From Camelus dromedarius (Eukaryota): a DNA stretch of 64,000 nucleotides. Shown here one piece after another: positions 1 through 64,000 of the stretch (positions are counted from its first letter, which is position 1; every line of letters begins with the position of its first letter). The notes under the pieces are model-generated. The model did not search any database and was not told where the DNA came from. It worked only from the letters and a program-made list of their open reading frames with translations. The translations under genes and the position numbers were made by a program. The stretch is from positions 1,364,001 to 1,428,000 of the forward strand of contig NC_087455.1 of NCBI RefSeq assembly GCF_036321535.1, written 5' to 3'.

Positions 1-199
1 AAGGCATGATGAGAGCCACCCACACCTTCCAGGGCGCTCCGAGGGCCCAGTCACCGACATGCTGCCACGCAGATGTGTGGACACACAAAGCAACTGGAAG
101 GATACAACCCACAAAGAGAACCAGGCAGAATTAAGACAGCGTAAGGAGCATCTCAGGTCAATAGTGGACGGAACAGCCATTCTAAATGATGGAGTCAAG

Positions 200-1330
200 C
201 TAACTGGGCCGCCATCTGAAAAAACACAACGTGGAAGGAGGAGTTCCAAATGGATCAAGGATTTAAATAGGAAAAGGAAAAGGAAAACAAGACTTCTGGT
301 AAAGCTATCAGAAGAAAATATGGAAGAATTCATTTATCACCTGTTTGGAGGAAGGTTTTTTTTTAACTACCACTCAGAATCCAAAAGCGTAAAATAAAAG
401 GCGGTGACAAAGATCTTCTCCTGACCAAACTCCAGCCAGGCTTCTCTAAGTCATTTCTCAGCTAGGCTTCAAGCTTGGCTGTAAAGACTTGAGCAGTCGC
501 TGAGGTCACTTCTGACAGCCCCAGGCCACATCCCTGGGGTGATCCTCCCCAACCCTGCCCCTGCCGCTTGCCTCAGAGTACAGCCTGAGAAAACTCACAG
601 CTGCCCGAGCTGCGTGCCAGCTGGCGCCTGAAGATGGGCCCCCACTCCCAGCCCCCCTGGGAAGGGGCAGGGGCTTACCGTCAGTAAGTGCCAGTTAGCC
701 GGCCCAGGTAGCAAACACAGGGACCAACCTTGTGTTCCTGCTGTGGGAATTTTCACTTCCCTGACTCTGCTGAGCCCCCCTCACCACCTCTCTGCTCCCT
801 CACTCTTGCTTTGAAATGCCCAGTCACGCCTGTGTCAATCCAAGTGGAGGTCGCTTCACACCGGTTCTCTTCCCCACCGAAAAGGTATGTTCATGGTTAA
901 AATCCATCCTTACTACTTTTAACTAGTGTCTGGCTTTGTTTATCTTCGACCATGAAGAAGCAAGCACTTCTGCTCTGCAAAAATGCCAAGACCTGTATCG
1001 AATAGGAAAAAAGTTTTTCTGCCTTTTTATCACAGAGAACTGACTACTGTTATGGTCCATAAAGAAATCGACAGAAAAGTATTTGGGCAACGGACTAGAA
1101 TAGAGAACACAGAAAAGGGAATAGAAGTACCCACCTGAAATACAAAAGCTTGCTCACCGTCACTCGTAATTAGAGAAATGCAAATTCGTACTACAGGGCA
1201 CAGGTCTTGCCCACCATCCGGATCGGTGAAAATCCAAAGCAAGGAGGACGTGCTCTTTTCGACGGTGCTGCGGGGACAGGCACTCACACCTCAAAGGTGG
1301 GAGGACGAAACGGAGGTGGCTATGGGGCAA
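200..1330 (+). mobile_element. Old L1 ORF2-3' remnant, interrupted by an LTR (407-950); its 3' part merges into the CpG island
   Basis: A-rich L1-like text (aaggatttaaat...agaagaaaatatggaagaa) and the L1 hallmark aattagagaaatgcaaatt...actaca at ~1168-1195, homologous to the L1 copies at ~10445 (+) and ~39340-39385 (-). Confidence 0.65.
407..950 (+). mobile_element. ERV1-class solo LTR (MER39/MER34-like)
   Basis: Starts tgacaaagatcttctcctgaccaaactccagccaggcttctct, resembling recalled MER39-type 5' ends; ends ...tttatcttcgacca; flanked on both sides by L1 sequence. Subfamily not verified. Confidence 0.6.
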
Positions 1331-1780
1331 ACGCATCCGGACTGCAAAAAAGTGGAGCCGGCGGCAGGCAGCCTCGTCGCCAGGAGCCTTCTTCCCGCGG
1401 ACCCGCACGCGTGAGGCGTGACGTGCGGCTTTCCGTCTGGTGCGACGCGCTGGCCACAGCACAAGGCCCATCGGAGCAGGCTGTGCGAACGCACGGTGCT
1501 ACATCCAGGCCGCAGCACGCTCTGCCGCCCACCCTCACAACCAGAACCCAAACCAGGAGCGCTCCCCTGCGGAGGCAGAGGCGCCGGCCAGGCCTGCCGG
1601 GAGGGCTGCGGGAGGAGAGCGGCTCGCCGCGCGCGCTCCTCTGGGGCCACGACCTGGGAGAAACCAGCACGCAGGCCCGCGGGGCCCAGGAGGGGACAGG
1701 CCGCAAGCACCTGTGGGCTCCCGGTGCCCTCTCCCCGTGTGCATCCCGCCCAGAGGGGGCCGACCCCTCTCCCCTTTGAC
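1250..1780. promoter_or_regulatory. CpG island, probable LY6K promoter (possibly bidirectional)
   Basis: Dense CpG (e.g. ccgcacgcgtgaggcgtgacgtgcgg with a CRE-like TGACGT) 0.7-1.2 kb upstream of the LY6K ATG exon, which has its own acceptor (cctcacgtccag|2442), implying an upstream non-coding exon. Confidence 0.65.
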
Positions 1781-2459
1781 CCCCACCTGCCAGACAGCAG
1801 GGGGAACTTGGGGAACATTCCTGAAGAAGGGGTAGCGGGGCAGCCTGGAAGGGGGCGGAGTGGGCATGCCTGGGGGCATGAGTTCGGGGGGCCTTGCGAG
1901 AGGAGGGCCGGCCTCAGCATCAGGGGCAGGTGCGCGGGCGGTGGGACTGCAGCCGGCCTGGGGTGGGCCAGGCACTGCAGGGGTACCCAAGCCTTCCTGT
2001 GCCCTGGGGTCAGGCTGCACCAGTGGTGACCTGGCCACAGATGGAGAGGAAGATGGCGCTGGGTGGGCAGGGACCCCATGGGGACTCTTGAGAGAGCAGG
2101 AGTTCACAGCAGCGGGCTGGGGACGAGAGGAGGGAAACCTGGTACAGCCTTCAGGGAACAGCAGCAGGAACACCCACTGAACAGGTCTGCTGGGACATGG
2201 GTGAGGAAGGGCCCAGAGTTCCAGGGGGTGGGGGCTCCCTGGGGACAGAGGGGACTTGGTGGTAGTAACACGCCTAACACCCAGAGGCCACACCCGGCCC
2301 CGGGCCCAAGTGTGAGGAGGAGAGGGTCTGCCCCAGTGTCCAGCAGGGAAGGGCTTTAAGTGGTGGTGGACACACAGGGGCTGGGTCTAACCCTGGAGCC
2401 ACAGGGCTGACCAAGTGGCCCTGCTCACTCCTCACGTCCAGGGCCAGGCATCACTGGAA

Positions 2460-4872
2460 ATGACGGTCCTCCTTGCTTTGCTCCTGATCATGGGCATGCC
2501 GTGGGTGGAGACCAACATTACCGTGTCTGGAAGACAAAGTAAGTGCGCGGCCTTCGGCCTCCTGGGCTGGGAGGAGGAGGTGGGCTGGAATGCAGACACA
2601 GGGGTGGCCTCCATATCTGGATGCTGCCATGGCCCCACGTGGGTCTGGGCAATTGCAGAGCAGAGGACTCAGTGGGCATTAGGAGGGTGGCTGGCTGACT
2701 TGGACACCCAGTGTGGGGGGCCTCTGGATGTGGGCCCCCCAAGGGCGGGCAGGGATGGCTGGTTTATTCCCCAGCACCCAGCTTGCCCCACAATGGCCCT
2801 GCCTTCTTGGCAGAGGCCAAGCCTGACCCCACCCACGTGGGCCTTCTGGGGCTGTCTCTAAGAACAGGAAAGCTGCTGGAGTGTCACCTGCTTCTCCCCC
2901 GGGGAGCGAGTCCTGCCCCAGCGTAGACCCACCAGCGGGCTGCCGCTCTTGGGTCAGGGTGGACGCAAGGCCTCGGGGACGAGGAGTGGGGTGGGCCAGG
3001 AAGCAGGTGGAAAGGACACCTTTGGGAGCAGACTGCACAGCCCTGGAGTCCCTTTTTCTAGAGTACCTGGAGGGGAGATATGTCAGTGTTGTGTGTGGAC
3101 GTGGGGCGCAGTGTTCCCGTGCCAGGCTGTGAGTGTGTGTTTCTGGTGTGAGAGTGCAGGAATGTGTTGGTGCAGGGTGTCTGGGCGTGGGGGTGTGACC
3201 GAGACATGGCCTGTGTGTGGACTGGGGGAGGCCAGGAGAGGAGAGGAGCAGAGGAACTCAGGGGATGGGGCAGGCTGTGGGGAGCGGGGAGCTGGAGGGA
3301 CCCGCTGGCGGTGCTCGCTTGGAGGAAGAGAGGGCTGTTGTCCGTCTGAACGTACTAGAGGGCTGCAGGGTCCACTCTCCTTATGCTTCGATGCCCCGTT
3401 TCAGGACGGCTGAGGTGTCACGTGTGTGAGATAGAGAACAGTTTCGACTGCCAACAGCCAATGGACTGTGACCAGGGCGTTGAGTACTGCTCCACTGCTG
3501 CCGTGAGTGAGTATGAGCCCCGCCCCTGACGGGGCTCCCCAGGCAGCTCAGCAGAGCACTCAGGGCTTGGGGTCTGTCTGTGTCGTCAACAGAGAACAGC
3601 TGACATAAAAGTGAGCCTCTGTTTACACTGGAAGAACAGGGTCCTGTGAAGCCAGGCGTGCAGGCAGGGGCTGGAGGTGACCCCGCTGATGCGAGTGCCA
3701 GCAGAGCCCGAGTCCGGCCACAGCCCCGACCCCTGGCCAGCGCGCAGCAGCGACGGGCAGGGAGAAGTTGGTGGAGATTCCTTTTCATTCACTTCTGAGG
3801 GAAAAATTAAGCTTTACTGACTTCAGATGGCCGGAGGATAGCTTTACGAGAGATGTACATAATAAGGGGCGTGGGCTCCACATGTTCTGAAAAGAGTGGG
3901 CGCGCTTTAAAATGTCTGGAGACCGCCACTCTGTCATCTGTCATTCACCTGAGGATTCTGGCCTCATGAAGAACTCTCTCCCAAGCGGGTGTCTGAAGGC
4001 TCCGCCTGACCCAGCCGCGGCCTTGCTGGGGCCCGAGAAGCAAGCTCCCTCTGGGGGCTCCATGTCCCGGGAAGCGTGCGGGGTGCTGGGTTGGCTGAGG
4101 CGCCAGTCTCCCTGCAGCCTCACGTCACGTAACTCAGTATGGAGCCGCGATGGCCTGGGGACTCGTGCAACAGGGTGAAGTCCTGGGCCTGGCCCGGCTC
4201 CCAGCGCTGGGCCGTGGCCAGGATGGCCAGGAGTCCCTTGCTCCTGTGCAACTGTCTGTGGTCCCAAAGGCCTGAGCCACCCTCGTTTGAGAACTTGAGG
4301 CTTAAAGAGCCAGAGACCCTCAGGCCCAGGTTCCCGAGCCCGGAGACTGGCCAGGGCTGGGGTATCTGGTGCCACACTGCACGCCAGCCATCCCCCACTG
4401 CCCCCCAGAAGCAACTCTGAACGCAAAGGCTTGACTCTCCTCCCAACTCCTGGCCAGGTGCCCTCTTTGAGTGGGGCCTGAGAGTGCTCCCGGCAGGGGC
4501 AGGGCTGGACAGATTTTAGACGGAAACTGCTCATGTTGCCGCCTCCAACTCATGTGCTTCCTCTGTCTCTATTTCCCATCAGGAGTTTTTCCACGGTTCT
4601 TCTATGTTTCAAAGCAATGCATGAAGTACTGTGCGTTAAGCTTTCAGGGGATGCGGACAGCCAAGTCGTTTGTGCTCGTAAAGCCCACGCCCTTCCTGTT
4701 CATCTCGTGCTGCAGGGAGAACCTGTGCAACGTTGAGAAACCAGTCATCGAGGAAAACTCAGAAGATAAATACCGAGAGGTGGGAGGGGCCCCAGACGGG
4801 CAGGGCAGCAGCGCCAGGCTGGTGACTCTCGTGGCACTGGCCTCGGCGCTCCTGGGCCTCAGGCTGCCGTGA
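2460..4872 (+). CDS. LY6K: Lymphocyte antigen 6K, GPI-anchored LU protein, 156 aa; exons 2460-2538, 3405-3506, 4583-4872
   Basis: Spliced: MTVLLALLLIMGMPWVETNITVSGRQRRLRCHVCEIENSFDCQQPMDCDQGVEYCSTAAVRVFPRFFYVSKQCMKYCALSFQGMRTAKSFVLVKPTPFLFISCCRENLCNVEKPVIEENSEDKYREVGGAPDGQGSSARLVTLVALASALLGLRLP. 10 Cys, CC..LCN motif, hydrophobic tail. The FPRFF.V.KQC, C.....EN.F.C and P.PF motifs match human LY6K. Canonical donors (gtaagt, gtgagt); total 471 nt. Confidence 0.9.
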
Positions 4873-4906
4873 TGAAGCCGACTTGCAGATGGTTGGCACC
4901 TGTTGC

Positions 4907-4912
4907 ATTAAA
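4907..4912 (+). terminator. Poly(A) signal ATTAAA of LY6K
   Basis: ATTAAA about 35 nt after the stop, followed by T-rich cttgttttcc. Confidence 0.6.
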
Positions 4913-6849
4913 CTTGTTTTCCATGGATTAGCTCACCGGTGGTCTGACTTCCCAGGGACTTGGAAATGGGGTGAGCGGGCAGGGGGCTCTAGCCAACAGC
5001 TGGAATTAGAGCAAGTCCAAACCTTCCCCACAGTGATTTTGTTTACAAGTTTCTCTTTGAAACCCAGCCTTGTGACTGCTCATTGCTGACAGTCATTCTT
5101 GATTCTGCACGTTGGGGGGCCTCAGTATTGATGGAGGGGAGGGCCTGAGACCCTGCCCCGACTCCTGTGAAGAGCAGTGCTGACATTTCTACTCTTTGCC
5201 AGGAGTCAGAATAATATGGGCCTAAGACATCCCTGGAGTGAGATCCTCCTCGGTCTAGGGGATGGGACAGGACCTCGGGACGGCCCTCTGCGGCCAGCCA
5301 CGGGACCCATGGCTGCTCCCCCCTCAGCTCATGCCGCCAGATTCCAGGAGACAGAAAATGAGGAATTCTGCTGAATAAGCTTGGACTTCACCTGTCAACT
5401 GGCACAGGTACATAGACTCACAAACCCTTCTGTGGACATTTGTCCCACATCTGAGCCTGGTAGGCAGGTAGGCAGCAGCAGGCTCAGCCTTTATGCAGTC
5501 TCGTGGTGAGATGCAGCCCCCTAGACAGTGGAAAAGTCAGGCTGGAGGTTCTGCACAAGCCAGATGCTTTCTCCCTGCGGCGTGAGACCCAGCCCCATCT
5601 GCTGCTCACCTTCCCCCCCAGCTTCTGCCCGCATTCTGGCCACCCCTGACCCGGTCTGACTCAGAGACTGCTGCTGCCACCTGAGATCTTTGCAGACCAG
5701 GTCTCAGTGGCCCCAGGAGGAGGCACGGTGGGGCGGGCAGAGGGTGGTTTCTTTCTGTGCCATCCCTGAGGCAGGGAGGAGGTCCATCTTGGTCACATCC
5801 AGACACTCTAAACCAGAAACCTAAGTCTGTCCAGGGGGACGGCGGGCGGGAAGGGCCCCTGAGGGGTGACTGGCAGCTCCAGGCCTGGAGAAGTTTTCCA
5901 GCACCTACTAGGTTCCTACTGTGGGCCCACCCCTGTTCCAGGCACACGCTCTGTGCTCACACCCTGCTGCTCCTGCCTGTGCCCAGAACAGCGCCTGGGC
6001 CTGTCCTGACGCACATCCTGGGACTGGAGTTTGGGGAGCATCCCTTCTGTGAGGGCAGGCCAGAGAAGCAAAAGGTCAGCTACCTGAGTTCCCATAGCAA
6101 CCTGACACTGCAGTCTCTTCACAAGGAGGGTGGCTGTGTGGGGTGTGAAATAACTGGGAGGCTGAGACGTGTGAGTGTGGAGAATTCCTAACTTTGGATC
6201 TGGGGGGTCTCTGGTGATCTGCTGAGGAGCCCTTTCAGTGACTAGACAATGGGAAACATCAAATTATGGCAGGATGAGGAGACCAAGTGAACTGGGGCAC
6301 ATGTTGTCACCAGTATGACAGATACTCTTTCTAGAAAACTCACTGTGGAAAGAAGGAGACGGTAAGAGAGCGGTATTTAGAAAAAACAGATCAAGGGTCA
6401 ACGTCGGTGCCGCACTCTGAATGTAAAGACTTGGGAGCCTTTATCTGCTAAGAGTGGGAAGCACGAGTGAAGGATGGAAGCAGGAGGTGATGGCCCAGTG
6501 GGTGCAGTGAGGGCCCCGTGCAGGCAGGACAGCATAGGACCAGGGCAGCGGCCGCAGCCCCGACAGGGAGGATAGACACTTCCTCCTGCGACCCAGCACA
6601 GCTGTGGCCAGAAGCACACGGAAAGTTCATGTGTGGGAAGGAGCCAGGAAGCTGAAGGAAAAGACATGAATACTCAGGTCACGGAATCACCACAGACCTG
6701 GACTGAGACACCTGGAGTAAAATGTCCAGATTTCAAGCCAGGAGAAAATCCTAAAAGCTGCCAGAGAGAAAAGACATGTCTTCAAGGGAACAGCAGTTAC
6801 ACCCTGTGCAGACCTCTGTTCAACAGGAGGCAGAGGACCAGACAGTGAC

Positions 6850-8740
6850 AGCTCTGCAGCGTTAAACGACAGTAACTAGAAATTAGCCTGGATTTGAACA
6901 CTTAAATAAAGGCTTTTTCCGATAAGCAAAAAACTGGAATGGTTTACCTTTGACTAGTCACTGCTAAAGGAACTCCCCAAAAGCCTTCTTTAAGGGGAAT
7001 GAGAATAATCCCAGACACATGGAATGCAAGAAGGAATCACAAATTAAGAAAAAATGTCAGTATGTGGTGGTGTGGACTGCACCATGTCCCCCCAAATTCG
7101 TATGTTGCAGTCCTATTCCCCAGTGTGGAGCGAGGAAGTAATTACGGTTAAATGAGGTCAGTATGGTGGGGCCTTGATCCAAAAGAATGGCCTTTGAAGA
7201 CCAGACTCCAGAGAGCTCTCTCTGCTGCGGGAGGACACGGCAAGAGGCCCTCGCCAGAAAGTGGATCGGCCGGCACCTGGCCTTGGACTTGCAGCCTACA
7301 GAGCTGTGAGAGGTGAGTGTCTGCTGTTTACGTCACCTGGTCTGCGATGCTTTGTTGTAGCGGCCCGGGCTGACTGAGGCACGTGGGCAAATCAAAACAA
7401 ACACTGACTAGACAGCACAACAATAATAAATTCTTATTTGGGAGGTTAAAGAAAGTAAGAATACTGGATACAAACGGCATGAAAAGGCGGGAGGGACGTG
7501 ACTAACCACGAAGTGTTCTCCGGTTTCTCAGTGGCTCAGGTTAGAGACAGCAGAGGCATAAAGGGTCAATGCCAAGTGTCACAGAAATGGAGTTTTTACT
7601 GCCAGAGGTTCTGAAAAGAAGTGGATAGAAGAAAGTATAAGTACTAAATAACTGATGACAGCAATACCTTAGCATGCCTTGGTGCCCACAATAAATAAAA
7701 TCAGCGGCTCAAAGACAGTATCAGATTATTAGTGGATTATACTATTAATTTAAGGCAAAAGTCACTAACTGTGAAAGGCGTAAAAGACAAAATGACTCAC
7801 CAGAAAAAAATTTAACAACTTATGTGTATCTAACAGAAGTGCTTCGAAGTGTATAAAGTAAAAAGTGTTAGAACTACAAGGAGAAACGGACAAAACCAGC
7901 AACCTAGTGGAATATTTCAACACACCTCTCCCAACAGCTGACAGACCTGAAGGCAGAAGTTTAGTAAAAATACTGAACACCACAACTAACAGACCTTGTA
8001 CCCTGCACCCAACAGTGACAACATGGGCATTCTGCGCAAAAGCAAGACACCATAATGGAAATGTTCAAATCCTTTCAACTGAACAGTTAACAAAGTCTAC
8101 ACAGAAAACCAAACAGTATACAACAAAACATTGATACAAAGATGGAGCAGCCTCCAGGGGAAAACGGGGAAGCATTTTAACACTTAGGTTCTGAAAAGAG
8201 AAGAACGTGAGACAATTAAGGAATTAAACATGCCATTTCAAGACATAGGAGCTAATATTTTTCCAAAGCTAATTAAGGATATCACCCCACAGGTTTAAGA
8301 AACGCTAAAGAAACTAAAGCAGGATCAAGGAAACTCACACCTACGCACATCACAGTAAAACTGGAGAAACGCAGGAGAAAGAAAATCTTCAGAGCAGCCA
8401 GAGAAAATAGCCCAACACTTCAGGGGCAACGTGGAGACAAATAACCGGGTTCGAAGAGAGACAATAAGCAATGAAAAGCCGGAGACAGTGGAAGGGCATC
8501 GTCAAACCTCTGGCAGACAGTAACTATTAACCTAGAACTTTATACAAAGCAAAAATAGCCTTCAAAATTCAAAGCTAACAACAAACTTAAAATCTCGAAG
8601 AATGTATCACCAGCGGACCACACCAAAAGAAATACAAGGGGCAGGAGAAAAATGATCTCAAGCATGAGCAAAGAAATGCAGAGGAAAAATAGGAAAGGAA
8701 AAAAAGAGCAAAGGCGAGTCAATAAACACAAGTATCACTG
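6850..8740 (+). mobile_element. Old L1 (L1M) fragments, ORF1/inter-ORF/early ORF2 region, nested
   Basis: A-rich sense-strand L1-like text (e.g. tagaactttatacaaagcaaaaatagccttcaaaattc, gtggaatatttcaacacacctctc); ORF 7865-8134 resembles the L1 endonuclease region (VEYFNTPLPTADR). Confidence 0.7.
7063..7381 (+). mobile_element. MaLR LTR (MLT1A-like) inserted in L1
   Basis: tgtggtgg...tgtcccccaaattcgtatgttg...aattacggttaaatgaggtca...ccttggacttgcagcct...ctgtgaga...ctgtttacgtcacctggtctgcgatgctttgttgtagcggcccgggctgactgaggca: typical MLT1 landmarks. Confidence 0.8.
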
Positions 8741-9260
8741 TGTGAAACAGTATCAGGGAGGCCCGGGCTGGGCCACGTAAAGCTCTGAGTAGCACAGGTA
8801 ACGCGAGGGCACGGACAGCGAGGAGTCGCCGGCGGCAGCCGTGGCGCGGCCCGCGGCGATAAAGGAGCCTGCGCCCCGGGAGGCGAAACACGGGGGTGGA
8901 CGAGCATCGCTAGTTCCGGAAAACCTTTACTTACGGACGAGGAAACCTGCATTTCGTGTAGCTGTCGCAGAAGACGCCCGCCCCGCGCCACGTGACTACA
9001 GAAGGCTGCTCTCTCTCGGCTCTCGGGCGCCAGGAGAACAGGCGCCGCGCGGGCCTCGGGCTGCCCGTCGGGGAGCGCAGACCCCCCCCCCCCCCGCGGA
9101 GGGGCGCCTGTGGGGGGCGCGCGACGAAGCAGGCGTCCCCGCCGGGAAGCCCGCAGCCTGCTTCGCTGTCCGGCGGCGGAACTGCGCCCCAGGCGCCGCG
9201 AAACGGCAGGGAGAATGCCCCACCTCCAGGCCTGTCCCAGTTCTGACTTTAGCCGAGGTT
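8740..9260. promoter_or_regulatory. CpG island embedded between L1 segments
   Basis: ~500 bp very CpG-dense block with E-box gccacgtgac (~8987), ETS-like ttccggaa (~8913) and a poly-C run; AT-rich L1 on both sides. Confidence 0.55.
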
Positions 9261-9279
9261 TCCTTAATTAATTCCGCAT

Positions 9280-10990
9280 AACACATAGACTATTGCATCC
9301 AAAAACTGAAAAAATCAATCTTTTCAAGTGAACACAGAGTATTCACCAAATTTTTGTCCAATGCTGGATTATAAAGCAATTCTCAGCAATGTCAGTGGAC
9401 TGAAATCATCCAGAGTGTGTTTTTGACCATAGTGACATTAAATAAGAAACTAATAACAAAAGTTAAAATATTCCCAAATATTTGGAAATTAAGCAATAAA
9501 TTTCTGAATAGCCTGACTCAAAAGTCACAGTGGAAATTAGACAGTATTTCTATTAAGTGACAGTGTGTTTATGACATATTATTACCTGTGGTACGGTGCT
9601 AAAGCCGTGCTTATAAAGAGAAGTTTGTCATCTGAAATCAAGTATTAGTGGGGGAAAGTCCGAAAGCCAGAGATCTGAGTATCTGTTTCAAAAAATCAGA
9701 AAAAGAATAACAAACCCAAAGGAAGTAGAAAGAAACAAAAATTAGTGAAACAGAAATGCACAGAAGAATCAACAAAATCAAGAGGTATTTTTCTGGAAAA
9801 AAACGAACACAACCGATAAATCCCTGGACAGAATGACAGTGACTAAGAGAAGGCACACGCTCTCAGTATCAGGAACGAAAAGGGTGCCTGGTCTACAGGT
9901 CCCAGCAATGTGGAAAAATAAGGGCAAAGGGGGTGGAGGGGTGGGGGTGTAGCTCAAGTGGCAGAGCGTGTGCTTAGCACGCACGAGGTCCGGGGTTCAA
10001 TCCCCAGCACCTCCATTAGAATAAACATACATAAATAGAAATCTTAATTACATCCCCTCCAAAAGTAAAAATAAATAAACTTTAAATAAATATGGAAAAA
10101 GATACCATCTCAGGCTAAGCAGAGTTCTTAGAGTTGATACCAGAAGCAAAATCTATAATAGGAACAGCTGATAAATTGGGCTTCATCAAAATTAAAACGT
10201 TATGTTCTGCTCAAGACTCTGTTCAGAGGTTGAAAAGACAAGCTACAGACGGGAAGGAAATACTTGCAAGCCACGTATCCAACAAGGAAGTATCATCTAA
10301 AATTCCAAGGAACTCTCAAAACTCAACAGTTAAAAAAAGAAAATCTGTAGAAAAGGGACCCCAACACATGAACAGACGTTACACCAACAAGAAGATGGAG
10401 GGGTAAATAAGCCCATGAAAAGATGTCCAGCATCACTATCCTTTATGAAAATGCAAATGAAAGTCACAATGAGCCATCACTATACACCTACCAAAGTGGC
10501 TGAAATAAAAAAATAGTGACCACAGCAAAATGCTGACGAGGTCACCGGGAAACAGTCACCACACGCCACTAGTGAGAGTATAAGATGGCTTCACCATGAT
10601 GGAAAACAGACAGTTTTTTATAAAACTCCACACAACTACCCTAGGACCTAGCAATTGCACTCTTGAGTGCTTTTCCCAGAGAAATGAAGACATTTGTTCA
10701 TACAAAAACCCTGTGGATAAATGTTTATAGCAGCTTCGTTCAGAACAGCCAAAACCTGGAAACAACCCAGATGTTCTTCAGTGGGCAAGTGGTCAAGCCA
10801 GCTGCGGTCCACCCACCTCATGGAATACTTCTCAGCGACAAAGGGGAACAGGCTTGATATGGGCCACAACCTGGGTGTATCTGAAGGGGGCTGTATTGAG
10901 TGAAAAAAGCAGCCACCACCCCCCCCCACACACACATACTATAGGAATCTATTTGCGTATTAGTCCCCAAATGATACAGGCGTTCTCACA
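9280..10990 (+). mobile_element. Old L1 ORF2 and 3' region fragments, with a SINE inserted at ~9940
   Basis: ORF 10134-10406 reads as degenerate L1 ORF2 (DKLGFIKIKTLCSAQDSVQRLKRQATDGKEILASHVSNK); 3' L1 motifs gcaattgcactcttgagtgcttttcccagagaaatgaagacatt. Confidence 0.8.
9943..10092 (+). mobile_element. tRNA-Ala-derived SINE (camelid Vic-1-like)
   Basis: gggggtgtagctcaagtggcagagcgtgtgcttagcacgcacgaggtccggggttcaatccccagcacctcca (9943-10015; A and B boxes, AGC anticodon), followed by an AT-rich tail with internal ttacatcccctcc and ending in aaataaa repeats. Confidence 0.85.
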
Positions 10991-11039
10991 CCATCCAGAA
11001 AGCCAGGACTCGGTGTGGGGAGGCCTGGCAGTAGAGTCC

Positions 11040-11450
11040 CCCGCGGATGAGGAGGCAGCCCAGTCTGGGCGGCGGGCGACGAGGGAGGAGCAGCGCGTGA
11101 GGAGCTGGCAGCCTAGGCCGGGCGCTCCCGGCCCGCCCTCCCCCAGGGAGAAGGGCGGCGCGCACACGTCTGCGCCCAGCAGGTGAGGAAATGAGCGCGT
11201 ACTTCGAGCTTGCCATGAGGGTGAAGCCCCCAGGCAAGCCAAGTCAGATCCTGTCCTCCACTGTGGGACGCTGGACAGAAAAGAGAGACGGCTAGATCAG
11301 CGCCTCCTGGGCTCGGGCGGCTGCCCCCCGGGAAGCGCCTTACCTCTCGGGTCTTCGGGAGGCGCGCTCAGGGCTTCAGAAGGAAGCTCGCGGCCGGCCC
11401 CGGCAAGCTCCCACTCCCCCACCCTCGGCGCCTCAGGCCAGCTCTCCGGT
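11040..11450. promoter_or_regulatory. Small CpG island
   Basis: Local CpG enrichment (gggcggcgggcgacg, cggccggcccgg) with GC boxes and consensus-like splice donors on both strands. Confidence 0.45.
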
Positions 11451-13548
11451 TCCTTGTGGCAAATGGAGGAAGATGGACTTCAGGCCACCCCCTCAGGGTC
11501 GCTGGGACAAGTGGAACTGCAAGCAAAAGAGCTGTTCTCCCAACAGCAGCACTGGCGGAGCTGGGGGCGTGGGAAGCGGGAGGGAGGGAAGCTCTTGCAA
11601 TCAGGGAGGCAAGTTCCCCGACCGCTCAGCGCTGCCCTGGGCCCGGGCTGGTTCCACGCCAGCCACCGCCTGCCGCTGTGACAGAGGAACTGAATTTATG
11701 ATATTTAACTTGAATTAATTTGAATTTAAATAACCCTGCTCAACCCCGGGTGATGTTAGAACACGGCTGCAGCAGACCTTAAATGTCCATGTCTTGCTCT
11801 TCCTTGTATTTTTAAAATTCAATCAAGAAATTGCATTCCTCGTGTCCTCCTGGTTGAAACAGCTGAGTTAACCGCACAGTGCTCCCTGCCCGGTGTGTGC
11901 ACGGTCTCAGCAGCCTCAGTGTGATCTAGGGGGCACACTTGGCCCAGCGTCCCCTCGGGCAGGTCCCTGCGGACTCAGCAGCCCCTGGCCCATCCAGCCA
12001 TGATCTCCTGGGTCCCAGGCCGCAGGCAGACAGCCGTCTGGCCCACTGTCTGGGTGTCTGCAGCCCCCTGGAGCCCTTGTGACTCATGGGGTAATGATTC
12101 TCCTCACTGATGTGGCTGCTGGCTGTTGGCCAGCTCTGTGCTGGGCGCTGAAGGTGCCGAGTCCGAGTCCCCCAAGAAGCGGATGGAGATGAGGGCTGGG
12201 GAGCAGACGGTTTATGAGGAGGTGAAGGCACATCTCCAGGGAAGGTGCAGAAGGGAGGGCACCCGCGTCCGTGGGAATCTCTGAGCCCATATAGAACCCG
12301 CACCTCAGGCTCGTCCCACCTGGGTGAGGGAGTAGGGGTAGGGATGCCCCAACCCCAGTTGTCAGCGTGGGGCCCAGGGTCTGAGGGGGCACTAGCTCCC
12401 CGCTTTGCTGTGGGGGGTGGGATCCAGGCCCGGGGTGCGGCACCAGTGCCGGGAACCGGGCGCAGGCACAGGCAGCGTGGGCAGGGTACAGGTGTGGGCA
12501 GTGTCTTGTTAGGTCTGTGTAAGTTCCTTCCAAGGTTGGCCACGCAGGGGCCCCGTGAAAAGGACGAGAGGGAAGCAGGCGGCTTGCCCAAGGCCTCACT
12601 GCTGGGAGGCCGCAGCCGAGGTCAGAGCCCAGGCCCCTGACCCTGAGCCCAAGGACTTCCCAGAAAGGTCTTTGCTCCCTGGGTCTGTGGGAAGCGTCTT
12701 CAGAGGCTGTTCCCTGCACTTTTCTCACCCACGGGGCTCCCTTCCTGTGAAGCCATTGGCTGTTCCAACCCAAGCAAGGCCAGTGTGGGCCAGGGCCAGG
12801 GCCAGGCACAGTGCCCAGTGTGTAGGAGGTACATAAATATTTGTGCAGTGAGTAAATAAATGAATGACTTCAGTGCATGGGGCCCTCACTGTCTCCTGTT
12901 CAAGCAGCCCTCCCTTACCTGTCTCTTGTTTGCAGACTGAGCACATCTGCCAGGGTCCTGGTGGCAAAGGTGCCAAGGCCCAGCTGGCCCACTGGCCAGG
13001 CCTCTGCAGCAGAATCAGCAAGGTGGTGCTGCCCTTGGGCAAGCCCAGCTGGCTTCTCCAGGCCTGGGGCACAGTCCTGCAGGAGCCACCTGCCCCCCAG
13101 CGACACAGGCCCTCCAGGTGGCAGGCTCCAAGCTGGGCACTGCTGGCACAGGAGGCACAGGGGACCTGGTGGTGGTGTAAACAGGACAGCGTAGGGGGGA
13201 GGTGAGGTGGGGAGCTAGCCCCCTGAGGCCTGGACCTGGCAGAGAAGCACCGCCTCTGCAAGCAAGCATGGCCTTAGTGGTCCCCTGCTTCCCTGTTCAG
13301 GTTGGGAGTGTGGCCCTGGAGCCACCCTGCTCCAGCCCCTACCGGTGGACCTCACTCTCTGGAGCCCTAGAAGGGTAACAAGAGGGAACAGGTGTGGCCA
13401 AACCTGTCCACGGTGCAGGCAGGCAGGTGAGAGGATGTGCTTAGTCAGGCCCATGCTGCCTGTAGAGGAGTCTTCCAGTGCTTGGCTGGAGCATCCCCAA
13501 GTTTGCAGGAGCCCCGAGGGGTGCATGGTCTTGGCCACAGGAGGGGGC

Positions 13549-14011
13549 TGCTAACCTGAAACAACAGAACAGCCAGTTAGTTTACCAGAAAAATGGGTTT
13601 ATTCAGGAATAGCAAAGGATTGCAATTTGGGATACGCGGAGAATGCAACTATGGTAAATGACAAGCAAGTCTGGTAAAGCAAAGAAGAGGAAACCCTTTT
13701 GTAGAGGAGAAGGGGGAGTTGGGAGGGGCTGTTCTAAACGAACAGTCCATTGGAGGAAACTGGAGTTGGGAATCCCACGCATAGTGGCTTTTCACTGGCT
13801 GAGCTGTGACTGCCTCTCATTGGCTTGGCTGTTGCCGGGCTGGGGGAAAATCTTCCCTCCTACCCTGGTAGCAGTGTCAATTCCTGCCAGAGATGTAGAG
13901 AAGGTCTCTTCCTGCTGGGCTCCGTATTGACTGGAGGGGTATGTGCACGAGGGGTCCCCCTTCCGGCCTCCTGACTCCATCTTAGGAAGTCTTCCTTTAG
14001 TAACTTTCTCA
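13549..14011 (-). mobile_element. ERV-type solo LTR
   Basis: TG...CA termini (tgctaacc...ttctca); reverse-strand AATAAA (tttatt 13598-13603); LTR-typical cctgactccatctt near the other end. Confidence 0.65.
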
Positions 14012-15000
14012 GGGTGCTGGTGGTGCCGCTATGGGCGCAGGTCCACACCCACCCTCTGTGCCCGGCTTCTGGCGGCAGCTCTACCCCCACACACCCACCT
14101 TGCCAGCGGCGGGCGCTGGAGGGAGCTGGAGTCTGGAGGGCAGAGCCGTGTAGGCTCTGCATTAAACAGGATAACGGAGAGGGAAATTCCACAGCCAGCT
14201 CTGCCCAGGGTGCACCGAAATTACCATGGCGTGTTGCTGGAACGGAACCCAAGGGCACCATCTCAGAGGGAGCCGCTCCCACACAGACGTTCCCTGACAT
14301 GCTGTCCCTGTTCACCTTGGCCCTTGCTCTGGCTGGTGAGCTCTTATTCACCCTTCCTGGCCCACCTCCAGTGCCCCTCACTGGGGAGCTAGCAGTGCTT
14401 GCCACCCACTCCATGCCTCAGCCCCAACCTATGGAGGAGGGCAGGCCGGGCTGTCCCAGGTGTGCTCTGCAGGATGCTGGCAGCTGGAACACCCTTGTTT
14501 ATCCGGTTCCTCGCCTTCTCTCTCCTGGATAACACCAGCTGCCCATGCTCAGGGGCACAGGCTTCCTGCATCCTGGCTCCTTGCTGCCCAAACCGGCCGG
14601 AACCGGAGTAGCCACCCCTCTCAGGGACCCAGGGTGAATTATCCCTAACCTCCATCTCCTCTTGGGGAACCCCAGCCTGAGACTTGGACCCTTCAACATG
14701 ATGACAGAAAGCCGGTGTTCTCCCCGCTGCAGGGAAGCGGAAGGCTGTAGTGCTGAGGCAGGTGCCGGGCTCTGAGTGCGAAGGAAGGGAGGGAAGAGGT
14801 GAGACTGGCCAAGGGCAGCGGCCAGAGCAACTCGGGACACCAAGCTTTCTACTCGGGACACTGCAAGTCCCACCAGCCCCATCTCTCCAGCTGCCACTGA
14901 AGCCCTTTTGGAGGCTCTCTGCTCCCGAATGGGCCAGCCTTTCTTTGCTTCTCCAACACTAGCTGTGGGCCCAAAGACCAGAGCAGCTTCCGTTCTTTGT

Positions 15001-15085
15001 GGTCAGGACTAAAACTCAGCATGTGACCAAAGCCCAGGCTCAGGGTGTGACCAGGGTCAGGGCTCAGCCTGTGACCAGGTCCGGA
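15001..15085 (+). repeat. Degenerate 24-bp tandem repeat, 3 copies (consensus ~cagggtcagggctcagcctgtgac)
   Basis: ctcag recurs at 15015, 15039 and 15063; the ORF track shows the 8-aa periodicity VTRVRAQP. Confidence 0.7.
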
Positions 15086-16479
15086 CACAGGAGTCCTCCT
15101 TGGTGTGACAGCCACAGGAACACCCCTTTCCCAGCCCCACCAGACAGTGAGGGGCCTGCGTTCAGTTCTGGGTCCTCACCACCCCTTCCCCAGCCCAGGG
15201 CTGGAGGAAGGGTAAGAAGCAGGGAGGGGAGGGAGGAAGGGGGAGGCGGGAGCAGGACTCAGCCTCCTGTTCAGGTGGAGGCCTTGAGGTTCATAGCTGT
15301 GGTCAAGGTCTTTTCCTGGAGGCTGGGATCAGGGTCCCCTAGGCTGGCAGGGTCCAGGTCAAGTATCCAGTCCAGGGCCTCACTGCTGCCTGGGTTTCCT
15401 CACTTGCCCTGCCCACCTGCGGACAGGGAGCTCCGTGTCTCCCTCTCAGCCATGCTGGCGAGTGGAGGCCAAAGCCAGGCAGAGGAGGCCATGCGTTAAT
15501 TGTGGCCTTGGGTGGGAGTCCGGGCCTTAATTGGAGAACACCCAGCTTGTAAAAGAGTGAGTTTCAGGTGCCTGATTAGGTTAAGGAGGGCGGTGCCATC
15601 ATTGCGCCCAGCTCCTGGGCGGCTGGTGCCCCACAGGACTGCACAGTGCGTCACCACACTCAGTCCTTCCCGTATCACCCTGCTGGGGGAGGAAGTGCTC
15701 ACAGATCCCCAAGAAGATAGACCTCAGCTGAGCAGTTGTGCCCACTGGGTGAAATCCACTTGTCTTTGCCTGTCAGAGTTCCGGGAATTCACCCGCTTGC
15801 CTCTTGTTCTGCACTGGCTCCTCCTCTTCATTCAGGGCTCTCCCTCCTCATCCCTACTTCAAAACGCAGCCCACCTGGTGCCTTCTCCAGGCAGGGGCTG
15901 CTGGGGCTGGTAGATCAGTGCTGTGCACAGGGCCCCCAAGTGTGTCACCAGACTGACCTCTGTTAACGCAGGTCCCCTGTTCTCCTCAACCCCCAGTCTC
16001 TCGTCCCTGCACGCCTGGCACCCACTGCCCAAGCCTGGCACTGAGTGGAAATCAGCAACTCCTGAACAGACGACCATTGGTTGCCTGGGCCAGGGGGTAC
16101 CCAGAGCCCCAGCCTCTCTCTCTCTCCCACAGCCTCTCTACTGCACCCACACAAGACCAAGGCCGGGTCTGGCCTACCCCACTGGCCTCTGAGCTGGGCC
16201 TAGGGCCAGCCCACTGCCTGGAGCTCCACACACAGCACACGTCTCAGGGTCCCAGTATGGGCTCCATCTTGCCCTTCCCGCCACGTCCCCTCGAAGCGAG
16301 ATCAAGGAGATTTCTCAGGTCTGGCTGAGGGCTGAGGTGGAGTTGGGAAAGGCACTCTGGCCTCAGAGTCCAGTTTCTATCTGAGGACAGCTCCAGGCAA
16401 GGCTGGGCTTCATGCCAGGGAAGCTGGTGGCTGCTGGGCAAGGCCGAGTCACAGCCATGACCTGTGGCGGCAGGAGGTC

Positions 16480-16670
16480 GTCGAGCTGGGAGGGATGATG
16501 GAGTGGGAGGGGTAGAATGGAGTGAATAGTGTGGATGAAGCTGAAGGGTGTTGACTGAAGTAGAGTAGATGGAGTGGGTGGCATGGATGGAGGAGAGCAT
16601 ATGGAGTGGGTGGGGTGGGTGGCGGGGATGGAGGAGAGCACAGTGCAGGGCACGGAGTGGACAGCAGGAT
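16480..16670 (+). repeat. Purine-rich low-complexity (GGA/TGG) tract
   Basis: Recurrent atggagtggg and atggaggagagca. Confidence 0.55.
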
Positions 16671-17863
16671 TGTTCAGGCAGCATCCATCCCATCTCAGTT
16701 CACAGAGTTGCACCAATTTGAGAGGAAGTGATCAGAGCTCTGGTTTCTTCCCCACCCTTAGCTCTGAGGGGCTGGGGCAAATGGGAGCCCACATACCATA
16801 TGGCCAAAAATACGAAAATTCTAAAAGAAGCTTTAAAAAAGTTAAAATAAAATATCATTGACAAATATACCATCTAAATAAACTGGACAGTTCGTTGTGA
16901 CTTTAAGTCCCAGGCTCCTTGGCTGCACAGAGAGACCCTGGCCCCAGCCCAGGACCTGCCCCCCACCCGGCACGGCAAGGCCCCAGCGAGTGTGCAGGTG
17001 GCTCCCAGCCTGTGCACCAGCTCCACCTCCGCCCCTCCCAGCAACCACCCAGAGCCACCTGCGCCCCCAGCGCCTGAGTCCATCCTTTGTGGGCGGATGC
17101 AGAGAGACCCCACAGGGGCCCTGGGAAAGAACCCAGCAGATACCTCTAGGGCACAGGCCAGGCCCGGACGGGGAGGGCCCGAGGCATGAGAGTCCGCCCT
17201 GGAGGCCGACGGGGAGGCCAGCTTACTCAGAGAGTGGGCGCGATGGGACTCTCAGCAGACTGTGGCCCAGTCAGAGTTGCACCCAGAGGGTGGCTGTGGT
17301 CCTTGGGAAGGGGACTGTAGCCGCGAGGAGAGAGAGCCGCTGTGGCCCTGGGAGGGGATGAGTGGAGACACCAGGAGATAGGAGCACCCACCCCTCGGCC
17401 TCTGGAATCCCAGGCAGACCCCGATACACGAACTGGAAGCAGCCCACTGAGCCGGCTGTTTCCTGCACCTGCCCCCACCCCCCAGGGCGCCCTTATCACC
17501 CATGGTCCTCTAAGCCTGGCCTGAAGGCCTGATGGACAGCAATTCAGCTCCGACTGGGACAGTGGGGTGCGCCTCTGGCTCCATCCGGCCCCGTCGGTTG
17601 GCCCCACAGCCCAGCAGAACCAGCACCCCAGGAGCTCACTCGGAACGCAGAGTCTCAGGTCTCACCTGGGTCTCCAAGTCAGAAGCAGCATTCTACTGGA
17701 GCCCCAGGTGATGTATGTGCACACCACAGGTTGAGCCACACTGGTCCAAAGCCAGTTTTCAGCCTGTGGTGCCTCAGTTTGGGGCCTCCCTGTCTGCCTG
17801 GCCCAAGGGAGAGGCACAGGGGAGGCGGCCGCTGAGAGCGCTCAGGAGGCCTGTGTCCCCCCA

Positions 17864-18003
17864 GACCCCAGGGCAGAGCCGTGACCCCCGGACCAGACCC
17901 CAGGGCAGAGCCGTGACCCCCGGACCAGACCCCAGGGCAGAGCCGTGACCCCCGGACCAGACCCCAGGGCAGAGCCGTGACCCCCGGACCAGACCCCAGG
18001 GCA
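17864..18003 (+). repeat. 32-bp perfect minisatellite, 4.4 copies (gaccccagggcagagccgtgacccccggacca)
   Basis: Unit starts at 17864, 17896, 17928, 17960 and 17992. Confidence 0.95.
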
Positions 18004-18145
18004 AGGCTGTGCCGCCTTCTGAGAGCCCCTGGGGCCTCTGGGGGTGGGACAAAGGGAAGCCCAGGCAGCATGAGTCAGGCTGGCCGTGCTACCCAAGCTC
18101 ACCCCCAGCTAAATGACCAGGTCTGCCCGCACCGGGGAGCTGGCA

Positions 18146-18151
18146 TATAAA
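18146..18151 (+). promoter_or_regulatory. TATA box of the Ly6g6g-like locus
   Basis: gcaTATAAAgg, 54 nt upstream of the ATT that occupies the start-codon position; the same spacing (49-55 nt) is seen in LY6D, SLURP2 and SLURP1. Confidence 0.75.
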
Positions 18152-18199
18152 GGCACCTGGGACCGGCTGCCCCCAGCTCCAGCTGGCGGGTGCCCCACG

Positions 18200-21100
18200 A
18201 TTAGGCCACTCCTGGTGTTTCTGCTTCTGGCCGCTCTGTGCACTGTCCTGGGTAAGGGACGCTGACCTAGGTGGGAGGGACAAGGACAGACAGGTGCCAG
18301 GCAGGACTGGCTCCAGTCTCAGGGTCTGCGGCAGCAGTCTGGGTGGGGGCTGCAGGGTTAGGGTTAGGGAGTGAGGGGGACCCCTTGTGGCTGCTCCCTG
18401 ACCAGCCAGACGCAGAGAGGTTTGGTGTCCCTTTGGGCATAGTTTCTGGCAGATCTACCTCTTACGGGTGAAAGGCCCTGGGGAGAGGTCCAAGGCTGCC
18501 ACACTCAGGCCGGCAGCGGGACGCGGGTTCCCGCCAGGGTGGTCAGTTGTCCTGTTTCCTGGGACAAAGGGGATTTCTGGGAGGTGGGACTCTCGGTGCT
18601 AAACCAGAAAAAGGAAATGGTCACCCCCATCTCCAGCCCCAGCTCTGCCCCTACCTGATGACCTGGCTTTATGACCTTGAACAAGAGCACCTGCTGCTTT
18701 GGGGTCACCGGGGAGTGGGTGAGGCAACCTGTGATTATCAGCTGGACGATCATCACGCAGGGATAATTAGCCCCATCCGCTCCCTCTGGGCGTGGGGTTG
18801 GCGTGGGGAAGGGTGGCGCCAACTCTCCGGGGAAGCCCTCGGGGTGCGAGGTGGAGGGGAAGGGGGCCTGCAGCTGGGAGGAGGCGCCTTGGGGATCAGT
18901 CTCAGACTGGGGAGGCTGGAAAGACAGATGGAGGGGACGCTCGGGCAAGGGTGTGAGGCCGGCCGCGTGGACTGGGCAGTTGGCAAATTCACTTCTCAAA
19001 AGAGAGCTGGGTGCAGAGGTGAGGCCTGGGACTCCTGCTGCAGACTCCCTGTCCACCGGCCTGGGGTGGGGTGCACCAGCAGGCCCCAGGCATGGAGGGC
19101 CAGAGCCTTTCCCTCCTGGTAATAAACAGCCCTTAGCACCTACTGTGTGCAGAATCCTCAGAGCCTCAGTCCTCCAGCCCAGGCCACAGTCCTGGGCCTG
19201 GAGCCCCCGTGAAGGCAGGAGGGGCAGGAGCCCCATGCTTCGTGCGAGCGTGGGATCATCCACCCTCTTCCGGCAAGGCCGAGCAGTCCACTGCCATTAG
19301 CCTCATCTTGTAGGTGAGGACACTGTGGCCCAGAGAGGGACAGGGACAGTGAAAAGTAGGACCCAGATCGCCTCTGAAGTCGACCCTCCTCTGTCCCCAG
19401 GGGGCCACCTACACCCTCCCTCCCGCTGCCAGACCAGCACCCACACACACAGGGCCCGCGGGGAGCGTCAGTCACAGCTGCCAATCCCGAGCCCCTCAGC
19501 CTGTCCCAGGGGACCAGGAGCACCTGAGTGCGAGGGAGGGAGAGGAGGCGCTCAGCCTAGCCCCTCCCAGGCCCCCAGGCCCCCCAGCCTGATGGCTGCC
19601 CCAGCCCCAGCCCAAGCTGACTGCGGCCCTGTGCCTCCTCTCCCCCAGTCCGGGCCCTGCGCGGCCACGTGTGCTGTGGCCAGTGCTCCCCGACCGACAG
19701 GTTCTGTGTGATCACGCGGGCCACTGAGTACCCGCGCTGGCCCCGCCGCCGGCCCGGTCTGGCCAGCCAGCAGCCCCCTGCCCCACCCAGGTCCAGACCC
19801 TTAAGGACAGCACACCCTCCAGTAGGAACCCGGCAGTGGGGCCCAGCCTGGGCGGTGGGTGGCAGGGACTACCGTTCGTCCTTTTCTGTGCTACTCACAT
19901 GTCCACTGTGAGGGTCAGTTAAGAGAAGCTCCTGCAGCCACCCAGCAAAGCTGTCACAGCGGGGCCGACGTGGGCTTCCCAGTTCAAGTTTGAAGGGGTC
20001 CATGTGAAATATTTGGGAGGGAGGGAGCAGGTGGTACTCAGATTTGGACACAGGCAGAGGGATGCCTGAAGGCCTGGCCTGCGTCACAGCCCCACAAGGC
20101 AGCAGGGCAGCCTAGCTGGCGGTGTGCCTCTCCGGGGCTCCAGCCTCACCTCCCGCTGTGCTGGACCTTTTGCCCACCTTTCCCCGCCACACCTGGAACT
20201 GCCGTCTCCAGGTTCCCCGGGCTGCCAGCCTCCACCACACCCCCAAAACAGGCCCAATCCTTCTTCCAACCTCCCAGGACCCCCTCTTCAGGCCTGAGCC
20301 GCTGCACTGGGGCCCCGGCTCTTGAGTGAGGGCTGATGGTGACAGTGACAGGCAGGGTCAGGGTGTGGGCGGGGCCCCAGGAGGGCAGGGTCAGGGGTGC
20401 AGGGGGTGGTCCTGGAGCAGCCAGTGCAGGGACAAGGGCCCTCTGGCAGGTTCGGGGCTGGGCGATGGCAGGTGCTCGTAGATGATCTTGGCACCACCCA
20501 AAGTGCCTCCCCGAGCTGTGGCTTTCTCATCTGGCTGTGGGGATGGTAGTGGGGGTGGTGAACGCTGGCTGGCTCCCTTGGGCAACACTGGGGAGACGGG
20601 GTGGTCTCTGGGCCTTGGCTTCTGTGGATCCGATGGTGAGGGGGAGTCTGAGACCACGGTCCCTTGGAGGTCCTCACAGCAAACAGCCAGGCCCTGCTGG
20701 ACACTGTGCCCAGTGTATCAGTCCATCTTCTCATTCAGTCCTCCAACAGCCCCAGCCAAATATCCCAATTCTCATGCCAGGAAGCTGGAGCTTGGAGATC
20801 CCAGCAAGGATGTGGCCATGCTGGGCAGTGTCACCAGCACCTGCTACATCTCCTTAGCAGTAACTCAGAAATGGGTTAGATATGGTTCCCAAACCGAACT
20901 CATGTCCACTCACCTGCGTGCAGCAAAGCCAATCTACTGACACCGGCTTGTGGTGAAGGAACGTGCAGCATTTATTTACAGCGCGTCAAGCAGGGAGAAT
21001 GGACAGCTCGTGCTCAAAAGCTCCGAACTCCCCAATGGCTTTCAGGGAGGATGAGGGCCTCAGGGTGGGTGATGAGCTCGTGGATGTTTCTGATTGGTTG

Positions 21101-22699
21101 GTGGTGAGGTAACAGGGGGATTTTCTAGAATTGTGACCTTCTGGTTCCAGCCAGTCTGGGGTCGAGTGCTTATGGTCGGCATATAGTCGTCACCCTTCAC
21201 TGGGTGGGGTTCTTAGTTTCTGCAGAACAACTTGAAGGTATGTGTCAGACTGTTACCTGTGTCCCTTCAGGAGGAACCAGGAGCCATGTGACTCTTGTCC
21301 TAATTGTCCTGCTTGAGTCTGCCCTTTGGAACTCAGGGAAGCCAGCGAAGAAGCAGGGGCATGGAGAGGCTTGTGCCTGGCAGGGCCTGGCAGGGCCCCG
21401 CAGGGTCCTGCTGGTTCCACCAGAATCGCCCCTGTTACACTCTACCCACGGCAACACAACTCCTTATGTAGATTACTGAGCAGAGCAGCAACAAATGACC
21501 GTATCGCTGCCGGGTGAGAGGTAGAGACATGGCCCTGTCCGGTGTCCCGCCTGGCACTGCCCCAGGGGGTATGTCCCCAGAGGTGGCCTCCCAGGGGGAG
21601 ACTGCTGCCCACCCTAGAGAGTTAGCCTTTGCTCGAGGCCCTGCAGTTGGTTGCAATGGCCTCTGGTCAAGGAACAGCCTTGATCCACTGGGAGCTGGTG
21701 GCTCTGTCTCTCTGCTTGGCCAAGGCCTAAGAGGGCCATGTCCTTCTTGGCCCTGGTGGCTCTGATGCCCCGCTCCCTAAACACTGCTCCTAACTATGCT
21801 GTCTAAAAGCGGACGTTTATGCAGCCCGCTCTCAGCGCTACTCATGACTGAACCCACTTAGCCCCCAAGCAATTGCAGAAGTTGGTCCTCTTTTTATCCA
21901 CATTCTCCAGACGAGGAAATTGAAGCACCTGAGGATGACCCTCCAGCCCTCTCTGATTTCTGGGCCAGCTGCAAATAGGAGTCCCTTTGTCAGGGTCACA
22001 GTTTCAAGCACGTTCTGAGTAGGAAGGGTTAAGGGGAGCAAGGCATGCTGAGCCAGCACTCCTGGGCTCTGAGCCGCCTGCACTGTTGTCTCAGGAGCCT
22101 GGCTCAGCCGCCCCAGTGTCCACAGAGGAGGCCGTCCTGCCCAAGAGCCCTGCTCACCCTGAGGGGCTGCTGTCAGCCCCGCCTCCCTCTCCCAGCCCCT
22201 TCCCTTCCCTTCCGGATGTGAAGCTCAAAAGGCAACTGAGGCCGCCCTGGGCCTTTTAATCCTCTAGCCACCACTTCCTCAGGCTTTTCAGTCCCAGAAA
22301 GGGACCGGGGCGAGCAGGGCCTGGCATTTCCTCTGGGCCCTGAAACCCAGAGCGGAGAAGAGCTCCCACACATCTGCCAGAGAGAAGGGGAAGAGGGGCT
22401 GGGCGTGGGGCCTCACCATCCCAAGGGCTGGCTGGCTGGGTGGCCACAGAGCACGCCGCCCATGGGCACTCGCCCCTCTCTCTACAGCCAATCCCGGCGG
22501 CATCCTGGTCATGAAGTCCTGTGCCCCGACGTGCCCCAACAGCACTGTGTCCTCCGATGGCCGGGCGCTGTCCGTCTACTGCTGTCAGGGCAGCCAGTGC
22601 AACCGTAGCGCGGCCATGGGCCTGACGGGCAGCCACGGGGCCCTGTGGATCAGCGCCTTGGCCAGCCTGTTGTGGGTGCTGCTCCAGGCTGCCTGGTGA
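18200..22699 (+). pseudogene. Ly6/uPAR-family gene with disabling lesions, probable Ly6g6g (mouse D730001G18Rik) orthologue; exons 18200-18251, 19649-19723, 22488-22699
   Basis: Conceptual splice: (I)RPLLVFLLLAALCTVL-VRALRGHVCCGQCSPTDRFCVITRA-TNPGGILVMKSCAPTCPNSTVSSDGRALSVYCCQGSQCNRSAAMGLTGSHGALWISALASLLWVLLQAAW*. Start is ATT; LRCHVC is LRGHVC; exon 2 is 75 nt versus 99-120 nt in neighbours; donor reads ctgagt. Exon 3 has 5 Cys and a GPI tail. Position between LY6K and LY6D matches recalled mouse gene order. Confidence 0.8.
20883..21419 (-). mobile_element. ERV1-class solo LTR in intron 2 of the Ly6 pseudogene
   Basis: tggttcccaaaccgaact...gcagcaaagccaatctactgacaccggcttgtggtgaaggaa...catttattt...ctgattggttgg...agggccccgcagggtcctgctggttcca; TG..CA ends, reverse poly(A)-like and CCAAT motifs. 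Confidence 0.7.
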
Positions 22700-23488
22700 G
22701 CCCACCTGCTACAGACCGGCCCTGGGTCTTGCCTGACCCCTCTCAACCTGGACGCAGCTGCCCAGGGTCCGTCTCCAGCCTGCGCTTCCCCCAGCCCCCG
22801 CACACCCCCACCTCCCTGCCATTCCTCCCCACCTCCCCCCGGGCCGCACCAACCCCTCAGGAGGGAAGCTCTCCTCCTGCCTCGGGGAACCCACTGATGA
22901 GGGAAGAGCTGCAGCCCCTTCCGAGGGTGGGAAGTGCCTCAGTTCTCCCCAGCACCCTCCACCCTGCTCCAGGGCCTTGCTCTGGGGGTTCCTCTCCCTC
23001 AGACTCTGCCTCAGAGGACCCCCTGAGCTCCGTGGCCATAGGGCCCGTCCGCTGCCTTCTGTGGCCAGAGCTGCCTGAGCTGGGGCGGCAAGTCCGAGGG
23101 CCGGGCTTTCAAACCGCCCACCAGCTACTCCCGTGTTCACGCATATTCGTTCACCCTCCCTTGGCCCACCCACGCTTCCTGTCCGCGGGTCAGCTGGTGA
23201 GTTCATTCATCGCAGACCTCCCCCCACAACCCGAGGCTTCCCTGGAGCTGGGCACCCAGGGGAGAGCCAGCAGGACCCGCCTCCCAGGGCTCTCATTCTG
23301 GGGCTCCGTGTGCAGAAGTCCAGGGAGGGGATGGGGCTTCTGGAAGGCCACGGGCAGCCCTGCCAGCTCCGGCCAGGTGAAGACGGGCCTTTTCATTGTT
23401 CCCCCGGCCGCCCACTGTGGGATGGGCCACAGAAATGTGGGCGTCCTTCCCCCCAGGGGCAGCCCCCTCCAGGATGTGTAGAGAGGAC

Positions 23489-23494
23489 AATAAA
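23489..23494 (+). terminator. Candidate poly(A) signal of the Ly6g6g-like locus
   Basis: AATAAA, the first I found downstream of the stop at 22699 (~790 nt). Confidence 0.5.
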
Positions 23495-24594
23495 GCTTCA
23501 GAGCTGCTCCGAGCTCATTCTCGGCGCTGGCGAGCCCGCAGGGCGTTTTCTCGTCCTCGAGCTTGGGAACCTCCTGGGCCTTGGAGGTGGGCGGGGGCCC
23601 TTTATGGGTTGGGGGTCCTTGCCGCGCGCGCTCAGGCAGGGGAGCAGCCCTTCCCTCGCTCTCTAAGAAGCCGCGTCTGTGCCGAACGCCCTTGGCCTGC
23701 ATGGCCGAGACGCGCTTTCGGCAAATCTCAAGTTGCAGGTTGACGTGGCATTCCCTGGGGAGCCCTCCTGAGCCTCAGCGACCCCCAGCATAGATGGTCA
23801 GCTCTGTGTGATCCTCCCTCTGCTGTCCTACACCCCTTGCCCGGGCGCACCAGGCTCCCAGGGCTCTGAGTCTCCTCCCAGGGCCAAAAGTCCCCACGGC
23901 TCCAGAATTTTGCTCCCCTGCACCTCTGCCCAGGGCCTTTCCTCAGGAAGCCCCCTACCTGCCCTGAAGGGAGGAAGGCCCTTCCTGTTTCCCACAGCCA
24001 CGTCTCTGGACCCCTGCAGCGGGGGTGGCCAGCCACCGCTGGTCTCCTGTGCCTGTGACAGGGCTGTCCTGGCCATTCCATGGGGGAGTGGGCTCCGGAG
24101 ACATGCAGGGAAGCAGAGGAACCACTGTCCTGGCGGAGCCTGCCCTCTTGTGGGGCTTCTGTCCGCTGTTTGCACCTTGGACCGTTTGGAGGACAAGACG
24201 GGCTGAGAGTGCCCTGCCTGGAGACAGAATGTGGGGGTTCCCTCAGGGCCGCTCTGAGCCTCCAGCACAGTCTGCCTGCACAGCCACCGGGGGGCCCAGG
24301 AAGAGGCTGTCTGGGGATGCACGGGGCGGCCATCCAGCGGCAGAGTTGGGGCTCAGGCTGGGGCCACCCCACCCAGCCTTAGAAACTTGGGATTTCTTTT
24401 CTTAAGAAAAGTGGTAATTTCCTTTCTTCACTCTCCTGTCTGACGAACCTCCCCTCTGGGGCAGGCCCCACCCCTATAAGCCCCAACGGAAAATCACCCA
24501 GATATCCCATGATGACACAGGGCCACCTCCACCAGGAGCGGCTGCACCCAGAAGTTGGGGCGGGGCAAGGAGGCTGTCTCCAGATACAAGTCTC

Positions 24595-24630
24595 CTCACT
24601 ACAGATGAGGAAACTGAGGCGCAAAGCGCT
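24595..24630 (+). mobile_element. MIR core fragment
   Basis: cagatgaggaaactgaggc core; similar fragments at ~19290-19345, ~21905-21935, ~41115-41175 and ~61820. Confidence 0.55.
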
Positions 24631-26414
24631 TTCCAGGCCCCCAGCGCCCAGAGCCTGCGTTCTCTTCACAACCCCCTGCCAAGCTACCCCACAGTCATAA
24701 ATCGAGAGACACTCAGAGAGCCCCTACTTATACCAGGATCATAGGTGCTGAGACACCACAGAGACAGAGCAGACATGGGGACCACAGCTGGCCAACCGAC
24801 AAGACAGCAGAGGCCCGCGGTGTCTGCCAGGGTCTGGGGAGCAAGCTGGGTGCTGGAGGGCTCACCTGCCTCCCTGAGGGCGAGACTGTGGCTGTGATCT
24901 GGCCGTGGGAGGGCAGCAGGATAGCAGGTGCAAAGGCCCCAAGGCAGGGAGGGGCTAGAGGGACTTCCTGGAGACCGTGGATGGGCAGCGGAGGCGCCAG
25001 CAGAGCAGGGGGGCAGGGAGGCTGGCTCTGCCCCTGAGCCCCCTGCCCCTGCTGCCGGTGTAGGGTGGAGCATTTTTGGGTAGCGTAGGGGTGAGGCCGC
25101 CTATCGAGGGCTCAGGCTGCGACCTGTTATTCCTGAAACACCCGAGGGAAGGCCGGGCTGGGAGGGCAGGGAGGCAGAGGCTTGAGCTCAGGGAGTTGGG
25201 CTGAGATGCAAAATGCACGGAGTTTATGGCAGCTCCAAGGCTAGAAGCTTAGACGTCAGGAAGCCAGTCAGAAAGGGACCCTTAGCCCCAACCCTTGCAC
25301 CTGCCCTGGGGCTCCAGTCAGAGCCACCTCATCTGTTCTGGGCACAGCCTGGGGGGTCTGGGCCTCCCTCCAGCCAGCACCTCGGCTTCCCAGGGGGCCA
25401 CCCATGCTCCCTTCTTACATAACATGCCCAGGTTGGGATGACACAAACCTCTCGATCGCCTAAGCCCTTGTGATTGTAGTAATGAGCTCCTGGCAGATTG
25501 GGCCCCAACTCCCTGCCCTGGGGGCCTGTCCCCACACCCAGAGCGGGCTGCCACAACATGCAAACCCACGGACCAGGACTGGTGCCAGAGTCGGGTCCCC
25601 GGGGCCACCAGGCTAGGCAGAGAGCGGCTGAACTGAGCTGCTCCAGACTCCAAGCTCGGCAGCCACCCGAGGCCCGGAGGAGCAGACACCTGGTCTCTCA
25701 GCTCCCCGGCCACGTGAGGACAGCACCACGTGGCTGCTGGAGACGCAGCCAGGCCGGGTCTCGTCGTCCTGTATCCAGACGAGCATCAGGAACCTTGTCT
25801 GTAAGACGCAGGGTTTGGATAGAGGTTGTCCACGTCTGAAATCGGGGTCTCACTGGAAGACAGACGCCCTTTCCCACACATACTTGGGGGAACCATAGTC
25901 CAAATCCAAGAGTTTCACCCGGTGTTTCCGCAAAACCTTTCTCAGAACTTCCAGGCTGCCCTGGCAGTGTGTTAGTGGGGCGTAAGGAGCGGCAGCACCA
26001 AGGGGCAGGGGGCAAAGTGACTGGGGCCGGGGGTTGTCAAGGAGAGGAATTCACACTGCTCCGTGTGAAAGGTAGTGGTGCCAAAGACAGACAGACAAAC
26101 CGACAGAGCCCACGATACCCTCAGGTGTTTATTTCCCTCTTAAGGGTTAGGATCAACGATGTCCCCCAAACTCCCTTCACATATAATCTTAAGTAAAAGA
26201 GAGTGTCTGCATGTCAAGTGTCGCAAATCCCAGAGCTGCCTGCCTGCAGACCTCAGGCTCTAGAGTCCCGCAGGTTTCACGCCATGGTCTTTGAGAATTA
26301 CTGTTTCCTCTTGTCAGGGGCAGGTGTGAGAGAAGGGATAAATGAGAAAGGGAAGAGGAGAGAGGAGGGAGAGAAACATGGCTGTGACTGTCTCCCAAAG
26401 GACACAGAAGTGGT

Positions 26415-26580
26415 ATGAGTGGATGAGTAGATGGGTGGTTGGATGGGCAGATGGGTAGATGAATGGATGGATAGATGGGTTCATGGATACATGAATGGAT
26501 GGATGGATGGATGATGGGTGGATGGATGGATGTTTGCATGCATGAGGGATGGATGGGTGGAAGGTGGGTGGATAGAGGTG
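26415..26580 (+). repeat. Degenerate (TGGA)n microsatellite
   Basis: atggatggatagatgggt...gaatggatggatggatggatgatgggtggatggatggatg. Confidence 0.9.
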
Positions 26581-29500
26581 TGGACAGGTGTTGGGAGCAA
26601 GTGAGGGCAGAGGAGCGAGGGAGGAAAGTGAAAAGAGCCTGTGCTCACCGCCCCAGAGCCTACGCCTGCGCTGCCACGGAAGGGCACAGCTTGTACCCTG
26701 AGGGCTTCATCACCGGCTCCCCAGGCCGCTGTCTCTTGGGGACACGGCCAGAGAAGCTGGCAGTCGGCGCCCATGCAGGGCCCTGTGGAGTGGTGCCCAG
26801 TGCTGGTCCTAGGTGCCGGTGTAGCCGGGGCCCTGTAGGGCCTCTCGCAGGGCAGTTTGTCTCTCTTGGCCCTCGGAAACCTAGGGCTCCAGTCTGGCCA
26901 TTCCCAGGAACAGGCTGCGCCCCGAGGCAGGGAAGGGCTGCCTATGTGGCTCCTCCTTGGATTTGCCATTTAGCAGAGCAGGAGAGAGGAGCCCCGCAGG
27001 TAGGAGAGGCCAGCGTAGCGGTGCAGAGCCAGCCTTGAACTCCAGCCTCTAGCCCAGGCCAGGGACACCAACTGTGTCCAGAAGCCCCACCAGCGGCCAA
27101 GGTCCCAGGGGCTGATCTAGGATAGGTGGGGGCCACATCAGGCCCTGGGATGCAGGTGAGAGACCCATGTCGAGGCCTGGGGCTCTGGGTGTGAAGGTGG
27201 CTCTCACGCGTCAGGAGGGAGCAGAGGGGAGGCCTGGGTGTGTGGGAAGCGCCCCAGGCGGGGGGCCAGGCCCAGCTCTGGCTCCCACTAGCTGGCTGGG
27301 TGTCCCTGGGGAGGCCCTGCCCTCTCTGTGTCAGGGAGGGAGGCCCCACACCTGTGTGTGACTAAAAGGGACAGAACAGGCCCGAGGGAGACACTGCATC
27401 CCTCGGCTGCCTGACTCACAGGGCAGTCACCTCACCCCAGGTGGGGAAGAAGGGAGACACGGGAAAGGAGTAGGGCCCTCAGGGCCAGGCAGGGCCTCTG
27501 ACCCAGGCCCTGGCTGCTGTGGCCGGAGGCCCTGCCCTGCTCCACCCTGGGAGCGCTCCCCCAGGCCCCTCGGCCCACGCAGGGTTCACATCGTGTCATG
27601 TGTCCATCCCCATCTCCCTAGTCAGGGGCCCTGAGGGTGGGCTGGACCGCGTCTCTCAGTCTCCATCACACCCTCTGTGCCTGACACATGTGGGTCCTTC
27701 TCAGACGCTGCTGGTGGAACGAGGGAGCGGTGAGCGGGTGCCGGAGGCGGGGGGCACACTCCGGCGCTCGGGCTGCAGCCTGGGCCAGCGCTGCCCCTAT
27801 GGTGACCTGAGGCCGCAGAGGCCGGGCCCGGCCCAAGGCTGGGGTGCCTGACCCGGGCCTGACTTGCCCGCCCTGGTGCCCACCCTCAGTCCAGGGCAGG
27901 GCCTTCCCAGGGCTGCACTTTCTGAAGGCCTGGGGTGGCCGCTGTGCTGGCACTTCCCTCTCTGGGCCATGCTCCCGCTTCGCGTAACCCTGGTGGTCCT
28001 GACAGCTGGGAGGTCTGGGCCTCACTTCTGCCTCCACACACCCTGGGCTTAGAGCAGGGGGAGAGGGCTGGAGGAGGGGAGGGGGCCTGGGCAGGAGAAC
28101 CTGGGCTGCAGGCAAGGGCCTGGGCTTGTCCCGCGCCTGGCTCCCTGGCCAGCCGAGTTCAGGAGGCAGGCAGGGTTTGGGGGGCAGGGGTGGTGGTATT
28201 CTCAGCCCCGCACCCCTTCAAGTCCTCTCCTGGGCGTCACGCCTGCTGGTACAGTCAGGCCTGGGGACCTCGGGCTGGGACCTAGGGACCTCGAGCTGGC
28301 TGGGAGGGCTCAGTTTCCAGAAAGCAGGAGCTCTCCTCAGCCTGCGAAGGAGGAGGGAAGGAGGGGCCGGCAGTGATAGAAAGTCCCAGGTTCTGCCCAC
28401 TCCCGGGGTGACCACTCCCGGCCCCCACTGGCCCCCACTTTCTCACTAATAACAGGTGTTGGAAGGGGACCAACTTCAGGGCTCCTCTCTCCATAAAGGC
28501 TCCTCTCTCCCCTGAATCCTGCCTCTAAGACCGTGGCCAGGTCACTGCCTGCAGGAAGCCTTCTCAGACTGCACTCTCCTGATAACCTGCAGTTCTCTGA
28601 AAGCTCCTGCCACTGGCACCACCCACTTTCTTCCACAAGTAAATTGTGTTTGGGGTTGATGCCTCTGCTAGGAAGCCCCCAGGAGAGGCAGCTCACGTCC
28701 TGGTGGGCAGCCCTGCCAGGGGCAAAGGCCTCCTTCCCACGAAACAGAACCCAGCTGCCACCTCTGCTCTGGTGTCTAGCTCTGCTTCCAGGGCACACAG
28801 CCACCATAAAGCCTGAAGTGCCCCATGGAGGTGGACCAGGGGTACAGGGGCCTCGTCCAGCCCCATGAGTGGGGAGCCCACTGCCCCGGGGCCTCACACC
28901 AGACCACTGCTCCCAGTTGGCCTGACACCTGTGGGTCCTGTGGCTCCACTGGGCCGAAAACAAATCCAATCCCCCAAACCTGTTTTTCCAGCAGCTTCAG
29001 CTTCCATGCTCCTTAGCCCAAGTGAGTCACCCCTCCCCACCTGGCATCCCCTGCCCTCTTCCAGTCACCACTCTGTCACGGAGCCCTGCGTGCTGCTTCC
29101 CAAGGCCTCACGGGCACCTCCCCGTCACCTGCCAAGGAGACTTGTGCCAGAAGAATGTGGGGAGGCCTCGGAGCTCAGGGTGACTCTCTCCGTGGATGAG
29201 GGCCCGGGGACCCCCACATTACCTGCCTTATCAATCTAGACCCCAGCTGCCCTAAACGAACCCCAGGGAGCCTGGGACTAGCCAGCCAGGTAGGTGGCCT
29301 CGCCGGGCTTGGAAGGCTGCTGTGGGGCTCCTCAGGGACTCCCGCCTGTCCCCCTCACTCTGCCCCCCAGGGTCCCAGAAGGCACCTCAGCTCCACCTTC
29401 CACCTTTGGGCAGGTCCCACTGGTCCAGTAAGCATCAAGGAGGGCAGCACCTCCTGGGACCCCCAGTGCCACGAGGTGGCCCTGACCTGACTCCATGCGG

Positions 29501-30848
29501 TGGGGAGAGGTGAGGCCCACCTCTGGAGCTGCTTCCCCAGGAGCCTGCCAGGAGGAAAGGCCTGGGGGTCTGGAGCCCAGACCTGATCTGTGGAGCCAGT
29601 TCTCCAAAGAGCCATAGTCTGAGCCAACCCCAAATCTCCAGCCCAGGGCCACCCTCCCTGCGGCAGATCCTGCCTCATCAAACCTTCTGGGATGTGTCCA
29701 TCGGCAGGGATGGCCACTGGCGCAGGCCCAGGGCTGGTCTCCTTCTGTGCTCCGGCCCCACTCACCATCAGCACGGCCTACCAGGGAAGGGACAGGGACC
29801 CAGGGCAGGGACAGGTCAGGGCCTCCGTGCGTTCCACCCCACCACCCACAGGCTCTGCCCAGCACAACAGAAAAGCAGTGGGAGTCCCAGGGCCAACACG
29901 GAGACCTGCAGGGAGAGGGGCAGGGTGGTGCGGAGGGATGCTGTTCTAAGAGGCCCAAGTCCCTCCTGTGAGCACTGCAGGGGGGAAAGGTGGGGGGTCT
30001 TCCCAGCACCCCCAGACGGACTCCACACCAGGCGGGACTCTGAGCTCCTGGCCTGGCCTGGAAGAGCACATAGCCTTTGTTGACCAAAACAGACACAGAG
30101 AGCAATGGTCACAAGGCAGAATGCAGGCAGGGTGCTGGGGGTGGCTGAGCTGGAGCACCGAGGATGGAGCACTTGATGGGGAGGGTCCTGGGGCCCAGAA
30201 AGCTGGGACGCATGGCTGGTGATATGATAAGGGCTTGAGGTTTTGCCTCCACACCCCACCCCTCCCCCCAGCAACCCAGCCCCTGCCCCTCCTCCGAGAG
30301 GTCTTGCTGGACTTCCCCTCCTGCAGCCGGCCCGGTCCGCACTCACCTCTCTGCAGCCACATCCAGCACCCAAGCGCTGCCCTGAGGGCCTCCTTTCTCC
30401 CTGCCCCCCAGGTCCAGACTTCTCAGTGGGCATTTTGCCTCCCTGGGATCCTTTTCCCAGGGCCCCTGGGGGTCAAACTAGCAACCCTGAGCCTGAAGCC
30501 CAGAAATGCAGGGCCAGCGCCTCCTCAGGCCCCCGGGCCCCGGGGCACAGCACTGGGCACCCCCAGGGCACCAGCACAAGCTTGGCACTCTGTGACCCTA
30601 TCTGAGGGTGGGAGTGTTAGGTCAGAGGCAAAGTGACCAGTGCCAGGCAGAGGACAGAGAGAGGAGGACACCAAAGCAAGCCGCAGAGCCAGCTGAGGCC
30701 TCTGTCCACAGCCCAGAGAGGGGGAGGCCGCTGGGGACAGAAGTCTCTCCAGCTGGCAGGGTGGGAGTGTGCTGGGCTGGGAGGGTGTGGGCCAGCCAGG
30801 TTGGGGCAGGTCCCTGCCCCTGCCCCTCCCCCCAGCACCTATCCCAGC

Positions 30849-30854
30849 TATAAG
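30849..30854 (+). promoter_or_regulatory. TATA box of LY6D
   Basis: gcTATAAGg 52 nt upstream of the ATG at 30901. Confidence 0.7.
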
Positions 30855-30900
30855 GTCTCCCGAGAGGAGGGGCCCCCACTGCTCCCAGGGACGTCCCAAG

Positions 30901-32254
30901 ATGAAGACAGCGCTGCTGTTTCTTGTTGCCTTGGCTGTGGCTGCTGGTCCAGGTGAGGGGCTGGGCGGGGGCTGGGTGGGCCAGACCCTGGAAGCCTGGA
31001 GTGTTCACCTCTAGGCTGGGAGAACCCTGGCATTGTGAGGGCTGGAAAAAAGTGAACCCTGCATCTTGACTTAGAGGGGTCACAGACTTACAATATTTCA
31101 GGATCAGTGAATCTTAGAATCAACCCAGAGAATCTGATGTCTGAGTTGTCTTGAGATGCCTCTCCCAGGGGAAAGACAGATACCTGGGACCCAGTCCCTG
31201 ACCCTTCCAGGCCCCAGGGCCCTCCCAGGCCAGCCCTTCCTCCCGCAGGCTCAGCGTGGCCAAGCTGACAGCTCCCAGGGCCCCAGCTCAGCCTCAGCTC
31301 CTCACCATGGGTGGCCTGTCCAGAGACTGCCCTTGGGGTGGGGACAGCAGCCAGGTCCTGCAAGCAGAAGTGCCCGAGCTCTCTGACCGCCCTGGAGAAG
31401 GGCCTCCAGCACAGCCCATGGCAGCCGCCTCCTCACTGTTCCTCCAGAAACGCCCGGCACCGGACACCTCCTCTAGGTGGGGCCCCAGCTCCAGCAGACA
31501 GGGGCTGTCACCTCCCGCTGCCTGAGGCTGTGTGCAAGACATGAGCTCTGGAAGAGCCCAGGGGCCTCAGAGGGGACTGGCCTAGGGCAAGGGTGGCAGA
31601 GGGCTCTGTCCAGGAGGGGCCTTTTCAGGCAGTGGACCCAGGTCTCCCTGTCTCCCTGGGAGGCCTCCCTGGGGCCCGTTGAAACCCTGACACCCTCACC
31701 CTCAGCCCAGGCTCTCCGCTGCCACGTGTGCTCCAGCTCCTCCAACTGTAAGAAACCTCAGACCTGCCCAGCCAGCGCGAACTTCTGCAGGACCATGACC
31801 AACGGTGAGTGACTGGGGGGAAGGGAGACGGGCCCCTGCAGGACACCCTAGACCTCTGTCCAGGTGTCCCAGGGGGCCATCCCTGGGGAGATCGGTGAGA
31901 GATCTCGGCGATGGTTCAGTCAAGGTGGCGAAGGAAGTTGGGAGCTGGGACTTGCGGGGCGGGGCTGGGAGGGGCTGGGGTGGAGGCGGTGCCTGTCCTG
32001 ACCACGCCCACCCGCTCTCAGTGGAGACTCTGTCTGGGAACCTGGTGGAGAAGGACTGCGTGGAGTCCTGCACGCCCACGAACAGCATGCAGGGCCAGGT
32101 CAGCAGCGGCACGGCGGCCACCCTGTGCTGCCGAGGCGACCTGTGCAACGATAATCTGCAGAGCGCCGCGCCTGCCCGCGCCCTGCTCACCAGCGCCACC
32201 CTCGGCCTGGCGCTGGCCCTTTTCCTCCTCATCATCTCGGCCCCCAGCCTGTGA
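30901..32254 (+). CDS. LY6D: Lymphocyte antigen 6D (E48), GPI-anchored, 127 aa; exons 30901-30952, 31706-31804, 32022-32254
   Basis: MKTALLFLVALAVAAGPAQALRCHVCSSSSNCKKPQTCPASANFCRTMTNVETLSGNLVEKDCVESCTPTNSMQGQVSSGTAATLCCRGDLCNDNLQSAAPARALLTSATLGLALALFLLIISAPSL; closely matches human LY6D (GNLVKKDC, GQVSSG, APSL end); canonical splice sites. Confidence 0.97.
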
Positions 32255-32544
32255 TGCCCAGGGCCGATGGCCCCGCACCTTCGTCTCCCTGTCCTTCTCC
32301 CTGCCCAGGATGGAGGCTCATACACCCCGGGCTGGGGGCTCCCTCCGAAGGTTAGGGACGGGAGGTCGCGCGGCCTGAAGATCTGATCGCTTGGAGCCTC
32401 CCCTTCCCTGGCAGGGGAGGACGCACAGCCCTGAGCCCCAGGGATGCGGGACGGGGGTGGGACAAAAGGAATTCTGCTCTTTCCTGACTTCATATTCATT
32501 CTGCTTGGTTTCCATTTATTTTTCTACTCAAACCCCTGCATGGG

Positions 32545-32550
32545 AATAAA
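32545..32550 (+). terminator. Poly(A) signal of LY6D
   Basis: AATAAA ~290 nt after the stop, followed by GT-rich gtgtggtcgtgtct. Confidence 0.8.
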
Positions 32551-35199
32551 TGACTGAAAATCAGTGTGGTCGTGTCTGCGCTATTCCAGGAGTAGAGGGT
32601 GTGCTGCAGGGGCCATCCAGATACACAAGCCCACAAGTCCTGGGGCTCATCACCCAGGGCCATTCTTGGCAGTGTGCATGATGCCTGAAGTGCCAGCGTC
32701 AACCCTCACCCTTCGGGAGACAGGACCCTCCCCAGGCACCTCCTCTGCAGCCGCAGAAGAGAAAGGCCCTCCCTGGGGGAGGCCTGGGGGAGGCCTGAGT
32801 GGGAGCACTGAGCAGAAGGCTGCAGTGCCCCTGGGAAGCCTCCAGATGTTTGTCAGGGGAGCAGAGATGGCCACTCAATCTTCACCACACAGCACTCTGC
32901 CTGCCTGAGACCACCCGGTGGAACCCATCCCTGCAGGCGGCCCCGCCCCCCTGCCAGCCTCTCCCCACTACTCTATGAACAAGCCCTACCTGCCACGCCT
33001 GCTTAGGGTGGCCCCGGTCCCATTATGTCCTGATCAGGTGACTTTGAGCAACATGCTCCACTTCGGGAGCCTGGGATTCCGACGCATGACCGTGGCACCC
33101 ACCCCGGGAAGCCACCGCGCTCCAAAGTCACCTGAGGCAGAGGTCAGAGGCTGCAAGTCTCTCCTGCTCCGAGCTCCCAGGGGCTGTGATCCCACCGTCG
33201 CTCCTGCCTCCGTGGGAATATTCCGAGCGCCAGCGCGCCCCCCCCCCACCCCGTGGCCACAGGAGAGCCGGGCATTGTGAGGAGCTGCCCACCGGGACCC
33301 CTCGCCTCTCACTGAGGGCCCACTCTGTGCCCTCGGCACCCGGACACCCGGGGCAGGGAGTGGAAAGGCAGGGTTGGAAATGCAGGCCATGGAGGTCAGG
33401 CAGAGGGGCAGGGGCGCCCAGACCGCTTCCTACCATTCCACATCCTCCGGAGGTCCCAGAGCAGGCTGGCTGTGTGGCTAGAATTTGAATCCATTGGCGA
33501 GGGGGGGAGGGGAAACATCAGCCTCAGGGGAGGGGAGGGTACTCTGTGTTGGTCCAGCTCAAGACAGGAAGGAGGCAAGTACCTCCTGGTGCCAGATTCC
33601 AGAGAAGAACCCTCCCAGGGTAGGGTAAGAGGAGGCTGCCACCACCTGCGGTCAGGGAAGGCTCTGCAGCGTGGCCATCCCTAACGGGACAACGGAGGCC
33701 ACGTGGGCCCCAGGAGAAGCCGGGAGGTGGGAGGCACCTGCAAATTCCTGGGAGGGCCAGCCATCCCCTGTGGCCAGAGCAGTGTCCTTGAGCTGGCAGG
33801 ACCCCAGACTGAAGGTCACAGGTTGCAGAGGGACCTTCCAGGGTCCCAAGAACTGTCCAGGCTTCCAACCCATCACTGCCCTCCAGCCTCCATCCTCCCG
33901 AGGTCCCCATCCCAGTCTTCCAGCCTCCTGGCTGCCTCTCTGTGACCCCACTGGGCAGCCCATGCACCCCTTCAACTGTCCTAGACCCAACATGACCCCC
34001 CACCCTGACACTCACCCTGACCCTAACTCTCGCTCCAAGGTGACAGGCCAGAGGCAGGGTCTGCAAAGATGAAGGATGGGCTGCCCTGACCCTGTGACTG
34101 GACAGAGAGGCTGGGGGAAGGTGCTGACCTCATCATGGATCCAATGTTGAGTCTCCTGGCCCAGCTGGGACACCAAGAGGCAACTGTCTCTCTTTAATGG
34201 AAATGTTAAAAGCAGTCAAGCACAAAGGTAGTTTTTCAGGGGATTTTGCAAAAGCAACTGAAGGTGCCTTCTGAGAAGGGCTGCCCAGCCCCTCCCTACA
34301 ACCTGCTGAAAATAGTTACTGTTGCCACAGCCGGGTTTGGCCTGTACTTCTCACCAGACAGGAAGGAGCAGTAGCTCGTGGGGTCAGAGGGACCCTTGGG
34401 CAGAGATGATTCGGGGCCTCCCTTGGGCCAACTGGGCCCCCAAGTTCCACAGAGGAGGTGGTGGGGCAGCACCTGCTTGCAGCTGACTCCTCTGGCCAGC
34501 CACCTTTACTCTCTCTGGCTCTTCGTGGACAAGCAAGACTGGGGAGGGGTTGCCATGGTCCCTCCTCCTGGGGAGGTCACCAACTCCCTAGCCACACTGC
34601 TGTTAGGGCGGCTGCAGCCAGGAGGGACCAAGATGGCCACGTATCTCCCTTCCATGTAGCTCCTGCCTGCTGAATTGAGGGAGTCCAGAGAGGAGAGGGG
34701 CGCAGCGGAATCCTGGACCCTGCATGGTGCTGGGGGTGAGGGGCTCCCAGTCCAGTTGGCCACCTTCTGCCCTCTCCCAGAAACAATGCGTGCCAGGCCT
34801 GGGCCAGGGGACACAGTGTGGAGGGAAACAAGGATGGGGGCCTCTCAGGGGAGACCACACCTGTCTTGGACAGTCACTTGGGCTCAACTGGGGTGAGGAG
34901 GAGCCCTGGCCTGGTACTTGGCTGAGGGATGGTGGAGACCAGGGGCCCAGCCAGGAGCAGGAGGGGTAGGGGCCCCATGTGGTCTGAGGACCTGGTGAAG
35001 GGCAGAGCTGCTTCCCAGGGCCGCTGGATGGTGACCCCTCCCCCCCACTGCTCCAGCCTGTGTCTGCGTCTCCAGTACCTACATTAGTGGCCTCACACGG
35101 TGCCATGATCAGACACACCCATGTCCTCAGGTCTTTGCCCAAGTGTGGCCCATGCATGGAGGCCTACCCTGATCCCCCACCCCCACTCCCCACAACCCT

Positions 35200-38100
35200 A
35201 CTCTAACTTTTATTTAAAGTGTACAACATGGTGGGTTTTAACACGTTATATGCCCATGAAACAGTCATCAGAGCGAGACAGTGAGCACGCCTATGACCCC
35301 CAGGCCGCCTGCAGCCCCTCCGAGCGTCCCTCTGCCCTCCCACATCGCCACTGCTCAGTGCACAGTGCTACTCACGACAGCTCAGACCTGGGACGCACCA
35401 ACTACAGATGAGTTGACACTTTCTGGAATTTGACATAAATGGATTCTCAGAACATGTGAGCATTTTGTCTGTTTGTGTGTTTTGCCATCTTCTTTCACCC
35501 AGAGTGCTCTCCAGATGCATCCGCACTGTGGCGCGTCTCAGTCGTTCACCCTGTCCTGTTGCTGGTAGTGTTCGGTGTACACACACAGCAGGGCTGGCTC
35601 CTTCACGCACGGTTGGTGGACATTCGGGGTGTTTCCAGGTTCGAGCTCTCACAAATCATGTTGCTGAGAACATTCGTGCTCAAGTCTTCGTGTGGACAGA
35701 TGGTTTCATTTCCCTTGTGTAAAACCTAGGAGTGGAGCGAATGGGTCAGACGGTTCACGTGCACCTCAGTTCTGAAGGGCTGTCAGCTGTTCTCCAAAGT
35801 GGCTGTTCCTTTTGCACCCCTGCCAGCAGTATCAGAGCATTCCAGTTGCTCGACATCCTCGTCAACACTTGCTGTTGTCAGCCCTTAATTTTATTTTATT
35901 TTATTATTTTCATTTTTTTTAAAGAATCAACAGAATGCAGTAATCCAACCCAATAAAGTGATCCAATAAAGGACAGTCACATGTGCTTACACATATTCAA
36001 GAAATCAGTCATCTGAGTTATAAATAATTAGTTCATTTGTGTCCTTTCTTTTAAGATTCCACATAAAAGCAATCTCATAAGGCATTTTTCTTTCTCTTTC
36101 TGGCTTTATTTCACTTAGAATGGCCATCTCCAGGTCCATCCATGTTGCTGCAAATGGCATTATTTTATTCTTTTTAATGTGTCAGCCCTTAGTTTTAGAC
36201 ATTCTAACATGTGTGTAGTGGTATCTCGCTGCTGTCTCAGTTTGCATGTTCCTAATGAACGGGAGATACTGAGCATCCTCTGTTTTTTACGCCTTTGTGT
36301 TTCTTCAGTCAAGCATCTGTTCAGATCCTTCTGCTCCCTTGTTCCCTCTGGGCTGTTCATCTTATTTGTAAGAGTGATAAATGCATTTTAGATACAACTT
36401 CTTAGGCGGATGTATATTTTGCAACTGTTTTCTTCCAGCGTGGCTTGCCTTTTCATTTTGATAACAGTATTTTGTAGAGAGTGGAAGTTTTTTATTTTGA
36501 TGAAGCCCAGTTTATTGATTTCTTCTCGTAGAGTTTGTAGATTGTAAGAAATTTTTGCCACACCCAAGGTCACCAAGATTTCCTCATGTTTTCTTATAGA
36601 CTCTCTATAAGTTTAGCACTTCGGTGAGGTCCACAATCCACTTGGAGTTCATTTTTATGTCTGGTGTGAGGTCCAGCTTGAAATTCAATTTTGCTTATGT
36701 CCACCCTCATTGGCTGAAGAAGTTATCCTCTCTGTGTTGAAATGACTTAGTACTTTGTCAAAACTCAGTGACCTCATTCGTGGGATCTGTTTCTGGGCTC
36801 TCTGTTCTGTTCCGTAGGTCTGTATGTTTATTTTGACACCAGAACTATGCTGTTGTGATCATATTAAGACCTAAAATCAGGTAGTATGAGGCCTCCAAAT
36901 TTTATCTTTTTTTTCTTTTCAAAATTGTTTTGGCTATTCCAGGTCTTCCTCATTTCCATATAAATTTTAGAATCAGCATGTTAATTTCTACACAAAAAGT
37001 CCTTGGGGCATTAATTGGGGTTGCATCTAATCCGTAGATCAGTTAGGGGAGAACTCACATCTTAACACTGAGCATCCTGGTCGATGAATTTGGCACACCT
37101 TTCCATCTCACGAAGGCCTTTTGAAATTTATTTCAGCAACGTCTCTCAGTTCGCAGTAGACAGGGCTTGCACAGCTTTTGTCAAGATGCCTCCCAAACTA
37201 ATTCACAGCACAGAACGCTATTGATAGATGCTATCTGCAGTTCTCAGTGATCCATTGTTGGTTGTCAGTATATAGAAATACAATTATTTTTTGCATATTA
37301 ACTTTTTACCCTGTAATCTTGCTAAACCGACTTAGTTCCAGAAGGGCTTTTTTGTTGTTGTGCATTTCCTGGAATTTTCTATTTATTTCCGTCTTGTCTT
37401 CTGAAAAAATAGGGGCAGTTTTATTGCTTCTCCTTCTGTCTTTGTGTCTTTTTCTTGCCTTATTGCACGGACAGGCTCCTAGTACGAAGCTGAGTAAGGA
37501 TGACTGGAGAGGATGTCGCTGCTCTGTTCCTGAGATTAGGGGGAAGCATTCAGTCTTACACATTGAATATGATGTTAGCTGTAGGGTTTTTGCAGAAGCC
37601 CTCTATCAGGCTGAGGAAGTTCCCTTTTAGTCCTAGTCTGCTGAGAGGTTTTGTTTCTTTTAAAATCAGAAATGGATGTTACATTTTGTCAAATATTTTT
37701 TTCTGCATCTATGTAGATGAGCATCTTTGTGACACTGTGAATCACACTTACTGATTTTTGAACTTTAAACCAATCTTGCGCTTTGTCATTTTGTATATCT
37801 GTTTTGGTATTGTTGGATTTGTTCAATACACTTTTGTTTATAATTTTTACATCTGTGTTCATGAGGGATACTGGTCTGTAGTTGCTGGGGTTTTTTCCCT
37901 GTAATGTCTGTGTCTGGGGTTGGTATCAGGGTGATGATGCTCACCACCCAGGTGAGTGGGACGTATTTCTTATTTTTCAGGAGGGATTGTATAGAGTTGA
38001 TATGGTCCTTTCCTCAAGTGCTTTGCAGAATGCACTTGCGTTTTCTCTGTGGGAAGATTTCTAACAACATGTTCAGTGTCTTCAAAAGACAGGGGGATAG

Positions 38101-38500
38101 TCAGGCTACATAGTTCTCGTCCATTTCATCTAAGTTTATAGAATTTATTGGCATCGTGTCATTCATAATATTCCCTTATTACACTTGTAATATTGTTGTG
38201 ACCTGTTGTAAAGCTCTCTTTCTCATTCCTGATGCTAGTGATCTGCTCCATCTCTTTCCATCTGAACAGTCTGGTTAGGGGTTTATGCTGATGTTCTCAA
38301 AACTCCGCAGTTTGATCTCTATTCATTTTCTTCTTCTATTTCCTTGGCGTTTTTCCTTTTATGTTTATCATTTCCTTTATTTTGTTACTTGTGGTTTAAT
38401 GTGCTCTAGTTTCTAAAGGTGGGATCACAGATCATTGTGTCATTTAGAGCCAAAACTTTCCCTCTAAACATCGCTTTAGCTGCATCCACTAACTTTGATA
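35200..38500 (-). mobile_element. Old L1 (L1M-type) 3' region and ORF2 fragments, antisense
   Basis: T-rich strand with L1 3' motifs (ttgacactttctggaatttgacataaatgga; gatgttagctgtagggtttt); minus ORF 36388-36576 is ORF2-like (EEINKLGFIKIKNF). Confidence 0.85.
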
Positions 38501-40325
38501 TTTTTTTTTTGTTGAAGTAGAGTTGATTTACAATGTTGTGTTAGTTTCTGGTGTATAGCAAAGTTATTCAGTTATACATATACAAATATTTTTCTCAGAT
38601 TCTTTTCCACTATAGGTTATTACAAGGTATTGAATATAGTTCCCTGTGCTGTACAGAAGGATCTTGTTGTTTTTCTATTCTATACATAGTGATTTGTATC
38701 TGCTAATCCCAAACTCCCAATTTATCCCTCTTCATCTTCCCCCTTTGGTAATCATAAGTTTGTTTTCTATGTCTGTGAGTCTGTTTCTGTTTTATGAATA
38801 AGCTCATTTGTATCATTTTTTAGATTCCACATATAAGTGCTTCCATGTGCTATTTGTCTTCCTCTGTCTGACTTACTTCACTTAGNNNNNNNNNNNNNNN
38901 NNNNNNNNNNNNNNNNNNNNNNNNNNNNNNNNNNNNNNNNNNNNNNNNNNNNNNNNNNNNNNNNNNNNNNNNNNNNNNNNNNNNNNNNNNNNNNNNNNNN
39001 NNNNNNNNNNNNNNNNNNNNNNNNNNNNNNNNCCTCTGACAATGGACATTTAGTTTGAGTTCATGTCTTAGCTATTGTAAATATTGCTTCTATGAAAACT
39101 GGGGAGCAAATATGCTGTCAAATTAGAGTTACNNNNNNNNNNNNNNNNNNNNNNNNNNNNNNNNNNNNNNNNNNNNNNNNNNNNNNNNNNNNNNNNNNNN
39201 NNNNNNNNNNNNNNNNNNNNNNNNNNNNNNNNNNNNNNNNNNNNNNNNNNNNNNNNNNNNNNNNNNNNNNNNNNNNNNNNNNNNNNNNNNNNTTATTGTT
39301 TGTGGATTTTTTAATGATGGCCATTCTGACTGGTATGAGGTGATACTTTATTGTAGTTTTGATTTGTATCTCTCTGATAATTAGTGATATTGAGTATCTT
39401 TTCATGAGCCTATTGGCCATCTGTATGTCTGTTTTGGAGAAACGTCTGTTTAGGTTTTCTGCCTTTTTTTTTTTTTTTTTGAATGGGTTGTTTCTTTTTT
39501 CTAAATTTTTATTGTCGTTATTGAGTTGTATGAGCTATTTGTATATTTGCATATTTTGGAAATTAAGCTGTTATCAGTCACATCATTTGCAAATATTTTC
39601 TCCCAGTCCATAGGTTGTTGTTGTGTTGTTTAAGGTTTACTTTGCTGTTAAAAAGCTTATAAGTTTACTTAGGTTCTGTTTGTTTATTTTTACTTTTATT
39701 TCTAATGCCTTGGGAGACTAACCTAAGGCAACACTGCTATGATTTATGTCAAGGAATGTTTTACCTATGGTCTCTTTTAGGAGATTTATGGTGTCCTGCC
39801 TTATGTTTAAGCTATTTTGAGTTTATTTTTTGCGGCTGGTGTGAGGGTGTTCTAATTTCATTGATTTACAGGCAGCTGTCCAGCTTTCCCAGCACCACTT
39901 GTCAAAGAGACCATCTTTTCTCCATTGCATATTCTTGCCTCCTTCATCGGAGATGANNNNNNNNNNNNNNNNNNNNNNNNNNNNNNNNNNNNNNNNNNNN
40001 NNNNNNNNNNNNNNNNNNNNNNNNNNNNNNNNNNNNNNNNNNNNNNNNNNNNNNNNNNNNNNNNNNNNNNNNNNNNNNNNNNNNNNNNNNNNNNNNNNNN
40101 NNNNNNNNNNNNNNGGGAGGGTTGTGCCTCCAGCTTTGTTCTTTTTCCTCAGGATTGCTTTGCAAAATCTGAGTCTTGTGTGATTCCATATAAACGTTAG
40201 GATTACTTGTTCTAGTTCTGTGAAAAATATCCTGGCTAATTTGCTAAGAATCACAGTGAATCTGTAGATTGCTTTGGGTAGTGTGGCCATTTTGACAATA
40301 AAACCCTTCCAATCTGAAAGCATAG
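38500..40325 (-). mobile_element. Younger artiodactyl-type L1, 3' end plus ORF2 C-terminus, 5'-truncated, antisense
   Basis: Poly-T then gttgaagtagagttgatttacaatgttgtgttagtttctggtgtatagc; minus ORFs read L1 ORF2 ([13 protein letters not shown]...FFTELEQ...FIWNH; [15 protein letters not shown]; [27 protein letters not shown]). Confidence 0.9.
38886..40114. other. Three assembly gaps (N runs 38886-39032, 39133-39292, 39957-40114)
   Basis: Directly visible N runs of 147, 160 and 158 nt inside the young L1. Confidence 0.98.
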
Positions 40326-40799
40326 ATATGTTTCCACTTCTGTATAGTCGTCGTCAGGCCTCCACAGCCCACCCGCTGGGCAGCTCTGTCCTGTGACATC
40401 TAGCTGCTTCGATCTCCACGAACCCTCCTCTTGTCTCCTCAGTCCAGGAGACCTTGGGCTTGGTTTGGGTACTCCCGCCCCTGCGCTGCGGCCGGACCTC
40501 CTTCATCTGTCCCCCTGCGGTGCAGGACCACCCCTCTGCTGCCTGTTATGCAATAGCGGGGAACCACTGTTTCATTCATTTTGCCCCATTTTCCAGTTGT
40601 TTAAATGCAAGGCGGTAAATCCAGTTTCCATGAACTCACCCTGACCTGATGCTAAAGCCCACAACACTCTGGTTTTGGCCCACACGTTTATTTTACACCC
40701 CGTTAGAGTGTGAGCTTCATGAGACCCAGAATATTTGGGAAAGTTTCTGTTTTATCCTCAACTCCCGGCACCTGTTGCATCTCAGTAACTATTTGGCAA

Positions 40800-40830
40800 T
40801 AGGGTGACCAACCATCCCAGTCTGTCCAGA
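40800..40830 (+). mobile_element. hAT-Blackjack-type DNA transposon terminal fragment
   Basis: tagggtgaccaaccatcccagt resembles the recalled MER81/MER94-type terminal inverted repeat. Confidence 0.45.
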
Positions 40831-41239
40831 AAGAGCGCCCACTCAGCTCTGGAGGCTAACTGCCTAGGGCCCCCCAAAATAGTTCATCTCTTTTAAAGAA
40901 AAAAAAAAAAAAAAAGAACTTTTAGGGCCAAAGAAAAACGCCGCATGTTTTCTTTTCTTTCTCACATTAGGAGAAAAAGAAAAATGTAGGGCTCAGGAAA
41001 TCTTAAATTTTGGCTTAACCATTATTCCCGTGGGAGGGGCCCATGAAATAAGGGGATCCTTTCAAGACTTGCTTTTCCACTTTGTTAGGTGGGAACAGGT
41101 GTGGGAACTGAAGCCCAGAGATGCCCGGTAATGTGCCGAGGTCACATAGCAGGTAAAGCAGGACCCAGAAGCCTGAAAAGGAAGCGTTAGCGCCCCGCCT
41201 CCCACCCCCGCAGCTCCACGTAACCCACCTGCAAAACTG

Positions 41240-41960
41240 GGGGGTGGGGGCGGCCGCTGGGGTGCGGGGCCGACTACGTAACGCTGCGGGGTGAGTGGGC
41301 GAAGTGCATCTGGTGGAAGAAGGAGGGAGGGAGGGGCAGAAGATTCGGCCCTCCGTGCAGGTGGCCCGTGACGTGTCTGGATGGTGCACCTGCTTCTGAG
41401 GTCGCGTGGGTTTCCGGGCATGGTTGGCTGTCCGCGGTGTCCAAGCGTCGGGACGCCGGGGCTGGAGCCGCGGTGCCCGCAGGAGACCGGAGCCGTCGGG
41501 CAGGGGGCGGGGCGGGGCAGGGGGCGGGGCAGGGGGGCGGGGCGGGGCTTGCGGGGCGGTCACGCGCGGCGGGCGGCTCTGCCGGGGCGGCGCTGCGGCG
41601 CTGCCACTGCGGGGCTCGGAGGGACGCGCTGCCAGGCGGGCGCGGCCGCGGGTGAGTCCTGGGCGCAGCGGGGGCTCAGTGCGGTGAAGGTCACCACAGC
41701 TGAGGTCACCCGGCAGCCTCCCCTCCCAACTTGGGACTGCAGTCTCGGGGGCAGGGCTCACCGGGAAGGGGCGGGAAGCGCTGGAGCCGCAGGCCCGGCC
41801 TTACTCAGACCTTGGACATCCCGAGGTTGACGCCCGGAAAATGGGTCATAGAAGATGGATTTGTTGTTCTCGGGAAGGAGAGAGTCTAATTTAGTCGCCA
41901 GGGCGAGGAACCGAGGCTCAAATATCCCCGCCGGAGGAGGGGAGTCGTAGTCCAGATCCT
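41240..41960 (+). promoter_or_regulatory. LYNX1: LYNX1 CpG-island promoter and non-coding exon 1 (donor at 41651|gtgagt)
   Basis: CpG island with tandem GGGGCGGGG GC boxes (~41503-41560), followed by cgcggccgcgG|GTGAGT. Confidence 0.75.
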
Positions 41961-42151
41961 CCCCCCAACCCCTTCCCAGAGAGTGGGCATCTCCCTTCCC
42001 AAACACCAAATCCAGACAGGGCCGTTCTGTTGTCTTCCCCAAGTGCCCTCCTGGGGGGCATTCGAAGCGCGTCCCCCTACAGGCTGGACAGAGCCCATGG
42101 CTGCCTGGAGCTCCACAGTGGCGGAGGACTCAGGGCGCCAGGCAGGGCTCT

Positions 42152-42213
42152 GGAGGTCTCCCTGGGAGAGGGGCCCAAGCTGGGAGGTCTCCCTGGGAGA
42201 GGGGCCCAAGCTG
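42152..42213 (+). repeat. Perfect 31-bp tandem duplication
   Basis: ggaggtctccctgggagaggggcccaagctg at 42152 and 42183. Confidence 0.95.
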
Positions 42214-42854
42214 GGACCTGAAAGTATCAGGAAGTGGGGAACCCACTCAGGCACGTGCCAGAAGCAAGGGGAAGGGGAATAGTGGGGATAAACCCACTCC
42301 TCCGGCGTCCTGCCCTGGCCGGTCATCCTGTACCCCGCCCTGGGCTGTGAGACGGCTGTGTGCCAAACTCCCATAAGGCCCCTGCATCAACCATCCCCGG
42401 GGTAAAGTATGGGTTTTGGCCTGGCATTCAAGGCCCTCCAGCCCCCTAGTCTCCCCTTGACACCCCCACCCCACCCCTTCTCTGACAGTGCCTCTTTCCG
42501 TGGCCTCAGTTTTGCAGGCACTGCTCTCTCTGGTTGGAAAGTCCCACCCCTGCTTCCTTCTCATCTCATTTTGTCTCCTGCTCCAGGAAGCCTTCCCCAA
42601 CTCCCAGGCTGAGTTGGGTGGCTCCTCTGGCCACCAGCACCCCTGCCCAAGTCCCCTTGTGGGTCCCTCAGGCCCACAGTGACCACCGGTCCTCGTCCCC
42701 CTCTGTGCAGGGCTGCAGTGCCTCCAGTAGACCAGGAGCTTCCAGAGGGCAGGGGATGGCCCTGCCCACTATGCACCCTGCCCCAACCCCGGCCTGAGTT
42801 GAATCAAGGACCAGCTGCTGTCCACTTGTCCACTCTGCCCTCTCGCCTCCAGCC

Positions 42855-43617
42855 ATGGCACCCCTGCTCACCCTGCTCCTGGTGGCCCTGGCTGGCCTGC
42901 CTCTGGGTAAGATGGATGGAAGACGAGGAGTGGACCAACCCCCTTTGGGGGCAGGCAGGCTGCAAGTGGGGAGGGAGGCCAGAATGCCTGGGGGCCACCT
43001 CTCCTTCCAGCTGTTCTGCTCTGGGGAGGGTGATGGAACCAAGGGGCTGATGGGCTAGAGGCAGGGCCTCTCCCTGTTCTGTGACCCCATCCCCTGGCCC
43101 CAAGCCCAGGCTCTGGACTGCCACGTGTGCGCCTACAATGGAGAGAACTGCTTCAACCCCACGCGCTGCCCGGCCATGGTCACCTACTGTATGACCACAC
43201 GCACTTGTGAGTCAGTGGGGTGCTCTGCACAGCCCTCCCTGGGGAGCATAGGGGCCTGCTTCTCCTGCCCTGCGAAGTGTGGGGGAGGCTGAGGAGGGAG
43301 GCTCCCATCTGCCCCAGGATCCCCTGGGAGCCCCCGGCTGAGGGGAACCTGGCCTAATGGCCCTGCGAGCTGGGGTTGGCCCCTCTCAGGGTCCTGACCT
43401 TCCCCTCTACCCCTCTGAAGACTACACCCCGACTAGGATGAAGGTGAGCAAGTCATGTGTGACCAGCTGCTTTGAAACCGTGTACGATGGCTACTCCAAG
43501 CACGCATCCACCACGGCCTGCTGCCAGTACGACCTCTGTAACGGCGCCAGCCTCGCTGCCCCCATGACCCTGGCCCTGGCTCTTATTCTCCTGGCCACCT
43601 TCTGGGGTCTGCTCTGA
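42855..43617 (+). CDS. LYNX1: Ly6/neurotoxin 1, GPI-anchored nAChR modulator, 116 aa; exons 42855-42906, 43105-43206, 43421-43617
   Basis: [116 protein letters not shown]; near-identical to human LYNX1. Confidence 0.98.
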
Positions 43618-46399
43618 AGCCCTGTTCTGTCTGCCGCAGACCCACTCAAGGACAAAACTCTGAGCAGCAAGGCCCCATCCTCTCTGCCTGCACACCCCAC
43701 CCACCCTTTGCCCACCCTGAGACCCCCCCCAGCCACACCTGGCACTATCTGCAAGAGGACTCCTGAACTTCCCCAGCCACTGCAGGGCCTGCTTCTGGTC
43801 ATGACCTGCCGTTTTCAAAAGGCTATTGTGGGACCACACTTCCCAAGGCATCTGGCCTTGCTGGGGCAGCCCAGCCCCTCCCCTGTCCAAGGATCGGGGC
43901 ATCAGCAAAGTGTGCTGTTTATGAGTCTTCAGTTGGCCAGAAAACACTGATTTGAAGGGAGATGTGCACACCTTCCTGGGAGACATGCTCACCTTCCTGG
44001 CCGCCGTGGGAGCAAGGCTCTGTCCTGAAGGTGTGCTGGAGGGAAAGAGGAGATTAGGGACCCAGGGGGTGGAGGACAGTCCTAGGAGGAGGGCTCTCCA
44101 GGGCCCCAGGAGGGCTGTCTCTGTGCCTCTGACAGAGGCCAGGAGCTGCCCAGGGCAGATGAGGCATGGAGGACTGAGCCAGGAAGGCCTTTGTCCCTGT
44201 CAGCATCCCAGGGAGGGGTCCCAGGCCCTCATGTCCAGGCAGCCCTTGGCAGGGGAGGGGCTAGCTCAGCCTAAAGAGGCCCCTGAGGCCCCTCCAGCCC
44301 CGGGAGCTGGTTCTGGGTCCTGTGAGGGCTCTGTCCCTTCCTGCTCAGCCAAATCCTTGAGCTTTGCCACTCCCCACCCGGCACTGCGCGCATGCACAGG
44401 GCCTGAGCCCGGACAGGCCAGGCTATATTTGATTGAGCCTGAGAGCTGATCCCAGGGCTATTTTGGGCCAAGAGGGAAGGGTGCAGAGCGGTGACCGCCG
44501 GAGGCCTTGCCTTGGGCCCTTGCAGGCCGTGGCAGAGCGCACCCCTTTACAGAGGGAGGGAACTTGGCCGAGGGAAGGAGGAGATACTCCCACCTAAGTC
44601 AGACAGCCGGGTTGGGGGGCCGCGGGCAAGGCGTATCCTTGACCCGGAGTGAGGTGCCTTCTCCTGGACACTCCGGGCTGTGGGCGGCAGGGGCGGGCTG
44701 GGCCCGTGGGACGGAAGGGGAATGCGGGGTCTGGGGAGGAGGGCAGGGGGAGGTGGAATCCCAGGAAGGAGGGAGGGAGATGTGGGGTTGAGGAAAGAAG
44801 GGAAGAGGACTGGGTTCGTGGATGGAGGGTGCTGAGGGCCACTCCCTCCCCGCGCAGCCTGGATTTCCTCTGCATCCTTGCGCTGAAGGACCAGTGTCCA
44901 CACCTGGCTTCTGGCAGGCCCCTCTGGTCTGGCCTGCGGGCCTGGCCGGTAGCAGGATCCTGACTGAGCGAGTGCGAGGTGTGCTGGCCTTGGCCTTGGC
45001 CTGGAAGGCCGTGCCAGCCAACGTGAGGGTTTCCGTGGGCCGCTTGACCTCTGCCTGCCAGTGGAGAGGGTGGGAGCAGCACACCAGCTGGAGCTCAGGG
45101 AGTGGCTCTCATATGCCCCCAATCCAGCCGGGAGTTGGGACCCCCCAAGGGCCCAAGAATGGGCGTTATTTTAAGGGCACCCACCCCAGGTGAGCCCCCC
45201 TCCCCCACCAGGTTGGGGAAGCATGTGTTTGCCCAGCATCTGCCCTTCTGGGTAAGGGTGGCCCAGGGAGCCGGGGCCTTCCAGTGAGGCCCGGCAGGAT
45301 GTGCTGCGTTGTGTCAGGGTCAAACAGCACCTGAGGCCACCTCACTTGACCAGTGACCCCTGTTCCGGTGTCCACTGAGGGACCTGAGGAGCTCCTTCAA
45401 GCTGGCCTCGCCCAAGAGGGCAGGATGGTGGCAGATGCCCACGTCGGGGGCTGTCCCTGGAACTCAGAAGCCTTTGGCCCCAAAGCATGGCCTCTGTCAG
45501 GGGAACCAGTGCTGAAAATTCCCTCTTGAGAGCTTCCCTCCAGGACTGCCAGACCTCAGGGTACCCTCAGCAGGCCCGGGCTGGACTTCCCAGAGGGCCA
45601 GGAGGCAGAAGGAGCTGCACCCCAAGGATGGCTGACAGCAGGCCAGCTGCCTCCTCCCCTTAGGCCCCGACAGGAGCGAGCCCCTCCCTGGAGGGGGGCT
45701 GGGAGGAAGCTAGAGCCCACCCCTGACCCCCAGGAGTGGTCTGCCTGAGGGAAATGGCCGCTGAGTTGGCTGCAGGGCCAGCTCAGCTCCAGTCACTGGT
45801 GGGGAGGGAGGGCAGCCGTGGGCAGACTGCCCTCCTGACTCAGTGGGAGAGGCCTGGGGAACGGCTGCTGCCCTGCCTGTGCAAGCACTTTGTCCCGGGT
45901 CTGGTCTTGCCTCCCTCCCCCCCAACCCAGTGGGTGTGGGAGTAGACCCCTGCCTGGCCACCTGTGGGCTTCTGGGGTTGCTGAGAGCAGGGACCCAGCA
46001 AAGGCTGGGCAGGTGTGGTGTTGTGGGAGCATCTTACACCTGCCTCCTGCATCCGTCTGTCCATCCCTCCGCCACCCTGACCCATCCCATCCCAACACTC
46101 ACATCCCTGCCCCCAGCCCCGGGGACCATGCGGCCCACCCCTCCCCCATAGACTGGGTTCCTCGTGGCCTGGCTGTCTTCCGAAGCCAGCACAGGGCCCA
46201 CAGGTGTTTAGCTCCTGCCCAGGCCAGGCCCCCTAGTGGGAGGTGCGTGGCACTGCAAAATAAGGGGACTCAGCAGTGCCCTTAGAATCAAACAAGTAAA
46301 CTTAGGCGGACTGTGTCTACAAGGGTAGGAGCTAACGCCTGCCCAGTTTCCCCGCGTTCCGGATCTCAGCACCTCCACGACAGCCCTGCAAGGTAGGAG

Positions 46400-46460
46400 C
46401 CGATATCATGGCCCTTTCACAGATGAGGAAACTGAGACACGGAGAGGTAAGATGGCAGCC
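46400..46460 (+). mobile_element. MIR fragment
   Basis: ccctttcacagatgaggaaactgagacacggagaggtaag; an antisense MIR piece also lies at ~47250-47295 (gagcctcagttgtctcattgataaaat). Confidence 0.65.
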
Positions 46461-48789
46461 CCCCAAGGCAGGCCAGACCCCTTGCCCCGCAACTGCACCC
46501 CAGCCCCACTGTGGAGAGGAGAGGAGTGCCGGGAAGGAGGCTTTCTGAATTTAAGACACTCTTAGCATGTTAAGTACTCAAAACAGCCTAGAGTCAGGAA
46601 AGCTTAGAAGGAGAAATTGGAAACAGGAGGTTTGAGAAGCCGTGCAGGCCAGAGTCAGGCACCTAGACCTGTGTTAGGATGCCGGGCCAGGGGTGGAGAA
46701 GCAGAGAGAGGAGGCAGAGGGGCACCAGGCACCCCCGGCTTGCCTGGCCCGGACCCATTCCCCACCTGTGTCGGGACCGTGGGTCCCTGTGGGGACCTCT
46801 CCAACAAAAACAAGAGCCTGTGCAGTACAGGCAGGTGCCCAAGCTCTCCTTGTAGCTCCTTGTGCAGCCTGCATGTCTCAGGAGTGGCTCCTTGACTCGG
46901 CAGACGGCACCTCCCATGGATTCTTGCGTTGTCCATTCACCTGGGGTGAGGCTGAGAAGGTGGTGCTGCAACTTCGACCTGGGGACGGGTCAGGTCTGGC
47001 CCCGTTGCGTAAGGACGGCGTGAGGAGGGTGTGAGCTCGCTGCTCTGCCCCTGCTGGAGGGGAGGCCAGACCAGCTGCTTCCCCACCCGCCTTTGTACTG
47101 GCTGATCTGTGGTGATGAACGTGTGTTTTCTTCCTGATTCTAAAATTCTGCAAAAGGTGAAAAGAAGCTGAGAGGCCTCTGTATTTTTAATGCCCCCACA
47201 CCCCCGGCAAGCCTTGTTGGGTCTTGTAGCTCCGGCTGATCTGGGGCTGGTTGTTCACATCTTTGAGCCTCAGTTGTCTCATTGATAAAATAGTTCCCAC
47301 TAAGCTGGGGCCCCGTGAGCATCAACGAGGCTGTGGGTATAAGGGCCTATCCCGGGGCCTGGCACACCAGAGGCCCCAGATGGACAGACTGATGGGTGGA
47401 CGGATGGACAAATGGATGGATGTGCCCTTTCCCTTCTACCCCACTTCTCAAGATCCGACTACTTCCCAGGGCCGTGCCCCTGCCAGCAGCTGATGCCAGC
47501 CCCAAACCCTGACCCTGACCCTGACCCTCACTCACACTGCTCCCTGCAGAGTCTCATGAGCACCTCCTGGAGCCAGTGAATGAACTGGCGAGTACGTGCA
47601 TCTGCTTTCTGTCCCCACCAGCCACCCGCCTGAGCGCCACCCCGCCTCTGTGGTCTGGTTTGGCTGGTCCTGCTGGCTCTGTCGGTCTTTGACTCCTGTC
47701 CACCCTGGCTCATCCAGCCTTGACATCAGAGCCAGCCCTGACCCAAGGCAGGGGAAGACCCACAGGAGGGGAGCCACAGGGAGCGGCAGGAGGCTCACTG
47801 GGCGCGGCCTTGTTTCCGGTTGGTCGTGGGAGTGAGGCCGACCTACCAACTCATCCAGCGGCTCCTTGAGAAAGCTTGGGGAGGGAGGTGGAACCCAGGA
47901 ACCCACCCTACCACCTGGATTTCTGGCTCCTGACCCTGGTTCTTCCCAACTGCCTGGGAGCAGGGTCTGATTCTGCCCAGCCCCAGGAGCCACCAGATCG
48001 AGGGGTGGCCGAAAGCCACTCGGGCTGCCAGAGCAGACACATTAAAGCTCTCCTGGGCCGGAAGGGCTGACCCCCTTGGGGTGGCCACCTGTACGGCCCC
48101 CACGGTGCCCCAGACCCCACCTCTAAACCCCCAGCTTTTGGCAGAACTGTGTGGCTGGTTCCTGGCTCCCATGAAGCCTGGCTCTTGCTCTCAGGAGGGC
48201 CCTTCTGGGCTGTCACCCATCATAGGGACCCTCTTAATACCGGGGCCCTTTCTGCTCCCCACCCCCCAGCACTGGGCAAACACGCACAGGTCCTGGGCCC
48301 TGCAATACGGTCATGATAATAACCAGGGACCAAGGTCCCTCGTGGCTCCCAGAGAGGCAGGCAGCTCACAACCGCCCCTTTTAGAGGGAGGCCCACTTAA
48401 CAGGGAAACTGAGGACCATACGTTCTGGCTCTCTGGACGCAACTGGTCACCTAGCTCACCCCCGGGGGCGTGCTGGTGAAGGCCTCTGGGTGGGCCCAGC
48501 TCTGAACTCCTTTGCGTGTTAGGGGTGGGGCTGGGCTCGCTGGCCTGTGCCAGACTCTCCTTCCTGCTCCCCCAAGGAGACCAGGGGCTGTGTGCTGTGT
48601 GCCAACCGTCTTATGTGATCCCCAATTTTATACTTTGGGGACCAGGAAAGAAGTTCATGAGATTAAGCTAGGCTCTCCGGAGACCACACAGCCATCAGCC
48701 TTGGGGCCAGGCTGGACCCCAGTGCTGTCCGGGCCCCAGTCCAGCTCCTCAGCTGAGCTGGCTGCGGGGTGACTGTGTGGGGACCAGGC

Positions 48790-48815
48790 GGGGCGGAGCA
48801 GCTGCAGGTATAAGA
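48790..48815 (+). promoter_or_regulatory. SLURP2 proximal promoter: GC box and TATA
   Basis: ggggcgg at ~48790 and TATAAG at 48809-48814, 49 nt before the ATG. Confidence 0.7.
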
Positions 48816-48857
48816 GCAGCCGGGCGCCCTGGGAGCCAGACCTCTCCCCAGGAGAAC

Positions 48858-51668
48858 ATGAGGCTGCTCCTTGGGCTCCTGTTGGCAGCTGCCTTGAGCC
48901 TGGAGCTAGGTAAGTCGGGGTGGGGGTGGGGGGGCGGGACCACTTTCCTTCCAGATGTCTTACTGGGCTGTGACTCCCACCTTGGGGGAGCCCACTTCCT
49001 GTCCCCTCCCCCCTCTCCTGGGGCACCAGACTTCCCCCTCCACCAGCCCCTCCGCCTGTGACACCAGGCACTTCCTGGACCTGCAGGGAAGTCATCTGAG
49101 CCTCACACTGTCCTTGTCCCTGCAAGGGCTGCCCACTTCTCAGGGCTCTGCCCTCCCCCCACTACCTCCACAGGCCTCCCCACTCCAGCAGTGACCCCCC
49201 ACACCTGAGTTTGAAGGCCTGCCCTGTTTCCTGGGTCCTCCCTCTCCTGGCTCCCTCCTACCTCCCCTGTAGGTGGGATCCTGGCCTCTCCCCTCTCCAC
49301 TCCAGGCTTCCTTATAGGGGCAGCTTCCCCACTGCCATCACTTCAGTCTTCCCTGGCTATGCCCACATCCGTGGATGCTGGCTGCATCTGACCCAGCTTC
49401 CAGCCCTTCGCTCAGAGGTTGGCCTGAGGGCATCCTCCCAGATGTCCGAATAGAGCCAGCAGGGCTCCCCTGATCCAACCCCCACCAGACCCTGCTCTCC
49501 CAGCCCTCACCTGTTTCCCCTTCTGGGTCAGCACTCCCTCACCAGCCACATGGCCCTAAATGAGATGGACAGAGGAAACGTCTGGACGTCCCTGGCCCAG
49601 GCACAGCGCTCCCCCTCCCAGTCTCTGGGATCTGTCCACTGTCTCTACCCGCAGGGACCCTCCTAGGGGCCTCTGACTGTGGGAAAGGGGCCAGGCCTCA
49701 CCACTGACCCCTGAGAACTGCCCCTAGGTCATCAGGGTGGATGTACAAGGAGGGGATGCCTGCAGGAGTCTGAGCTCAAGGCAGGGAAAGCCCTGGTCAC
49801 CACCAGGGCTGGGTCACAAGGACTGGGTGGCCTCCTCTCCGTCCCTGGGCTCAGCCCAGTTCCAGGGGATCACAGAAGCCTGCCAGGTGCTATGTCCACG
49901 GAAACATCACTGACCAGAGACCCTGCCCTGCCTGAGCAGCTGGCCTCTGAAGTCCCATCTGCTCTCACACACAGCAGGCCTCAGGCTGGGGTCACTGCCT
50001 TTCCAGTTGGAGAATGGGGGGTCAGAGCCCTGTGGCCCTCTTTCAGGGACCCCATAAGCCTCATCGTTGCTGGTGTCCTCTCCCTGTCACCCAGGGGCAG
50101 CACAGCCTTCCCTGGGCCTCACACTGGCCCAGGCTTAGTTAACCAAGCAGCACCCAGAGTGGGAGGTGAGCTGCCTGCGCGGGGCAGGACAGGAGCCTGG
50201 TCTGCTGCCCCCAAAGCCACCGCCTCTGTCCATCCTCCGTCCTCCGTCCTTCCGTCTCTCCCTCCCTCCCTCCCTTCCTTCCACTAAGCTCCCCTGAGCC
50301 CTGCTAGGCACAGAGGAGGGGTGCATTGTGGTGGATGGTCTGGGGGCACCTTCACATCTGGGGCAGTGGGGGTGGGGAGGGAACCCTGAGACCAGGTCAC
50401 GTGGGAGCAAGGACAAATCGCCAGCACCTCACAGTGGGCAGGTCAAAGGGGCAACATCAACTCTGCCCTAGAAGCCCAGGAGGCCTTCTTAGAAGAGGCG
50501 GCATCTGAGCCGGGGCCCGTTTCACCTGGAAGGGCAGGACAGCAGAGGCAAAGCAGGGAGGCATCTGGGAGGGTGAGCAGGGAGGAAGGGAGGCAGGAAC
50601 TGGTTATCTCACTGGGACACCCCTGGGGCACAGATATCTCAGTTTTTCCGGTGACACCACCCTGCCCGTCCATGAGGGTCCCTGCCATCTGCCACCCCAA
50701 TCGGCACTGCCAGAGTCTGCGAAGTGCTTACGCAGCTTATCAAAGCACCATCGGGTTTGACGTGAGGGTGGCTTCAGTCATCTTTTTGGGGCCTTGTGAC
50801 ATCTGCTGCCCACATCGGTGGGGGGCGGGGGATGGGACACCGACCAGCCGACTCCAGCCGCAGCGCTGACCCCAGCAGGGCGGTGGCCCGTTACACCCTG
50901 AGCGTGATCACTTGTATCCTGCAATGACCAGTCCCACAGGGTAACAGAGCAGAGGGCCCTGGGCTGAGGCTTGGTACCTGGTGACCTTCTCCCCAGCCCT
51001 CTGTCTTGGAGGTCTTGAGGGGTGAGGCACCCCAAGATGAAGGACAGGGGCCCCCGAGAATGGGAATTGGTGCTGGGTGAGAAGAAAGAGTGCCATCATG
51101 CGGGAGGTACCCCCACCTGCGTCCCTGTCTGTGTGTCCGTCCATCCTTCCCTCTGCCTGCAACTGTAGCCCAGGCCTTGCAGTGCCACCAGTGCAAGGGC
51201 TTCGGAGGATGCGCCCAGAAGTCCAAATGCCCATCCAGGTCCAGCCACTGCATCAGTATCGCCACCCGTGAGTAGGGGATGAGGAGCAGGCCGGCCACGC
51301 CCTCCTCAGTGAGTGGGGAGACCCGGGCTCAGAGGGGGTGGAGACTGAGCCAGCTGCTGGGCAAGTCAGTCCCAGGGCAGGGAAAGCCTCACCCAGCAGC
51401 TAAAGCGGGAGGCCGGGTCCACCCGGGGTGGAGGAGGGAGCTGACCCACGTCTCGGTGGTAGGTGGGGCAGTGGGTACGGGCAGCTCAGATCCTTGGGTT
51501 GTCTGCAGGATTTCTCTCCTGTCCACCCCAGGGGCCCCCAGCAACTTCCCGGACCTGCCTCTTGTCACCAAGATGTGCTACAGAGGCTGCCCTGACATCA
51601 ACACCCTGGGCCTGGGCCCCTACGTGTCCATCGTCTGCTGCCAGGCCAGCCTCTGCAACCGTGACTGA
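48858..51668 (+). CDS. SLURP2: Secreted Ly6/uPAR-related protein 2, 95 aa; exons 48858-48909, 51169-51267, 51532-51668
   Basis: [95 protein letters not shown]; matches human SLURP2 ([35 protein letters not shown]); no GPI tail. Confidence 0.95.
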
Positions 51669-52659
51669 CCGCCCCCGCTGCCCCCAGCTGCTCCCCCGCC
51701 CGCCTCACAGAGCTCCCAGCCAGTCCGGCCCCCAGCAGACACTACTCCTGAGGCAGCTGGGAGGGCACTGGGGCTGGGGGCGCGGGAGGGGCGCCCCAAC
51801 TCAGGGCAGGAGTCCAGGAAGCCCAGGGACCCAGAGGCTATGCTGGGGTGGGTCAGAGGAAGGGAGGCCATGGCAGGGAATGGAAGGAGAGAACACAGAT
51901 ACTCTAGAGGCGTGCCGGCCCCCACCACGCGCACACACATGCGCACGTGCACAGCCAGGCGCACACACACACCTGGGCAGCTGCTCCTAGAGAAACCTGC
52001 TCCTCCTTGGCCGGGAATCTGTGCTGCTTCACAGCCCCCGCTGCTCCTCCCCTCCTGCCTCGCTTCTTTCTCCCAGATCCCCCTCCTCTCTGCCAAGCCC
52101 CTCCTGCCCTGAAACCTTTCCCCCGCCCCCCCCCACAGGAGTCCCTCCAGCCCTGTGACTGTTCACCTCAGGGTAGACACAGGGAGGCCTTAAGCTGATG
52201 TCTGTGATGGTCACTCACTCACTGAGTGAATGTTTAATCCTGGCTGCAACCAGGCCCCAGGCTCAGCCTTGGGCTGCAAGGTGGAGGAGACCCCCCAGGT
52301 CACCCCCAGGCACCCCACCTGGCCCTCTTCTGGGCCCTTGTTCGCGCGGAAGAAAACATAGACAGGCCAGTGAAATTGTGCAGCCGGCGGGCAGGGAGAA
52401 CCGATGTCCCAGCAGAGGGTGACCAGCACCAAGGCACATGGAGGGCCCTGACCAGGAGACACAGAGAGGGCTGGGGGCCCCAACCAGCCCCTCTGCGGGC
52501 CGGACTGGCATCCCTAATGGTGGTCCTTCATGTCAGGGGGACAATGTGCAGGAGGTGGGGAGCTGACCGCCACGGAGGAGAAAGCAAGCCGACTGCTCCC
52601 ACCCGCACGCCTGCTGCACTGAAAGCCATTCCAATTGAACCAAAGTTTTAAGCGTCAAA

Positions 52660-53205
52660 AGAAAGAGATTCTTTTCAGATGATGGTTCAGAATAGAAAGC
52701 GAGACGCGTCCTCCAAATGGCTAAACACAGTTACTGTCTGACCAGCAGCCCTGTCGCTAGGCATCGACCAGAGAAAGGGACACGGCAACGTGTCCATAAC
52801 AGTCACAGGGTGGCCCCTGAACTGACGAATGAATAAACAAACGTGGTCTCTCCAGACAATGGGCTATTTTTCAGCCACGAAAAGAAACAAAGTACCGACA
52901 AGCAACAACACGGGTGAGAGCATGACACTCAGGGAAAGACAGGTCCTGGGGTTCATTTACGTGAAATGCCCACAGCGGGCAAATCCACAGAGACAGAATG
53001 CAGATCAGCTGTTTGCAGGGGCGGCAGGAAAACGCGGGATGGGGTGGCAGCCAAAGGGTTTCTTTTTGAGATGATGAAAATTTTCCAAACCTGACCCTGA
53101 TGGTCGAACATACCTGTAAATAGGCCCAAAACGCTTCACACGGGTGAACTGTGTGGTATGTGAAGTAGATCCAATAAAACTTAAAAATTAATAAGAAAAA
53201 AAAAG
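52660..53205 (+). mobile_element. L1M 3' end with poly(A) signal and A-tail
   Basis: ctaaacacagttactgtctgaccagcagcc...gaatgaataaacaaacgtggt...agatgatgaaaattttccaaac...ccAATAAAacttaaaaattaataagaaaaaaaaa. Confidence 0.8.
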
Positions 53206-54139
53206 GTTTCAAGAAAAACAAGGCCCAAAATCCTGGTTGAGACAGATTCACGAGGAGGTAAAAATTTAAAACAAAGTGCGTGGAAAAAAATGCCATAAAC
53301 AGAACTAAAAAGCAGAAGGTGGGTGAAAAACAAGGCGGATTTCTCTTCCACATGAAGGATACATACAAGCCCACGCAGGTAGCGTGCTCAGCGAGACAGA
53401 ACTTCAGCCATACTCCCAGTCAGAGGGGAGCAAAGCAAAGGAAGCAACATTTTAAATCTTGAGCCAAACAAAAAAGTGGCAAGCAATGATGCCACAAGGG
53501 CAGGGAGTCCCCCCTCTGTGTGCCCTTGTGGGAATCCCTGTAGCCTCTTGGAGGGCCAGTCGGCACCATCTCTGAAGCTGTAAGGTGTCCCTAGGGTTTT
53601 GTTGAATGCAGGCTCCCGAGATGTCGCCCAAACACCTGGAGCGGGTGGGAGACAGGTTTAGAAGCCCTGATCACCCGACGCCAGGAGCGCCCTGCGCGCG
53701 CGGGAGCCAGCCGGGCGCTCAAGGGGATGACCGGCCCCCGTGTGTGTGCCCCACTGCTGCGAAGAGGAGGCGTGAAGACCGTGCAGCGGAAGAAGCTCAC
53801 TGCAGTGTTCTGAGCAGAAGCCGAGTCCCCCGAGGGCCCACTAGTACAGGGAGTGACGCCCCAGGGCCACTCCGCTGGGTCCTGCTGGAGGGAGAAGCAG
53901 GTCACAGCTGCTGCCCCGGGAGCCGTCTCACCGTCCCTGTACTTTCTTTGCAACCTAGAGACGTGGCTTTAAGAGCCCTCAGTCTGCTCTGCCAGACACA
54001 GGAAGGGGACTGGTAGGCAGAAGCTCAGGTGGGAACCCCTCTCAGCCACCTGGGGGGTCCTTAGAGACAGTGCAGAGGAGACCACCCCACAGGCAGACTA
54101 GTGGGGAGGCCATGCCGAGCAGACGGAGAAGCACGGCCC

Positions 54140-54265
54140 TGGTCCTGGCCACATGCTGAACCCTGACTCTGGTCACACATTTAGACCTTACCGTCATCAC
54201 AGGCTGAACTCTGACCCTAGTCACACTCTGAGCCCTGACCCCGGTCACAGGCTGAGCCCTGACCT
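54140..54265 (-). repeat. Degenerate 24-bp tandem repeat, 5 copies, same family as 15001-15085 but inverted
   Basis: gtcac-like core at 54148, 54172, 54196, 54220 and 54244; reverse complement contains ggtcagggctcagcctgtgacc identical to 15055-15076. Confidence 0.75.
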
Positions 54266-56170
54266 GGAGGCTCCGGGAGGAACTGAGGGGAGGGTGTGGG
54301 CCTCTCAGCATGAAGCGTCCTAGGCTGGGCCACATTCCTGCTCGCCCTGAGCGGACAGCAGCAGCTCTGCAGACAGGTTCAGCCTGGGCTTCCCCAGTGG
54401 CGGCCTGGCAGAAACTCTAGGAGGAGCAGATGCCCAGGGGCCAGGTGTGTTCTGAAAGGAAAGCGGAGGTGGGGCCCCTGCGCCTGAGGACAGGAGGTGT
54501 GGTGTCGGCTTGGCCTCCGCAGGAGGAATTGGGCCGGGCCGAAGGAGGAGCCGGGGCGTGCGGGGCGCTGTCTAATCCGGCATCCCCCCCCCCCCCCGCA
54601 GCGGGCCGCCCGCTGAGGAGCAGACTCCGACAGGCCCGGCTGCTGCCTTGGCTTCCAGCCAGCCCTGGCCGGGCGACCTGCCTGTCAGCTGGCTGCTGGA
54701 GCCTCCGATCCTGCCCCTAGAGCAGTGGTTGGCACTGTGCCCGGTGGTTCACTGTAGTGAGAACTTGGGAGCCAGCAGGCCGAGTGTCTGACGCAGTCTG
54801 GGCATTAGGGGAAGGCTAGGTGCCTCCCACCCACACTGGAGCCCCAGCCAGTGCCCAGGGAGACACAGGCCTGCTCAGTCTAGGGTTAAAGACCAGACCC
54901 CAGATGGAGCTGATCCCCCAGGACCTATATGAGGCCATGGGGCGGGGTCAAGGTCCCCAGACAGAATTTCAGCCTCAGGAGGCAGGGGCGGGAGGAGCAG
55001 GACCAGTCTTGCGTGGCGAGGTTTGGACCCTTGGGGGGAAGACGCAGGAGTCGAATGGGGCCGCAGGGGAGCCCCGAGTGAGCCAGGGCACAGCCCAGCA
55101 AGACCGCTGCCTTGACACCTGGGCCCTGTCGACACCCGTCCCCAGCCCACCCAGGGTTTGCTCTGGCAGCTGCGAGGCCTGGAGGAGGGGTGAGAGGGTC
55201 ACAGGCGGGACTCCTTGGAAAGGCTGAGGAGCAGGCCCCATGGTCCGTGTGGGGGTCGGGGTTAGAGAGCAGTGCCTGGGGCCACACTCCAACCCCAGGA
55301 CCCAAATCCACCTCTCCGCTCTCTGAGTCTTGGGCGAGGGTCTTGCTGTCAATTTCCTGCCCTGCAATGGGGCCAGGTGAGCCCTGCCTGAGGGGCAACC
55401 CCCTCAGCCCCATTACCAATCAAGGTGTGCCTGTCCCTGCAGGGGACACCAGGTTTAGTGTCCCCAAGGTGACCCTGCCCCTACCCCACTGCCCGCCATC
55501 CAAGACCTTTCTGTTGACCCAGCACTTTTCCTGTCTCTGTCCCCTTAAGCCTCAGAGCACATTCTGGCTGGTTGTCCAGGCGGTCAGCGCCTCTGTCACT
55601 ACACCCCACATGACCGCTCCAGAGAAGCTGGGTGCTGGGGACTGGGGCACCCTGGAACGATTCAAACCCAGACCCACTAGGGCAGGAACCTGCCCGGGAG
55701 GTAGAAGTGGGACCCAAGGCGGAAGGGGCGCCTGACAGAGGCAGGAGTTGGGGTGCAGGGAGGCCCCACCCTCTGGAGGGGAGTGTCTTCCCTAGATGCA
55801 AAGGCCAGGGTGTCCCAGGTTAGGGGATGAGGGGGAGGGCGGAGAGCCCCAGGCTGAGGTAGTTACAAGGGGGTAAGGACCCCCCAACCCTAAGCTGGGG
55901 GGGGTCTTCAGGGTGTGGGGAGGGGCCCAGAGTGCAGGAGGTGGAGGAGTGAGGGAGGAGCAGGGAGGGGCCTGGGGGAGGACCACAGAGGAGTGGGGCA
56001 TCCAGGTGCAGGCAGGTGGGGCCCAGTAGGTGGGTAGGCGGGTCTCTGCACCTCTGCCACCCACGGGAAAACTGATCCCGCTAATCTATTTGGCTGACCA
56101 GTCAGGTGGCTGCACTGGGTGTTTGTCATCCCTGCCAGGCAGGCCTAGCACCAGCTGCGGGGACCGGACC

Positions 56171-58157
56171 ATGCGGGGGACATGGCTGGCGCTGCTGGCG
56201 CTGGTGCTGGCTGCTGGAGGCGGTGAGCTCGCTGAGGGGTGCAGGCACCTGGTAGGGGACAGGGGGAGAAGGAGCGCAGGGAGGATGGGGGGAGGCGAGT
56301 GAGAAGGGAGAGAGGCGGTGGGGTGGGCCAGGGACAAGGGGCCCCAGGGCATTCAGGTCACCCACAGCCCAGGTGTGAGTGTGGAGGAGCACGGCAGGAA
56401 GGGCTGAGACTGGCCAGGTGGTTGGTGGCCAGGACCCTGGGTGCCGGCTGGGGAGCCGCCCTTCATCGAGGGCGTGGGCACCAGGAAGGGCCTTCTGCTG
56501 GGAAGGGCAGGCAGGGTCAGGATCCTGCTCCCTGGGTCCAGGGCTGAGGTGCTGAGGCCGGTCTCAGGAGGTGCCTCGGGGACACCAGGGAGGTGCCGAG
56601 GGCAGGGGGAGCAGGAGATGGGGAAGAAGGAAGCAAACCCAGACACATCGGGGGACTTAGGGTCTGAGAGAACACCTGGGGGAGGTGTCCCAGGCCCCTG
56701 GGGACCCACGCCCGATCAGAAAAGGGGCCGGGTGGAGCAGGCCCCAGCCAGACGGTTCTGCCCATTTCCTAGAGGGGGAAACTGAGGTCATCCCGAGAGA
56801 CAGGCAGCACTCAGCGGGGGCCGAGTGGCCGCGGCCTCGCTGTGCGCCAGGGGCTGCTCGGGCTGCCATGATGGGGCTGGGGCACCAGAGCTGGAGGAAA
56901 GAGGACCAGCCTGCTCCCCCTGCCCCTGCCAGCCTGCGCCCTGACCCGCCTGGGTCCCACCGGGTGTGGCTCTTCTCCCTCCCTTGTTACGCTGGCACCA
57001 TGTACCTCCCTTGCCTGATCCCTGATCCTCACGGCAGCCCTTTGAGTCCTCCACTTTGCTGACGCGGACCCCGAGGGGCTGGCCCGCCTCCCCACCCCTG
57101 CCAGGCCCCTCACCGCAGGGGCACCAGTGCCTCGGTCTCCCTGTGCACCCCCAGCACTTCCGAAGCTGCATCATCTCTCCCTTGGCCGTGGCGGGCACAC
57201 TCTGCCTCAGGGCGGGGGCCCCAGCTCACACGCAGCTCTTGAATCTTCCTGGAGTTCTGGCCGGTGGGCGACTGGACCCTGAGTGGCGTTGTCCCCCTCA
57301 ACCTGGGTCTCTGGGTCAGAGGGCTTGGGAGGGGCAGGGCCTGCCTGATCCACCCCTCATCTCTCCTTCCCCAGTGGGGGCCCTGCAGTGCTACACCTGC
57401 CACGAGCCCAGCAGCCTGTCCAGTTGTGTCACTGCCGTCACCTGCAACGCCAACGAAACCATGTGCAAGACCACACTCTACTCCCTGGAGATGGGTCAGT
57501 GGGGCTGGGGGGGGGGGTGCAGGGCTGGGGTCCCAGGGGCAGGGCTGCCTCGACCCAGTCGCTGCTGGCCAGCCCTGGCCCCCAGTGGGCAGCGAGCAGC
57601 CATCACCCTAGTCATTTCCAAAAAGGGCTTTGGGTCCAAGCAACCGGGACTCTCCCCCTCCCCCTTCTCTCCCTTCCCTCCCGTAACAGGGAAATCTTCA
57701 GTCTTGCTTGGGAGTCACTGGGAGGGAGGTGCCCCGTCCAGCAAGGCGTCCTGTGCAAGTCGCCGGGCACCCAGCGCACAGTAGGCGCTCAGCCTGCAGT
57801 GGTGGGAGGAGAGGGGGCTGGGTCACGGAGAGGCTGAGACCGGTGTGGCGGCCCCAGAGTGGGCGCTGTGCGAGGTGGCCGGGCTGGGGCTTGGAGGCCA
57901 TGGAGGACGTGGCCACAGGCCAGCCTGACACTGGTACCCCTGTGCCCCCAGTGTACCCCTTCCTGGGGGACTCCACAGTGACCAAGTCCTGTGCCAGCAA
58001 GTGCGTGCCCTCGGACGTGGACGGCATCGGCTTGACCCGGCCCGTGTCCTGCTGCAACACTGACCTGTGCAACATGGATGGGGCGCCTGTGCTGGGCAGC
58101 CCCTACGGCCTGGCCTTCACCCTCCTGCTCATCCCCCTCTGGAGCCTCGGCTTCTAG
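56171..58157 (+). CDS. LYPD2: LY6/PLAUR domain-containing 2, GPI-anchored, ~125 aa; exons 56171-56222, 57375-57494, 57952-58157
   Basis: [125 protein letters not shown]; matches human LYPD2 ([31 protein letters not shown]). The exon-1 donor position is inferred. Confidence 0.95.
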
Positions 58158-60589
58158 AGCCCCGCCCTCCAGCCTCGAGCAGCCACGCTCTGAGTGCCAC
58201 TGAAGAATATGGGCCCTCACCTGCACCAGGCCTCCTTGAATCTTTTTTCTGTGGGGAGCTGCCCGTTAGCGGGGGAGAGGGGAGCGCCCGCTTCATCTCC
58301 AGCTCCATCACTCAGTCGGCCTCTGCCCGGCCCCGCCACCCAGGCTCTCTCTGGAGCTCTCTCTCTCCTCGCCCACATTGCCACACCGTCTGTCCATCTG
58401 CCCTCCGTCTCCCCTTGGTGTGTAAGTGAGGAAGGTCACTAGTCCTGGGACACCCACACAAACCAGGCAGGGCTCTGCCCTCCTGCCTCCAGGTCCTGGG
58501 AGCTCTGGGGGCCTGCCTGGGGCAGGGCAGGAAGCGGGACCCCACGGGCAGGGGGAGCACCACGTCCGCCAGGACTGGGGCAGGGGTGCCTTCTCAGAGG
58601 AGGGGGCATTAAGGCCGACCTTGAATGACAGAGAGATTGGCTGGGTCGAAGAAGGCAGGCCAGGCCAGGTGAACAGCAGGTCCAATGGGGCCAAGAGTGA
58701 CCCTGGACCTGGGATTACTCCGTGAAGTGCTCGCTGCTCTCTGGCCTGGCCCCAGACAAGCCTGACCTGTGGTCGGGCCTGTGGTGACACAGCTTCTGTG
58801 TCATGCGGCAGAGGGTGCGGAGAAGGGGAGGCGGGCTCCTCTGGAGAGTCCACCTGGCCCCACCCTCACCAACCTCCACTCCCTGGTGCCCAGGGCCGCC
58901 AAGCTCCAATGCAGAAGGGACCTTCATTTCACCTTGGCCTTGGGCCAGCACCAAAGCCTCCAGACCACCTCCCAGAGGCCCACTGCCTGATGGGCCTCTT
59001 GAAGTGCCCCCGACCCCCACCCCGCCACACACGTGGTCCTACACACGCTCAGCACAGGCTCAGGCACCTGGGGAAGGACAGACTGAGGACAAGCAAGACA
59101 TGGGCCCCTAGCACCTGGGGCCCACCCTTTCCCCCTCCCCTCCCTGCTCTGAAAGCTTCTCCTAAGCTACTGGGCAAGGGGGCCCCCTGGGCTGGGAGGG
59201 GCGCGCGGCACCCAGCATCTCCTGCCAGGCTGAGGCGGGGCTGCAGAGCTGTCCTCTGGCACCACAGGGGTGCCGACAACCCTGCGTCTAGGGAGCCCCC
59301 TCCGTCAGCCCTCACCCCCTTCAGCCGTTCCCTGCTCCTGGATGGAGTCCGGCAGCAGCGGGACCTGGGGCAGATCAGTCCTGGGGCGAGGATCCGTGGT
59401 TGGGCACCAGTGGGGGCACCCCACACCTGTGGAAGAAGAGGCCGGTGGCTTAGAAGGTCCCCTGTTCCTTGGGCCCCAGGGACTCCACACCTCTGCTTCC
59501 TGTGGGCAAGATTTGCAGTCTGAACAGGCTCCCAGAGGCCAGGGCCCCCGCAGACCACCTGCCTGGAGAGCTTCTTGGCAGACCCCCAGTGCAGCAAGGG
59601 CCCAGGAACGTTCAAGCACGGTCTTGGATGCCATGTTTTGGGCTACGACTCGGAGTTTTGACTTTGTCAAGGGGGAGACACTGTCCTCAGGCCTGCTTTT
59701 CTCCTGTCTCCCATAAAAGTGGAGAGCGGGGGTCACTTGGCCTTAGAGCCTGGATTGAGACTCAGGAAACACACAGACCACCCTACCAACGTGGGAAGGC
59801 TGTGTTCCCCTCCTGGATACCCACCCCCCCCGAGCACCCTCCCTGCTGTCCTCCACCTCTGAGGTCTTCCGGCTCCTTCAAAGCCAGGGCAAGGGCCCTT
59901 TCCAGGTGGTCTCCCCCTGTGGTACTCTGTGTCTCCTGTCCTGGAGCCCAGCCCAGCCTGCTTTGTGTGTGGCACACCCACCCCGCCGCTGCTCTGTGTC
60001 CACCTCCACTGTGACCTTCACTCGCTAGCTGATGGTCCTCGGCCTGGTTTACACACAAAAGAAGGGGGTCAGGATGGCTCATGAGCAGACCTGGCCACAC
60101 AGGAGATCGGGGAGCCAGGAGCCACTCCGTCTATCAGGCTCCAGGCCAGACGCTCCCTGGCTCCTCTCGCAACACCCTGGGTGCGTTTGTGGACTCAGCC
60201 CGGGGGAGGGGCAGTGCTGTCTGTGCCCACGCCTGCCGGGTGTTGCCCGATTGTTTGATTTGCAGTAACCACAGTCTCTCCCTTTGCAAACAACGCCCTC
60301 CCTTTGTTCCCTTCCATCCACCTCTCAGGCCACGAGGCCAGGTCACTTCTGTCCTTGCAACTGCCCTGGGGCCCTTGTCCTGTCATACAAACAGAAATCC
60401 AGTCTGGAGGAATGAGAGAGCCACCCCAAGGCCATGCACGGAGACAGCAGAAAAGGCGAGACAAAAGCCTAGGCCTCCTGGTGCCAGCTGGAGCTCCTCC
60501 CAGTATGTCACCCTGTCTTGAGATTGGGCCGTGACTCCCTACCCAACAGCAGGGCCCAGCCACCCACCCTCCAGACAGCATATACCCCT

Positions 60590-60785
60590 CCACCTACCAC
60601 CTACTCCTACCTTCCCAACCAGCCAGCCCTCCATTCATACATTGTCCATCCGTTCATTCCTCTCTCCACCCACCCACTCTCTCAAACATCCATCCACTCA
60701 ACAGTCTTTTCAACCACTCATCCATCCGCCCATGTATCCTTTCATCCATCCATCCATCCACCCATCCACACAACCACTCACTGAG
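60590..60785 (+). repeat. Degenerate (CCAT)n microsatellite
   Basis: catccatccactc...ttcatccatccatccatccacccatccac. Confidence 0.85.
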
Positions 60786-61450
60786 CCCTCAGAGGACAGA
60801 GAAACCAGAGAGGCTGGGATACCAGAAAGCACTCTGGATGACTGGGCCCTACGGACAGGAAACGAGAGATCCCACCAAGAGGAGGAGCACAGCAAGGCCG
60901 TGGGCCTGGGGAAGTGCAGTGGGAGGGCCGGGCAGGCCAGGAGGTGGGTGGTGGGGTGGGTAGAGCCCTGTTGTCTGGGGCCCAGAATCAGGAAACTCAG
61001 GCTTGGGCTAAAGCCATTTATGGGGAAGGGGCTGGCAGTGAGGAGGGGGCCAGTCCAGGGCCCCACACTCATCAGCCTGAAAAGAGTGTGGTGGGCCCAC
61101 ACCACCCTCACACTCCCCCAGGCACTCACCTCCACACCTGGCATGACACCCCACCTCTGGGCCTCTGCTCTGGAGGGTCCCTGGGTCAGGTCTACACCAG
61201 GAGGGGTTGTCTGGGTGTGGAGATTGGCCTTGGCCTCGTTAGGTTTCAAATAGACGTTGAGTCCAGGCCAGGGCCCGCCAGAGGGGCCTGCACTTCCCGT
61301 GTGGCCCCCCTGCGCCGCAGACAGGCTGCAGGGAGGGGTGCCGGGCGGGCTCCAGCACCAAGGGGTCCTGTTCCCCAAGGCGTAGGAGTGCTGTGGCCAC
61401 CCACACAGCCTCCCGCCAGTGCCTCCCACTTCTGTCCTGTGCCATCCGAC

Positions 61451-61508
61451 TGACTCACATGCCACTCCCACCACCACCCAGAGTAGGAGCCTGAGCGCGG
61501 GGTATAAA
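61451..61508 (+). promoter_or_regulatory. SLURP1 proximal promoter: AP-1 site, CACCC box, TATA
   Basis: TGACTCA at 61451-61457, ccaccaccc (KLF-type) at ~61470, TATAAA at 61503-61508, 55 nt before the ATG. Confidence 0.7.
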
Positions 61509-61557
61509 TCCCCATGGGAGGCCGGCAGAGGCCTCTCTCGCCTCCTGAGCACGAAGA

Positions 61558-62657
61558 ATGGCCTCTCCCAGGGCCCTGCCACCGCTGCTGCTGCTCGCTG
61601 CGCTCTTGGGTGCACACTCTGGTGAGTGCGGCAGGGGTGGCTGTGGAGGGGTCCTCGCCTGGCCCACCTCCTCAGTGGTGAGGGGGCGTCCGAGGGCTTT
61701 GAGTGGAAGCCCTCCTTAGGCCCACTGGGCTCACCTCCCTCACCCTAAAAGAGCCTCCTGGTCCTGAGCCTGGCTTCACCGGGGTGAAGGGGGCAGGGGT
61801 CACAGCCCGTTCTCCAGGCAGGAAAACTGAGGCTCGGGTAGAGAGATGCAGTGTTCAGGTCCACCGCCCCCAGCCCCAGGCTTGAAGGGTCTCAGCGAGG
61901 CGAGCCCTGTCTCCCGGGGAGGGACAGGGGACGCCCTCCAAGCAGACCTGTGGGGATGCCCCAGGGGAGGGCCACCCCCATCTCTTCTCCAGCCTCCTTC
62001 CTGCCTCCAGGACGGGTCTCAAAGTCAGGTGATGAGGGTCTGCCCCTACCCTTCACCCAGGTGAGGCCTTCAGGTGCTTCACGTGCAAGCAGCCCACGCC
62101 CATTTCTTTGTGCAAGAACATCACTCGCTGCAAGCCGGAGCACACGGCCTGCAAGACCACACTGGTGGCGGTGGAGTCAGGTGAGGCTGGGGGGTGTTGG
62201 GGGCGGGGGTCCAGCAGGCTGGCTCTGAAGGGCTGCCCAAGGGCTGCATCGGCCTCGGCTCTGGGCTTCCGTCCCAGGGCCACACCGCGGACCCCGGCAG
62301 GGCACTGGTGGGGCACGGAGGACTCCCCAGGCCTGCTGTTAGTTCAGCGGTCTCAAGGTGGCGTGGGAGGCGGTGGGAAGGTCAAGGTGAGGTGCATGGA
62401 GGCGGGGATGGCGCTGGGCAGTTGGGGGCTGGCTCTGACCCCTGCCCGCCCTGGCAGAGTTCCCCTTCGGCCAGAGCCCTGTGGTGACCCGCTCCTGCTC
62501 CAGCTCCTGCACGGCCACTGACCCGGACAGCTTTGGGGTCAGACACCCCGTCTTCTGCTGCTTCCGTGATCTCTGCAATTCTGTGGGGGCCGCCAGGCTC
62601 AGTGCCGGGGCCCTGGCCACTCTGGGGGCCACACTCCTCAGCCACCTCCTTCCCTGA
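61558..62657 (+). CDS. SLURP1: SLURP1 orthologue with C-terminal GPI-signal-like extension, 127 aa; exons 61558-61621, 62061-62180, 62458-62657
   Basis: MASPRALPPLLLLAALLGAHSGEAFRCFTCKQPTPISLCKNITRCKPEHTACKTTLVAVESEFPFGQSPVVTRSCSSSCTATDPDSFGVRHPVFCCFRDLCNSVGAARLSAGALATLGATLLSHLLP*; core matches human SLURP1 (RCKPE.TAC, QSPVVTRSCSSSC.ATDPDS, FCCFRDLCNS). Confidence 0.96.
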
Positions 62658-64000
62658 AGAGCCTGGCTCTGCCAGTGGCCACCACTGCTGGCACGCCTCC
62701 ATGGCCCAAGCTCCCTGGGCCTCAGGTTACCCGTGGGACCCTAGGGGAGCTTCCCAGGTGGGCCTGGGTCTTCCCAAGTACGTGGGAGGGGGTGTGGAGT
62801 GCTGCACCCACCAATCTCCATGGGCCTTAGTCTCCTCCTCTGACAATGGGCCTGTTACACCCTCGGCCCTGGGGACAGCTGAGATTCCACGAGATTGTGT
62901 GCACGGAATACTAAGGCCGCCCAGCTCCCCCAAGGCCCCCCGGGCTGCTGAGAGGTTCCCAGGGGCCAGCCTGCCAGCCGGAGGAGCAGCAAGTGTCCTC
63001 GGGGGCTGAGCACCCCCCAGGGCCCAGGGCCCTTGGGCCCCAGGAGAGCCCGCCTCAAGCTCCTGCTTCCCCCTCACATGGCTCCCAGCTGTCCCCGGGT
63101 GTGACCTGCTCCAGCCCCACTGTAGGCAGGCGGAGGCAGGAGCCTGAGTGACCCCAGGGGCGTTGATGCCCCTCTCCAGGCACAAGTTCCCACTGGGCCT
63201 TCTGGGCCGGGCACTTTCCAGATTCTATGTATGGCCAAACTTCCAGACAGCCCCACTGGACCCTGCATTTGGAGGCAAGAAGCCAGAGCTACGGCCTCCC
63301 CTCGGGGTCTGAGCAAGCCCAAGTCACTCCACCTCAGCTTCACCAGCAGAGCCACAGGGAGGGTGCCTTCGGGTCTCCGAGGCGGGAAGGGCAGATGGGA
63401 GAGGCTTGGCAGCTGCCCATCCCCCAGGAAGGCTGGTGGGCGGCCGGGGGCACCTGCAAGGCCTCCGCTCTGCTCAAGCGTGGCCAGCAGAGGGCGTGCG
63501 CCCCTCAGGCTCCTCCCAGGGGCAGCCAGGTCAGGGTCTCATACCCCAGACACCCAGAGATCGGCCACCAGGTCCTCTCCATCCCATCCTCTGCCCTGGC
63601 TCTCCCTGCCACCTGCCCAGGACTGAGACACGCCCCCATGGTATGTCCTCCAAACATAGACTGAGAGCCTCCTGTCCTCCTGTCCCCCTGCCCCCTCGGC
63701 TGGGGTGCATCTCCCTGAAGTGGACAGAGAAGTCCCCATGCCCCGGGGCACAGCCACACTCAGCCCAGACGCCCTTGAACATCTTGAACCACACTGATCG
63801 CCCCCCACACACATGGTGCCAAGCAGGGCAGACTACGCCCAGGCACCCCAAGCAGGGCTCCCCAGCCCCTGCCCTGCTCCAGGGTCCCAGCCAGCCACTC
63901 AGAACCACTGGCTGGACCTGCCTGGGCCTAGACCACCTGGGGGCACCATTTCCTGTCTGCAGTCCCATTTGTAACTTGTCCCGGCTGACAACGGTCAACT

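Follow-up and report, generated by a model that had tools for sequence, protein, structure and literature searches.

Genomic context and identity of the locus

The window, i.e., the whole 64,000-nt stretch of dromedary DNA analysed here, carries a three-exon gene, with all of its features on the + strand, that is, on sequence grounds, the single camel orthologue of LY6G6G, known in mouse as Ly6g6g or D730001G18Rik. This orthology, already proposed by an earlier sequence-only reading of the window, is backed by matches to named sequences and by conserved position, since the gene lies between an LY6K-like exon (4471-4872, 44% identical to the LY6K portion of a gene model from Tupaia) and, on the same strand, exon 3 of LY6D (about 32000). 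The resulting order of LY6K-like gene, LY6G6G, and LY6D is that of mouse, where Ly6g6g lies between Ly6k and Ly6d (PMC4839075). In a protein search, camel exon 3 matched its orthologues with E values of 1e-38 to 1e-16, so the match is not due to chance, and an exhaustive profile search with the same exon returned nothing beyond the word-based search. The top matches are proteins of about 120 aa, ranging from platypus and marsupials to placentals, several of which (Apodemus, Phodopus, Jaculus, and Nannospalax) are named Ly6g6g. The identity of camel exon 3 is 77-88% with most placental matches and 60-73% with those of ruminants, platypus, and marsupials, while LY6D, the paralogue at this locus, shares only about 38% identity with the orthologue from bat. 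No second LY6G6G locus was found within the window, and no 120-aa camel protein was present among 5.8 billion clustered proteins.

Intact orthologues are of about 120 aa and have 59-93% mutual identity from marsupials and platypus through placentals. LY6G6G is among the best-conserved Ly6 genes, with a mature domain almost unchanged from platypus to placentals. Mouse Ly6g6g and the other mammalian orthologues share with the camel copy its TATA promoter and its three-exon organisation (phase 1-1) and encode a protein with eleven cysteines, whereas the camel copy is without the first cysteine (Cys1), the segment holding the third (Cys3), the exon-2 donor, and, in this genome, the ATG. The nearest protein of known structure is LYNX1 (2L03), a paralogue and thus a different gene. 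All ten LYNX1 cysteines pair with cysteines of an intact LY6G6G orthologue in the alignment (E = 2.5e-6), and the ancestral protein would therefore have been a standard three-finger LU domain; LY6G6G carries one extra conserved cysteine (HVCC) relative to LYNX1.

Promoter and first exon

The 5' part of the gene was compared in a DNA alignment of eight sequences, namely the camel window, Camelus ferus, reindeer, rhinoceros, bat, cat, rat, and bear. As the sequence-only reading had stated, the TATA box (TATAAA, 18146-18151) is intact, and the motif around it, CATATAAAGGCACC, is near-identical in all eight sequences. Exon 1 (18200-18251, 52 nt) encodes a signal peptide, translates to IRPLLVFLLLAALCTVL, and is directly followed by GTAAGG, a donor (G/GTAAGG) conserved across the alignment. 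At the TATA box, the place of the start codon, the donor of exon 1, and the acceptors of exons 2 and 3, the camel aligns base for base with bat, cat, rat, and bear, and the exon borders fall on AG and GT sites that are conserved in six other mammals.

The first exon was likewise correctly described as opening with ATT: the place of the start codon (18200-18202) reads ATT in the window and ATG in the seven other aligned sequences, including C. ferus. As ATG or Met stands at this place in C. ferus and in two camel protein models, the ATT is private to this genome on present comparison, a codon known from this assembly alone. A 50-aa open reading frame spanning the ATT, looked up to trace the allele, was not on record.

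Degradation of exon 2

Exon 2 survives as a 75-nt relic (19649-19723), delimited by translation and alignment and preceded by a CAG acceptor, compared with 99 nt in the orthologous exon of bat, cat, rat, and bear. The difference is a 24-nt in-frame deletion in camel between 19681 and 19682, and the segment that it removed is present without a gap in all 21 intact orthologues aligned (bat, cat, rat, bear, and 17 other species). With cysteines numbered by alignment to LYNX1 2L03, this segment holds the third canonical cysteine. The codon of the first cysteine has changed from TGC to GGC (Cys1>Gly, 19663-19665), a position that is Cys in 21/21 intact orthologues. The full set of ten paired LU cysteines is thus broken in camel, with Cys1 replaced by Gly and the Cys3 segment gone. 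Further private changes in this exon are A>V at 19649, H>R at 19661, A>S at 19687, and K>R at 19700. The splice donor is also destroyed, with CT in place of GT at 19724-19725 (camel GCCA/CTGAGTA, compared with GCCA/GTGAGTA in bat, cat, rat, and bear and GCCG/GTGAGTA in reindeer). All three exon-2 lesions of the earlier reading, i.e., the lost cysteine, the shortened exon without its third-cysteine segment, and the donor change, hold in comparison with the intact orthologues, which do not naturally share either the short exon or the altered residues.

The same lesions recur in a second camel sequence. The camel protein model P0002 has Met where the window encodes Ile, yet it has the Gly and the deletion of the window and likewise reads through the CT donor, continuing as ...VITRATEYPRWPRRRPA in agreement with window positions 19723-19756 before joining exon 3 by way of a weak in-frame cryptic donor (GT, 19757-19758). 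Since P0002 derives from a different sequence, the exon-2 lesions are unlikely to be errors of this assembly. Gene conversion was considered as a source of the exon-2 changes and rejected, as no donor was found in the window, where the matches were limited to chance ones of 9-14 nt; the sequence at 26665 resembles a Ly6 exon but is not one.

Exon 3, 3' end and transcription

Exon 3 (22488-22699) encodes the C-terminal half of the LU domain in an open frame that runs to a TGA stop. It contains five cysteines, the motif CC-x5-CN, two N-x-S/T sites, and a hydrophobic tail resembling a GPI signal, in which the part after CNRSAA closes in a hydrophobic stretch as judged by eye; for the mouse protein, a 2016 review gives GPI anchoring as "predicted no". 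Both the LU C-terminal motif, CC-x(4-5)-CN, and a profile match are present, exon 3 alone scoring 27.6 bits against PF00087 (cut-off 21.2) and 24.8 bits against PF00021 (cut-off 24.8). The 3' untranslated region (22700-23494) ends in an AATAAA signal at 23489-23494, read from the sequence. The open exon 3, the hydrophobic tail (by eye), and the AATAAA signal thus agree with the earlier description, as does the lack of any stop or frameshift, which extends to all three exons. In RNA-seq contigs from two studies, 40-77% of sampled words of 22488-23510 were present; the contigs contain the 3' exon, so the locus is not silent and is probably still transcribed.

Gene models and decay in other mammals

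The locus is not unannotated, as had been supposed: in Camelus bactrianus, NCBI gives it an 87-aa model, named "lymphocyte antigen 6E-like", in which exon 2 is skipped, and C. ferus has a mis-built gene model over exon 3. An 87-aa isoform without exon 2 is also modelled in Cebus and Phodopus. Such models were rejected as a sign of exon-2 loss in other species, since exon 2 of Cebus is fully intact in the DNA; in Phodopus, the exon is still encoded in a 120-aa model of this gene.

Nor is the loss specific to the camel lineage, because exon 2 has been broken independently in the LY6G6G copies of reindeer and white rhinoceros. Both resemble the camel copy in that exon 2 is hit while exons 1 and 3 are still open, but the lesions are unlike those of camel, comprising in reindeer the in-frame loss of 27 nt beside an intact donor and in rhinoceros two 2-nt deletions with a GT>GG donor.

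Counts of private substitutions (nonsynonymous:synonymous) differ between the exons. In exon 2, the camel shows 5:0, compared with 1:2 in bat, 0:2 in cat, 0:5 in rat, and 1:1 in bear. In the domain part of exon 3, the camel has one nonsynonymous change (S>Y, 22577-22579) and four synonymous changes, as in lineages with an intact gene and unlike the relaxed exon 3 of reindeer (9:0) and rhinoceros (5:2). Relaxation in camel hence does not extend over the whole coding sequence, being seen in exon 2 but not in the domain part of exon 3; the contrast of 5:0 with 1:4 gives p of about 0.05 in Fisher's exact test, calculated by hand on very small counts. Because the lesions are common to another camel sequence and all five private changes are nonsynonymous, the decay of exon 2 is, as far as these comparisons go, probably not recent. 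The suggestion of a recent loss may therefore hold for the ATT, which is private to this genome, and probably fails for exon 2. The contrast between the two exons further indicates that exon 2 probably died first, with exon 3 lost late or still constrained, and the constrained pattern of exon 3 leaves room for a product without exon 2 that may have a residual function.

Interpretation of the camel locus

Taken together, camel LY6G6G is likely a unitary pseudogene in the making, in which exon 2 is dead and the start codon has been lost in this genome. LY6G6G is a TATA-driven gene whose three exons encode a signal peptide, a single LU (three-finger) domain, and a GPI-type tail. Within Camelus, Cys1>Gly, the 24-nt deletion, and GT>CT have inactivated the exon for the N-terminal half of this domain, and its canonical ten-cysteine form can no longer be made. 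The remaining options for a spliced mRNA would be skipping of exon 2, giving the 87-aa product, use of the weak cryptic donor, or intron retention, and the ATT would remove the sole start codon before the signal peptide in this genome, whereas the promoter, the first and third exons, and the poly(A) signal are still whole. We infer that exon 2 decayed first and the start codon last, and both the exon skipping and the loss of function are inferred in the same way. Several observations count against the death of the gene, namely the lack of any stop or frameshift, the 1:4 ratio in the exon 3 domain part, the 87-aa models, an ATT known from this assembly alone, and the RNA contigs. The exon 3 ratio in particular, which differs from those of reindeer and rhinoceros, argues for late loss or continuing constraint.

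These observations could instead indicate that the gene is alive, exon 2 having been discarded long ago and the locus making a functional 87-aa product without it. This product would comprise the signal peptide, the C-terminal LU half, and the GPI tail, and would be a natural isoform in other mammals; the ATT would then reflect a mistake in the assembly, an uncommon allele, or a private loss of very recent date. Such a gene would account for the contrast between the exons, for an exon 3 that resembles intact rather than decayed lineages, for the 87-aa models in Bactrian camel, Cebus, and Phodopus, for the conservation of the promoter, ATG context, exon-1 donor, exon-3 acceptor, and poly(A) signal, and for the presence of the 3' exon in RNA contigs. 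However, the substitution counts are very small, the 87-aa isoforms are predicted models, this genome is without an ATG before the signal peptide, and the product would have five cysteines, leaving one unpaired. Moreover, exon 3 became relaxed in reindeer and rhinoceros after the decay of exon 2, and the short product is therefore not generally protected. A living gene is accordingly considered unlikely. It also seems rather improbable that exon 3 has been under purifying selection long after the death of exon 2 because the 87-aa product has its own function, independent of the three-finger fold; if so, the ATT would represent either the very recent final loss of that product or an error. Sequencing or assembly errors, or mis-placed exons, in a gene that is intact in this animal might explain the ATT, a single-base difference from C. 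ferus seen in this assembly alone. Nevertheless, the recurrence of the exon-2 lesions in a model from a different camel sequence makes error unlikely for that exon, the exon borders coincide with the AG and GT sites conserved in six other mammals, and no alternative exon 2 was found within the window, so that an intact gene is highly improbable.

Significance

To our knowledge, the sole published hint of a role for LY6G6G comes from mouse skin, where it is co-regulated with hair-follicle genes. The literature records no known function or ligand, and the main review of the Ly6 family lists Ly6g6g as a gene of mouse that has no counterpart in human. Natural knock-outs may help to frame the role of the gene, the clearest being that of camels, together with the independent decay in reindeer and rhinoceros. 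The combination of a dead exon 2 with a clean exon 3 raises the question of whether the common isoform that skips exon 2 acts at all. For camel biology, the pseudogene in the making would be one more ordinary gene loss. Orthologues of LY6G6G are often automatically named "lymphocyte antigen 6E-like", "SLURP2-like", or "LYPD2-like".

Gene identity and conservation

The description that fits camel LY6G6G best is that of a unitary pseudogene partway through its decay, of interest chiefly because it offers a natural knock-out of a Ly6 gene that is highly conserved but unstudied. A six-frame scan of the window found seven LU-type last exons, all on the + strand: a LY6K-like exon at 4471-4872 (44% identity to the LY6K portion of a model from Tupaia), that of LY6G6G, and those of LY6D near 32000, LYNX1 near 43400, SLURP2 near 51500, LYPD2 near 58000, and SLURP1 near 62500; a window search returned a single LY6G6G-type locus. 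A search of 5.8 billion clustered proteins with exon 3 found 55 matches, three of them camel models and the rest proteins of about 120 aa from bats, rodents, carnivores, primates, afrotherians, marsupials, and platypus, with identities of 77-88% for most placentals and 60-73% for ruminants, platypus, and marsupials. Several of these carry the name Ly6g6g. In a 2016 review of the family, mouse Ly6g6g (D730001G18Rik) lies between Ly6d and Ly6k, and its entry lists three exons, one LU domain, an unknown function, and no human counterpart (PMC4839075). Since sequence and gene position (between the LY6K-like gene and LY6D) agree, the gene can be assigned as the camel orthologue, as the sequence-only reading had proposed; its description there as unannotated does not hold, the gene being annotated in a sister species.

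The mature domain is almost wholly invariant or nearly so across 21 intact orthologues. Each of the ten cysteines in the solved LYNX1 structure (2L03) has an aligned counterpart in intact LY6G6G, which carries an eleventh, unpaired-looking cysteine in an HVCC motif, kept from marsupials and platypus to placentals (models P0005-P0053, protein alignment A2). Despite this near-invariance across mammals, the main review treats the gene as mouse-only and of unknown function.

The LY6K-like gene, which lies upstream of LY6G6G on the same strand and whose first exon may be near 2460-2537, adjoins CYP11B, a position that agrees with the mouse order (Ly6d, Ly6g6g, Ly6k) and differs from the human order, in which LY6K adjoins PSCA. 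In some database models (P0014 from Onychomys, P0055 from Tupaia, and P0012 from Neotoma), LY6G6G exons are joined to parts of adjacent Ly6 genes, namely exon 2 of an upstream Ly6 gene, LY6K, or LY6D; such fusions reflect either read-through transcription or faulty annotation of a tightly packed locus.

Gene structure and lesions

The anatomy first read from the sequence was confirmed by position and translation. A TATAAA box (18146-18151, +) precedes a 52-nt exon 1 (18200-18251, +; start ATT-AGG-CCA, donor G/GTAAGG) that encodes a typical signal peptide, its first codon excepted; a 75-nt exon 2 (19649-19723, +) follows a CAG acceptor, exon 3 (+) begins at 22488 and is closed by a TGA at 22697-22699, and AATAAA lies at 23489-23494 (+). 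Translation of the three exons revealed no stops or frameshifts, and exon 3 alone reaches the curated Pfam cut-offs for the snake-toxin-like and uPAR/Ly6 families. About 150 bp upstream of the TATA box lies a perfect 32-bp minisatellite of 4.5 copies (17861-18003); the Camelus ferus array spans about 500 bp (locus L001, 5897-6394), so copy number differs between the camel species.

Exons with their flanks were aligned to the orthologous loci of C. ferus (about 99% identical to the window), reindeer, white rhinoceros, a Hipposideros bat, cat, rat, and black bear. All eight sequences share the TATA motif and the position of the start codon, where only the window has ATT, C. ferus having ATG. The bat, cat, rat, and bear copies of exon 2 are 99 nt long and share neither the shortening nor the altered residues; in the camel, 24 nt are missing between 19681 and 19682, including the cysteine aligned with LYNX1 Cys3, as the in-frame deletion suspected earlier would require. 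The proposed loss of the first LU cysteine (TGC to GGC) and of the donor (GT to CT at 19724) likewise stood: the codon at 19663-19665 is GGC against Cys in 21 of 21 intact orthologues, and the donor reads GCCA/CTGAGTA versus GCCA/GTGAGTA in bat, cat, rat, and bear and GCCG/GTGAGTA in reindeer. Ly6 domains follow a standard disulfide scheme known from CD59 and LYNX1, which includes C1-C5 and C2-C3; with Cys1 and Cys3 gone, two disulfides each lack one partner. Camel LY6G6G is thus no longer able to encode its three-finger domain, and in this genome, as assembled, the start codon is also lost.

Assembly error was considered for each lesion. Exon 2 of C. ferus coincides with an assembly gap. The 152-aa camel model P0002 must derive from another sequence, since its Met corresponds to an Ile in the window; it shares the Gly and the deletion and continues past the CT donor as far as the following in-frame GT, at 19757. 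Because this independent model carries them too, the exon-2 lesions are not errors of this assembly. Met is found at the start in C. ferus and in the camel models P0001 and P0002, ATT being seen in the window assembly alone; a sequence look-up with a 50-aa ORF across the ATT codon found no match on record.

Tempo of decay

Private changes (sites where the other compared lineages, or all but one, agree) were counted as nonsynonymous:synonymous in exon 2 (camel, bat, cat, rat, and bear) and in the 126-nt domain part of exon 3 (these five with reindeer and rhinoceros). The camel shows 5:0 in exon 2 versus 1:4 in exon 3, compared with 1:2 and 0:2 in bat, 0:2 and 2:2 in cat, 0:5 and 0:4 in rat, and 1:1 and 0:2 in bear. 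Based on ten events (p ~0.05, Fisher's exact test by hand), the camel contrast in constraint is suggestive. Within the window, no paralogue was a suitable donor of the exon-2 changes by gene conversion. Constraint was probably lost in exon 2 well ahead of exon 3, if exon 3 lost it at all, and the start-codon change, provided that ATT is real, would be the youngest event, postdating the split from the Bactrian lineage. Contrary to the fairly recent loss originally envisaged, exon 2 probably decayed long ago. The clean last exon also leaves room for a surviving function of a short exon-2-less product in Camelus, an unlikely though not negligible alternative to the intermediate pseudogene favoured here.

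Nor is the loss confined to the camel lineage, as had been supposed, exon 2 having decayed independently in two other mammals. Reindeer exon 2 (locus L002, 8234-8340) carries its own 27-nt in-frame deletion, which takes out Cys2 and Cys3, and the terminal CN motif of the gene is gone as well; in white rhinoceros exon 2 (locus L003, 8657-8793), two 2-nt deletions are accompanied by several substitutions and by a donor changed from GT to GG. Exons 1 and 3 are still open in both, with an excess of amino-acid change in exon 3 (9:0 in reindeer and 5:2 in rhinoceros).

The exon-2-skipped 87-aa models of many species were rejected as a sign of exon-2 decay: Cebus exon 2 is intact with good splice sites, and Phodopus has both 87-aa and 120-aa models on record. 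An exon of 99 nt in phase 1-1 can be skipped without a change of frame, and the skipped form looks like a natural isoform that is often predicted. Separately, protein P0051, from an ENA contig, is a LY6G6G exon-3 ORF whose CC and CN motifs are destroyed (RC and RN), which suggests that another mammal has a pseudogene at a later stage of decay.

Transcription

The camel locus is probably transcribed. Of the words sampled from exon 3 and the 3' UTR, 48-77% occur in RNA-seq contigs from one reproductive-tract study and 40-47% in metatranscriptome contigs from another study, under a second organism label. Two runs of the reproductive-tract study also cover 24-39% of words across the whole 4.5-kb stretch including introns, which could reflect unspliced RNA or DNA carry-over. 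For mouse, the only published hints are that Ly6g6g is co-upregulated with hair-follicle genes in wounded skin and that it appears in a colon expression table.

What the first reader, a model, noticed from the sequence alone, without database searches (positions are those of the whole stretch)
62574..62657. SLURP1 here is predicted to be GPI-anchored, not secreted
Seen: after the terminal CN the frame continues SVGAARLSAGALATLGATLLSHLLP*. This gives small-residue omega candidates (N, S or G), a polar spacer and a hydrophobic C-terminus, the same layout as the LYNX1, LY6D and LYPD2 tails in this window. An N-glycosylation sequon (N-I-T) is also present in loop I/II. Established: human SLURP1 ends CNSEL and is defined as a secreted alpha7-nAChR modulator (Mal de Meleda gene); recalled mouse ends shortly after CN too. 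Inference: in this lineage SLURP1 is a membrane-tethered, LYNX1-like modulator, and the secreted form may be a derived truncation. Other laurasiatherians may share the tail, so novelty may lie in the function rather than the sequence.
Basis: partly seen in the sequence, partly recalled or inferred. Interest (0 to 1): 0.75.

Follow-up and report, generated by a model that had tools for sequence, protein, structure and literature searches.

The report
Camel SLURP1 keeps ancestral GPI-type tail
The camel version of SLURP1, a skin and mucosa signalling protein known from human and mouse as a freely secreted factor, still carries an old, evolutionarily protected, greasy tail of the kind that normally tethers its relatives to the cell surface, so in camels and many other mammals it may be membrane-bound; this was not tested at the bench.

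Summary
A three-exon SLURP1 gene (61558-62657, +) gives a 127-aa product identical to the annotated Camelus protein. It reads 24 residues past the CNS where human and other anthropoid primates add only EL.

The tail is not a camel peculiarity. It has the same length (25 residues after the Asn) in camelids, ruminants, hippo, a seal, moles, shrews, beaver, kangaroo rat, squirrel and pika; pangolin has it too (Lys for the Asn), gundi has 22.

In nine of these species the tail is under purifying selection: omega 0.26-0.31, p about 1e-6 or lower against neutrality. Its hydrophobic character was never kept in 3000 neutral simulations.

A marsupial SLURP1 orthologue has a strongly hydrophobic GPI-type tail. 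Lemur and hamster carry the wrecked tail in their 3'UTR, so the short secreted forms are derived. By parsimony the tail was lost at least ten times.

The layout fits a GPI-attachment signal but is weak, at about the 18th percentile of Ly6-family tails and below LYNX1, LY6D and LYPD2 in this window. No GPI predictor or reads could be run.

I rate GPI anchoring, at least partial, at about 0.6. Published work already proposes a stop-gain origin of the SLURPs. I found no paper on widespread retention of the tail under selection.

The parts
61558..61621 (+). SLURP1 exon 1: start codon and hydrophobic N-terminal signal peptide (21 codons plus 1 nt)
   Evidence: GTGAGT donor at 61622.
62061..62180 (+). 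SLURP1 exon 2: first half of the LU (three-finger) domain, including the N41-I-T sequon at 62117-62125
   Evidence: (UPAR_LY6 and Toxin_TOLIP above Pfam cut-offs).
62458..62657 (+). SLURP1 exon 3: second half of the LU domain, the C-terminal tail and the TGA stop
62577..62588 (+). Candidate omega region N102-S103-V104-G105. S103 is the best omega candidate in camel (omega+2 = Gly). N102 is the only candidate common to nearly all orthologues.
   Evidence: Read from the sequence. Orthologue comparison. GPI signal rules taken from PMC10491789 and PMC2571997.
62589..62597 (+). Short spacer A106-A107-R108 holding the only charged residue of the tail
62598..62654 (+). Uncharged, weakly hydrophobic C-terminal stretch L109-P127, modelled as a helix at 109-123
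   Evidence: best 15-residue Kyte-Doolittle window 1.49. (helix 109-123, low-confidence model). (hydrophobicity kept against neutral expectation).
62655..62657 (+). TGA stop, at the homologous position in all nine tail-keeping species (TAG in Sorex); still visible as TGA in the lemur 3'UTR
62700..62745 (+). Conserved 3'UTR block about 45-90 nt after the stop, alignable in most of the eleven species, including the two with truncated proteins
   Evidence: MAFFT alignment. Not analysed further.

Best explanation
The window holds the camel orthologue of SLURP1. Its last exon encodes, after the LU domain's terminal Cys-Asn, a 25-residue C-terminal peptide. This peptide is the retained, weakened descendant of the GPI-attachment signal of the Ly6 ancestor.

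Most likely mechanism (inferred): the N-terminal signal peptide takes the preproprotein into the ER. The weakly hydrophobic C-terminal helix presents the small residues next to the last cysteine (omega at S103 or N102) to GPI transamidase. The propeptide is cut off and replaced by a GPI anchor. The three-finger domain then sits on the outer leaflet of epithelial cells as a LYNX1-like tethered modulator.

Because the signal is weak, a share may escape as soluble protein or be shed. Primates, myomorph rodents, hares, whales, most carnivores and others lost the tail independently and make the purely secreted form known from human and mouse.

Shown here: the tail is real, ancestral, of fixed length, and under purifying selection for an uncharged hydrophobic peptide. 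Inferred: that it is processed by GPI transamidase.
For: Gene model and identity to the annotated Camelus protein.

LU domain.

Distribution: a tail of exactly 25 residues after the Asn is found in Camelus, Vicugna, Cervus, Budorcas, Capra, Hippopotamus, Mirounga, Talpa, Galemys, Sorex (two species), Castor, Dipodomys, Callospermophilus and Ochotona. Ctenodactylus has 22. Smutsia has an equally long tail with Lys in place of the Asn.

Codon evidence from nine species: the stop is at the same place. Third-position differences are 0.42 against 0.28 and 0.19 at positions 1 and 2. Pooled NG86 dN/dS is 0.47 in frame, against 0.69 and 1.62 in the two false frames. GY codon model omega is 0.26 (F1X4) and 0.18 (F3X4), with LRT against omega=1 giving p=8e-9 and 5e-11. 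Without the N-S codons omega is 0.31 and 0.26, p=3e-6 and 3e-7. This is similar to the LU part of the same exon.

Neutral simulation: hydrophobicity was kept in all nine tips in 0 of 3000 runs. One or fewer charged residues at tail positions 8-22 occurred in 0.1% of runs.

Polarity: the lemur has TGA directly after CNS plus a 28-nt deletion, yet the old tail end and the old TGA remain. The hamster has a 4-nt deletion, a frameshift and a new TAG. Marsupial Dromiciops P0074 has eutherian SLURP1 proteins as its best non-marsupial BLASTP hits, at 44-55% identity, and carries a strongly hydrophobic 34-residue tail.

Layout against published GPI signal rules (PMC10491789; PMC2571997): small omega candidates, omega+2 Gly for S103, a propeptide longer than 16 residues, and no charge after R108.

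Hydrophobicity total is 20.0 with my re-implementation of the published measure.

AF2 puts a helix at 109-123 (low confidence).
Against: The tail is the least hydrophobic Ly6 tail in the window. Its best 9-residue Kyte-Doolittle window is 1.89, against 2.58-3.40 for the paralogues. It lies near the 18th percentile of 91 other Ly6-family tails.

The hydrophobic stretch is only 15-17 residues and holds Thr, Gly, Ser and His.

The omega+2 Gly is replaced by Gln, Glu or Lys in seal, squirrel and gundi. That leaves N102 with Val at omega+2 as the only shared candidate.

Repeated loss of the tail shows it is dispensable in many lineages.

No GPI predictor could be run. No reads could be laid. The AF2 model is poor (mean pLDDT 49.8). 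All literature read treats SLURP1 as secreted, though only on human and mouse data.
Confidence: 0.6

Rival explanations
1. The tail is a functional, selected C-terminal peptide but not a GPI signal. It might be a propeptide that slows ER exit or is clipped before secretion, or a weak membrane- or partner-binding helix kept on the secreted protein. Camel SLURP1 would then still be soluble.
For: Hydrophobicity is at the low end of the family. The omega+2 position is not conserved as a small residue. Several tail positions are conserved at the level of sequence rather than only of chemistry: the L-A-x-L-G core and the basic residue (H or R) three to four residues from the end. The tail has been lost many times without loss of the gene.
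Against: Selection acts on exactly the features a GPI signal needs: no charge, hydrophobic to the end, fixed distance from the last cysteine. The gene family's default use of such a tail is GPI attachment. The marsupial orthologue has a canonical strong tail. An uncleaved hydrophobic C-terminus on a secretory protein is usually a liability (established knowledge, not tested here).
Confidence: 0.32
2. The tail is a neutral read-through into former 3'UTR, conserved only because the DNA is conserved for RNA-level reasons. It would have no protein-level function.
For: The 3'UTR just downstream also contains conserved blocks. Absence of stops alone is not significant: 59% of neutral simulations keep all nine tips open.
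Against: Omega is 0.18-0.31 with LRT p between 3e-6 and 5e-11. Differences peak at third positions and the false frames give higher ratios. Neutral simulations never keep the hydrophobicity. There are no indels across nine species.
Confidence: 0.04
3. The tail is an assembly or annotation artefact, or transcripts use another 3' end so that the tail is never made.
For: No AATAAA or ATTAAA lies in the 1.3 kb after the stop.
Against: The same 127-aa protein is recorded in three Camelus species under four accessions, and in alpaca with one change elsewhere. Independent genomes from several mammalian orders have the same structure. RNA-seq contig runs from two studies hold 69-83% of sampled words of 61540-62900; splicing in those runs was not examined.
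Confidence: 0.04

Closest known systems
[quoted passage not shown]
   Same: It is the orthologue. It has the same three-exon structure and the same place in the cluster after LYPD2. The LU domain has ten cysteines and is 65-70% identical to primate and rodent proteins.
   Different: Hominine and macaque proteins end CNSEL, and muroid proteins end 10 residues after the Asn following a frameshift. The camel protein continues for 25 residues with an uncharged hydrophobic peptide. 'Secreted' has been shown only for the short forms.
LYNX1, the GPI-anchored nAChR modulator (exon 3 at 43342-43617 in this window)
   Same: A single LU domain followed directly after the Cys-Asn by a 24-residue tail of small residues and then a hydrophobic stretch. 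This is the proposed functional analogue: a tethered modulator acting on the cell that makes it.
   Different: The LYNX1 tail is much more hydrophobic: best 9-residue window 3.21 against 1.89, total 33.6 against 20.0. LYNX1 is a paralogue, not an orthologue.
CD59, a Ly6-family GPI protein with a low-hydrophobicity attachment signal
   Same: PMC9520029 lists its signal as by far the least hydrophobic of five tested proteins, yet it is efficiently anchored. By my calculation its total (21.8, sequence from memory) is close to camel SLURP1 (20.0).
   Different: CD59 has a stronger hydrophobic core (best 9-residue window 2.68). My number does not reproduce the published 17.7, so the comparison is approximate.
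Published model that the secreted SLURPs arose from GPI-anchored prototoxins by a stop codon ahead of GPI-coding sequence (Miwa et al. 2019, PMC6502960, citing Adermann et al. 1999)
   Same: The same polarity of change, from anchored to secreted by stop gain.
   Different: That model rests on human genomic sequence. Here the open, selected tail is shown in living species of several mammalian orders, and the losses are shown to be many and independent. I found no paper stating this.

Membership tests
Ly6/uPAR (LU, three-finger) domain family | LU domain with the 10-cysteine pattern ending in CCxxxxCN | tested here: met
   Pfam UPAR_LY6 and Toxin_TOLIP score above their curated cut-offs on exons 2 and 3 separately. 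The mature part has ten Cys and ends CCFRDLCN.
SLURP1 orthologue group | Best matches are annotated SLURP1 proteins, and the gene lies next to LYPD2 in the LY6D-LYNX1/SLURP2-LYPD2-SLURP1 cluster | tested here: met
   The product is identical to the Camelus protein named SLURP1 and 65-72% identical to other mammalian SLURP1 proteins. The order of Ly6 last exons in the window is LY6D 31799-32254, LYNX1 43342-43617, SLURP2-like 51276-51668, LYPD2 57687-58157, SLURP1 62439-62657.
Secreted (non-anchored) Ly6 proteins, as SLURP1 is defined in the literature | No C-terminal hydrophobic extension after the LU domain | tested here: not met
   25 residues follow the Asn. The last 19 are uncharged and hydrophobic on balance.
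GPI-anchored proteins | N-terminal ER signal peptide | tested here: inconclusive
   The hydrophobic N-terminus (Leu/Ala run in residues 8-17) aligns with the signal peptides of its orthologues. No signal-peptide predictor was available.
GPI-anchored proteins | Omega site with a small residue, omega+1 not Pro, omega+2 small (PMC10491789, PMC2571997) | tested here: inconclusive
   Camel: S103-V-G fits, G105-A-A fits, and N102-S-V has Val at omega+2. Across orthologues position 105 is Gln, Glu or Lys in some species, so no single ideal site is conserved.
GPI-anchored proteins | Spacer followed by a hydrophobic stretch running to the C-terminus; propeptide longer than about 16 residues | tested here: inconclusive
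   The propeptide is 22-25 residues depending on the omega site chosen. There is no charge after R108. The hydrophobic part is 15-17 residues with a best 15-residue window of 1.49. That is inside the hydrophobic class of family tails but only at about the 18th percentile. This is shorter and weaker than the 15-20 hydrophobic residues after an 8-12 residue spacer quoted in PMC10491789.
GPI-anchored proteins | Positive call by a trained predictor (NetGPI, PredGPI, big-PI) | not testable with these tools
   There is no network access and no local copy. FT-GPI needs TMpred matrices that are not at hand.
GPI-anchored proteins | Release by PI-PLC, dependence on GPI transamidase, and lipid on the C-terminal residue | not testable with these tools
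   Bench experiments only.

The most novel reading that the evidence does not exclude
SLURP1, the textbook secreted Ly6 protein, is ancestrally a GPI-anchored, cell-autonomous receptor modulator with a deliberately weak attachment signal that gives both tethered and soluble protein, and it remains so in many living mammalian orders, including livestock. The purely secreted, hormone-like form studied in human and mouse would be one of ten or more independent recent conversions. That would make this gene a natural replicate series for the anchored-to-secreted switch also proposed for the origin of snake three-finger toxins.
Probability: 0.5. Interest if true: 0.7.

Novelty: new variant of a known kind. 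Interest (0 to 1): 0.5.

Why it matters
SLURP1 biology has been worked out only in human and mouse: Mal de Meleda, alpha7 nicotinic receptor antagonism, and scavenging of urokinase. By this analysis both species carry derived, tail-less forms.

If the tail directs GPI anchoring, the protein acts on the cell that makes it in many other mammals, as LYNX1 does, rather than as a diffusible factor. That would change how results from pig, cattle, sheep or dog skin and mucosa models should be read.

It would also give a well-dated series of independent anchored-to-secreted switches within one gene. The same step has been proposed for the origin of snake three-finger toxins (PMC10421932, PMC6502960).

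If the tail is not a GPI signal, a selected hydrophobic C-terminal peptide on a secreted three-finger protein still needs a function.

The test is cheap: predictors, then a tagged construct with and without PI-PLC.

Tried and rejected
There is therefore no read-level check of the stop, the splicing or expression level. After that call I sent no window letters spanning 62471-62508, and no camelid protein, to any search tool. The profile search used alignment A2, which has no camelid rows. The camel protein was used only in local scripts, alignments and the structure prediction.

Structure. AF2 on alignment A3 gave a poor model (mean pLDDT 49.8). The tail helix is only weak support, and no fold search was made.

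Tree. A maximum-likelihood tree of LU domains was unresolved, with 18 of 29 forks open. Orthology of the marsupial protein rests on best BLASTP hits and the source's own name.

Missing DNA. The state in Afrotheria therefore rests on proteins only. All five afrotherian models lack the 25-residue hydrophobic tail: three are short (tenrec ends NVVGARR, which looks like the start of the tail) and the two elephant-shrew models have unrelated endings.

Hydrophobicity calibration. The table of GPI-signal hydrophobicity for more than 130 human proteins (PMC9520029) is not held. Galian et al. 2012 and Adermann et al. 1999 are not held. My re-implementation gives 21.8 for CD59 against the published 17.7, so the scale is only roughly matched.

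Predictors. FT-GPI could not be re-implemented.

Rejected readings. A transmembrane anchor is rejected as too short and too weakly hydrophobic, with no cytosolic part. A camel-specific novelty is rejected. The argument that mere openness of the frame is evidence is rejected, because 59% of neutral simulations keep it open.

No human DNA was fetched. The 3'UTR-remnant test was done on a lemur and a hamster instead.

Full report
**1. What is at the coordinates**

The stretch 62574-62657 is the end of the last exon of a three-exon gene on the + strand.
- Exons are 61558-61621, 62061-62180 and 62458-62657, with GT/AG at every junction.
- The spliced CDS is 384 nt and gives 127 residues: a hydrophobic N-terminus, ten cysteines and one N-glycosylation sequon (N41-I-T, 62117-62125).
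- Exons 2 and 3 each score above the Pfam cut-offs for UPAR_LY6 and Toxin_TOLIP.
- After the terminal Cys101-Asn102 the frame runs on through S V G A A R L S A G A L A T L G A T L L S H L L P to a TGA at 62655.

The product is letter-for-letter P0014. [quoted passage not shown] The alpaca protein differs at one residue, outside the tail. Several independent assemblies agreeing makes a sequencing slip unlikely.

All that remains from the run search is that RNA-seq contig sets from two studies of reproductive-tract samples hold 69-83% of the sampled words of 61540-62900. That shows the locus is present in RNA libraries, not that it is spliced as modelled.

**2. The tail is not a camel feature**

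Three protein searches and a profile search returned SLURP1 proteins from about fifty mammals. I cut all of them after the last cysteine.

A tail of exactly 25 residues after the Asn is present in:
- Camelus and Vicugna;
- the ruminants Cervus, Budorcas and Capra, plus unnamed contig proteins P0001, P0002 and P0039-P0048 that carry the ruminant-type tail;
- Hippopotamus;
- the seal Mirounga;
- the moles Talpa and Galemys;
- two Sorex shrews;
- Castor, Dipodomys and Callospermophilus;
- the pika Ochotona.

The gundi Ctenodactylus has 22 residues. The pangolin Smutsia has an equally long tail with Lys in place of the Asn.

The pattern is roughly N-S-V-G-x-A-R-L-x-A-G-A-L-A-x-L-G-A-x-L-L-x-H-L-L-P.

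Short or wrecked tails occur in:
- primates (CNS in lemurs and loris; CNSEL in apes and macaque);
- treeshrew and colugo (frameshifts);
- myomorph rodents (10 residues);
- Octodon (7) and Lepus (7);
- toothed whales (17);
- feliform carnivores (21, with extra Arg or Lys);
- bear (15), fox (12), mustelids (frameshift) and fur seal (2);
- all five afrotherians: three are short (3-6 residues) and the two elephant-shrew models have unrelated endings.

On the accepted mammal tree, with seal, hippo, pika and gundi keeping the tail beside relatives that lost it, this needs at least ten independent losses. That count is an inference by parsimony, and some automated gene models may be wrong.

**3. Is the tail selected?**

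I fetched genomic DNA for eight tail-keeping species, plus a lemur and a hamster. I extracted exon 3 from each.

In the nine tail-keeping species, camel included, the 26 tail codons align without any gap. The stop is at the same place in all.
- Differences fall at third codon positions: 0.42, against 0.28 and 0.19 at positions 1 and 2.
- Pooled Nei-Gojobori dN/dS is 0.47 in the real frame, and 0.69 and 1.62 in the two false frames. The LU part of the same exon gives 0.40.
- A Goldman-Yang codon model on the fixed species tree gives omega 0.26 (F1X4) or 0.18 (F3X4) for the tail. The likelihood-ratio tests against omega = 1 give p = 8e-9 and 5e-11.
- Without the N-S codons omega is 0.31 or 0.26, with p = 3e-6 and 3e-7.

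I then simulated neutral evolution of the tail along a tree whose branch lengths came from third positions (total length 3.66).
- The frame stayed open in all nine tips in 59% of 3000 runs. Openness alone therefore proves nothing.
- Hydrophobicity as high as observed in all tips never occurred (0 of 3000).
- One or fewer charged residues at tail positions 8-22 occurred in 0.1% of runs.

The tail is a translated peptide. Selection keeps it uncharged and hydrophobic. The species were chosen for having a full-length tail, which conditions on length but not on composition.

**4. Which state is ancestral?**

I aligned the DNA after the last cysteine.
- The lemur Propithecus has TCG TGA directly after the Asn codon and a 28-nt deletion. 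The end of the old tail and the old TGA are still recognisable in its 3'UTR.
- The hamster has a 4-nt deletion that shifts the frame to a new TAG after ten residues. The old TGA has become TGG.

Both short forms are therefore derived from the long one.

Outside placentals, the profile search found P0074 from the marsupial Dromiciops, named SLURP1-like. Apart from the Tasmanian devil sequence P0076 (89%), its best BLASTP hits are eutherian SLURP1 proteins at 44-55% identity, ahead of LYPD2-like proteins. Its tail has 34 residues and a strongly hydrophobic end, in the top tenth of family tails. A maximum-likelihood tree of the short domain was unresolved, so this orthology rests on best hits and the source's name.

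Taken together, the common ancestor had a hydrophobic C-terminal signal, eutherians weakened it, and many lineages later lost it.

**5. Is it a GPI signal?**

The rules I could cite are these (PMC10491789; PMC2571997):
- a small omega residue;
- any non-Pro residue at omega+1;
- a small omega+2 residue;
- a spacer;
- a hydrophobic stretch running to the C-terminus;
- a propeptide longer than about 16 residues.

Camel offers three candidate sites: S103-V-G, G105-A-A and N102-S-V. The spacer holds the only charge (R108). It is followed by 15-19 uncharged residues.

Against this, the stretch is weak.
- The best 9-residue Kyte-Doolittle window is 1.89, against 3.21 for LYNX1, 3.40 for LY6D and 2.58 for LYPD2 from this same window.
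- Among 91 other Ly6-family tails from the profile search, the camel tail lies near the 18th percentile for peak hydrophobicity and the 32nd for the mean of the last 20 residues. It is above the clearly non-hydrophobic tails.
- The Gly at omega+2 of S103 is Gln, Glu or Lys in seal, squirrel and gundi.

In its favour, low hydrophobicity does not exclude anchoring. CD59 has by far the lowest score of the five proteins tabulated in PMC9520029 and is efficiently anchored. By my re-implementation its total is 21.8 against 20.0 for camel SLURP1.

AF2 modelled residues 109-123 as a helix, but the whole model is poor (mean pLDDT 49.8).

No trained GPI predictor was available. I put the chance of GPI anchoring, at least of a fraction of the protein, at about 0.6.

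The main rival, at about 0.3, is a selected hydrophobic peptide with another role on a still-secreted protein. Neutral read-through and artefact are each below 0.05.

**6. What is already known**

Reviews and the recent three-finger-toxin genomics paper treat SLURP1 as a secreted protein lacking the membrane-anchoring region (PMC4839075, PMC6600238, PMC10421932).

Miwa et al. 2019 (PMC6502960) state, citing Adermann et al. 1999, that in the SLURP genes a stop codon precedes genomic sequence that could encode a GPI consensus. They conclude that the anchored forms came first.

Seven literature searches found no statement of the following (one search was a methods search on GPI-signal hydrophobicity):
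- that the tail is still open in many living orders;
- that it is under purifying selection for hydrophobicity;
- that it was lost many times independently;
- that camel, ruminant, mole, shrew, beaver or pika SLURP1 may therefore be membrane-tethered.

The proteins themselves are in public databases under the name 'secreted'.

**7. Verdict**

- The feature is real, old and functional.
- Its mechanism (GPI anchoring through a weak signal) is the best-supported reading but is unproven.
- I class it as a new variant of a known kind, of moderate interest. A predictor run and a PI-PLC experiment would settle it.

Noticed in passing
window 4471-4872, 22268-22699, 31799-32254, 43342-43617, 51276-51668, 57687-58157: Six further Ly6 last exons lie on the + strand. 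They are a GML-like one, an extra Ly6 exon with a hydrophobic tail (the 'seventh Ly6 gene' of note s1-196079), LY6D, LYNX1, a SLURP2-like exon ending CNRD then stop (no tail), and LYPD2. All except the SLURP2-like exon carry strongly hydrophobic tails.
   Followed up: partly
window 62700-62745; L001-L010 downstream of the SLURP1 stop: A 3'UTR block about 45-90 nt after the stop (core close to GAGCTCxCTGGGCCTCAGG) can be aligned in most of the eleven species, including lemur and hamster with truncated proteins. It may be a regulatory element of the transcript.
   Followed up: no
P0079, P0109, P0220 (Sus scrofa): Pig SLURP1-like proteins have Gly in place of a conserved LU-domain cysteine (SSSG for SSSC) and Ser in place of the terminal Asn. 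One model ends after CSPGRQ. Another keeps a full hydrophobic tail. This may be a decaying or strongly divergent gene in pigs.
   Followed up: no
P0055 (Mustela erminea), P0052, P0060: Mustelid models of 180-185 aa, one of them named 'LYPD2-like isoform X1', look like LYPD2-SLURP1 read-through or extended models with a frameshifted tail. They recall the human LYPD2-SLURP1 read-through transcript mentioned in PMC10421932.
   Followed up: no
window 62117-62125: The N-I-T sequon in loop I is the consensus of mammalian SLURP1 (CKNITxC). The hominine and macaque proteins instead have R/K-T-I-T at that spot. Conversely, the camel has lost the N-Q-S sequon that most species carry at the start of exon 3 (FPFGQS).
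   Followed up: partly
window 62658-64000: No AATAAA or ATTAAA lies in the 1.3 kb after the SLURP1 stop, so the polyadenylation site is not obvious from the sequence.
   Followed up: no
whole window: The window contains 465 N. They were left untouched.
   Followed up: no
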